Source of the DNA: Eledone cirrhosa
Lineage: Eukaryota
Assembly (NCBI GenBank): GCA_964016885.1
Contig: OZ024741.1
Span: 142,724,001-142,788,000, forward strand
Direction of reading: 5' to 3'
DNA length: 64,000 nt
In this document: in pieces, positions 1-64,000 of the stretch
How positions within the stretch are numbered: position 1 is the stretch's first letter
Layout: each line of letters opens with the position of its first letter
Translations under genes and position numbers: made by a program
Notes under the pieces: model-generated
What the model was told of the DNA's origin: nothing
Database searches by the model: none
What the model saw: the letters and a program-made list of their open reading frames with translations, nothing else

Positions 1-1203
1 GTGGGAGATTTGGCTGCTATTTCTATTATGCCAAGCAACTATGTAAAGGCTCCTCACAAGCATTTGCATTCTGTATACTTAAATGACAAGAAACTCAATG
101 AATGGGTCTGAATTTTTTTACTTTTCAATGCAGAAGAATTTCAATATATATTGTTGTTACAATTCACACCTATGTAAGTTTAGCTGCCCTCCTATGAGAT
201 GAGTGTTTAGGGATCCTAACCCCATAATGAAAAGGCTTGGACAGGATATCAATGGGATAACCACTCACTACCTGCTGTTGGTAGTCATTTTCTTTCAGTT
301 AAATAAGTTGCAGCAACGTGAAATGAAGTATCTTGCTCAAGGGCACAATGTGTTGCCCAATCCCATGGCCTTATGTGAGTCCAACACTCTCGTCATCATG
401 CCTTCACACACATTGAATTGCAAAGTAAGCTGAACAAGAGCATTAGCAAATCCACTAGAGGGTAGGACTGCCTTGCAGTAAGTTTGAGTTTACTGTCAAG
501 ATCAACATTACTTTTCATCCTTTTGGAGTTGATAAAACAAAGTACCAGTCCAAAATGGTGAATTACTTGGAAAATTAAGGGTCCTTACTTCTGCCACATA
601 GTCTACTTTCTCTGTTAATCTGCCTTGTAGTCCCACTACATTGATTGCACTGTGTACTCCAGAATTTTTGCCCACCTCTTTTTAATGTACTGAGCAAGGT
701 ATCAGGGTCCTGTTCATTTCTATTTATTAAGACTTTAGTCTTTAAGTTTACTTTTAGGCCTTTCAATTTTAGGATTTTTCTTCCATGCTTGGAATTCAGA
801 TTCTAACTCTTCTACAGATTCAGCTATGACGAAGTCACCAGCATACAGGAGTTCACATGGGCAGGCAGTTTTAAAGTCCTGTTATGACCTGAAGAACAAT
901 GATAAACAGAAGAGGACCCTCACCTGCACTTCAAATTTGTCAGTGCTCATTGCCAACTCTCACCTTGTTTACTGCACCTCTACACATGGCTTGCACAGCC
1001 CTCATGAACCATAAGCCTAGTTTTCACCAGATTACAGAATAGGGAACACTGTCAAAGGCCTTCTCAAGATCTACAAACGCCAGGTACTAAATCTTTCTCT
1101 TAGCTAAGTACCTCTCCTGCAGTTGTTTTACAAGGAAGAGGGAATCAGTACTACTTTTGCCTAGCAGAAGACCGAGCTGCATCTCATCTAGTTTGTCCCT
1201 AAT

Positions 1204-2230
1204 TTGTTGCGCTTTCAATATCTTTCACCATATGAGATGTCAACTGGTGAACCACAGGGATCTGTTCTTGGCCCCCTTTTGTTTGTGGCATATATTAATG
1301 ACATAGATGCCAACTTAAAGAATGCCACAGTACTGAAATACACAGATGACATCAAGCTGTACGTCGAGATAAAAAGGACAGATCCTGAACACGATAGATC
1401 TTGCTTGCAGTCTGACCTGGACACAATGCAACAGTGGATCACAGACTGGCAACTCAAGCTAGCTGTGGACAAGTGCACCACATGCATTTTGGGAGTAAAA
1501 CCCAGCGTCCACAGCACTAATATCAAGAAGTCTTCTTGTGAACGTGACCTGGGCATTACGGTCAGCAGCGATTTGCGTTGGACGAAGCACGTCTCTAAAA
1601 TTATCAAGAGGGCCAAGGGTGTCTTAGCATCACTCAGCCGCTCTCCAGCTATCTATTTAAGGCTGTACATGTCTATGGAGCGGCCACACTTAGAATTTGC
1701 ATCACCAGTCTGGAACCACTATCTTGCTCAGAACATTAACCGCCTGGAAACTGTTCAGAGACGTGCAACCAAGCGAATCAGGCATCTACCATACTCTGAA
1801 CGCCTTGCTTCTCTGGGCATGGATACATTGAAGCTCCGACGCCTGGCAACTGACTTGGTAAACACCCACAAAATTATTAATCATCTTGCCAACAACCTTG
1901 AGTACCTTTTTGATTTCCATGTGTCTAACACACGTGGGCATGACAACAAAGTCCGAAAACAGCACAGTTCCCATGACTTTCCGAAACATTTGTTCACGCT
2001 CAGTGTTGCTGAAGCATGGAACAAACTACCTGCATCAGTTGTTAGCTGTCAAGACACTGCATCCTTTAAAACCTCCATGCTTCCCAAGATTCGCCAACAC
2101 TACACCTAATGTTCCCCCTCCATACACTATTCACTTCCCTGACATTTATATATTATTCTATGTACTATACATGCACCTTTGATGAGTTGTAGTACACCTG
2201 AGCACTTTACACAATAATTTCATTATTATT
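1204..2230 (+). mobile_element. 5'-truncated CR1-clade LINE (RT C-terminal part and 3' UTR), nested in an RTE-type LINE
   Basis: 301-aa ORF with PQGSVLGPLLF, YTDD, RPHLEFASPVW and TRGH; (ATT)n tail. Minus-strand RTE sequence resumes on both sides (1020-1200 and 2233-2330). Confidence 0.9.
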
Positions 2231-2769
2231 ATCACCTGGTCTATTAACTTGAAGCTTCTGTGGTTATCTCTCTCTAGTGTTTCCTTTGCCTTTATGGTAG
2301 TGATTGTGTATGACAGTATCCTGTAGTACTTGATTGATTATGTATGTATATATAAAGTAATGATTTCTAATTTAGGCACAAGGGCAGCACTTTGGAAGGA
2401 AAAGAAAAGTAGATTACATCGTACCCAGTACTTAACAAATCCAGAAGTTGACCATAGTGGAATTTGAACTTGTAGAAAGTCGTAACTAAATACTGCAAAA
2501 CATTTTGTCTAATGCTCTATCAATTCATTCATACACACATATCATCACCGTTTATATATATATATCATCATCACCATTTAGTGTCCATTTTCCCAAGCTT
2601 TGCATGGGTTAAATGGGTCGACGTTTGGAGACATGTCTGGTCAGAATTGGCTATGCTGTACCTTGCTCTGAGGAGCACTGTAAATTTCGCCAGGGATTTT
2701 ACAGCTGGATGCCTTTCCTAACACCAACCACATTTACAGTCTGTGTACATGTATATATATACATATATA

Positions 2770-2956
2770 CAGGGTGAGCATAAAGTCTTTCGATTTTTGT
2801 TAATGAAAATTACAACTACTTCCTGTAGAAGAGAAAATGTAAAAGATGTTCAGAAAAACTCGAAATTTATAAATGAAAACAATGAAAAAGTAAAATCTTA
2901 AATAGTATCCGAAATATGGTATTTTATAATCAGGGAAAGACTTTATGCTCACCCTG
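2770..2956. mobile_element. Tc1/mariner-type MITE, 187 bp
   Basis: 22-bp TIRs CAGGGTGAGCATAAAGTCTTTC flanked by TA on both sides. Confidence 0.88.
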
Positions 2957-2997
2957 TATATATATTTAATAAATAAAATAATTAAAAAGGAAAAAGT

Positions 2998-3003
2998 TTT
3001 ATT
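2998..3003 (-). terminator. Candidate AATAAA polyadenylation signal of WDR12
   Basis: tttatt on + strand, about 35 nt after the stop codon. The AT-rich context makes chance matches common. Confidence 0.4.
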
Positions 3004-3037
3004 TTGTATTTTCATTCTTTAATTAAAAAAAAAAGGT

Positions 3038-3185
3038 TTAAGAAATTAATTCTTTAGTACTGGTGTGGTGAAATATCTTCATGTGTTTGTCGGCACCACC
3101 AGACAGCATAAGTTTGGGAATTGACCAATCAACAGCCAGAATCTTTTCTTCATGGCCTGTCATGTTATACAGTGGTGCTTTAGGA
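3038..3185 (-). CDS. WDR12: WDR12 exon 12 ([20 protein letters not shown]...ELIS*)
   Basis: Poly-T tract + CTCCAG acceptor; TAA stop at 3038-3040; overlaps ORF 3038..3223. Confidence 0.95.
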
Positions 3186-5042
3186 CTGGAGAAAAAAAAA
3201 AAAAAATGAAATAAAATGTACATAAATAAAATTATAAAAAGCTTTCAAACATGTTATTTTATTAAATATATCAAAGATTTGGGACTTCCACAGAGTAGAA
3301 AGAAAAGAGCTAGGAATTTGTGATGTTCATGTTGAAGACCTGCATTGTGTGTGCAACATGCAGAATAAAAAAAACTTCATTCTCATGTACAAAAGAGCAG
3401 CCATATTGAGTAATAAATGTTACATTAAAATTATGTCTACTACCATTATTTTAGTATTTTATGCATTGTAAAAATTGTCTCGATTTCTCTGCAAGAAAGA
3501 CCCTGTATTTCTGACAGTGAGAGTGACAAGGAAGTTTTTGTGTAACTTTGTAGAGAAATAACACAAGGGATTTTATCTGAAAACCACTGGGTTTCCATGT
3601 TTTTGTCAATGTACATTGGCAAACATTAAACACATGCATACTGTCTCACACACACATACATAGATATATACGCAGGTGCAGGATCAGCAAACAATTGTGG
3701 AACTTCAAGTAACAATGGAGAATAATCCCAATACCATAAATACTTCAGCACTTGTTTCATCATCATCATCATCATCACCGTTTTACGTCCGTTCTTCCAC
3801 GCTAGCATGGGTTAGACGGGTTGTCCTGTTGTGGGCAGTGTCTGGTCGGCTGACCATGCCTTGCTCATACAGGAACTGATCTGGCTTGATTTCTACAGCT
3901 GGATGCCCTTCCTAACACCAACCTCATTTACAGTGAGTGCTGGGTACTTTTTCGTGGCGCCTACACGTCCACTTTACAGTGTGGGCTGGGTGCTTTTTTG
4001 CCGTGGCACCTCCACGACCACCTTGCGGTGGGGGGGGGGGGGGGGGGGGGGGGCATATCGTTTATATGCTTCAGCATGTACCCATGGGAGGTCGGGTACC
4101 CTGTATTACTGCGTGACGCCAGAAGTCACGGTCGTGTGTCATTGACTTTGAGAGGTGTAGTTGGGTAAGGTCGGCTTTTATCACCTCATCCCAAGTCATC
4201 TTGGGTCTCCCCACTCCGCGGTTTCCATCAACTTCTAGTGCTCTGCACCTTTTTATGCAGCTGTCATCCTTCATACGCATCACATGTCCATACCAGCGTA
4301 ACCGCCTCTCCTGCACGCAGCATTTGATTCCTCTTATGCTCAGTCTCTCTCTCAATTCATTTATGCTTTGTCGTTCACGTATATTACTGTTACACATCCA
4401 TCGGAGCATGCAGGCTTCGTTTCTCTCTAATCTACGTAAGTCTTCCACCTTCAGCGCCCAGGTCTCACTACCATGCAACATCGCTGTTCGGATACACGCA
4501 TCATACAGTCTGCCTTTCATTCTGAGGGAGAAGCCTTTTGCAGCTAGCAGTGGTAGTAGTTCCCTAAACTTCTTCCATCCCGTTCTTACCCTAGTTATTG
4601 TACTTTCTGAGCACCCACCTCCGTTGCTAATTCGGTCACCTAGGTAGCAGAAGCTGTCTACTGTTTCTACAGGGCCCTCCCAGAGATTGGTGGTACTTGT
4701 TTCCTGTGGCTGTTTGCTTGCTGTTTCAGCACAGCTGCTGCATGTGAATCCTACATTCTTAATTAAGCTTCCTGAGATCCCGCTACATCTCTTGTGTACC
4801 CATTGTTTGCATTTGGGGCAAAGAATGGAGTTTGTAAACACAAATTCACACACAACATATATAGATATAATTGCGTTTACCACCACATTTTCAAACTGGT
4901 ATCGGTTAGACAGGATGGTCTGAAACAATGTTTTACAGTCAGAATCCCTTCCCAACCCTTTTAGTCATCTTTTACAACATGCAGGGATACAGTGTACCTA
5001 TTTCTAAAAACTGGGTTACACACAGCAATATGTGTATGTGTT

Positions 5043-5081
<39 letters not shown>

Positions 5082-5115
5082 CTTCTCCATTTCATATGAT
5101 AATTAATTATTTTAG

Positions 5116-5189
<74 letters not shown>

Positions 5190-8100
5190 AACAGTATTAT
5201 TAACGATGTTTCACTTTAAAATGTTTTTATTGTATATGAACCATTACATATGTTTCACAGATGATTAGCTTGAGATCCTCAAAATAGTGAACTCAAAACA
5301 TTTACCATCAGTAATCAACACTATTACTAAATAACCTATACACATATATATAGTAATATTAAATACAAAGACCAAAATTCGAAGACGGTTTGATAAGGAT
5401 TGTATATATATATATATATATAAGTGTATATAAACCTGTAGAGCAAATATTTATTATTAGTACAGATTAAAATTTAAGCAAAAAATTCCTGCTTTCACTC
5501 TATATGGAATCTTCTGAAGCTCAGTTTCTGAGTTTCAGAAGATCCCATATAAGGTGAAAGTAGAAATTCTTTGTTTAAAAATTAATATATATATATATAT
5601 ATATATATAGTGAGATGGAGATAGCTATATAACATGCATACATATTTATGCATGTAGATATATAAAGAAATTTGTGTATGTGGGTTACCAGTTTTATTTG
5701 TTTGTCTGTGTCTACATTTGTAAGCCAACAGTTTAGTGCATACATCATATAGATTTAATTTATTCTGTACTCACCTTCGTACGTCCCAGAGTTTTAATAG
5801 CATGTCGTATGAACCTGAGATGAAGTGGTTTTCACTGTTAGGTGACCAACATACACTGGACACCCAGCCTCTGTGAGAAGAGAAACTGTTCTTCACTATT
5901 GCACCCTCTAAAAATAACAAGAATTTGTATAATGTACCCAGAAAATTACATCATGTTTTCACACACATGAATAGAGTTCATCATTATCACTGTTTAATGT
6001 CTATTTCTGCATGTGACAATTCAAGTTAGGTCTTGCTAATAGGGATCTGTATTTTGGCTTTTCTAAGACTGGATGTTCTTCCTAACACCAACTACGTTAC
6101 AGTGTAGACTGGGTGCTTTTTATCGTGGCACCAAAATGACTAACAGGGTGATATAGATATATTCAAGCAAACATTGATGCATGAAGAAACACACAAATGC
6201 TTTCTCCAGGTCAACAAATGCCAAGTAGAGGGGTTTACTTTTAGCTAGGTACTTTTGCAGTTGTCTCAAAAGAAAGAGGGCATCAGTGGTACTTTTACCT
6301 GGCACAAATCCAAACTGTATCTCATTTAAGTTAATTTGATCCCTAATCAGTTGTACAATGACACTTTCTGTAACTTCCACAACCTGGTCCATCAATTTGA
6401 TGCCTCAGTAGTTTCCTGTCTAGTGCATCACCTTTGCCCTTCTGACAGTTCATGATACTGCTGCTACACCAGTCAATGGGTATAGCACCATTTTGTATTA
6501 CTTGGTTTACAATCTGGGTGGTTATGGTGTGACCTACCATCACAGATGCATAAATAAATGTAGAGAAACGCCAGTGGCTGGGACACATGTATCACATGTC
6601 CATACCAACGCAGTTTTCTCTCTTGCACACTACATCCAATTCCCCTTATGCCAAACTTTTCCTTCAGATAGCTTATGCTATACTGCCCAAGCACACTGAT
6701 ATTACACATCCACTGAAGCATACTTGACTCATTCTTTCTAGCCTCCACATTCAAGGTACATTTTTTTCACTGCCATGTAGCATTGCAACATACATATCAT
6801 CATCATCATCGTTTAACGTCTATCTTCCACGCTAGCATAGGTTAGACGGGAGTTGTCCCACTTGAGGCAAGTTTGGTCGGGTGACCGTGTCTCACTCGTA
6901 TAGGACTACCTGGCAGGTTTTCTACGGCTGTTGCCCTTCCTAACACCAGCCACGTTTACAGTGTGGACCGGGAGCTTTTTACCGTGTTACCTACATGGCC
7001 ACATTACAGCGTGGACTGTGTTTTTTGTTGTGACACTTACACGACCTCATTAGTTTGGACTGGATGTTGTGGTACCAACATAACTTTACAGAGAAAGGGT
7101 GGTGTTGGCGGAAGTGGGAGGGTGGAGTAGGGGTAGTGGATTGGGGTGTATATTTGGTTAAGAGGTGCCTACTGACTGTAGGTTTCGCTTTGTACGTAGG
7201 CAAGTCGGGTCTTCTGTATTACGGCATGGCACCAAAGATCTCGGTCCAGTGACATTGTCTTAGAGAGGTGCAAGTGTGTAAGGTCGGAATTTATCAAATC
7301 GTCCCAGGTCTTTCTGGGTCTACCTACTCTGTAGCTTCCATCTATTTTGATCGCCTTGCACTTTTTTACACAGCGGTCGTCTTTCATGCGCATCACATGA
7401 CCATACCAACGTAGTCTTCTCTCAAGTAAACAGCATCTGATCCCTCTTATTCCTAATTTCTCACTTAGTTCATTTATGTTTTGCTGTTCGCATTACACAT
7501 CCAACGAAGCATGCATGCTTCGTTCCTTTCCAGTCTGCGCAGGTCCTCTGCACGTAATGCCCATGTCTCACTGCCATGTAGCATTGCTGTTCATATACAG
7601 GCATCATACAATCTGCCTTTCATTTTTAGAGAGAAACCTTTTGTGGCCAACAGCGGTATAAGTTCTCTGAACTTTTTCCATCCCGTTCTGACTCTGGCTA
7701 CTGTACTTTCAGAGCACCCTCCACCACTGCTGATTTTGTCACCCAGGTAACGGAAAGTGTCCACTATTTCTATAGAACTATCTGGACAATAGAAGAAGCT
7801 AGTATCCTGTGGGCACTTGCTACTTATTGCACCTGAGCATCGGCCACATATAAAATCTACGTTCTTAGATAGCTTACCTGTGATCCCACTACATCTTTTA
7901 TGTACCCAGTTTGCATTTGGGACATAAAATGGAATTTCTACCTACTCCTTTCCTACACACTGAGCATGACCATTTCCCAGAGGGCATCTGTGCCCTATTT
8001 TCCTTTCTACATACTAGAACTTTAGTCCTAGACAAGTTAACATTAAGGCCTTTTGATTCTAGGCCATGCTTCCATGGAATTTCTCTAGGTCAATCATACA

Positions 8101-11100
8101 TTCAGCTATGAGAGTTAGATCATCTGCGTATAGAAGTTCCCATGGGCAGCCGGTCTTAAAACTCCTCTGTTATAGCCTGAAGGGCAATAATAAATAGGAG
8201 GGGGCTAAGGACAGAGCCTTGATGAACACCAACTTTTATGCTAATTTCTTCACTATATTCATTGTTAATTCTAACCTTGCTGACTGTTTCTTTATATATA
8301 AATATATATTTGAAATGTTGGAATTCAAATGCAGAAATCGCTATAAACAATAATAGCATTAGAAAATTGGGTAAAATACCCTTAACAAGAAAAAACCTGG
8401 CCAGCAGCCATTACAGAGCAATATTGGTGGTTTTGACCCATCTGGCCTTGGGCCACAAGAATTCGTCCAACCTATGCCAACATGGAAAGAGGACATAAAA
8501 TGATGATATGTGAGCATCTTATAGTTTCTGTCAACCAAATTCTCTAAACAGGCAACGGTCCGTCTGAGGCTACAGTGAAAGACCCATGACCAAGATGCTA
8601 CGCAGTGGGCTCAATGTAAAGTCACAGCTTAAAGACACAACTATGCCTGCATTTATTCATATAATGAACATCAACATGATCATCATCACTGTTTAATGTC
8701 TATTTTCCATGCTTGCATGTGTTAGATCGCTGTCACATGTTGAGGCCAGACTGGTCAGGTGACAAGGTCCCATTAGAACACTTTGTCTTAGCTTGGTTTT
8801 TATGGTTGTATGCCTTTCCTAATATCAACAATCTACAGCATGATTCTGGGAGCATGGTTTCTACAGCTGGATGCCATTTCTAAAACCAACCACTTTACAG
8901 CTTGTATTGGGATCCTTTCTATCGTGAACCCAGCACTACCACCTTACAGGACGGGCTGGATGCTTTTTATTGTGGCATCGGTGACACCTCATTACAGCAC
9001 TAAGGTGCTTAGTGTCCTTGGTGATGCTGGGGAGGAATCTGAGGTATTTTAATAGAAAAAGATGACAACAAACCACTTGTTCGATGGTCCCAAAGGCGAA
9101 TGTGTCGATCAGCTGAGCCTGTGATAATCAATCGGTTGAGTGGAGAATAAGCGAGATCAAGGAAAACTTTGGAGCCTTGCTGCAAAGATAATGAGAATGA
9201 AATATAAGTAACAGGTCGGACATGAAGTTAGTGGAAAACAGCTATATTGATATTGTTGTTTGAAATGAAAACTACAGACAAAGAGGCTGTAACTTGATAG
9301 CTTTCATGTTAGTTACTTTTGTGGGTGAAGGATTTTTCCATACTCTTAGATCATTTAAATCATATTCATAAATGTCAGTATGACTTCATATGCTTTATAT
9401 GGGTGTGGTGTTGAAAATTCTGCTCTTGAACTGGTTACCTTACATTTTCTGTATAGGTATTGTGTTAGGTGAAATTTCTGCTCTATTAATAGTGACTTTA
9501 CACTCTCTATCTAGTTGTGAGGTGAATGGAATATCTGCTATTAATGGCGACCTTACATTCGTCTATATAAGTTTGGGGTAGGTGGAATTTCTGCTCTCAG
9601 AGTGTCCACATACTCTCATGGATGTAATCACAGAGAGAGAGGAGGGGGGGGGGGGGGGGGGGGGGGGGGCTGAATCTGCTATCCACCTAGTAAAACACGA
9701 CCATCATCACTGGAACACACAAAAGTTCATTAAAACAGCAACCCTGAATAATGGAGGTACAAAAAGCTAAATTAGTTTTAAGAAAGAAAAAAATGTTTTA
9801 ATGGTAAAAATGAAATACCATAGTGGTTGAACATTCAGCCTTTTCCAGATCCCAAATCTTCATTGTATGGTCCCAAGATCCGGTACAGATTTGATTGCGT
9901 TCTACCCAACATAACGACGATATTCCTTCTGAGTGGCCAGCCAACGTCAGAAGAGGAACCTAACAATGGAATAATAATAATAATAATTACAATAATAATG
10001 GTTACTGATTTAGGCACAAGGTCAGCAATATTTTGGGGAGGGGAAAGTTGATTGAATCAACCCTAGTGTGTGACTGGTACTTTATTTTATCAACCCTGCA
10101 AAGATGAAAGGTAAAACTAACCTCGACGGGATTTGAACGCAATGTAAAGGGCTGTAACTCTATGCTGTAAAGCATGGTGTCCAATGCTCTACTGATTCTG
10201 TCAAATAATAATAATGGTTTCTGATTTAGGCACGAGGTCAGCAATTTTGGGGGCAGGAAAAGTCGATTAAATCGACCCCAGTGCTAAACTGGTACTTTAT
10301 TGACCATAGAAGGATGAAAGGTAAAGCTGACCTCAGCAGGATTTGAACTCAGTACATAAAGAGCCAGAAAAATACTGCTATGTATCTGACCAATGCTCTA
10401 ACGACTCTGCCAATCCACTACCTTTAATGGAATGATATTAATAATCAACATTTTATGTCCTATTTCCAATGCTTACATGGGATGGACAGGTTCTTTCTAG
10501 CACATCTCTGGAATCATTTGAGATCAGCTCTGAGAACATCTGCCCAGGTCTTCCTAGGTTTCCTACCACAGTTCCAGTTCACTGAGATTTCTTGGCACTT
10601 TTACACCCAATGCTCACCATCCATACCAGTGCAGTCTTCTCTCCTGCACAATATACCTAATTCCTGTTATATCCAGTTCTTACTCTAGTTATTATACTGC
10701 CGGTGCAGCCTCCTGCTCCACAAATTTTATCATCGAGGTAACAGAAACGATGAACTACATGTATGGAGCCTTCCCGGGATTTGAAAATGTTTATTTTATT
10801 TGTGCTCTAACTATCCCAGTCATCTGCCTCACAAAAAGTTTACCTTTTCAGTTAGTCTGCTTACTATACCACCAAACCTCATGCGTATGCAAGATTTATA
10901 TTGTGTATATCGTATAGAGTTACTATCAACTCCTTTTCTACATATTGAGCAGAGCCACTTTCCTGATGGAACCAGGGTCTCGTCTTCTTTCCTGCATACC
11001 AGAACCTTAGTTTTTCCTAAGTTTACTCAAAGCTCTGTTTCCAAAGCTGGAATTTCTTTTTTAGCTTTTCTACAGATTTGGCTATTAGAACCAGGTCGTC

Positions 11101-14100
11101 AACATATAGGAATTTCTATGGGTAACCTGTTTTAATCTCCTCTGCTATGGCCAACAGAACTATGACAAACAGGAGTGGACTGAGGACAGAGCTCTGATAA
11201 ACACCTTCTTGCACACTGAACACTGAATTCCTTACTAAACTCAGTGCCCACTCACTTTACTAACAGCTTCTGTACATGGCTTGCACTGCTCTTATGAGAC
11301 ATTCTTCTATGACTACTTTCCTTAAGGACCACTAGATGACAAATCAAGGTACTCTGTCAAATGCCTTCTCTAGATCAACAAAAGCTAAATATAGCGCTTT
11401 ATTCTTAGCTAGGAACTAGCTGTCTCACTAGGAAGAGGGCATCTGTAGTACTTTTCTACAGCACAAAACTAAACGGCATCTCTCTAATTTGTAATTTCTG
11501 TCACTTTCATTACTTGGTCCATTAGTTTTATGCCCCTGTAATTGCTACTTTTTAGTGCATCACCTTTTTTCCTGTAACAATTGATGAGTATACTACAACA
11601 CCAGTCATTGGGTGTAACACCATCTTGTACTACCTGACTGATTATGCAGGTGACTAGTTGAGCTCCTACTTCCTCAGAGAATTTCAGCATCTAAGCGACT
11701 ATTTCTGATGGCCTGGTGGTCTTACAATTTTTCATCTCCTTGATTGCTCCCTTAACCCTATAACTGTTAATTTCAATAGCTGGTCTTTCTGTTGGGTCAC
11801 TGAAGGTAGTCTCTCTTCTGCCCACTCATTTTCCACATTCATCAACCTCTCACAATAGCACATCCAGGCCCCCTTCTTTTGGTAATCTGGAATGCTGAGT
11901 GTGCCAGTGTCATTTTGTACACACATTTCCCCAAAGACGTCTTGGTGCTAACCCTTTTAACTGCCTCTTACGACATGCAGGGATACAGAGTTCCTATTCT
12001 AGAAACGAAGATATACACATAATAATAATAATAATGATATTTTGTCAATGGTCAAATCCACCTAGCATAAATTAACACGTACACAAATACTCATGCTAAT
12101 CCTTAGTGGTGGTGACACAAAATACACTTGATAGAGTGCATGATCATGTCAGACCCCGTCCACAAGGATGTCAGAGGCTCCATTTGAGTACTGACCAGTC
12201 TGTGATGGCATGTTCAACTTTTGCTAGCAGGGAAAATGGACATTAAATATAATGATTAAGCATAACAATGTAATCCTATAAAAAGTCACTGCTGCCTGCC
12301 TCCCAGTAAATGGAAGGGAGTTAGGGATAGGTGGGTAGGTGAAATAGTTTACTTACTCTTAGCTGTGCTTTATAACCACAGATTTTCTTTTTCTTCAGCT
12401 GGTTCACTTCTTCATCTTCTGTTGTTTCGGTTGAATTGTTATCAACAACTGGAGAACAATAAAAGACATTATCATAATTTATATTAACTCTTTCTCTCTG
12501 GTCCTGTCTACAGTCGGGACATCAGAAACTATTCAGAGTCGAATTCAGCTCGCAGTCATTTATTTTTTCGCTATAGCAGTCAGATCTCGCCTGTACTCAT
12601 GCATAATCTTAGCAATACGGTAGTTAATCACGAGTTACATGCGAGAAAGAAAACCATGTTATTATAAGGAAAACTTTTTAAACAAACATGGTATCAGATA
12701 TCGAAAGTAATTATATTTTCACAGACTTTACAGAAACTGATGCAGTCGAAAAAAAAAAATGAAATGTATTTGGAAAATGAAGAGAATCGATGATGAATTT
12801 GAATGGGAACTGAGACAAAAGCGGTGATGACAAACTGACTTAGGGAACCAGTGTCAAAATATTCTATCGTTGTTCAAGCAGGTAGTCAGTGGTGAAAGTG
12901 GCAGCCATCAGAGAAAAAAGAGTGAGACTGTAAGATGGTCATGCTTGTGACATGACAAAAAAGAACTGTCCACCCTGTAAGATGATCATGCTTGTGCTAC
13001 GATGAAAAATCACTTAGTTCACCCTGCCAGATAGTTGTTTTGGTGCTTCAATAAAAAGCACCCAGTCAACTCTGAAACATGATTGGCATTAAGAAGGGCA
13101 CCAAGTCAAAAACAGATTTGTATGAGCAAGATGTGCTCACATATGTATGTATATATTATATACACATACATATGTATAGAGCCGTAACACTTGCTGGAAT
13201 TATGACATACTTTGTTTCCCCGGGTATTTTAAACCTGGCCAAGCCCATCCCCTCTCCAGGTCTGAACACAGCTAATTTCTTTCTGTGAAGGTAAGAAAAG
13301 GAAAAAGAGGAAATGAGAAAGAGATATAAAGGAAGAATTATTGACCCCAGTACTAGATGGATGAAAGGCAAAGTTGTAGGATTTAAACTCAGAAAGCCAG
13401 AACAAATGTGAAGCCTTCTAGTTAACACCCCCCCCCCCCCCTATAAATAGACACAAACCACTAACCTGTAGACCATATTTTCAGCATGTTGTCCCAGGAA
13501 CCACTGCAGACCTGCAAAAGATCAGAAAGCCAATAAAATGAAATACAAACCCTAGATTAGTTGTAGAGGTGATTTCTAGATTAGTTGTAGATGCAATCTT
13601 TAGATTGGTTTTAGAGGCAACCTCTATATTAAATGGGGTAGCAGTCAATGTTTGCACTGGGGAATGATAGTGGACTTTAACACTTTCAATTACCATATTT
13701 CAAATTAAATACACTGTATTTGGATTAATTAATGAAGAATTTGGAGGGAGTTGCTAAAATTATAATTTCTTCATTAAGATATTTGTAACATAGCAAAAGG
13801 TTTTCATATAAATCTTTTGGGGAATTGGGAGAGTTGATATCAAAAGGGATGAGATGAAAACAAATATGCTGCTGTTTAGTCTCAGCTCAGTCTTTATTTA
13901 TGATCTAACCATGACCATCCAGTCTAATTTGTGGTATGTAAGACTATATTATCTAATGTAACCCTTACTTATTTAAGATGACAAGGTATGATTTGAGGAA
14001 AATTTGGCTGCTATTTTTAGTTGGTTGATCAATTGGGTTGACTGGGTGTATTTTATTTGATTCCCCTGATGGATCAACAAAGCTGACCATGATGCCATTA

Positions 14101-17100
14101 TTAACAAAAACATCATCACTGACACCAACACCATTATCATTGAGAGCTGCTACGCAGTCGTTTTATCTGCTAAAAATAGCAGCCAAATCTCTCAAACTAC
14201 ACTCCATGATCAGAAAAATGAATACATTTGATAACGTAGTACTAGATACACTATGTCTGAAAAAAAAGATGGAATGCTCATGGTTAGAATTCTTGAAATC
14301 ATGTCTGCTCAATAAGAGCTGACCTGGAGCTAAATATCATCATCATTCCTATTCTCACAAAGCCTCATTCAGTGGTTCTCAAATTGATAAATACTAGCCA
14401 ATATTAATAAAATCTCTTGCACCCCCACCCCCATATTAACAAGGACACAAAATACAGTTTGCATCCATATTATTCACTCTGTAAAGTGGTAATGAATGTG
14501 CCACGATACAATACACCCAGTCCACTCTGTAAGGTGGTAGTGTTGGTGCCATGAAAAAACACCTTGTCCAACCAATCAGCTAATTAACCCTCCAGTCAGA
14601 CCTTTTAATAATTAATCTAATAAAAGACACATCTACTTACTCTGGTTTTGGTGTGGTCAACAGCCACACAGTCCACACTGGCTGAGTGACCACGACAAAC
14701 ATAGTTACATTTCACTTCTTTAGTTTTGGGGTTCCACTGCCACTGTAACAGTGTCTGGTCATGGGAGCCAGTGACAAATTCACAAGTTGGACCTTCATCT
14801 TCTGTGGTGAGGTTTTGTAGTTGATTATAGTTTTAGCCAAACCAGTAAAACATGGAAGAGTAAAGAAGAAATCAATGAAAACCTAACTAAAATATAATGT
14901 GATGGAGTACTGCTCCCACATCTGGGATGGTGGACTGCCCTCACATGTGGAACAGTAGTATTGTCTACATGTGGAACATTAGTACTGCCACACAATGCAG
15001 TACAGCTCCCATATCTAAAATGGTGGCGGCACTGTCAAACTCAATGCAATACATCTCCTACATCTGGGACAGCAGTACCGCCACATTCAATGGATTATAT
15101 CTCCTACATCTGGGATGGAGTACAGCTCCCACATCTGGGATGGTAGTACTGCCATACTCAATGGGAATACAGCTCCCACATCTGGGATGGTAGTACTGCC
15201 ATACTCAATGGGAATACAGCTCCTACATCTGGGATAGTAATACTGCCACACTCAATGGAGTACAGCTCCTACATCTGGACAGCAGTAATGCCGCACTCGA
15301 TGGAGTACATCTCCTACACCTGTTAAGTCATGTTCCAAACAGTTACTTGACCCTTTAGTATTTAAACCAGCCATATCCGACCAGAATTCTCTCACCTCTT
15401 TCTGTTCAAACCATATATACTTATAATACTTATGTTAAGGTATTGTTCTCAAAATAAATAATATCAAAATCTCATAGATTCAATATTATGTGAGAAAGTG
15501 TTTAATGTGAAAATACAATAGTAAATATAAAGTAATATAAAGGCTATAAAGGGTTAATCATGATATTACTTATTTTACTAAATTCTTCCAAATTCCTCAT
15601 TATTTACAGAATTCAGTCTGAGATTGCTGCTTTTGGTTCTATGAAAGCAAACTACTCATTTTAATGTCATATTTAAATTAAAATGTCCAATTATAACCTT
15701 ATGTCAGAATTTTTTTAGCTATATTCCAAACATCAGCTTCATAATGAACAATTTAGTTTATTACTCAAAAATGAACAAGTTAGTTATATCACTCAAAAAT
15801 TAATTGAAACAGTGTAATTCATTAGAAATGTGGTTACAAAGCTTTGACTTAAAAATGCCCAGTACCATACAGTTTACCAGTTAGCATTTTATAATATTAC
15901 TTTCCTGACTAAACACGAGGCCACATTTATTGGTGTTTCCATACATTCCTCATCATCCCCCTCTCCCTGTACACCATAAACATGTGCTAACACTGAAATA
16001 CTTTCAACTATAGAAATATATTTAGCCCTTTTTATTACTGTATTTCTAACAAAATACACTTTCAATTAATTAAGAAAGAATTTTGAGGGATTAACTAAAA
16101 TCATTAATTTCATTACTAACATAGTAAGTTATGGTTCTTATATAAAATTATGTTGGAAGATTCTAATTTAACCCTTCAGCATTTAAACTGGCTGTATTGA
16201 CCAGAATTCTCTCACCACTACCTGCTCAAACTGGCCATTCATACCAACATTAAGGTATTGTTTTCAAAATAAATAATATCAAAATCTCACAGATTAGATA
16301 TTGTGGGAGATAAGCCTTTACCAGAAAAATACAATAGTAAATATAGAGTAATGTAAATGTTAAAAGGATAAATAGGAATCCTTTAAAATGAGTGATTTTG
16401 TTTCATAGGACAAGAGCTGAGTTTTGGCTGGGTTGGTATAAAAAAAAGATGAAGACATACCCAGTTTTATCCAAGACACGCACAAAACTGGAGCTGTGTG
16501 TCCAGATATTGTTTTCAAATTGACACCTTCTGTGTTCCAGACATGGACAGTGTTGTCATAGCAACCAGACAATATACTGAAGATAGAGAAGAAAAAGATA
16601 AAAACATGTCAAAATGAACTTTTTCATACACCATAAGTTCTATGTCAAATATCACACATGAATATAGAACTGGATCAAATGCCACATGTCAATATAGAGC
16701 TGTGTCAAATACTACATTAATAGAGATGTTTCAAGTATTACATGTTAATAGAGAACAATGTCAAATATCGCATGCTAATATATGAGGGTCGGCTGAAACG
16801 TTCATAGGCTGACTATAAATGAGTGATGCTAGAGCTGTGAAATCTTGCATGTACTCCCAAGCTTGTCAATTCTATTAAACAAGTAGCGAAGATTGTACCA
16901 TCTGTTCTTAAAACTGGTTGTGGATCCTATGTACTTATAAATACTGTCACTAGTAGTAACCCTTCACTCATATACAATGTTTCTTCAGAAGCTTCTGTTC
17001 TACATAGAGCAGTTTGCTGATTTTTTGCAATTACAGTCATTATTAGGTATATGTGTTGCATCAGAATTCTGTCTATTAGGGCAGTTAAACTCTAGGTCTG

Positions 17101-20100
17101 GATGAATTGAATTATGTGTTACTAGGTCTCTTACTACTTTTTTCCGGGGCTGCAATAATTATTGAAATAAATAAATATATATATATATATACATATATAA
17201 AGTGGTTAATATACCCAGTTGCCCTGTAAAATGGTTGGTGTTAGGAAGAGCTCCCAGCTGTAAAAATCATGCCAAAAGGTGTTGAGAGTATCTTTCAGTC
17301 ACAACACAAAAACCCCTCTGGTGTTGGCGCCACACAAAATGTCCATTGTACACTCTGTAATGTGGCTGGTTACAGGAAGAGCATCTAGCCACAGAAAACT
17401 TGTCAAACAAAGTGTCTAAGGAACACTTCAATTGTGTCAAAGACATTACAAAATCCTTAGTGCAAGTAGCTCCATAAAATGCACTCAATGCTTTTATTAG
17501 ATTGCATGAACATAAATAAGCAAGATGCAGTCCCTCACTTATCCGAGAGATCAGTAACTCCAATTAAATAGACCTGATCTGTAATCACCTGTCCAAACCT
17601 TGCTAGCAAGGAAAACATGTTAAATGACGATGATAGCAACAGTCAACATGCTGAGGGAGGGAGAGAAGAAGAAATAACTTACTACTGTTTACCACCATGG
17701 ATACAACTAACCCAGTCATCATGGACCAGAGAGTCTTCTGGTTGTGGTGCCGGATGCCTCTCGAGGTATTCTATCTCAATAACATCTTCCTGTAAAATTA
17801 ACATTTTATATCGTATATTTGAATCATAAACCTTAGAAAGAGATATATGAGAAGCATTCAAACATTTTGTGGAAAATGTTTATAGGAACATTGTGAAAAT
17901 ATTTTACTTGCATCAACTTAAACATGTATATATATATATGTGTTCTAACCTGTATGATCCAAAAGAATTTGAAGCAATAAATTGAAATTGATATCATTTT
18001 AAAAACAACATGTGTGTAGTCAAAACTTAAGCAAGAACCAACATCAAATTTATAGTAAAACTTGGTTGGAAGAAAAAGGACATTATTGAAGCTTTGAGAA
18101 ATGTTTATGGAGATTGATTGACAAGATCCCAAACAAAGTGGGGTGGAACTCGGACCAGGGAAACCATGTTTTTATTGGTCTTTGCTGATACTATTTACTG
18201 ATTGCAACACAGGGCAGAAAAAGCAATATGGAATATACTGTCTTGCTCAAGGACATAACACATTGCCAGGTCCAGGAATCGAATTCTCTAATCACTAAGC
18301 CAAGTGCCTTCACTGAAGATACTTCCCTTAAAAAATCAGCAATTTACAAATGCATAACTTGGCTCAAAGACGGACAAGACGGAATTGAAGATGATGAATG
18401 GACCAGCAGGACATTAACATCAGTTTCTGAATAAAAAAAAATCGATGCTATTTGAGATTTAATTGATGGAGACCAATGATTAAAGGCAGAAAAAATAGCT
18501 CCCACACCCTTGGCATCTCTGTTGGGATCAGTTCACACTTTTAAGTGATAAATTAAAGCTGAGCAAACTTTTTGTTTGCTGGGTGCCAAGACAGTTGCAC
18601 TCAGATCAACAACAAATGAGAGCAGAGCTTTCTTCAGAAATTTTAAGTACATGGGATCAAAATCCAGAAGGCTTTCTGAAGTGAATTGTGACTAGTGATG
18701 AAACATTGCTTTACCTCTACAATCCTGAAGACAAAGCACAGTGAAAGCAATGGTTACCTAAAGGTGGAAAGAACCTAGTCAAAACAAAAATGAACCATTC
18801 AGGAGGAAAGTCTTTTGTGATGCTGAGGGCATTTTTTTTAATGACTTCTTAGAGGGAAGAATCTGCTTATTATGAGAAAGTTTTGAGAAAATTAGCCAGA
18901 AATTTAGCAATATAGCGCCCTGAAGAATTTCATCAGAGAGTTCTTTTCCACTATGACAATATCTTTGCCCAATTTGAGACCAACTAGATTGACATGGTTA
19001 AATTCTCAGACCCTCAGTTCTATCAGGATGGTATAAATGGCTCTTACAAAACTGCTTTGATGTTAATGGTGCTAATCATGATTATCGTTTAACGTTCATT
19101 TTCCATGCTAGCATCGGTTAGACGGATGCTTATGTGGAGAAATAAAGCTTTTACATAAAAATCTTTCCATTCCATTTTTGAATCTTCTTCATATTATTGA
19201 ATTTCAAGACAGTTTTAGCAAAGGAAAAAGAAAATATTCCCTAACTATCTATAAACTGTTCCTTCAACTGATAATAACTTTTAGGATGACTTCAACTAAA
19301 GATTATGCTTTTTTTAAACTTCAACCGTTAACCAACACTAAATAGTTCCTGGCATGAAAAAACAAAACGGATCTTATATTTACTGAGTCTTTTAGACTAA
19401 AAAATTTCTGAATAAAACACTACGTTTAATTCTTTATACGAATTATTTGACCTTCCAATCATTTGAAATTAACCGTAGAAAGAGAGTTACAACAATGACA
19501 AATGTTTAGCATAAAATTATAAAACCAAAGGTACTGAGCACCCTAGTGTTGTAATGAGGGAATGCTGGTGTCACAACAAAAGCACCCAGTCCACTCTGTA
19601 AGGTGGTAGTGCTAGTGCCATGATAAAATATACCCAGTCCACTCTGTAAGGTGGTAGTCCTGGAGTTGTGATAAAATGTTTCCAGTATATGCTATGAAGT
19701 GGTGTTAGGAAAGGAATGTAGCTGTAGAAACCATGTCCCTAGCACAACTATAAAGTGGTTGGTGTTAGGAAGAGCATCCAACCATAAAAACCATGCTCCT
19801 TGTACACGCTGTAAAGAGGTTGGCATTAGGAAGGGCACCCAGCCCTAGAAATCAAGCCAAGACAAAGTGTGCGATCACTACCTGGTCACATGACCAGTTA
19901 GGCCTCAGTACGACAGCTGTCTAATCAATGCGAGCATGGAAAATAAACGTTAAATGATGATGATATGTCTGAATAATATTAACAGATGTAAGAATGAGTA
20001 CTCAATACTAAAGTACAGTTTAATAATATTCTTTATTATGGCTAAATGATGAGTTTTGTTACTCTATCTTGTCTGATGATCTTGTAACTACACTGAGTAA

Positions 20101-23100
20101 AAGGCTATTGTATTCCAAGTACTCACTAAACAGTTTGTAAAGAGGAGATACTGTGGTGTACCTGCTCGTCAGTTTGGGTATTGTTGACCATAGGCAAATG
20201 GCAGTGAATGTGATGGTGTTGACCATAGGTGAATGGAAGTGTATGTGATGGTGTTGACCATAAAGGAATGGAAGTGTAAGTGATTGTGTTGGTTTTGACC
20301 ATAGGTCAATGGTAGTGTATGTGATGGCAGTACATGTGTTGGTGTTGACTAAAGATCAATGGTAGCATATGTAACGATGTTGGTGTTGACAATAGGTCAA
20401 TGGTGGTGTTGACTTGGGTGAATGACAAAGACATTACTTACTGTGGAGATATTGTTCTGAATAGTGTGCTCAAGAAGACTTGTATGAAGGAATTCTGCTT
20501 TGATAAGAAAGTCAAAGTCGACCAGTTTTTCTGTGCTGCTGATGCCTTCTGGCAACATGAAACAAGAGAAAGCAACAAAGACATTAATAACACATCATTT
20601 ACTAACAACTTAACTCACTATTGCTATATACATTTTATAATAAACCAACCTCCATAAACATATAAACACACACACATATATATATATATATATATTAATA
20701 CAAAGCACACACACCAAAATAGTATGCAATGTTGATTCTCTCACTGTGCTTACTATATTGTGATGTGATGTTGACTGACGAATAAACTACAAAGAAATTG
20801 AAACTTTTTAGCAAAGAGTTTTTCAAGCCTCTCTTCTAGGGGTTATCACAACCAACTGTTGTTCATCATCATCCATTTTACATCTGCTTTCCATACAGCC
20901 ATGAATTAGGCAGCTTGTTACAGCCTCAGTCAGTTCTTGCTTTCTTAGATGAGTCAAGGTAGAGCATGTTTCACTCATATATTCCATTTTGGATTTCTAC
21001 AACTAGATTCCCATAGCATTAAACATTTTTCAGTATACTGAATAAGTTTTATTGTGGCTCGGGCATTAGAGAGGTTATCACGTCCTCAATATAACTAAGC
21101 AGTTTTTTTCTATTTTACATAGTCACAAATTTCACAGTAAAATGTCACATCTCACATGGTAAAGTCTTAGACATAATATACTAAGATGTATTGAATCAAT
21201 CAAGTCAGAATATCTGTATAGTAATTAATGACACAGTTTATATCTCACAGAGGTCAACACAATAAGCAACAGTTAAGTATTTCAGGAGGGAGTGGAGAAA
21301 GAATTTAACTGATTTCTTCTTCCCCACTCCAAATTGTGTGTTCTTGTGTTTATGTTAGAAATCAATATTATCCGTACATCTCTAATATATAATGAATTAG
21401 TTGGAGACACACTTCAACAACTCTTGCAGTTGTCAGGGTGGTATAAACGATGAGATGGACAGTTGAAAACATGGATTAGTACCACCAAACTAGACCTTGT
21501 ATTTGACATCTGGCCCTCTAATATACGGTGCTTAAAATATGGATTAGTACCACCAAATTGGACCTTGAATTGGCATCTGGCTCTCAAATATATGGGGTTT
21601 AATATTGGAATTGTGACTGGTTGACAATCGCCCTGCAGCATAATTGTGCTCACCAAACATATTTGGCTTCTGTTCACAATGCTGTGGATTCACTGGCTAG
21701 AGGTGGCTGGACTCACCTCAGGTGAACACTGACACATCTACAATTAAGTCTAATGTATAAATGAAGTTAGATTTCTTCCAAAGTTTAAAGAAAAAAAATA
21801 GTAGAATGATAGAATACCTTTAAGCAATCCATTGACAAGACTGCTTAATTCTTGAACTGTGGTCTTACTGGGGACAGAAAATGGAGCATCAGGAACTGAA
21901 AATCTGCAATAAGAGAAAAACACATATTAGATATATAAAAAAAAAACGTTCACCTAAGCATTGGGAAAATTTGAAATGTGTGTCCCAACACATATGACCA
22001 TAATAATAGGTGATCACTCTAAATAATGAGAAAATTGGGTAAAATACCCCAGGAGCTCAATTGCTCTCAGGTGCCTCTGTCCACTCTTTTCTCAATTATT
22101 ATCAGTCATTTACATTGTGATGCACACATTTTAAATTTTATATTAATGTAGTTTGAGATGAACTATATTTGAAAATAATACAAGATAGATGTAGCTGGAT
22201 TGCTTTTAACCACTGGCCTCCTTGATCAAGGCTCAGCTGGGTTAAACAACAATATCATAATCTTATGATATTGTTGTTTAACCCATAATATCATAAGATT
22301 ATGATATTACAGGCTATTATCCCATTTTTAGAGATGGAAGATTTTTGGTTAAATCTTATTTTAGGTTGCAAAGTGAAAGTAACCCATATTAGGATGTGAG
22401 GATGAGGATGCTATCTACCTATCTTGAAGGCACAGGAATGGCAGGTGCTTGTGAGCTCTAAGGATGACAGCTGCTTGTACTTCATTCAAGCTTGAATTGG
22501 ATGCTAATTCAGGTATCTCTGGCTTTTATGGAATAAATGATATTACATCTTCATCTGCATTCTGAAAGGGTTAGGGGTAGGGTTTCCGTTTTCCAGGAAA
22601 AGGTTGATTGCAAACATCCTTGAAGTCAGATTAGTTGATAGTACACGAAAAAAAAAAAAACGACGAAAAATAATAATTTCCCACCAACTGCAAGGGGTGT
22701 GTGGGTTTGCGAAACTCCGTTGGTCTTTCCGTCCCCCTTTTCTACAAAGCTAGTCGTTTTGGGGGGGGGGGTCATATTCGTTGATAACACGCAAAAACAA
22801 GAAATCGCAGAGAAAATTCCGAGGTGGGTAATGACTAAAAATAACCAGGATTAAATTACATTAAATTATTTAATTGATTTACAAACGTTTCTATCAATAC
22901 AATAAGAAAATACATTTCCTCTGAATTGATTTCTTCAGAATCTATTAAACAACATAAATAACATAATTATTTATCAACCACATGTCCGAACATCTCCATT
23001 CATTATATATAATATGTATTATTTATTTATGTTCATACACGAAACAAAAGCGCTACCTAAGGATTCAGGGCCCAATATTGACCATATCTCCAGAATTTAT

Positions 23101-23555
23101 ATAAATATATAATTTTCGAAGACAGAGTGTTAGAAGTGTAAAAAAAAGGAGGTATGTCAGTATAATTTGTCGACTGAACCCTTAAGTAAATTGCAAGTAG
23201 TTGTTTAGCACGAGACCAGCCAACTCTGACGCTAAACATCTTTTCTTTCTTTGTTCGATCATAGTATATCTTTTATTTATAAGTCGATATTGAGCGAGAG
23301 ATGGCGTGTTGAAGCGACAACACAGAATGCCACTTCGTTTAGCGATCTGGAATGAGTGAAATATACCGGCACATATGTAATGTACGAGAAAAATACTTGA
23401 GATAATTGAAACAAACAAAACAATGTAGGAAAATGCTAGATATATAGCCAGAGTTTATTTTAGCATGAAAAGGAAAGTGTTAACAAAAATATCTATACTC
23501 ACTGAGATTGTTTTGTGAAAAGCCTCACTAGCACGTGCGACCCGGTATTAGACAT
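3038..23555 (-). CDS. WDR12: Ribosome biogenesis protein WDR12/Ytm1 (NLE domain + WD40 repeats); whole gene, 12 coding exons, 1296 nt, 431 aa
   Basis: All 11 introns are GT-AG with consistent phase. The spliced protein shows WDR12 hallmarks: [25 protein letters not shown]...[52 protein letters not shown]. Confidence 0.96.
3758..4835 (-). mobile_element. RTE-type LINE 3' part with (GAT)n tail
   Basis: ORF 4071..4955 has [20 protein letters not shown] and GRPKMTW, plus a PHD-like C-x2-C...HKRC segment. Confidence 0.9.
5467..5585. repeat. Imperfect ~58-bp-arm palindrome (fold-back/MITE-like)
   Basis: ...atcttctgaagctcag-ttt-ctgagtttcagaagat...; lies between (TA)n tracts. Confidence 0.8.
5775..5907 (-). 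CDS. WDR12: WDR12 exon 11 ([14 protein letters not shown]...[14 protein letters not shown])
   Basis: TTTTTAG acceptor, GTGAGT donor; WD40 repeat. Confidence 0.95.
6190..8290 (-). mobile_element. Two adjacent decayed RTE-type LINE copies
   Basis: [34 protein letters not shown] and RLRWYGHV; (GAT)n tail near 6797. Confidence 0.88.
9074..9179 (-). CDS. WDR12: WDR12 exon 10 ([35 protein letters not shown])
   Basis: TTTGCAG acceptor, GTTTGT donor; DRHIRLWD motif. Confidence 0.94.
9819..9959 (-). CDS. WDR12: WDR12 exon 9 ([18 protein letters not shown]...[13 protein letters not shown])
   Basis: TTAG acceptor, GTATTT donor; WD40 repeat. Confidence 0.94.
9965..10430 (-). mobile_element. Tandem pair of tRNA-derived SINEs (family also near 27140-27520, 37330-37910, 52780-52970 and 63430-63690)
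   Basis: Family consensus has A box TGGCAGTATCGG, B box GAGTTCAAATCC, core GCCTTTCATCC..GGGGTCGATAAAATAAAGTACC (Nin/Deu-domain-like) and an (ATT)n tail. Confidence 0.8.
10445..11950 (-). mobile_element. Decayed RTE-type LINE
   Basis: [13 protein letters not shown] and [10 protein letters not shown]-like frames, with frameshifts. Confidence 0.85.
12357..12448 (-). CDS. WDR12: WDR12 exon 8 (acidic/basic loop [21 protein letters not shown]...LR)
   Basis: CTCCAG acceptor, GTAAGT donor; phase fits. An acidic stretch followed by a basic NLS-like cluster, as in other WDR12 proteins. Confidence 0.88.
13466..13511 (-). CDS. WDR12: WDR12 exon 7 ([15 protein letters not shown]), 46 nt
   Basis: TTTTGCAG acceptor, GTTAGT donor; matches CSGSWDKMLKIWST. 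Confidence 0.94.
14641..14801 (-). CDS. WDR12: WDR12 exon 6 ([17 protein letters not shown]...[14 protein letters not shown])
   Basis: CACAG acceptor, GTAAGT donor; WD40 repeat matching CRGHxxSVD of WDR12. Confidence 0.93.
14900..15322 (+). repeat. ~46-47-bp minisatellite, ~9 units
   Basis: Unit TACAGCTCCCACATCTGGGATGGTAGTACTGCCATACTCAATGGGAA. Confidence 0.9.
15351..15553. mobile_element. piggyBac-type MITE (other copies at 16172-16367 and 53364-53580)
   Basis: Consensus TTAA|CCCTTTAGCATTTA...TAAATGTTAAAGGG|TTAA across three ~200-bp copies. Confidence 0.75.
16461..16576 (-). CDS. WDR12: WDR12 exon 5 ([17 protein letters not shown]...[14 protein letters not shown])
   Basis: TTCAG acceptor, GTATGT donor; WD40 repeat; overlaps ORF 16360..16572. 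Confidence 0.95.
17683..17789 (-). CDS. WDR12: WDR12 exon 4 ([35 protein letters not shown])
   Basis: TTTTACAG acceptor, GTAAGT donor; HDDWVS motif. Confidence 0.95.
17848..19191 (+). mobile_element. Decayed Hsmar2-like (irritans subfamily) mariner
   Basis: [54 protein letters not shown] and [12 protein letters not shown]; degenerate TIRs; two small insertions. Confidence 0.88.
20178..20420 (+). repeat. ~35-bp degenerate minisatellite next to WDR12 exon 3
   Basis: Unit GGTGTTGACCATAGGTGAATGGAAGTGTATGTGAT. Confidence 0.8.
20442..20548 (-). CDS. WDR12: WDR12 exon 3 ([35 protein letters not shown])
   Basis: CCAG acceptor, GTAAGT donor; FDFLI motif. Confidence 0.94.
21818..21903 (-). CDS. WDR12: WDR12 exon 2 ([28 protein letters not shown])
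   Basis: TTGCAG acceptor, GTATTC donor; NLE-domain similarity. Confidence 0.93.
22869..22949 (-). ncRNA. Minimal type I hammerhead-ribozyme-like motif
   Basis: Minus strand reads TTTAATAGATT-CTGAAGA-AATCAAT...ATTGATA-GAAAC-GTTT-GTA-AATCAATTAAA. Both core motifs are present, stem I pairs 10/11 bp, stem II forms, and stem III is 2 bp. Confidence 0.6.
23503..23555 (-). CDS. WDR12: WDR12 exon 1 ([17 protein letters not shown])
   Basis: ATG at 23555; GTGAGT donor; phase 2 joins exon 2. VRLFT resembles the QxRF(Y/F)T N-terminus of WDR12. Confidence 0.85.
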
Positions 23556-23588
23556 TTTCGAAATTTGAAAGTGGAAAAAAGATGTGTG

Positions 23589-23597
23589 ACTTCCGGT
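23589..23597 (-). promoter_or_regulatory. ETS/GABP consensus site (ACCGGAAGT) at the WDR12 promoter
   Basis: Perfect ETS consensus 34 bp upstream of the ATG in a CpG-retaining region; typical of housekeeping promoters. Confidence 0.55.
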
Positions 23598-24169
23598 AAA
23601 TAAACGGTGAAATATTGATAATTACCGGATTCATAATACATACTAGATGTTATCACTAAGTATTGTATTTATTTCTAGGTAGTCTTTTTAAAGCTCCGCG
23701 CAATAAATACGTCAGTGACTTGGCTATTGTTTATTTATTCAATCTAGTATGCCATGACAGACTAGGGAAGTATCTAGTACCCTTACAGTTAAGAACAAAA
23801 ACAAGATAAAGATTTTTAAAAAAGGAGGGGAAAGCAAAAGAAGATTGTTAGTTATGCGGATTGTGTCTTCTTTCATTTCTATCATTTAAGAATTCTATTT
23901 ACCTACGCTAGCAAATGTACAAACTTGTTGTTGCTGTTTAGGCAGAGGTCAGCTTTGTCCAGACAGACAATCGAAGGCATTCCATCCTTATTTTTGAGAC
24001 ACCGTGTTTTTAGAATTACATTATCTAATGTGTCACCATCTTTTTAGGATGATAGGTTGTAACTCAAGGAAAAAATAGCTACTATTTCTAACAGGACGAA
24101 CGACGTTAGTTTGTACAATCCTGTACAAATCAACTGAAATAATACTCCGTATTAGATACATATATATTC

Positions 24170-25990
24170 TTCAGCCCTACTGAAGGCTACCAATGGCAAC
24201 GTCATCACCACTGAAACCACCTGCCGCGAACGCTGAAGAAGCAGTTCATCCTTCTTCTGCATCACCCACCAGTCCCAATCGATCCCTGCCTAACCACCAC
24301 CGCAGACACGGCTTCAGCCAACGACTCCTCCTGACTCGATCCTGTCACCCCCGATGAAGTCAGAACCGCCATGAAGTAGCTCAAAATCCACAGAGCTCCT
24401 GCAACCTGCACTATCACCGCGGAGATGTTGAAGGCGGGCGGAGATAACATGATCCAGTGGTTCACCTGTATCATTAAGCATGTATGGGTGTCAGAGCGGC
24501 TCCCAAATGACTAGAGCCGAGGCATTATCCTCCCCTGCAGTAACCACAGAGGCATCGCGCTTCTCTTCATCCCAGGTAAGCTCTCCACCAAGATCCTCCT
24601 CAGCTCTCCCAGCCATCAGAAACGGACGTCGCTCACCACAAGCCTAATCCATCCACCGCTGACCATATTTCTGCCCTCCGCCACATTATTGAAATATTTC
24701 GGGATTTGCGTAGAAATCGTTGCCTCTATGTCGCCTTCGTCGACTTCAAAGCGGCTTTCGACACGGTCGGCTACGCATCCCTCTGGAAAATTCTCCAGCT
24801 TGTCGGCGCAACTCCCAAGATCACAACCCTGTTCCAACGGCTCCATAGCAGTGCCAAGAGCTGCGTGCGAGTGAACGGGAAGAACGCCGACTAGTTCCCC
24901 ATCAACAGCGGGGTCAGATAGGGCTGCGTAGCTGCCCCCGACCTCTTCAACTGTGTCATCGACTATCTGATGACAAAGGTTTGTGGACGAGTTTCTGGCG
25001 CTACCTTCGGGAATTAGCACCTAATCGACCTGGAGTACGCAGAAACACCATCCTATTCAGCAATTCGATCAATCAGCTCAGAGATGCACTGACCATATAC
25101 CGTGAAGAATCAGCAAAGCTTGGCCTTGAGGTGAGCTGGGCGAAGACAAAGCTGATGCATATCAGCAATTGCCCAGATCCTCCTCCGCTTCATATTGGCT
25201 CCGACGCCGTAGAATTTGCCAGCTCCTTTATTTACCTGGGCTCGACTGTCACCAACAATGGAGATCTTACCCCGGGAGATCAACCGCAGATGTGGCCTGG
25301 CTGCCGGGGTCATGCACTTCTTATGGAAGCTCCTTTGGCGCCATTGCTCAATCTAACAAAAGACGAAGTTTCGTATTTACAATGCATCGGTCCTCTCCGT
25401 TCTCCTCTATTGAGCAGAAACGTTGCACCTCACAAAGACCCTAGCAAAGATGATCGACGGCTTCGATAGCAGAGCCGTGAGGACCATCGAGAATATCAGA
25501 TGGAACCACCACGTTTCCAGCAAAGTGTTGTGTGCGCGCATGCATCAGCCCACAGCTTCCCGCCTCATAGCTATCCACTGCAGGCGCTGGTACCAACGTG
25601 TCCAGGGCCGTCTTAACAGCATTATAGGCCCCCGAGCAAAGCAGAGCACTGGGGCCCCTACCTACACAACCACTCACAGGAATAAAAATACAAATGGGCC
25701 CCCTATCCTCGTGGGGTCCCCGGGCAACTGCCCAGCGTGCCCATGCGTTAAGACGGCCCTGAACGTGTCTCCTTCTTTTCAACCAGATCATCCTACTAGG
25801 GCCTTACTCTCGTTCGATGCAGTGGCTGCAGGCTGGAAGAGGCCCTGTACCAGATGGATGGATATCATCAGGGAAGATCTCCGGAGGCTCGACGACATCA
25901 CCTTGGAGGATGCAGAGGAGGTGGAACGGGACCGCCAGCGACGGAGGGTGCAGTTGGACCTGATCAGCTCTACGCACAACAATACTTTGA
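24170..25990 (+). mobile_element. GC/CpG-rich RTE-clade LINE just upstream of WDR12
   Basis: AFVDFKAAFDTV, GVRxGCVAAPDLFN and FIYLGS; contains stops and frameshifts; interrupted by a hAT MITE. Confidence 0.88.
25603..25761. mobile_element. hAT-type MITE, 159 bp
   Basis: Perfect 15-bp TIRs CAGGGCCGTCTTAAC and perfect 8-bp TSD AACGTGTC (25595-25602 and 25762-25769). Confidence 0.93.
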
Positions 25991-26084
25991 GATCGCTGAA
26001 TTAGGATATATCTTCTCCTTATTATATTTACATGTAGAACATGTGAACCGTACTTCTGTAATGCGATGATGGTCTTTGGCTTGG

Positions 26085-26088
<4 letters not shown>

Positions 26089-26146
<58 letters not shown>
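26089..26146 (+). repeat. (GA)n microsatellite
   Basis: Pure GA run. Confidence 0.95.
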
Positions 26147-26148
<2 letters not shown>

Positions 26149-27518
26149 CGAAGGAGTCTATGTGAGAGTGGCTACATCTTAACTGCTTGGAATCAACTCT
26201 GCAACTTCTTTCTTTGACTCTGGGAGCCAGCTATTTATCATTATCGTTCATTCTGTCTCCAGAACACAAGACAAAGCAGGTGGTTGTTTCCATGTCAAAA
26301 TCTTAGACCTATTGGTGACTAAAAACCGATTAACTATGGAAACTTATCTATGAGACCACCAAAAGTCATTTTATTTGTGGCAGCTTGAAGGTGTGAAAGA
26401 AACTCTATTGAAGAGAGTATCGAATTACTGCAACACAACTCCCTGTATTACATATGTGAGACTCTATCTACAATATAGCTTAATGTTCAGAGTGTTGAAC
26501 TCACAACCTCACGGTTGAGAGTTCGATTCCCGGACTTGTTCACTCAACTGGAAAAAATGAGAAGTTACTTCACTGGTGCCAAGCTAAGACAACATCGCTG
26601 GCGTGGAGAAGGAAACTGGTATGCACGGGCGACTGCTGATCTTCCACAAAACACCTTACCCAGCCTCGTGCCTCGGAAGGGAACTTTCTATGTGCAAATC
26701 CCATGATCATTCGTGACCACCGGAGGTCTTTACCCCTACCTACCGCATGTATCTTTAGCTTCCAGAACATTCCGTTGAGATATTTTCCCACAACCCTATT
26801 CTTGATATCTATAATATATCTAATACATATTTTTACAATTTCTCTTATTGTCTCCTTTAACATTTTGTGAATGGATTTTTCTACTGAAAAGTGAACTGTT
26901 TTTATTTCAATTCTTTAATTAATTGCTTTCCTTTTAAATATATATTTCATTTTTATTGTATGTAAGGACTCGTAACTCATAGCATGGCCCTAGGAACACC
27001 GTTAATGACATATGGCGTTTTGGGGGCACTTTAAATTTGGTGGAGTCCATCCCTCACTAGGTCTGAAAACAACCGATTTCTTCAAGAGAACGAGAGAGGG
27101 TAATAGAGAGGGAATGAGAAAGAGATACAGAGGAAGAATCGAACCCAGTACTGGACTGGTACTTTTTTTATCGACCTCAAAAGGATGAAAGGCAAAGTTG
27201 AGCTTGGTGGGATTTAAACTCAGAGAGCTGTGAGCCGGAATAAATACCACAAAGCATCCTATCCGACGTTCTAACGACTCTACCACTTCACTATCATTGA
27301 TTTTTATAACTTTATATATTAAATTGATTCTTGCCTAGTTAGAATATTAAAATGCAACTTTTTTTCTAATTCAACTTACATAATCATTACATATACGCAG
27401 TAGGGCGATGGATTGGCAGTATCGGTAGAGGGTCGGACACTATGCTTTGCAGCATAGAGTTACGACCCTTTATGATTTGAGTTCAAATCCCGCCGAGGTT
27501 AATTTTGCCTTTCATTCT

Positions 27519-27546
<28 letters not shown>

Positions 27547-27549
<3 letters not shown>

Positions 27550-28273
27550 AGCAGTAATTTGATGCTCTTTTCAACGGAGTTGCTTTTACACTATCAAATC
27601 GGCCACCAAGAAGCTGACCTCAGGGCCCTCCCAGATAAGTTCACGTTGTGACAGGTTTTCGAGTCGTCTATATGTCTGAGATTTTGACATCAAATATTCA
27701 TAAATAGCCGGCTCTCAGAACAGTCAGGTCAGTTGGAGCGTTTAATTCTTGCAACTAACATATAGTCCACTGCTTTACACAGACACTCTGGGTCTCTCTT
27801 ACTCTTTCTCCTCCTCTCGGCCAAGCCAGCGAAATTCATCACATCAACAAAAGTTTGGTAAATACATTTTTAATAATACCTTTGAAAACAAATACGCATC
27901 CTGACACATAACATCACACAATCCATTTATGGTTATTTGTTCTTCGTGTATTGTCTTATAACTTCGGCGAAAGTTATATTTGATAAATTAGTAATATAGC
28001 GGCTTTGTGTTATCGTGGTTTTTATATATTCTATTTCCTACGTGAACAAAGTAAATTACTTACTCAAGGAAACCCCATATCGTCATAATGAACACTGTTA
28101 CTCACTTACTTGCACACACGCAATCTCTGGTCACACTGTATCAGGCACATTAAGCTTCTCTCGCCTACACTCTACACAACAGTGACCAGACCATTGAGCA
28201 ACCCACAAGCGAGTACACACAATAGAATCAACACCACAACACAACCATGTATCCTAGCATTCGACCCGCTATA
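27547..28273 (+). mobile_element. Probable solo LTR
   Basis: Begins TGTAGC and ends CGCTATA; shares blocks (AATATAGCG..TCGTGGTT and GAATCAACACCACAACACAA) with the LTR at 61.1-61.8 kb. Confidence 0.55.
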
Positions 28274-28389
28274 TATATATATACACACATCATGTATATA
28301 ACATTCAGTATGATCTGAATATCTTACAATAGGTCATACATACACAGTGAAAGCCAACTCGTGTCTAAGTACCGCCATTTCTTTCTTTT

Positions 28390-29945
28390 TTTTTGTCAAC
28401 TTATTCGTGGGAGGGTCGTGGAGGCAAAATCCTGAAGCAGGCCATCTAGCGGGTTCTGTCAGAAGCAACCGTCTCAGTTGATCCGGCTGGATCCCCAAGC
28501 GGGACCAGCCGAGCTCCTGGATATTATCCAACCATCATATTCAGGGTTTACTTCTGGGCCTCCTGCTGGTTGGTTTTGCCTATAAAATCTGTCCAGCGAT
28601 TCTTTCCTGAGAAATTCTAACCACATATCCGTAGTATCGGAACTGTGATTTCTCGATTCGGAGAAGTAGTGGCTCTACCAGCAGCGACTCCCTTGACCTC
28701 CAGCATTACTCGGTCGTTACCCAAGATTCATGAGCATAGTTAAGGGTTGTCACAAATACTGAACAGAAAATAGCGAGTTTGGCTTTTACATCTACCCGCT
28801 TTCTTCTGATAACCGGACGCTGAAGCTGGCGCTCCACTTCTTAGGGAAAAGAAACAACAAGACCATTAGCATAAATGTGTTATTGACGTTACTGTCGCTT
28901 GTGTCGCCTTAGATGGCGCATCCAACCAGGAAGTGATTTACATGTCATACCACACAGTTTGCAGGTGAGTTTCCTACCTACTTAAGTTTTATTGGTGTGG
29001 CATGCTTGGCGGTGTCTTGTCAGCTCACCTGCAGAGGAACATTTCAATACAGATGCCACATGAAAGGTGCATGGAATACTCAAAGGTGTTATTTCCATGA
29101 GTATTATGTCTACTATGGCTTAATATCATAGCCTTTGACATGTCTACACGTCCGCATCTCTCACAGATAAGAGTCTCTTTCGAACCTCGTTCTGGGAACG
29201 GACTCTCCCCTCCCCTCATATATTTAGCTGCCCGGTTCACTTCAGCATAGGCCCTCCGCTTCTATTCAAATTCCCTAACACGGTAGACTGTCTGTTGCAA
29301 GATTTTCAAACGTTTCAGTGTTGATATTGATCTTCTTCAAGGTATCCTCCAGGCAGTCTTTAAAACGCTTGTGTGACTCGCCTTGCAACAGCTCTTCATA
29401 CGATACTTGTGATCTGACCACCGGAGACGCTATTTTATGATCATGGTCTCAATGCGTATCAGACAGATCCGCTGCAGCATATTAGTATCTTGTATATGGG
29501 TGGAGCGCAAGCATTGTTGGTGGAAATGTTCGAAGCACTGGATATGCCCACAGCATGTTGTTCATGTCTCACACCCATACAGCAAGGCTGTAAGCACGCA
29601 TGTTTGAGACACTTCAACTTTCGTGTGAACACTGATATCTAACTGTGACCATAGGCGCTTCTCCAGCTTATCAAAAGTATCGGAAGCTTCAGACAGCCGG
29701 TAGCGACCTTTTCATCATGGGCACTGATTCTGAAGAGAGTACTACACAGGTAGACGAACGTATCCAAAACCTTTAATATTTTCCCTTTGACAGATATGGC
29801 TTATGGAATATATGGCTTTCCGGGTGCATGTTGGTTCATCATCAGTCTTTTTCGGGATGATTGCCAACCCAACTCCTCACACGTTGCCGAGAATCAGTCC
29901 ATCAGAAATTGGTCTCTCTTCATTTAGTTAACAAGATCACAGTCG
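28390..29945 (-). mobile_element. Two RTE-type LINE fragments
   Basis: 28390-28830 belongs to the same family as 33.4-33.65 kb and 39.7-40.3 kb; 28990-29945 has LLYGCET-like RT C-terminus and a CxxC end. Confidence 0.78.
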
Positions 29946-31510
29946 TCTACATAAATATCACGTATCTATGCAATATGCACTTTTGATGCAGCAAGGAATC
30001 GTCGGATGTTAAAGAGCCTTCCTGTTGTTCGATAACGCATATGTCATATTTGGTGTTCGTGAATGATTTTAACAAAACAACTGCAAAGTTGTGTGTGTGT
30101 GTGTATGTGCGTATAGAAATATGTACAACGTTATTTTGTGTCGTGAAACTGTAGATCAAAAACAGGATTAAATTGCATCAGAAGTTATTTTAGTCGAATA
30201 TTTTAATATAGATGATGGATCCATACGTTCCAACCAGCTTCCCTACAACTGGATCTTTGTCGGTGTCCAATGACAATTCAGTATCTAAGCCAGTAATTCT
30301 TACCCTTTCCTCTTCTATATCACGATACTTCGACACCTCAAAGAAATTGATGCTCCTCTTAATACATAAATAAAACATACTCCGTATTAGCTGCTGTTAA
30401 CTCTTTTCTACCCCTAAGGGTTTTCTAAAGCTATTATTAATTATAGTAATCGACTATTGTTACAGGAATGTTCTACCTTTGGATTTAAAAATAAAAAATA
30501 AGAAAAATATGTTTGGTGTTTTTAAATTTCTTCCGCCCCCAAATATTGAAATTGCCCAACCAAATACCTACGACCTGTTAAAAAGAATATTAAAAATCAA
30601 GGGCAGATAACTTAGAGAAGAAGAGAGATGACGCAGTAATGGACGAAAGAGAAAGAGCGAGATAAAAAGAGGTGAAGTGTAAATGACGAGAGAGAGAGAG
30701 AGAAGAGGTTTGACGCAAATAGGAGAAAGAGGAAAATCAACACGAAGTAAAGAAAAAAAAAATCAAAGATAGAACACGTAACATATGGAGAAGAAATTAA
30801 GGAGAAAGAAAGTCACTGCCTACTAGGTAGGTAGAGAGAGAGAGAATAATGGTTTCCTTATTAACCACACAGGGCTGACATTAAGCAAACAATAAAGACG
30901 GTGCAGGACGATACAGTGTGGTCATTTTTACTTCCACATACCATATGACGATGTCAGGCCCCAGGGATGTTTGTACAAAAAATGTACAGCGAGACTAATA
31001 GAAACATATTTGATTGATAGAAATCAACAGTATTTAATACTGTTCTGTAGTGAAATACGTGTCATTAAATCGTTTCTATCTTTCAGAGATCTGTTGACAG
31101 AAATAGAAGGAAACGTTGTGTGATCGCGAAGCGAAAAAACAAAAAATCCGTTAAAAAATAAACCCTCTCACCGAGAAGTGAGAGATAAACACACACACAC
31201 ACACATATATATATAGAAAGAGAGAAAGGGGGAGAGGAAAGAGAGAGGCTACAGCAAAACAGATATAGCGAGAGAGAGTGATAGATTTGCGGAGAGGAAG
31301 ACAGACAGGCATAGATTAGCTGGAAAGAGAAATAAAGATGATAGAGTAGCAAAAGAGAGGGAAGAGAGAGGTAAATAAAGAAGAGTGTAGATCAGTTGGA
31401 GAGAAAAAGAAATTGGTTTTGAGTACAGGGAAGAGAGAATGGCATAGAAGTAGTAGAGCGAGAGAGAGTTAAAGTATAAGAGAAGATGGGGAATCTCAAA
31501 ACCTGCTCTT

Positions 31511-31686
31511 TATAAAGAAAGTCGTCACCTCTTGTCATTGCAGTTTGGTTGTAGCTTTCGTCATTGGTCCGAGGCGACGAAAACGGACGACGAGAAAAGA
31601 AGTGTTTGGTAGATAGAGAGAAGTGTGTACGGAGATTTGAAAGGAAAGTGTAAAAAGAGACAGAATATACGGAAAGACTTGTAAGT
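31511..31686 (+). promoter_or_regulatory. Putative TATA/Inr promoter and non-coding first exon (~31542-31680) of the b561 gene
   Basis: TATAAAG at 31511 lies 31 bp before an Inr-like GCAGTT; a 139-nt ATG-free CpG-rich segment ends in a GTAAGT donor at 31681. The b561 ATG follows an acceptor, so an upstream exon is required. Confidence 0.55.
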
Positions 31687-31776
31687 ATTTCTTTTATATC
31701 ATTTCTTCCGTGTGTATTAAAAAAAAAAAAAATATATAAATAAACAATACCCATACTATATATATTTATGTATTAA

Positions 31777-31820
<44 letters not shown>

Positions 31821-31901
31821 CATATTAAATACCACTTCTACTTATATATATATATTTGTTTTGCGAGGTTTATGATATGAAATCGTGTGTCGAAACAAAT
31901 A

Positions 31902-32272
31902 TTGTTATACTGAGCGAGGGTCATATTGTTGTAATAACAGAACACACTCACTGTTTGGTTGGTTTTCGCTTCTGTATCTTTTATATCTCCACAGTTAATT
32001 CATTCGGGCCTCAATGTTTACCATTGACTGACCAACGGTCAAAAATACAGATATAATATAGATATAAACACTTTGTTAGACTATATATATATGTTTATAT
32101 CTATATTATATCTGTATTTTTGACCGTTAGTCAGTCAATGGTAAACATTGAGGCCCGAATGAATTAACTGTGGAGATATAAAAGATACAAAAGCGAAAAC
32201 CAACCAAACAGTGAGTGTGTTCTGTTATTATTTCTGGCAAAATTATTACAACAATATGACCCTCCCCAAGTA

Positions 32273-32276
<4 letters not shown>
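31902..32276. repeat. Long inverted repeat (~170-bp arms, ~21-bp spacer); third copy of the arm at 34534-34720
   Basis: Arms are directly reverse-complementary; flanked by (TA)n. Confidence 0.92.
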
Positions 32277-32320
<44 letters not shown>

Positions 32321-32324
32321 TCTC

Positions 32325-32485
32325 TCACACTGTAAACGTGGTTGGTGTTAGGAAGGGCATCCAGCCGTAGAAAACCCGCCAGGCAGTCCTATACGAGCAA
32401 GACAACCAATCTTGCCTCACGTGGGACAATTCCCGTCTAAACCCAAGCTAGCGTGGAAGATAGACGTTAAACGATGATGATGATA
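32325..32485 (+). mobile_element. Short repeat sharing the RTE LINE 3' tail (other copies e.g. 19530-19965, 52215-52730 and 62445-62620)
   Basis: GGTTGGTGTTAGGAAGGGCATCCAGCCGTAGAAAAC...GACGTTAAACGATGATGATGA. Confidence 0.75.
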
Positions 32486-32923
32486 TATGCATATCCACAC
32501 ACACATATTTATTGTATTATATTATATATATATATATATAATAAATATGTGCGTGGAAAGAGAGTATAGATATAGGTGTATGTGTTGTGTGTGATCAATG
32601 AACAGCACCTCCATAAAAGTTTGTTCGAAGCTTCGCATATGTATTCAATTACTTTCACATAACTCCCCGAACCATATGTGTATACTTTCCATATACACAT
32701 ATACTCCCACCCAGCGCACACTCGCGTGTGTGTGTGTTAATGTATGGTCTGTGAACTAATACCTGTGTACAGAAAAAGAGAAAAAAATTAACATGGAGAG
32801 AGATACTAGGGGGAAATGGTAAAGACGAACGGAGGTGTTAGGTAGAGACTCCAATCGATTGTATTTGAGTGGGTGCGAATTCAAATATGTATAAGTCTAT
32901 GTTTGTTTATAAGTCTGTGTTTG

Positions 32924-32960
<37 letters not shown>

Positions 32961-33285
32961 ACCTGATGGAAACTCGATGAGAAATCTCTCAAATGCCGTT
33001 TCATACATACGTACATACACATATGTATACATACTCATATATATAATCATACATACATATACAGACACACACACACACCAACTAGTCGTATACAGTTTAG
33101 CATTAAGGACAGATCAAATGATTGCATACTTTGTTCCTATGTAATGTATACAGACAAGACAAGCTAGTTGATATGGTAGGTAGAATTCTTATATTAGTCC
33201 CTGGTTAACACTGATCCAGCTGCTCTATGATCAGGCGTTCCAGTCGCGACCATCATATAATATATCTATAATATATAACATTTCT

Positions 33286-33345
<60 letters not shown>

Positions 33346-33349
33346 GCAT

Positions 33350-33655
33350 ACATATGTTACTTAAGTGTGTAACCCCGGTTATAGTCGGTTCGCCGACCAA
33401 GCATTCGAGGCTGTTACATGGTCTCTCGTTTTGGGTTGTATTTCAGGCGGCTGTAGCGTGCAGTGTGTGTGTTTTACAAATCCGAGAGATCTTTAGAGTA
33501 ACATTACTCGATAGGGTGTATAGCCCAGAGATCAGTATGTCGCTTCAGGCAGAGCCGCTACTACTCCGAATCAAGATATCACAATTCGGGTACTACGGAC
33601 ATGTGCTTAGAATGTCAAAGGAAAGAATCGTTGGACAGATTTTACGGGCAAAGTG
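33350..33655 (+). mobile_element. RTE-type LINE fragment
   Basis: EPLLLRIKISQFGYYGHVLRM. Confidence 0.75.
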
Positions 33656-34488
33656 AGTGAGAGATGTCTCGGGGTGGGTGAGAGATGTCTTCTCTTGTGA
33701 AAATGGGTATAGCTTTCATTATGTAAAATCTCCCCGTTTTGGGACACTTTTTATCATGGTACCCCCCAGTTGGGTTTTTAGGGGTTGGCAGGTTTATGTT
33801 ATTCTACACACACAGAGCCTTCGATGCAGTAAATCTTTCCATCTTTCTGTCCTCCACATCGCACAGTATGTTGTACGGAGAACAGGCAGATGCCAAACTT
33901 GCGGGGGTGGATATCAATTGTTTTGTTTAATATTGATTACGTACGTTTTAGTTTCCTTTTACCTGTTTCTTCTTTCTTTATTGAATTATATATATATATA
34001 AGAATAATTTAGATTACATGTTGGACCGTAGTCCATATTCTTTTGTTTTCCTATTTCTTTCTCCTTTACCGTATTCTCCCTTATTTGTCAGTTGATGCAC
34101 TTGGGATACTTTTTTTTTGTCTTTATTAGTGTATAACTTTATAAAGGCATAACTTGTCCTGTCTTTGTTTCTACCTGTTTTCTTACGTTGCAATGTGCCC
34201 TGAGATGAATACTATCGATCTTAATAGACCAAAACTACGAAACTAGTCATTTTCAGAGGTTGGCTGAGATGTGACTGTCCGTTTTTCCAATGTTTTTCCC
34301 ATTGTCTTTTTCCTGTGTCTGTGATATGCGCCTGTAGCATATCACATAATCGTATTTTCAACTGAAGATATCGTTCCCATACCAACAACAAATGCATACA
34401 TTACATCTTGGATTGCATAACGGAACCATTGAAATAATTATAATGATTAAACGATTTATGTAATAGCAGCATCTTTTTAAATGTTACT

Positions 34489-34537
<49 letters not shown>

Positions 34538-35096
34538 ATACTTGGGGAGGGTCATATTTGTGTAATATTGCCAGAATTAATAACAGAACACACTCACTGT
34601 TTGGTTGGTTTTCGCTTCTCGCTGTCTTTTATATCGGTAATCTAACTTACTCGGTCCTCAATGTTGCCATTGACTGACCGACGGTCAAAAATAATACAGA
34701 TACAATATAGACACAAACACATATATATAGTTTATCATAAATCTTTCGTTGCACATCTGCAACATCATCAGTGGTGTTATATTTTCCTCCTGTTGTGTTG
34801 TATGTCTACGCCATTTTTTTTATTCAGTCTGTCTATATATTTATTTATTTATTTGCTTGTTTGTTTATTTTATTTTGTGTTCTTTGCGCATGCGTTTGCG
34901 TGTGTGTATAGTGTTATGTTTGCTGTGTGATGGGTGACTAGTGTGTGTTTATGTGCTGGTTGTTATTGTGCTTGTGTATGTATTTATTTATCTTATTTTA
35001 TTTACTTATTTATACTTCTCTTAGGTCAGTGTTGTTTGTTTGGGTGTTGTTGTTATTCCATTCATGAATGGAATAACAAATGAACACTCCCTGAAA

Positions 35097-35337
35097 CATA
35101 AGTATTACATGTGTAAAGTTTGAAAACGCACACACACACACACGTATGTATGTTTCTGTAGCACTCCTCAATTCCCCCCTCTCTCCCTCCCGCTATCCCC
35201 CTCTTGCAGTCTCTTTCTTTCACTCTCACTCTCTCTCTCTACGCGTGCGCAAAAAACATTCGCACGCGCGCACGTGTTTCCACTGTTGGACAGACAGACA
35301 AACAGAGAAATTGCTGGTTATATATTACAAGGAGATT
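35097..35337 (-). mobile_element. Helitron 5' fragment
   Basis: 30-bp identity with the 37.99-38.02 kb part of the complete Helitron; ATC...TCTGTCTG type start. Confidence 0.55.
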
Positions 35338-35343
35338 ATTAGA

Positions 35344-35664
35344 TAGATATACTGCTATATATATTTCGGTGACAGCCATCATTGGCTGTGACTTCTTCAG
35401 ACAGTCCGAGTTGGTGTGGGAAAGACATGTTGTTGAAGTGTGTTTTACTCCGTCAATACATCGATATGTCCAGCTCCTGGTTGTGTTGTTATTTCTCTGA
35501 GGAACTAGAAACAACACAACCAGGAGCTGGACATATCGATGTATTGACGGAGTAAAACACACTTCAACAACATGTGTACCTGTCTTTCCCACACCAATTC
35601 GGACTGTTTGAAGAGGTCACAGCCAATGATGGCTGTCACCGAAATATATATAGCAGTATATCTA
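35344..35664. repeat. Long inverted repeat (~147-bp arms, ~20-bp spacer)
   Basis: Near-perfect reverse complementarity; the ORF track shows the same peptide on both strands. Confidence 0.93.
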
Positions 35665-35671
35665 TAATTTA

Positions 35672-36910
35672 CTAGCAGTGGTACCCGGCGTTGCACGGGA
35701 TACGGTCTTTTGGAACGCGGGCCGCCAACAGACCTAATCGTGGAAAAACTGCATGCCAGGACAATATGTAAAGAAAATAAACCGAATACTCTCATGGCTG
35801 TATAATTTTAAAGATTTTCCTCGATGAAACAGGAAAAATGCAGGTTTTCACCTAATGCGGGGCCCTAGGGATCAAGAAAATAAATTTTTTTTTTATGTGC
35901 ATAATATGCCTTGAAATTTCGGGAAAATCGCCATACGCACATAGACACATACAGCCAGACAGTCTTACACTCACACATGACAACCGTATATTCACTGTAC
36001 TCAAACATACATACATCGACACACGCAAACACATTCAGCTATACCCTCACACAGCATATACAGTCATCCAGTCACTCACATGACAGCCGTATAGTCACTC
36101 TACTCAAATACAACACACATCAGACACACACGTATACACATAAACTAAACACACACACAACACGGGCATTATATATTCAGTTTTCATTAAAACACACATT
36201 CAATACAACATATGGTATAACTCCATCTCCCACCGCTGCTCTCACATTGTCTCTCCTTCTCTCACTGTTTACATTTAAGGAAACCATATGTTACAATTTT
36301 AAAAATCTAATTGTTTGTTTAATTTTGTTTTTATTGTTGATTGTTTTACTTCTGTTTACAATCGGCTGTTGTTTGCTGGTTCATTACAATAAACCAGTAT
36401 CGGACTATATTAGGGTAAAATTTTTACTATTACACCCGTTTTCCTTTGGCGGTGAAATTTGTTTGTCCTATGGTTTTACTGTCTTGAACGAACCTTGACT
36501 TCAAAAACGGTCGTAAATTACACTTTTTTTTTTAAGGTTTCCCTACCGAGAACTGCTTTTCCACCAGAATGCTCCCTACCCCCAACTGACTGTGGAGGTG
36601 GTGGGTGGAGTGGGTGTTAACTAAAAATCTAATGATTTCCGACGGCTTTGAAGGTCAGATTCGTTCAAAACTCACCAAAAAGCATAGAAAAAACATAAAT
36701 TTCACTTTCAAAGGGAGATGGGTACAATTGTAAACATTTGCCTAGATTTGTAGGGGAGGGGCTAAAGTATATACGATAAAAGAACCCTTTTTTTAATGTG
36801 ACATGAATGTTAAAGGCAGTAAAGTTCTATTGTATAAAGCACTTAGCACGGGGCCTCTGAAAACGTAGAGCCTATAGAAAATGGCAGTCTTGCTACTAGG
36901 TTAACCTGGC
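35672..36910 (-). mobile_element. Helitron-like element (3' end clear, 5' end approximate)
   Basis: Minus strand ends CCCG-TGCAACGC-CGGG-TACCACTG-CTAG|T. Confidence 0.65.
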
Positions 36911-37918
36911 ACAGATATTCATATAAACTCCTTTCTCTTTCACAGTTAATTGTCCTTGATGGATAATTTAGTTATTTTCGGTGTGGGATGGGGTGGGGAT
37001 GGCACTGGCATGGTCATGGTTAGAACTCCTTTCCTCAAGCTTTAGCCTTGAGTTCAAATCTTGCTGAGGTCAACTTTGATTACATCCTTCTGGAAATTGG
37101 GTGAGTTGGGGTTTCAATGAAATAAAGTACTAGTCGTATACCATGGCCTGTTTATATTCTTGTAAAGTATCCTAGATGCGAATACTATTATTACAATAGA
37201 GTTGTATTTTTCTTTTAAGGGATTTGACCTAGGATTGATAAAGTGGTAACCACTGTAGTCATTAAAACACACACAAATACACATATACATAATACTGTTA
37301 TATTCACTTTTACTGAAATAATAATAATAATTATTTCTACTTTTGACACAAGGCCAGCAATTATCCCAGTGCATTACTGGTACTTTATTTTATCGACCCC
37401 GTAAGGAGGAAAAGCAAAGTTAACCTTGGCGGGATTTGAACTCAGACCATAAAGGGCCGTAACTCTTTGCTGCAAAGCTTGGCGTCCGACCCTCGATTGA
37501 TACTACCAATCCACCGCTGAAATAATAATAATAATAATAATAATAATGCTTTCTACTTTAGGCACAAGGCCAGCAATTTTGAGGGAGGGGAAAGTCAATT
37601 AAATTGATCTCAGTGCATTACTGGTGCTTTATTTTATCGACCCCGCAAAGATGAAAAGCCAAGATAGATTTAATCGACTATCCCTCCCCCCAAGTTGCTG
37701 GCCTTGTGCCTAAAGTGGAAACCATTATTATTATTTCAGTAAAAGTGAATATAACAATATTATGTATGTATGTGCTTAAAGTAGAAACAATTATTACACA
37801 AATACACATGTATTTGTGTAAAAATTGTTTCTACTTTAAGCACAAGGCCAGCAATTAACCAGTGCATGACTGGTACTTTATTTTATCGACCCCGCAAGGA
37901 TGAAAGGCAAAGTAATAA

Positions 37919-38232
37919 TCTATATATCTAAAACAGAGAATGTCTGTCTGTTCCCCTAAAACTCGAGAACCACCCAACCGATTTTTTTTTTTTCAAACTT
38001 TACACATGTAATACTTATGGTCGTGCGAGTGTTTTGAGCAAAAGATATTTCCAATTTTCAATGCCCTAGGCACCGCATTAGGCGAAAAACCCCATATTTT
38101 GGGCTTTAAAGGCTTTTTTGAGGCATAACGGAAAAATAATCTTCAAAATTTGCATTACTTATGTCGTTTAAAGTGTTTGAGCAAAAAGATTTTCTCATTT
38201 TTTGCCCCAGGGACCGCATTAGGCGAAAAACC

Positions 38233-38275
<43 letters not shown>

Positions 38276-38678
38276 TTTTGTTTATTTTTTTTTAGCATTT
38301 TGGTTGCGTTAGGGCCTGTAACCTTAAAAGTATCCAACTAAATTCCTTCATGCTCTCCACCACTGCAGTCCCACATGCTTACTGCTCTGTAACTATTGCT
38401 TTCATTGTACCATAGCACAACAAATACATGTTTGGTTTGTCGAAGGCCTTTTTACTTAACCCTATCGTCTTGGCTTTTGTGGGTTGAACATTTTACTCTC
38501 AGGCACCCGATTAAGTTAAACCCCTGGTAATCTATGACAAATTTTTTTTATAAGCACAAAATGTAGACACCATCTCCAGGCCAAGGTATTCCGTACTTCC
38601 CTCTACTGTTTCAGAAAGGAAGGATAAACATGCCAATCTATGTTTAGAAGCCCGAGTAATGCCGGGCCATTCTGCTAG
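37919..38678 (+). mobile_element. Complete non-autonomous Helitron, 760 bp
   Basis: A|TC 5' end, subterminal hairpin CCCG-AGTAATGC-CGGG, CTAG|T 3' end, no TSD. Confidence 0.85.
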
Positions 38679-38929
38679 TGGTTTCTAAATTAAGCTCAAG
38701 GCCAACAGTTTGTGGGAAAATTAGTTTCTGAGGTTGTATTGATTCTGCCAACCACCCACTGTTCACCAGCTTGACAATGAGAAAGTTATATTTAACTAAT
38801 TCCCTTAAAATTCTTGATTATTATCAAAAATAATTTGATTTCAACAGAATATTCAACCATGTTTCACATGTGAATCTTGTGTGTATCCCAGTGAGTCAAG
38901 ACAGTTAAGACTAGTCGGATGTTTAACTG

Positions 38930-39310
38930 TGGCCATAGGGAGTCATAATGGCAGTCTCCAGAATGTCATCTGGTACAATAGGAATTTGGTTGTACACCCA
39001 CACATGATTGATTTTCTATAAGATTCTAGCACCATGTAAGGGTTGCAGAGAAGTCCTGTATGTGAAGCATAGGATACTTATTGGGTTACATACGTTTATT
39101 AAGAAACTGATAGTTGCTACAAGGTCACCAGTCACTTGTAGGTTTTTTTTTGTAACCATGTGAATAAGTGAAGACCAACTACTACAAGATGTTCCAGTAT
39201 ATGATTGAACTCTGCTGTAGCAATTTTAGCGTGATCAAGAGCAAATCGATGCGGTTTAGAAGAAAATGGTGGACAATTGCTCACAATATGGTACATAACA
39301 CGTATGTTAG
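38930..39310 (-). mobile_element. Gypsy reverse-transcriptase relic
   Basis: Degenerate KPxR..AEFNHIL, DWxPC..Y..LNKR, HIQDFSATL and YNQIP..PDDI.ETAIMTPYG. Confidence 0.8.
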
Positions 39311-39439
39311 TGCTGCACACGGTAGTGGGGTGGCTAACTTACCCACGTGCAAGAACCCCTCGGCTGTCATTAAACAATCACACAGCCTTATTTCTTTCAG
39401 GGTACAAAGAACTACAAAAAGACCCAATCACCATTACCA

Positions 39440-40290
39440 GGTAACTGATCTCAGAGTTGCTACATTCATTATGATCACACTGAAAAGTAGATCAAGTGTA
39501 ACTGGAGTTGCTAGAGAGGCGAGGAGTGGATATGTGCTGTGTTCAGGAAGTGAGATGGAGAGGTGGCTCTCCAGGACTTCCCACAGGCAAGCAACATAGA
39601 TACAAGCTCTTCAGTGCTGTGAAGACTGAGATACTCCTCCTCCCAAGGAAGCCTATGCAATTGATTCTACATGTGAATGGAGTTCCATTGAAGTGGTGGA
39701 GAAGTTCAAGTATCACAGGGCCATGAGTGATGGAAAGCAGGAAGCTGTATTGAGTGCAAGAATTGCAGGAGCTGCTACAGTAATGCATCAGCTTCAGCAT
39801 TTCAGAAGGAAGGTAGAAGTAAAAGTGAAACTTATCTTCAATTCAGTATTTATGCCAACCCTTACCTATTGTCATGAATCTTGGGTAATGACCAAAAGAA
39901 TATGATCGTGAATGCAAGCGACCAAAATGGGGTTCCTCAGAAAGATCTTTGGTGTAATGTTATTCAATAGAGTGCGTAGTTAGGAGGTCAGAGAGTTGCT
40001 CCAGCTAGAGCCACTACTTCTCCCAATTGAGAGATCACAACTCTGATATTACAGTCATGAGGTTAGAATGTCTCAGGAAAGAATCACTGGACATATTTTA
40101 CAGGCAAAACTAACCCACAAAAGACCCAGGGGTAGACCCAAGCAAGATGGTTGGATATAATCCATGAGCTCGGCTGGTTTCACTTGGGGATCCAGCCAGA
40201 TCAATCGGAGACAATTGCTTTTGACAGGACCTGCTGGAAGACATGCTTGAGGACTCTACCCTCATGACTTTCACATGACTAAATGTGAAA
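39440..40290 (+). mobile_element. Decayed RTE-type LINE fragments
   Basis: DMCCVQEVRWRG (AP endonuclease start) and PTLTYCHESW. Confidence 0.8.
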
Positions 40291-40601
40291 GAAGAAAATA
40301 TATAAATATATGCATATGTATTTATATGTGAGTGTATACATATGTATATGTAATGACACAGTGCTAGTCAAAATACACCCAGCCCACTCTATAAAGTGGT
40401 AGAACTGGTGCGACAATAAAATATACCCAGCTCATGATGTTAAGTGGTTGGTATTAGGGAGAGCGTCCTGCTGTAGAAACCATACCAAACAAAATAGAAC
40501 GTATAAACAAGACAGTCATCTGACATATCTGCCTCCACAATGTGACTACCCATCTAACCCACGCAAGCAAGGAAAATAGATGTTAATGATCTCTCTCTCT
40601 T

Positions 40602-40634
<33 letters not shown>

Positions 40635-41709
40635 TTCTTGTACATTTGTATATACAAATACATACATATGTATATACACACAGAAACGTGAGTGTATATA
40701 CATAATGCAAATCTCGTATTGGATATTTGATATCTTCTCATGTGACAGTGAATAAATAAGATTCCACATTCTCACACATACTCACACACTCACATACCAC
40801 ATGCACACACATGCTCACATTAACACACACTACATATACAAGCAGACACCCAAACACACACACAGGCTCACATGCATACCTATACACACAGATGTGTGCA
40901 CATTTGATTTGTCTGCTCCATGGTATCACTTTACACATCCTACAACAGTCAACACTTTAACCCTTTCATTACCATATTTCTAAAGAAAGACTGCCTCCGA
41001 TTTTGAAATAATTTATAAAATAATCAAGAATTTGGAGGGATTTAGTCATAACTAACTCCCTTGTTATTAAGCTTATGTTTAGAGCATAACTGAAAGGCTC
41101 TTACATAAAATTATGTAAAATATGAAAAATGCACCCTATACACCTTGTAAGGTGGTTGGTCGTAGGAAGGGTATCCCACTGTAGAAACCATGCCAAGAAA
41201 ATGCAGTGAGGACTCTTCAGTTATATCAAGGGGACAAGAATCAATGTAGTGTTGGTGACATGATAAAACACACAGTACACTCTGTATAATGGTTAGTGAT
41301 AGGAAGGGTATTCAGCTATAGAAAACTTGCTGAACATCAGTAGTGACAAAGACATGACAACTTTCCTTGTGTTGCTGCCATGAAAAATGCTCCTGGTGCA
41401 CTCTGTAGAGTACAAGAATGTATGTAAGCAACATGCGACCCCTTCCTCATTCTGAGATGTCTGAGAGATCAGTAGCACTGATTAAGTACTGACTTGCTAG
41501 CAGAGACAAATGAACATTAAATAAGGATGATGATGATGTGGAGGGGGATGATGATGATGATTAACACTTTAAAAGACACAATTCCATATCATAGCAGCAG
41601 GGACTGTTTCAGGCAATTTGGAATGAAAAGGATTTGATGCTGCTGCACCAGATGGCAGAATAATCAACAGTCCTACAGTAGTAGTAACTCTTTCATGTCT
41701 AATGAAATA

Positions 41710-42110
41710 TCATCATCGTTTTATGTCTGCTTTTCCATGCTTGCAGTGGGTGGGCAGGTCTTTTTCAGAACAGCATCTCTATACACATCGTGTTGTTTCC
41801 TCATCTCCTCTGTGAGCTTCAGAGATTTGAGATCAGCTCTCACAACCTTCATCTCCACCCAGTCCTTTCTTGGTTTTTCTCTACTATATCTTCCTTGCAC
41901 TGGGATTTCTTAGCACTTCTTCACCCAGTGATTATCATCTATGAACATGTGAATCACATATCCATACCAGTGCTGTCTCCTCTCTAGCATGCTACATTTG
42001 ATTCCTCTTATTCCCAGTTTCTCTCTTAGTTCATTCATGCTTTTTCATTTCTGCACATTAGCATTGTACATCCAAGAATCATGCTTACTTCATTTCTCTC
42101 CAGCTTCCAC
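41710..42110 (-). mobile_element. RTE-type LINE 3' fragment
   Basis: Colinear with 49457-49850; (GAT)n tail. Confidence 0.75.
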
Positions 42111-42428
42111 ATAGCAAATATATATCTGCAAGGCAATTAAGATTTATTTCACCATTCTATATCTTGGCTGGTAGTGTCTCCTAGGAAATGGCTTTAATAT
42201 AATGATGTGGTTGTTTGTTATTAGTGTGTTGGTGGTGGTGATAGTATGTTGGTTGTTGGTGGTAGTTATTACTGTGGTATTAATGATGGTGGTTACTGTG
42301 AGGTATTAGTAGTGTACTGGCTGTAGTTAGCTTATCTATGTATCTATCTATTCATCTATCCAGCTATTTGGCTTTGTACATTTTTATATCTATCTATCTA
42401 TAAATAAAGAAATCTATCTATCTATCTA

Positions 42429-42974
42429 TCTTGGGACCAATCCGGTTGACCACCGAGTCCATTGTCATGATCAAACCACCACCCTCCTTCAAAAACGAAG
42501 GAGAGGCAGTTTTCCTTTGTGTGATAGCTATGGTGAAAGAGGTTGTATGGTGGACAAGGTTGAAAGGGCTGAGGTCAGACACCTTTCTCTCCGGCCAACA
42601 ACTGATTCTTTTTTTCAAATACCACTTTGGAAGAAGAATCAGGATGGAGAGAGAGGTGCTGTACCCCAGCAAGTTTTATGAAAGGTGGGTGAAAGTGGCG
42701 AGAATGGCCCGAGTGAATGGGCCTTCTCTCTATATCAGCCTGTAGGTTGAGGAAAAGGAAGAGAGGAAAGGAGTACAAACTCTTCATACTCCTGGAGATG
42801 AGGCTTGCACATTTTTTCGGGGGTGTTACCCATATGAACCGTCTCCCCCTATTGGGGAAAATCGACTAATTTTTAAATTGCATTTGTGATAATATTTTAC
42901 ACGTTTTTATTGTATGTAAACTTCCCCCTTTGTATTTGTCCCCTTCTTTTGTGCCCTTGTGGCTAATAAAGAAA
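42429..42974 (+). mobile_element. 3' end of a Tx1/L1-like non-LTR element in a (TCTA)n tract
   Basis: 104-aa ORF with an xKxxVWxxR...F..RW C-terminus typical of Tx1/L1 ORF2; the 3' UTR ends AATAAAGAAA, followed by (TCTA)n. Confidence 0.6.
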
Positions 42975-44511
42975 CATATCTATCTATCTATCTGTCTGTT
43001 TATCTATTTATCTATCTATAAATAAAGAAACCTATCTATCTATTTGTCTGTCTATCTATCTATCCATATCATTTATCTACCTGTCTACCTGTCTATCTAT
43101 CTATCTACCTATCTGCATGTGTGTCTGTTTGTCTGTCTCTCTGGCTATCTGTCTGTCCATTCATCCATCAATCTGCCTATCTGTTTGGATTTGTACATCT
43201 GTAGATCTAGTTGTCTATCTGTCTGCCTGTATTTCTGTCTATCTAGTTTTGTATATATTTCTGTCTTATAATCTTTTGCTGCAGTCTTTGAAGCAATTTA
43301 ATTTGTTTGTAGAAGAAATTCTGTTTGTATATGCGCGCGTGTGTGTGTGCATATGCATGCACTTACATTCAATGTCCATTTCAAAGGAAATTGACAAGTT
43401 AGGTGCAGTAGAAAGAGAAGTTGAAGATGATAATGCTGGTGGTGGTGGTGATGATGAGGAAGATGGTGGTTATGGTGATGATAGTGTAAGTGGTGGTGGT
43501 AGTGGTGATGCTGGTGGTGTTGAAATGACAGTGATAATGAAGGTGATGAAGAAGAATAAGGTGACAAAAGTAGTGAGCAAAATTAAATTCAAGAATAGAA
43601 AATAGACATCACAGCTGGTGATAAAGAAGGAAAAGAAGAACACCAACAACAACAAAAATGACAGAATAAATCAGTTGTTTTAATTACTCCAGATTTTTCT
43701 GTGAATTCTCTGTGATTCTCTAGTTCTGCCACTGTTACTGCTGTTGCTGTTACTGCTGCTGCTACTGTTGTTGCTGTTGTTGTTGCTGCTGTTATTACTT
43801 TTCTTTATAATTGAATATCTTTGAGTGTTTTGAAAACTGCTGTTTCATCTGCCTGGCATTATATTGGTCCAATGAACTGGCATGGAAGACAATACAAAAC
43901 AAACAAAACTCTCTTCTTTATCCTTCCTCAAATGTTGTCTTTTTCTTCAGCATCATTATCATCATCACCATTGCCATTATTGTCCTCTCTCCACCCACCC
44001 CATATACAGCCTACTTGCAAATTTTTAATCTTTCCATTGTCATATTATAATTGACACAGTGACACAGCCTGTAATTTTCAAATAATTTTGAAAATAAAAT
44101 ATTTTAATTCATTGAAAAATACAGAAAAAGAAAGTAGTATTGGAAAGGACTATAAATGTCATAAATGAGAGGAAAAAGAGGGGAAGAGCAAGGACTATTA
44201 GGCAAAGGAAAAAAGAAAGGGAGAGGGTGACAGACTCTACACTTAGGTCATAGCAGTGTTTCAGCTGTGTCCTGCGGACAAAATAGCAAAGGCATTTTTG
44301 CGGACAATGTCTAGTGACACTCGCTGCAATAGCCAGCCCACCTCACAAGGCTCCTTCCTCAGATGGGCTGCTATCAGTCCAATTTTATGGAAGAAGTTAA
44401 TTGTTCAGAAAGATCTAGTGATATAACAAACTTTCTCATTAAGATGGTGCAGGGCTGTGGATTAGCAGAATCAATAGAGCATGGGACAAAATGCTATGTT
44501 CAAATCCTTTC

Positions 44512-44710
44512 CTGGGTTAAACCATCACTACCAGGTACCAGATTAACTCATCACACCCAGATGTTTAGTTAAACCATCACCATCTGATATCGGGTCAACC
44601 ATCACCCCCAGATGTCTAGTTAAACCATTGTCCCAGATGTCAGGATAAACCATCACGCCCAGATGTCAGGTTAAATCATCACTACCAGCTATCAGATTAA
44701 TCATCATCAG
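44512..44710 (+). repeat. ~23-25-bp degenerate minisatellite
   Basis: Unit GGTTAAACCATCACCCCAGATGTC. Confidence 0.75.
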
Positions 44711-44810
44711 GTATTGTCTGTTCTCAGCAGGTGAATACTGTGGACCATGTTAATGTTACCATTTATGGTTAACTAATGTTGGGTACATGGTAATGTCCCC
44801 ACTCCTTCCA

Positions 44811-45050
44811 AACTAGCTGGTAGACTATAGTGGGGTCCCTATCCTTTACAAGGTAACTGGTAGACTATAGTGGAGTCCCTATTCTTTACAAGGTAACTGG
44901 TAGGCCATGGTGGGGTCCTTATCCCTTCCAAGGTAACTGATATGCCATGGTGGGGTCCCTATCCCTACCAAGGTAACTGGTAGGCTATAGTGAGTTCCTC
45001 TCCCTTACAAATTAGCTGGCAGGGTTCTAAACCCTTGCAAAGTAGCTGAT
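44811..45050 (+). repeat. 40-bp minisatellite, ~6 units
   Basis: Unit AGGTAACTGGTAGACTATAGTGGGGTCCCTATCCTTTACA. Confidence 0.88.
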
Positions 45051-47289
45051 ATGGTAGTTAGAAGTAGAACAGTGTGTTTTATTGTTCAAATCATTAAAAT
45101 GCAAAGGGAATAAACATGGCAAGGCATTTTGTCCACTGCTAATTCACTGTCTTCTGATTTTCATTGCAACAAAAATATTCCCACGGCAATCTATCATCAC
45201 AACTGAAGGGAATGGTGTATGTATGGTGTATGTATGCTGCATGTGTGAGAAGTGCCATGATTCATGAGAGTAAAACATGGATGGTGAACATGGAGCAGTA
45301 GAGAAGGCTGGAAAGAATAAAAATGAGAATGGTTCAGTGGATAAATGGAGTATCACTAAGACAGAGGAAGTCAAACAATGAATTAAATAGGATGTTGGGA
45401 GTAGGGTCATTGATGAATATTGTGAGGAGAAATGGAATGAGATGATTGGCTCATGTGTTAAAAATGAAAGTGACAGGTGAACGGAGTGATGGAAATAGAA
45501 CCAGTGATGTATGTTGTGAAGAGAAATGGAATGAGATGGCTGGATGGTGTGTAGAAGGATGACGGTGACAGGGTGAGAGGAGTGATGGAAATGAATGTGG
45601 AAGGAAGTAGAGGAAGGAAAAGACTAAAAAAGACATGACTAGAGATGAGAGAAGCGGAAATGAAAGCCAGTTGATGTGGTGGGTGGGGGTGCAGCTGATA
45701 ATGAAAAGTGAAGAAGTTTGTTGCCAATGTACACCACCACAACCACAAACACTATCACTGCCACCACTTGATATTTTATTAATGAAATATTTTTAACAAA
45801 CCCTGGACACTGAACAATGTTTTATTGATAAAGCAAACTGCTGCTGCTGACTTTGTTTTGTTGTTTATCTATCTACTTATATCTACCACCACCACCACCA
45901 CTACTACGTACATACCCCCCCCCCCCCCCCCCACACACACTCTCATTACCACTACTACATATACACACACCACCACAACATACAGTCACATCACCACCAC
46001 TCATACACACACATTGCCACCACTAATGCATACACACACACACACTACCACCACCAATCATATACACACATTGCTTCCACGACACACACTACCACCACCA
46101 CCACCACTTCACACAACACTATCACTACCACCACCACCATCTCTACACACAACACTACCACCACCAGCACCACCATCTCTACACACAACACTACCACCAC
46201 CAGCACCACTACCACTGCCATTATCACTATAAAAGCCACAAAACCTCCTTGAAATGTCTGAACTAGGTATTATATATAAACAAAGAACAGTCACAGACAC
46301 TAAACCAACATTCCACAAATAAGGTGGAAACAATTTTTTAACATGTTGAAATTGGAGAAAACAAACAAAAATATTTTTATGCTTTCTTCAGAGTAGGTTT
46401 ACTCAGCAATATTGAGATATAGTACAGGTGTGTTGGTTAGCTGTACCCAGGTGTATGGATTAGCTAGCATGTAGTTGATCAAGTTCACCCAGGATGAATA
46501 GTAGTGAAGTGTATGTGGGAATATACTTGTGTGTTGACCGTGTGTGAATGTGTGTGTGCGTGTGCGCATGCACATATGTGTGTCTGTGAGTGTATTTCAT
46601 GTACTTGTTTTATATATATGTGAAATAAAGAGTAAGTGGTGGACAAAAGAGAAACCCTCTCCGCTCTCAACAGTGAGCTTCAATAATGTGAGACAATAGA
46701 GAAAGGTGTGATTGGTCAGAGAAAGAAAAGAAAATGAGGATTGATTGGATCTGGTGAATGTGTATGTGAGTGTATGTATGTGTGTGTATGAATATGTATG
46801 TGAGTGTATGAGAGCTGATCTCAAGTTTGCTGAGACTTGCAGAGAAAATGACAAAGAAACAATTGTTGGCATGATTTCTATGACTGGATGTCGTTCCTAA
46901 TGCCAAATATTTTACAACATGTACTGGGAACATATATCGTGGCACCTACATGACCACCTTCACTATCACTTTATACAGTGCACTGGCTGTTTTTTTTTTT
47001 TTTTTTTTTTTTTTGTAACACCAGCATGACCACCTTACAAAGTGGACATGGTGCTTTTGTTGTGGCATTTACACTACCCCCTTACAGAGTGGACATGATG
47101 TTTTTTGTTGTGGCACCAACCTTACCACCTTACAAAGTGCATTGAGTTTTTTTATCATAGGCCTCAGCATTACCATATTACTGAATAAACTGGGTGTCTT
47201 TTTTTGTGGCATAAGCATGTTCACCTTATAAGGTTGCCTGGGTGTTTATTCTCATGGAACCAGCACTACCAACTTACAGAGTGAACTAG

Positions 47290-47867
47290 GTGATTTTAGG
47301 TATCGAAAAATAAGATTTTTGGCTCTAGCTCTTGCATTTTGCCACCGATTTTGTTCAAATTTTACACTACGCTAGATCTGATTATTTCACGTCTTAAAGT
47401 GGCTTTACATTTTGGATATTTTGTTCAGGAACGACGTGGCAGCCGCTTAAATATTCGAAAATACCACCTTTTCGCTCAAATTTCCACCTTTTTGGCTCTA
47501 ACTCCTACATTTTTCAACCGATTTTGTTCAAATTCGAAACTTCGGCTCCACCTCACACATAAATCAATTTATTTGGTTCAACTTTTATACTACAATAGAA
47601 ACCTATCATTGCACATCTTATAGTAGTTTAACACTTTGCCTTTTTTGTTCAGGGACGGCGACCTATCATTATCTCCCACATTTTTTTTTTCAACCAATTT
47701 CGTGCGTTTCTCAGTGATAGAGGTCATCACCCCCCCCCCCCCCCCCCCCCGCGTGGCCTGTGTGTGGCCATAGATGAATCATCGAGAAGCAGTCGCTAAG
47801 ATCAACACCTTTTCATCAAAGCAGATATTATTTTACCTACCCAGGCAACACTGGGTTCTGCTGCTAG
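47290..47867 (+). mobile_element. 5'-truncated Helitron
   Basis: CCCAG-GCAACA-CTGGG hairpin followed by CTAG|T at 47864-47868. Confidence 0.7.
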
Positions 47868-48154
47868 TTTCAAATAAAGACACTGCCTGTGTGTTATTTA
47901 TTTTGAAAAGAATAAAAACTTGGAGGAATTTAATAAGTAAACTGATGTTTGGAGCATTATTTAAGAAAAAAATTCTTTAATAAAATTATGATGGTTGGAT
48001 TTAATATTAAGTATGGGAAGTTTTGTATCATATAACTAAGGTGGTTTCATGTTGAGTGTGTGCATGCATATGTGCACATCTGTGTGTGTGGTTTTGGGTG
48101 GGTTGATATCAAGAGTTAATTAAATATTTATTATTTTTCCTATCTATATTTCAG

Positions 48155-48374
48155 ATGATGGAGATCTACGATGATGGGGATAAGGCAGGTAGCCTTAAGG
48201 GTTTCACATGGTCAGTGATCCTCAGTCAAATGCTAGGCCTCACTTTAGTGATTATGTTAGCTGTATGGCTTGGTCATTATCGTGGGGGCTTCGCTTGGCA
48301 GTCAAACCTTCACTTGGAATTCAATTATCATCCACTCTTTATGGTTATTGGTTTTATTCTGATTTATGGAAATG
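48155..48374 (+). CDS. CYB561: cytochrome b561 coding exon 1
   Basis: ATG directly follows a TTTCAG acceptor; GTGAGT donor; YRGGFAW...FNYHPLFM. Confidence 0.93.

Positions 48375-64000: not shown

What the first reader, a model, noticed from the sequence alone, without database searches (positions are those of the whole stretch)
22869..22949. Hammerhead-ribozyme fold on the sense strand of WDR12 intron 1
Seen: the minus strand carries the catalytic core CUGAAGA...GAAAC, a GUA cleavage triplet (predicted cut between 22880 and 22879), an 11-bp stem I with one mismatch, a long stem II (ATCAAT/ATTGAT plus an inner AGGAAA/TTTTCT helix) and a 2-bp stem III. Established: minimal type I hammerheads of this shape occur in Penelope-like elements and retrozymes, and often cleave as dimers. 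Inference: because it lies in the WDR12 pre-mRNA ~550 nt after the exon 1 donor, it could cleave the nascent transcript of a ribosome-biogenesis gene, or it may mark an unrecognised retrozyme/Penelope relic. Caveats: the 10.1-11.1 pair is A-A and the stem III loop (GUUU) is not palindromic, so it may be weak or dead.
Basis: partly seen in the sequence, partly recalled or inferred. Interest (0 to 1): 0.75.

Follow-up and report, generated by a model that had tools for sequence, protein, structure and literature searches.

The report
Decayed Penelope hammerhead in WDR12 intron
The self-cutting-RNA motif in the first intron of WDR12 is part of one copy of an old, dispersed jumping repeat, likely of the Penelope type; this lone copy is predicted to misfold, so it likely does not cut the gene's RNA.

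Summary
The motif is real: every described element is at the stated place, on the sense strand of WDR12 intron 1 (21904-23502, spliced contig). Rfam does not detect it. It is not unique. It lies in a 172-bp, 5'-truncated copy (23001-22830) of a repeat with roughly 220-380 ribozyme-bearing copies. The family shows Penelope-like hallmarks: two fixed 3' ends at microsatellites, scattered 5' ends, and 32 of 105 insertions two-armed. No autonomous partner or tandem array was found. Subfamilies covary at the stem II base (G-C, A-U, A·A), so the master elements kept a hammerhead; A·A is a subfamily trait. This copy has three destabilising changes; a new hairpin is predicted to trap the catalytic core (stem II probability 0.13-0.32, against at least 0.9 in 32 of 41 core-intact copies). 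A second species shares the insertion, no better conserved than the flanking intron. No dimer partner lies in the window. Verdict: an ordinary, probably inactive Penelope-type relic; regulation of WDR12 is unsupported. The scan noted other Penelope-hammerhead families in this genome, not this one.

The parts
22830..23001 (-). 5'-truncated copy of a non-autonomous Penelope-like repeat, ending at the family's short 3' end (no tail)
   Evidence: Homology to other copies starts at 23001 and ends at 22830; 6 differences from the family majority over 172 nt
22869..22949 (-). Minimal type I hammerhead motif with a 16-17 bp stem II and a 2-bp stem III
   Evidence: Sequence; descriptor scan; family pair counts
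22932..22938 (-). Core C3-A9 (CUGAAGA), intact
   Evidence: matches the family majority
22892..22931 (-). 10.1 (A, 22931), stem II, and 11.1 (A, 22892). Carries the private A>U at 22924 and a G-C to G·U change at 22902
22880..22891 (-). GAAA core, stem III with loop (C>U at 22883, a CpG transition), and GUA triplet; predicted cut after 22880
22998..23010 (-). (AT)n plus 7 nt that read as the reverse complement of the family's short 3' end; possibly a minute inverted arm, possibly target site or chance
   Evidence: ambiguous because no short+short pair was seen among 32 two-armed insertions
21904..23502 (-). WDR12 intron 1 (1599 nt, GT..AG), host of the insertion
   Evidence: Spliced contig in run X4; exon homology
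23503..23555 (-). Coding part of WDR12 exon 1 (ATG at 23555)
   Evidence: Sequence; donor confirmed by the joint; the start codon is inferred

Best explanation
The motif is the hammerhead part of one truncated copy of a dispersed repeat, likely a non-autonomous Penelope-like element, which likely entered WDR12 intron 1 long ago and is predicted to be inactive now. Shown: the copy belongs to a family of a few hundred; family units are about 600 nt, or about 760 nt with a 3' tail; they end at two fixed sites next to microsatellites and are often two-armed. Inferred mechanism: a Penelope-type reverse transcriptase with GIY-YIG endonuclease, supplied in trans, nicked AT-rich DNA and primed reverse transcription at one of two internal sites of the element RNA, stopping early here to leave 172 bp. 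In the master elements the ribozyme likely worked, weakly and as a dimer, through the near-palindromic loop III. After insertion the copy likely drifted neutrally: three changes together favour a hairpin that pairs the CUGA core with stem II's 5' strand. With no second copy nearby and about 980 nt to exon 2, it would not compete with splicing.
For: Family: 49 matches from 40 scored of 664 candidates; 64 exact 24-mer matches, 0 for the reversed control; about 220-380 copies after correcting for decay. Ends: of 147 aligned pieces, 47 end at consensus 590-619 and 43 at 750-759, while 5' ends scatter. A microsatellite follows 46 of 49 short ends and 35 of 46 tailed ends, against 24% background. 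32 of 105 insertion clusters are two-armed 5'-to-5': 15 short+tail, 1 tail+tail, 0 short+short, 16 with an unclassified end. This matches Craig 2021 Fig. 2 and Frangieh 2024. Fold kept in masters: 85.7% of cells paired, 12 of 29 pairs with changes on both sides, 0 of 500 shuffles. Of 11 loci picked only for G at 10.1, position 11.1 is U in 5, C in 1, G in 1, lost in 4, A in 0, against A in 40 of the 62 copies with A at 10.1. Neutral decay after insertion: core 4.1% (24/581), other motif positions 5.3% (143/2693), 3' flank 5.8% (85/1469); core intact in 41 of 69. This copy: stem II probability 0.13-0.32, core-trapping pairs 0.67-0.87; loop III dimer duplex -1.9 against -4.6 kcal/mol for the family form. 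Organism B: one 1874-nt contig holds both intron flanks and the element, with 16 other letters and 10 gap letters over 182 nt; flanks show 24/326, 20/125 and 26/316.
Against: No autonomous partner was found, so Penelope membership rests on architecture alone. The tail (~160 nt) is longer than the 30-40 bp in print. All core nucleotides are intact. The copy is 4.1% from a subfamily majority built without it, against a mean of 7.7% (third lowest of 16; Poisson P about 0.05, uncorrected, and the copy was noticed because it looks intact). The misfold is marginal: putting the family base at any one of three positions restores stem II to 0.92 or more, and nearest-neighbour folding ignores core tertiary contacts. 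The overall covariation score was not above shuffles (62 of 500). An axolotl hammerhead with a U·U at the stem II base still cleaves 22% per hour as a monomer.
Confidence: 0.85

Rival explanations
1. Same origin, but the copy keeps slow residual activity (as a monomer, or by pairing with another family RNA) and cuts a small, inconsequential fraction of WDR12 pre-mRNA or excised intron.
For: Intact core and GUA. The modelled active junction costs only about 3 kcal/mol. Precedent for activity with a mismatch at the stem II base. Copies are on both strands genome-wide (31 forward, 33 reverse), so partners in trans may be transcribed.
Against: The Schistosoma minimal hammerhead showed no monomer cleavage and low dimer cleavage. 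The loop III duplex is weakened and the core is predicted trapped.
Confidence: 0.1
2. The host exapted the copy as an intronic ribozyme that tunes WDR12 mRNA output, like the amniote intronic hammerheads or the CPEB3 ribozyme.
For: Sense orientation in intron 1; shared with a second species; somewhat less diverged than siblings; core intact.
Against: No excess conservation in organism B, which has 10 gap letters in the element and does not span the 121-nt ribozyme-centred stretch at 88% likeness (inferred from absence). All three changes inside the motif destabilise it and none compensates. At the mammalian rate of 3.5-4.1 kb/min (rate unknown for this animal) polymerase reaches exon 2 in about 15 s.
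Confidence: 0.03
3. The family is a retrozyme (tandem, circular-RNA monomer) or a chance hairpin in an unrelated short repeat, not a Penelope-type terminus.
For: No ORF and no partner found; no Rfam hit.
Against: No tandem arrays or circular permutations among 105 clusters; unit longer than the 150-450 bp retrozyme monomers; covariation at 10.1-11.1; 0 of 200 shuffles give the motif.
Confidence: 0.02

Closest known systems
[quoted passage not shown]
   Same: Type I topology, conserved core, long helix II, very short helix III with a self-complementary loop, no loop1-loop2 motif, subfamilies with compensatory changes, mostly found as single dispersed truncated copies.
   Different: Helix II is 16-17 bp (7-8 bp there) and helix I 10-11 bp (4-5 bp there). 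10.1-11.1 is G-C in only a minority and A·A in most copies. No extra base between 9 and 10.1 in the G-C and A-U subfamilies.
Penelope-like element insertion structure (Craig et al. 2021, PMC8557442; Frangieh et al. 2024, PMC11167929; passages read)
   Same: 5' truncation, inverted partial copy at the 5' end, optional tail on one arm, microsatellite or AT-rich targets, hammerhead just upstream of the 3' ends.
   Different: Tail about 160 nt rather than 30-40 bp. No RT-GIY-YIG ORF and no partial tandem found for this family.
Metazoan non-LTR retrozymes (PMC7229834, passages and section 15 read; bioRxiv 10.64898/2026.07.22.740005, passages read)
   Same: Non-coding, low GC, type I hammerhead, likely mobilised by Penelope enzymes. 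Axolotl HHR_Amex2 also has a mismatch at the base of helix II.
   Different: No tandem monomers. Unit 600-760 nt. Minimal rather than canonical hammerhead.
Domesticated intronic ribozymes: amniote RECK/CTCL/DTNB hammerheads (PMC6155905, passages read) and the CPEB3 HDV-like ribozyme (PMC10919898, passages read)
   Same: Ribozyme motif on the sense strand of a host intron, derived from or resembling mobile-element ribozymes (for the hammerheads).
   Different: Those are conserved across distant species, and CPEB3 cleaves with a 2-3 min half-life about 10 kb before the next exon. This one is one of hundreds of copies, shows no excess conservation, and is under 1 kb from exon 2.

Membership tests
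Type I hammerhead ribozyme | Conserved core C3 U4 G5 A6 N7 G8 A9, G12 A13 A14, A15.1-U16.1 and H17 | tested here: met
Type I hammerhead ribozyme | Three helices around the core, supported by covariation in the family | tested here: met
   (12 of 29 pairs change on both sides, 0/500 shuffles; overall score 62/500). Stems I and III are mostly invariant and so say little.
Type I hammerhead ribozyme | This copy folds into the three-way junction | tested here: inconclusive
   Predicted misfold, stem II probability 0.13-0.32; prediction only, and marginal
Type I hammerhead ribozyme | Purine-pyrimidine pair at 10.1-11.1 | tested here: not met
   A·A in this copy and in 40 of 69 family copies; paired in 26 of 69
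Type I hammerhead ribozyme | Match to an Rfam hammerhead model | tested here: not met
Type I hammerhead ribozyme | Site-specific self-cleavage | not testable with these tools
   Needs an in vitro assay; no raw RNA reads were offered
Penelope-like element (non-autonomous derivative) | 5'-truncated dispersed copies with fixed 3' ends and an optional tail | tested here: met
   The tail set is enriched by the query and its end coincides with the end of my reference, but microsatellites follow it.
Penelope-like element (non-autonomous derivative) | Inverted 5'-truncated copy adjacent to the 5' end | tested here: met
   32 of 105 clusters
Penelope-like element (non-autonomous derivative) | Insertion bias for microsatellites | tested here: met
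   46/49 and 35/46 against 24% background; the window copy itself lacks a 3' microsatellite
Penelope-like element (non-autonomous derivative) | Hammerhead in the terminal repeat region | tested here: met
Penelope-like element (non-autonomous derivative) | Identifiable autonomous partner that shares the 3' end | tested here: inconclusive
   None in 50 GIY-YIG loci out of 10597 candidates; small sample
Penelope-like element (autonomous) | ORF with RT and GIY-YIG endonuclease | tested here: not met
   No ORF in the unit; none within 5 kb upstream of 20 of the 28 longest copies; hits in 4 of 110 loci (3 places) are unrelated neighbours
Metazoan non-LTR retrozyme | Head-to-tail tandem monomers of 150-450 bp | tested here: not met
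   no such array at 21900-23700
Metazoan non-LTR retrozyme | Circular RNA | not testable with these tools
   No raw RNA reads offered
Domesticated intronic ribozyme | Conserved across species above the flanking intron | tested here: not met
   One other species only

The most novel reading that the evidence does not exclude
The WDR12 copy is a Penelope hammerhead in early domestication: it has kept a perfect core since before a species split, and its three private changes turn it into a two-state switch (core-trapping hairpin against active junction, about 3 kcal/mol apart) that gates cleavage of a ribosome-biogenesis pre-mRNA, by itself or through pairing with family RNAs in trans.
Probability: 0.03. 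Interest if true: 0.7.

Novelty: new member of a known kind. Interest (0 to 1): 0.15.

Why it matters
As found, it matters little: minimal hammerheads in dispersed Penelope fragments are known to be abundant in invertebrate genomes, and some will lie in introns in the sense direction. The family has modest value as a natural series. Its subfamilies carry G-C, A-U or A·A at the base of stem II, and the A·A forms are the most common in my sample, which fits the in vitro report that hammerhead cleavage is not needed for Penelope insertion (PMC11167929). Its tail is unusually long (about 160 nt) and sits on one arm of two-armed insertions. If the copy did regulate WDR12, it would be an invertebrate case of ribozyme domestication with its source family still in the genome.

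Tried and rejected
Rfam scans: no hammerhead. A family covariance model scores the copy 97 bits, but by construction, so it is not counted as support. Search for an autonomous partner: none among 30 GIY-YIG loci or 20 long-ORF Penelope loci, none upstream of 20 long copies; the three neighbouring Penelope fragments belong to other families, one nested inside a family copy. An antisense reading of the unit looked protein-like by eye, but all frames are full of stops and it matched no Penelope protein except through low-complexity sequence: rejected. The hammerhead after the L143 ORF was first taken as that element's own; it lies in a separate unit past a microsatellite, so it is not used. No RNA holder was listed for the stretch; X4 gave a spliced contig but contigs cannot show ends, so cleavage in vivo is untested. 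The second laying could not read the orthologous ribozyme of organism B letter by letter. An alternative fold I expected (stem I 5' arm pairing with the start of stem II) has probability 0.00. The tree of 73 copies is mostly unresolved (3 of 70 branches starred) and unrooted, so the order G-C, A-U, A·A is not established. Rows dropped: 7 of 76 ribozyme-spanning copies with more than 6 gaps; 4 segmentally duplicated copies and 1 repeat locus. Lunse et al. 2017 on dimer cleavage could not be read and is known here only through the review PMC6765202 (passages). Searches for 'hammerhead ribozyme'+'cephalopod' and 'WDR12'+'ribozyme' listed no paper on this locus or family (listings only). The Octopus vulgaris repeat paper has no mention of ribozymes in its main text; its supplements and Repbase-type libraries, which I did not see, may already hold this family.

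Full report
OBSERVATION. A strict type I descriptor finds this one site in the window and none in 200 of 200 shuffles. Rfam finds no hammerhead in the window or at E<=10 in 22400-23500. The host gene is WDR12: one exon matches the human protein (E 5.8e-9), exon 2 matches the NLE domain, and a contig of run X4 is spliced from 23503 to 21903. Intron 1 is therefore 21904-23502; the motif begins 553 nt after the donor and the predicted cut lies 976 nt before exon 2.

IT IS ONE COPY OF A REPEAT. Searching the 3.0-Gb own genome with 22820-23000 gave 49 matches from 40 scored of 664 candidates, the 40 best at 86-93% identity apart from the window itself. Homology is confined to 23001-22830. A 24-mer across the right half of the ribozyme matches exactly 64 times, its reverse control 0 times. 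Only 4 of 21, 6 of 36 and 7 of 24 independently collected copies keep that 24-mer, which gives about 220-380 ribozyme-bearing copies (the samples favour well-preserved copies, so this is likely low). Longer copies define a non-coding unit of about 600 nt, or about 760 nt with a 3' tail.

THE FAMILY HAS PENELOPE-TYPE ENDS. Of 147 aligned pieces, 47 end at the short 3' end and 43 at the tail end, while 5' ends are scattered (the tail group is enriched by the query). A microsatellite follows 46 of 49 short ends and 35 of 46 tail ends, against 24% for random 33-mers of the same loci. 32 of 105 insertion clusters have two arms joined 5'-to-5': 15 pair a short with a tailed arm, 1 has two tails, none has two short arms, and 16 have an unclassified end; 3 clusters are 3'-to-3' and 1 was flagged as tandem, a local duplication. 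Craig et al. 2021 describe 5' truncation, an inverted partial copy at the 5' end, a tail often at one end only, and microsatellite bias (passages). Frangieh et al. 2024 tie the tail to two internal start sites of reverse transcription and report that hammerhead mutants insert normally in vitro (passages). The tail here (~160 nt) is longer than the 30-40 bp they give. Earlier scan notes report two-armed hammerhead repeats of other families in this genome (unchecked, and read before the count); none covers this sequence.

NO AUTONOMOUS PARTNER FOUND. The genome is rich in RT plus GIY-YIG elements, but none of 50 such loci carries this family's sequence. Penelope protein hits in 4 of 110 family loci (3 places) are unrelated neighbours or nested insertions. 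Extending 20 of the 28 longest copies by 7 kb found no such ORF within 5 kb. The family is filed as Penelope-like on architecture, not on a protein.

THE MASTERS KEPT A HAMMERHEAD; THE COPIES DRIFT. In 69 aligned copies, 85.7% of cells pair and 12 of 29 pairs change on both sides (0 of 500 shuffles for each), although the overall covariation score is not exceptional (62 of 500) and shared descent inflates such counts. Position 10.1-11.1 is A·A in 40, A-U in 20, G-C in 4, G·U in 2 and other in 3. As an independent check, 11 loci chosen only for G at 10.1 have U (5), C (1), G (1) or a deletion (4, one duplicated region) at 11.1, never A; U is what CpG decay of C would give (inference). A second stem II pair varies as C-G 14, U-A 4, A-U 2. 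The commonest loop III region is self-complementary with two central mismatches, as expected for dimer-type minimal hammerheads (Cervera and de la Pena 2014, parts 1-2 read). After insertion there is no clear sign of selection: mismatch rates are 4.1% in the core, 5.3% elsewhere in the motif and 5.8% in the 3' flank, and 28 of 69 copies have a broken core. Subfamilies are 6.2-8.2% from their own majority.

THIS COPY. It differs from the family majority at 6 of 172 positions. Inside the ribozyme: 22924 A>U (2 of 92 rows) breaks a stem II pair and creates a 6-7 bp hairpin with the core; 22902 turns G-C into G·U; 22883 is a CpG transition in loop III; 22919 is a common subfamily variant. The predicted probability of stem II is 0.32 at 37 C and 0.13 at 15 C, the core is trapped with probability 0.67-0.87, and the fold is no better than shuffles (z -0.37; five relatives -1.5 to -4.9). 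32 of 41 core-intact copies form stem II at 0.9 or more. The intermolecular loop III duplex falls from -4.6 to -1.9 kcal/mol. Against this, any single change back restores stem II, so the prediction is marginal. The window holds no second family copy, so a dimer in cis is not available.

AGE AND CONSERVATION. One 1874-nt contig of organism B (run X5) runs colinearly through the intron flanks and the element, so the insertion predates the split of the two species. The element differs by 16 letters and 10 gap letters over 182 nt; the flanks by 24 over 326, 20 over 125 and 26 over 316. At 88% likeness that contig is not one of the two records that span 22850-22970, which suggests that the differences include the ribozyme (inferred from absence). 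The one hint of constraint is that the window copy is 4.1% from a subfamily majority built without it, against a mean of 7.7% (third lowest of 16, Poisson P about 0.05). That value is uncorrected and subject to ascertainment.

MECHANISM AND VERDICT. Shown: repeat membership, end structure, covariation among subfamilies, presence in a second species. Inferred: mobilisation in trans by a Penelope enzyme, weak dimer-type cleavage in the masters, neutral decay and misfolding of this copy. Published minimal Penelope hammerheads gave no monomer cleavage and low dimer cleavage, while an axolotl hammerhead with a stem II base mismatch gave 22% in an hour (section read). Either is far slower than the roughly 15 s a polymerase would need to reach exon 2 at mammalian rates. 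It works like, and by architecture likely is, the terminal hammerhead of a non-autonomous Penelope-like element. It is a new member of a known kind, with interest 0.15; host regulation is given 3%.

Noticed in passing
window 35351-35400 (-), with an inverted partner near 35520-35665 (+): A second hammerhead-like motif with a palindromic AT loop III, from a different and apparently younger repeat family: 1647 first-look candidates, many near-equal copies, several in inverted pairs.
   Followed up: partly
window 23017-23096: Another high-copy repeat abuts the element's 5' side; contigs switch strand within it, suggesting a self-complementary end.
   Followed up: no
window 59317-59822 (+): Degenerate small-subunit rRNA fragment (111.6 bits), probably an rDNA pseudogene.
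   Followed up: no
window 49916-49957 (-): Loose hammerhead-core pattern hit; the surrounding sequence resembles by eye the LINE-type coding remnants seen in other loci, probably chance.
   Followed up: partly
L143:5990-6301 (G000:C5, about 100722190-100722500): A hammerhead of similar build (long bulged stem II, U·U at 10.1-11.1) in a unit whose first ~35 nt recur about 470 nt later, just past a Penelope element's microsatellite-rich 3' region; possibly a tandem retrozyme-like unit.
   Followed up: partly
L162:3727-6343: A fragment of an unrelated Penelope ORF is nested inside a family copy, right after the ribozyme.
   Followed up: partly
L036, L047, L048 upstream of the unit start: One subfamily shares a further 100-300 nt of microsatellite-like sequence upstream, so the unit may be the 3' part of a longer element with a repeat-rich untranslated region.
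   Followed up: partly
G000, genome-wide: 10597 first-look candidates for GIY-YIG; the top 150 all pass the Pfam cut-off, and those read are Penelope-like ORFs, some with frames of 800-1100 aa.
   Followed up: partly
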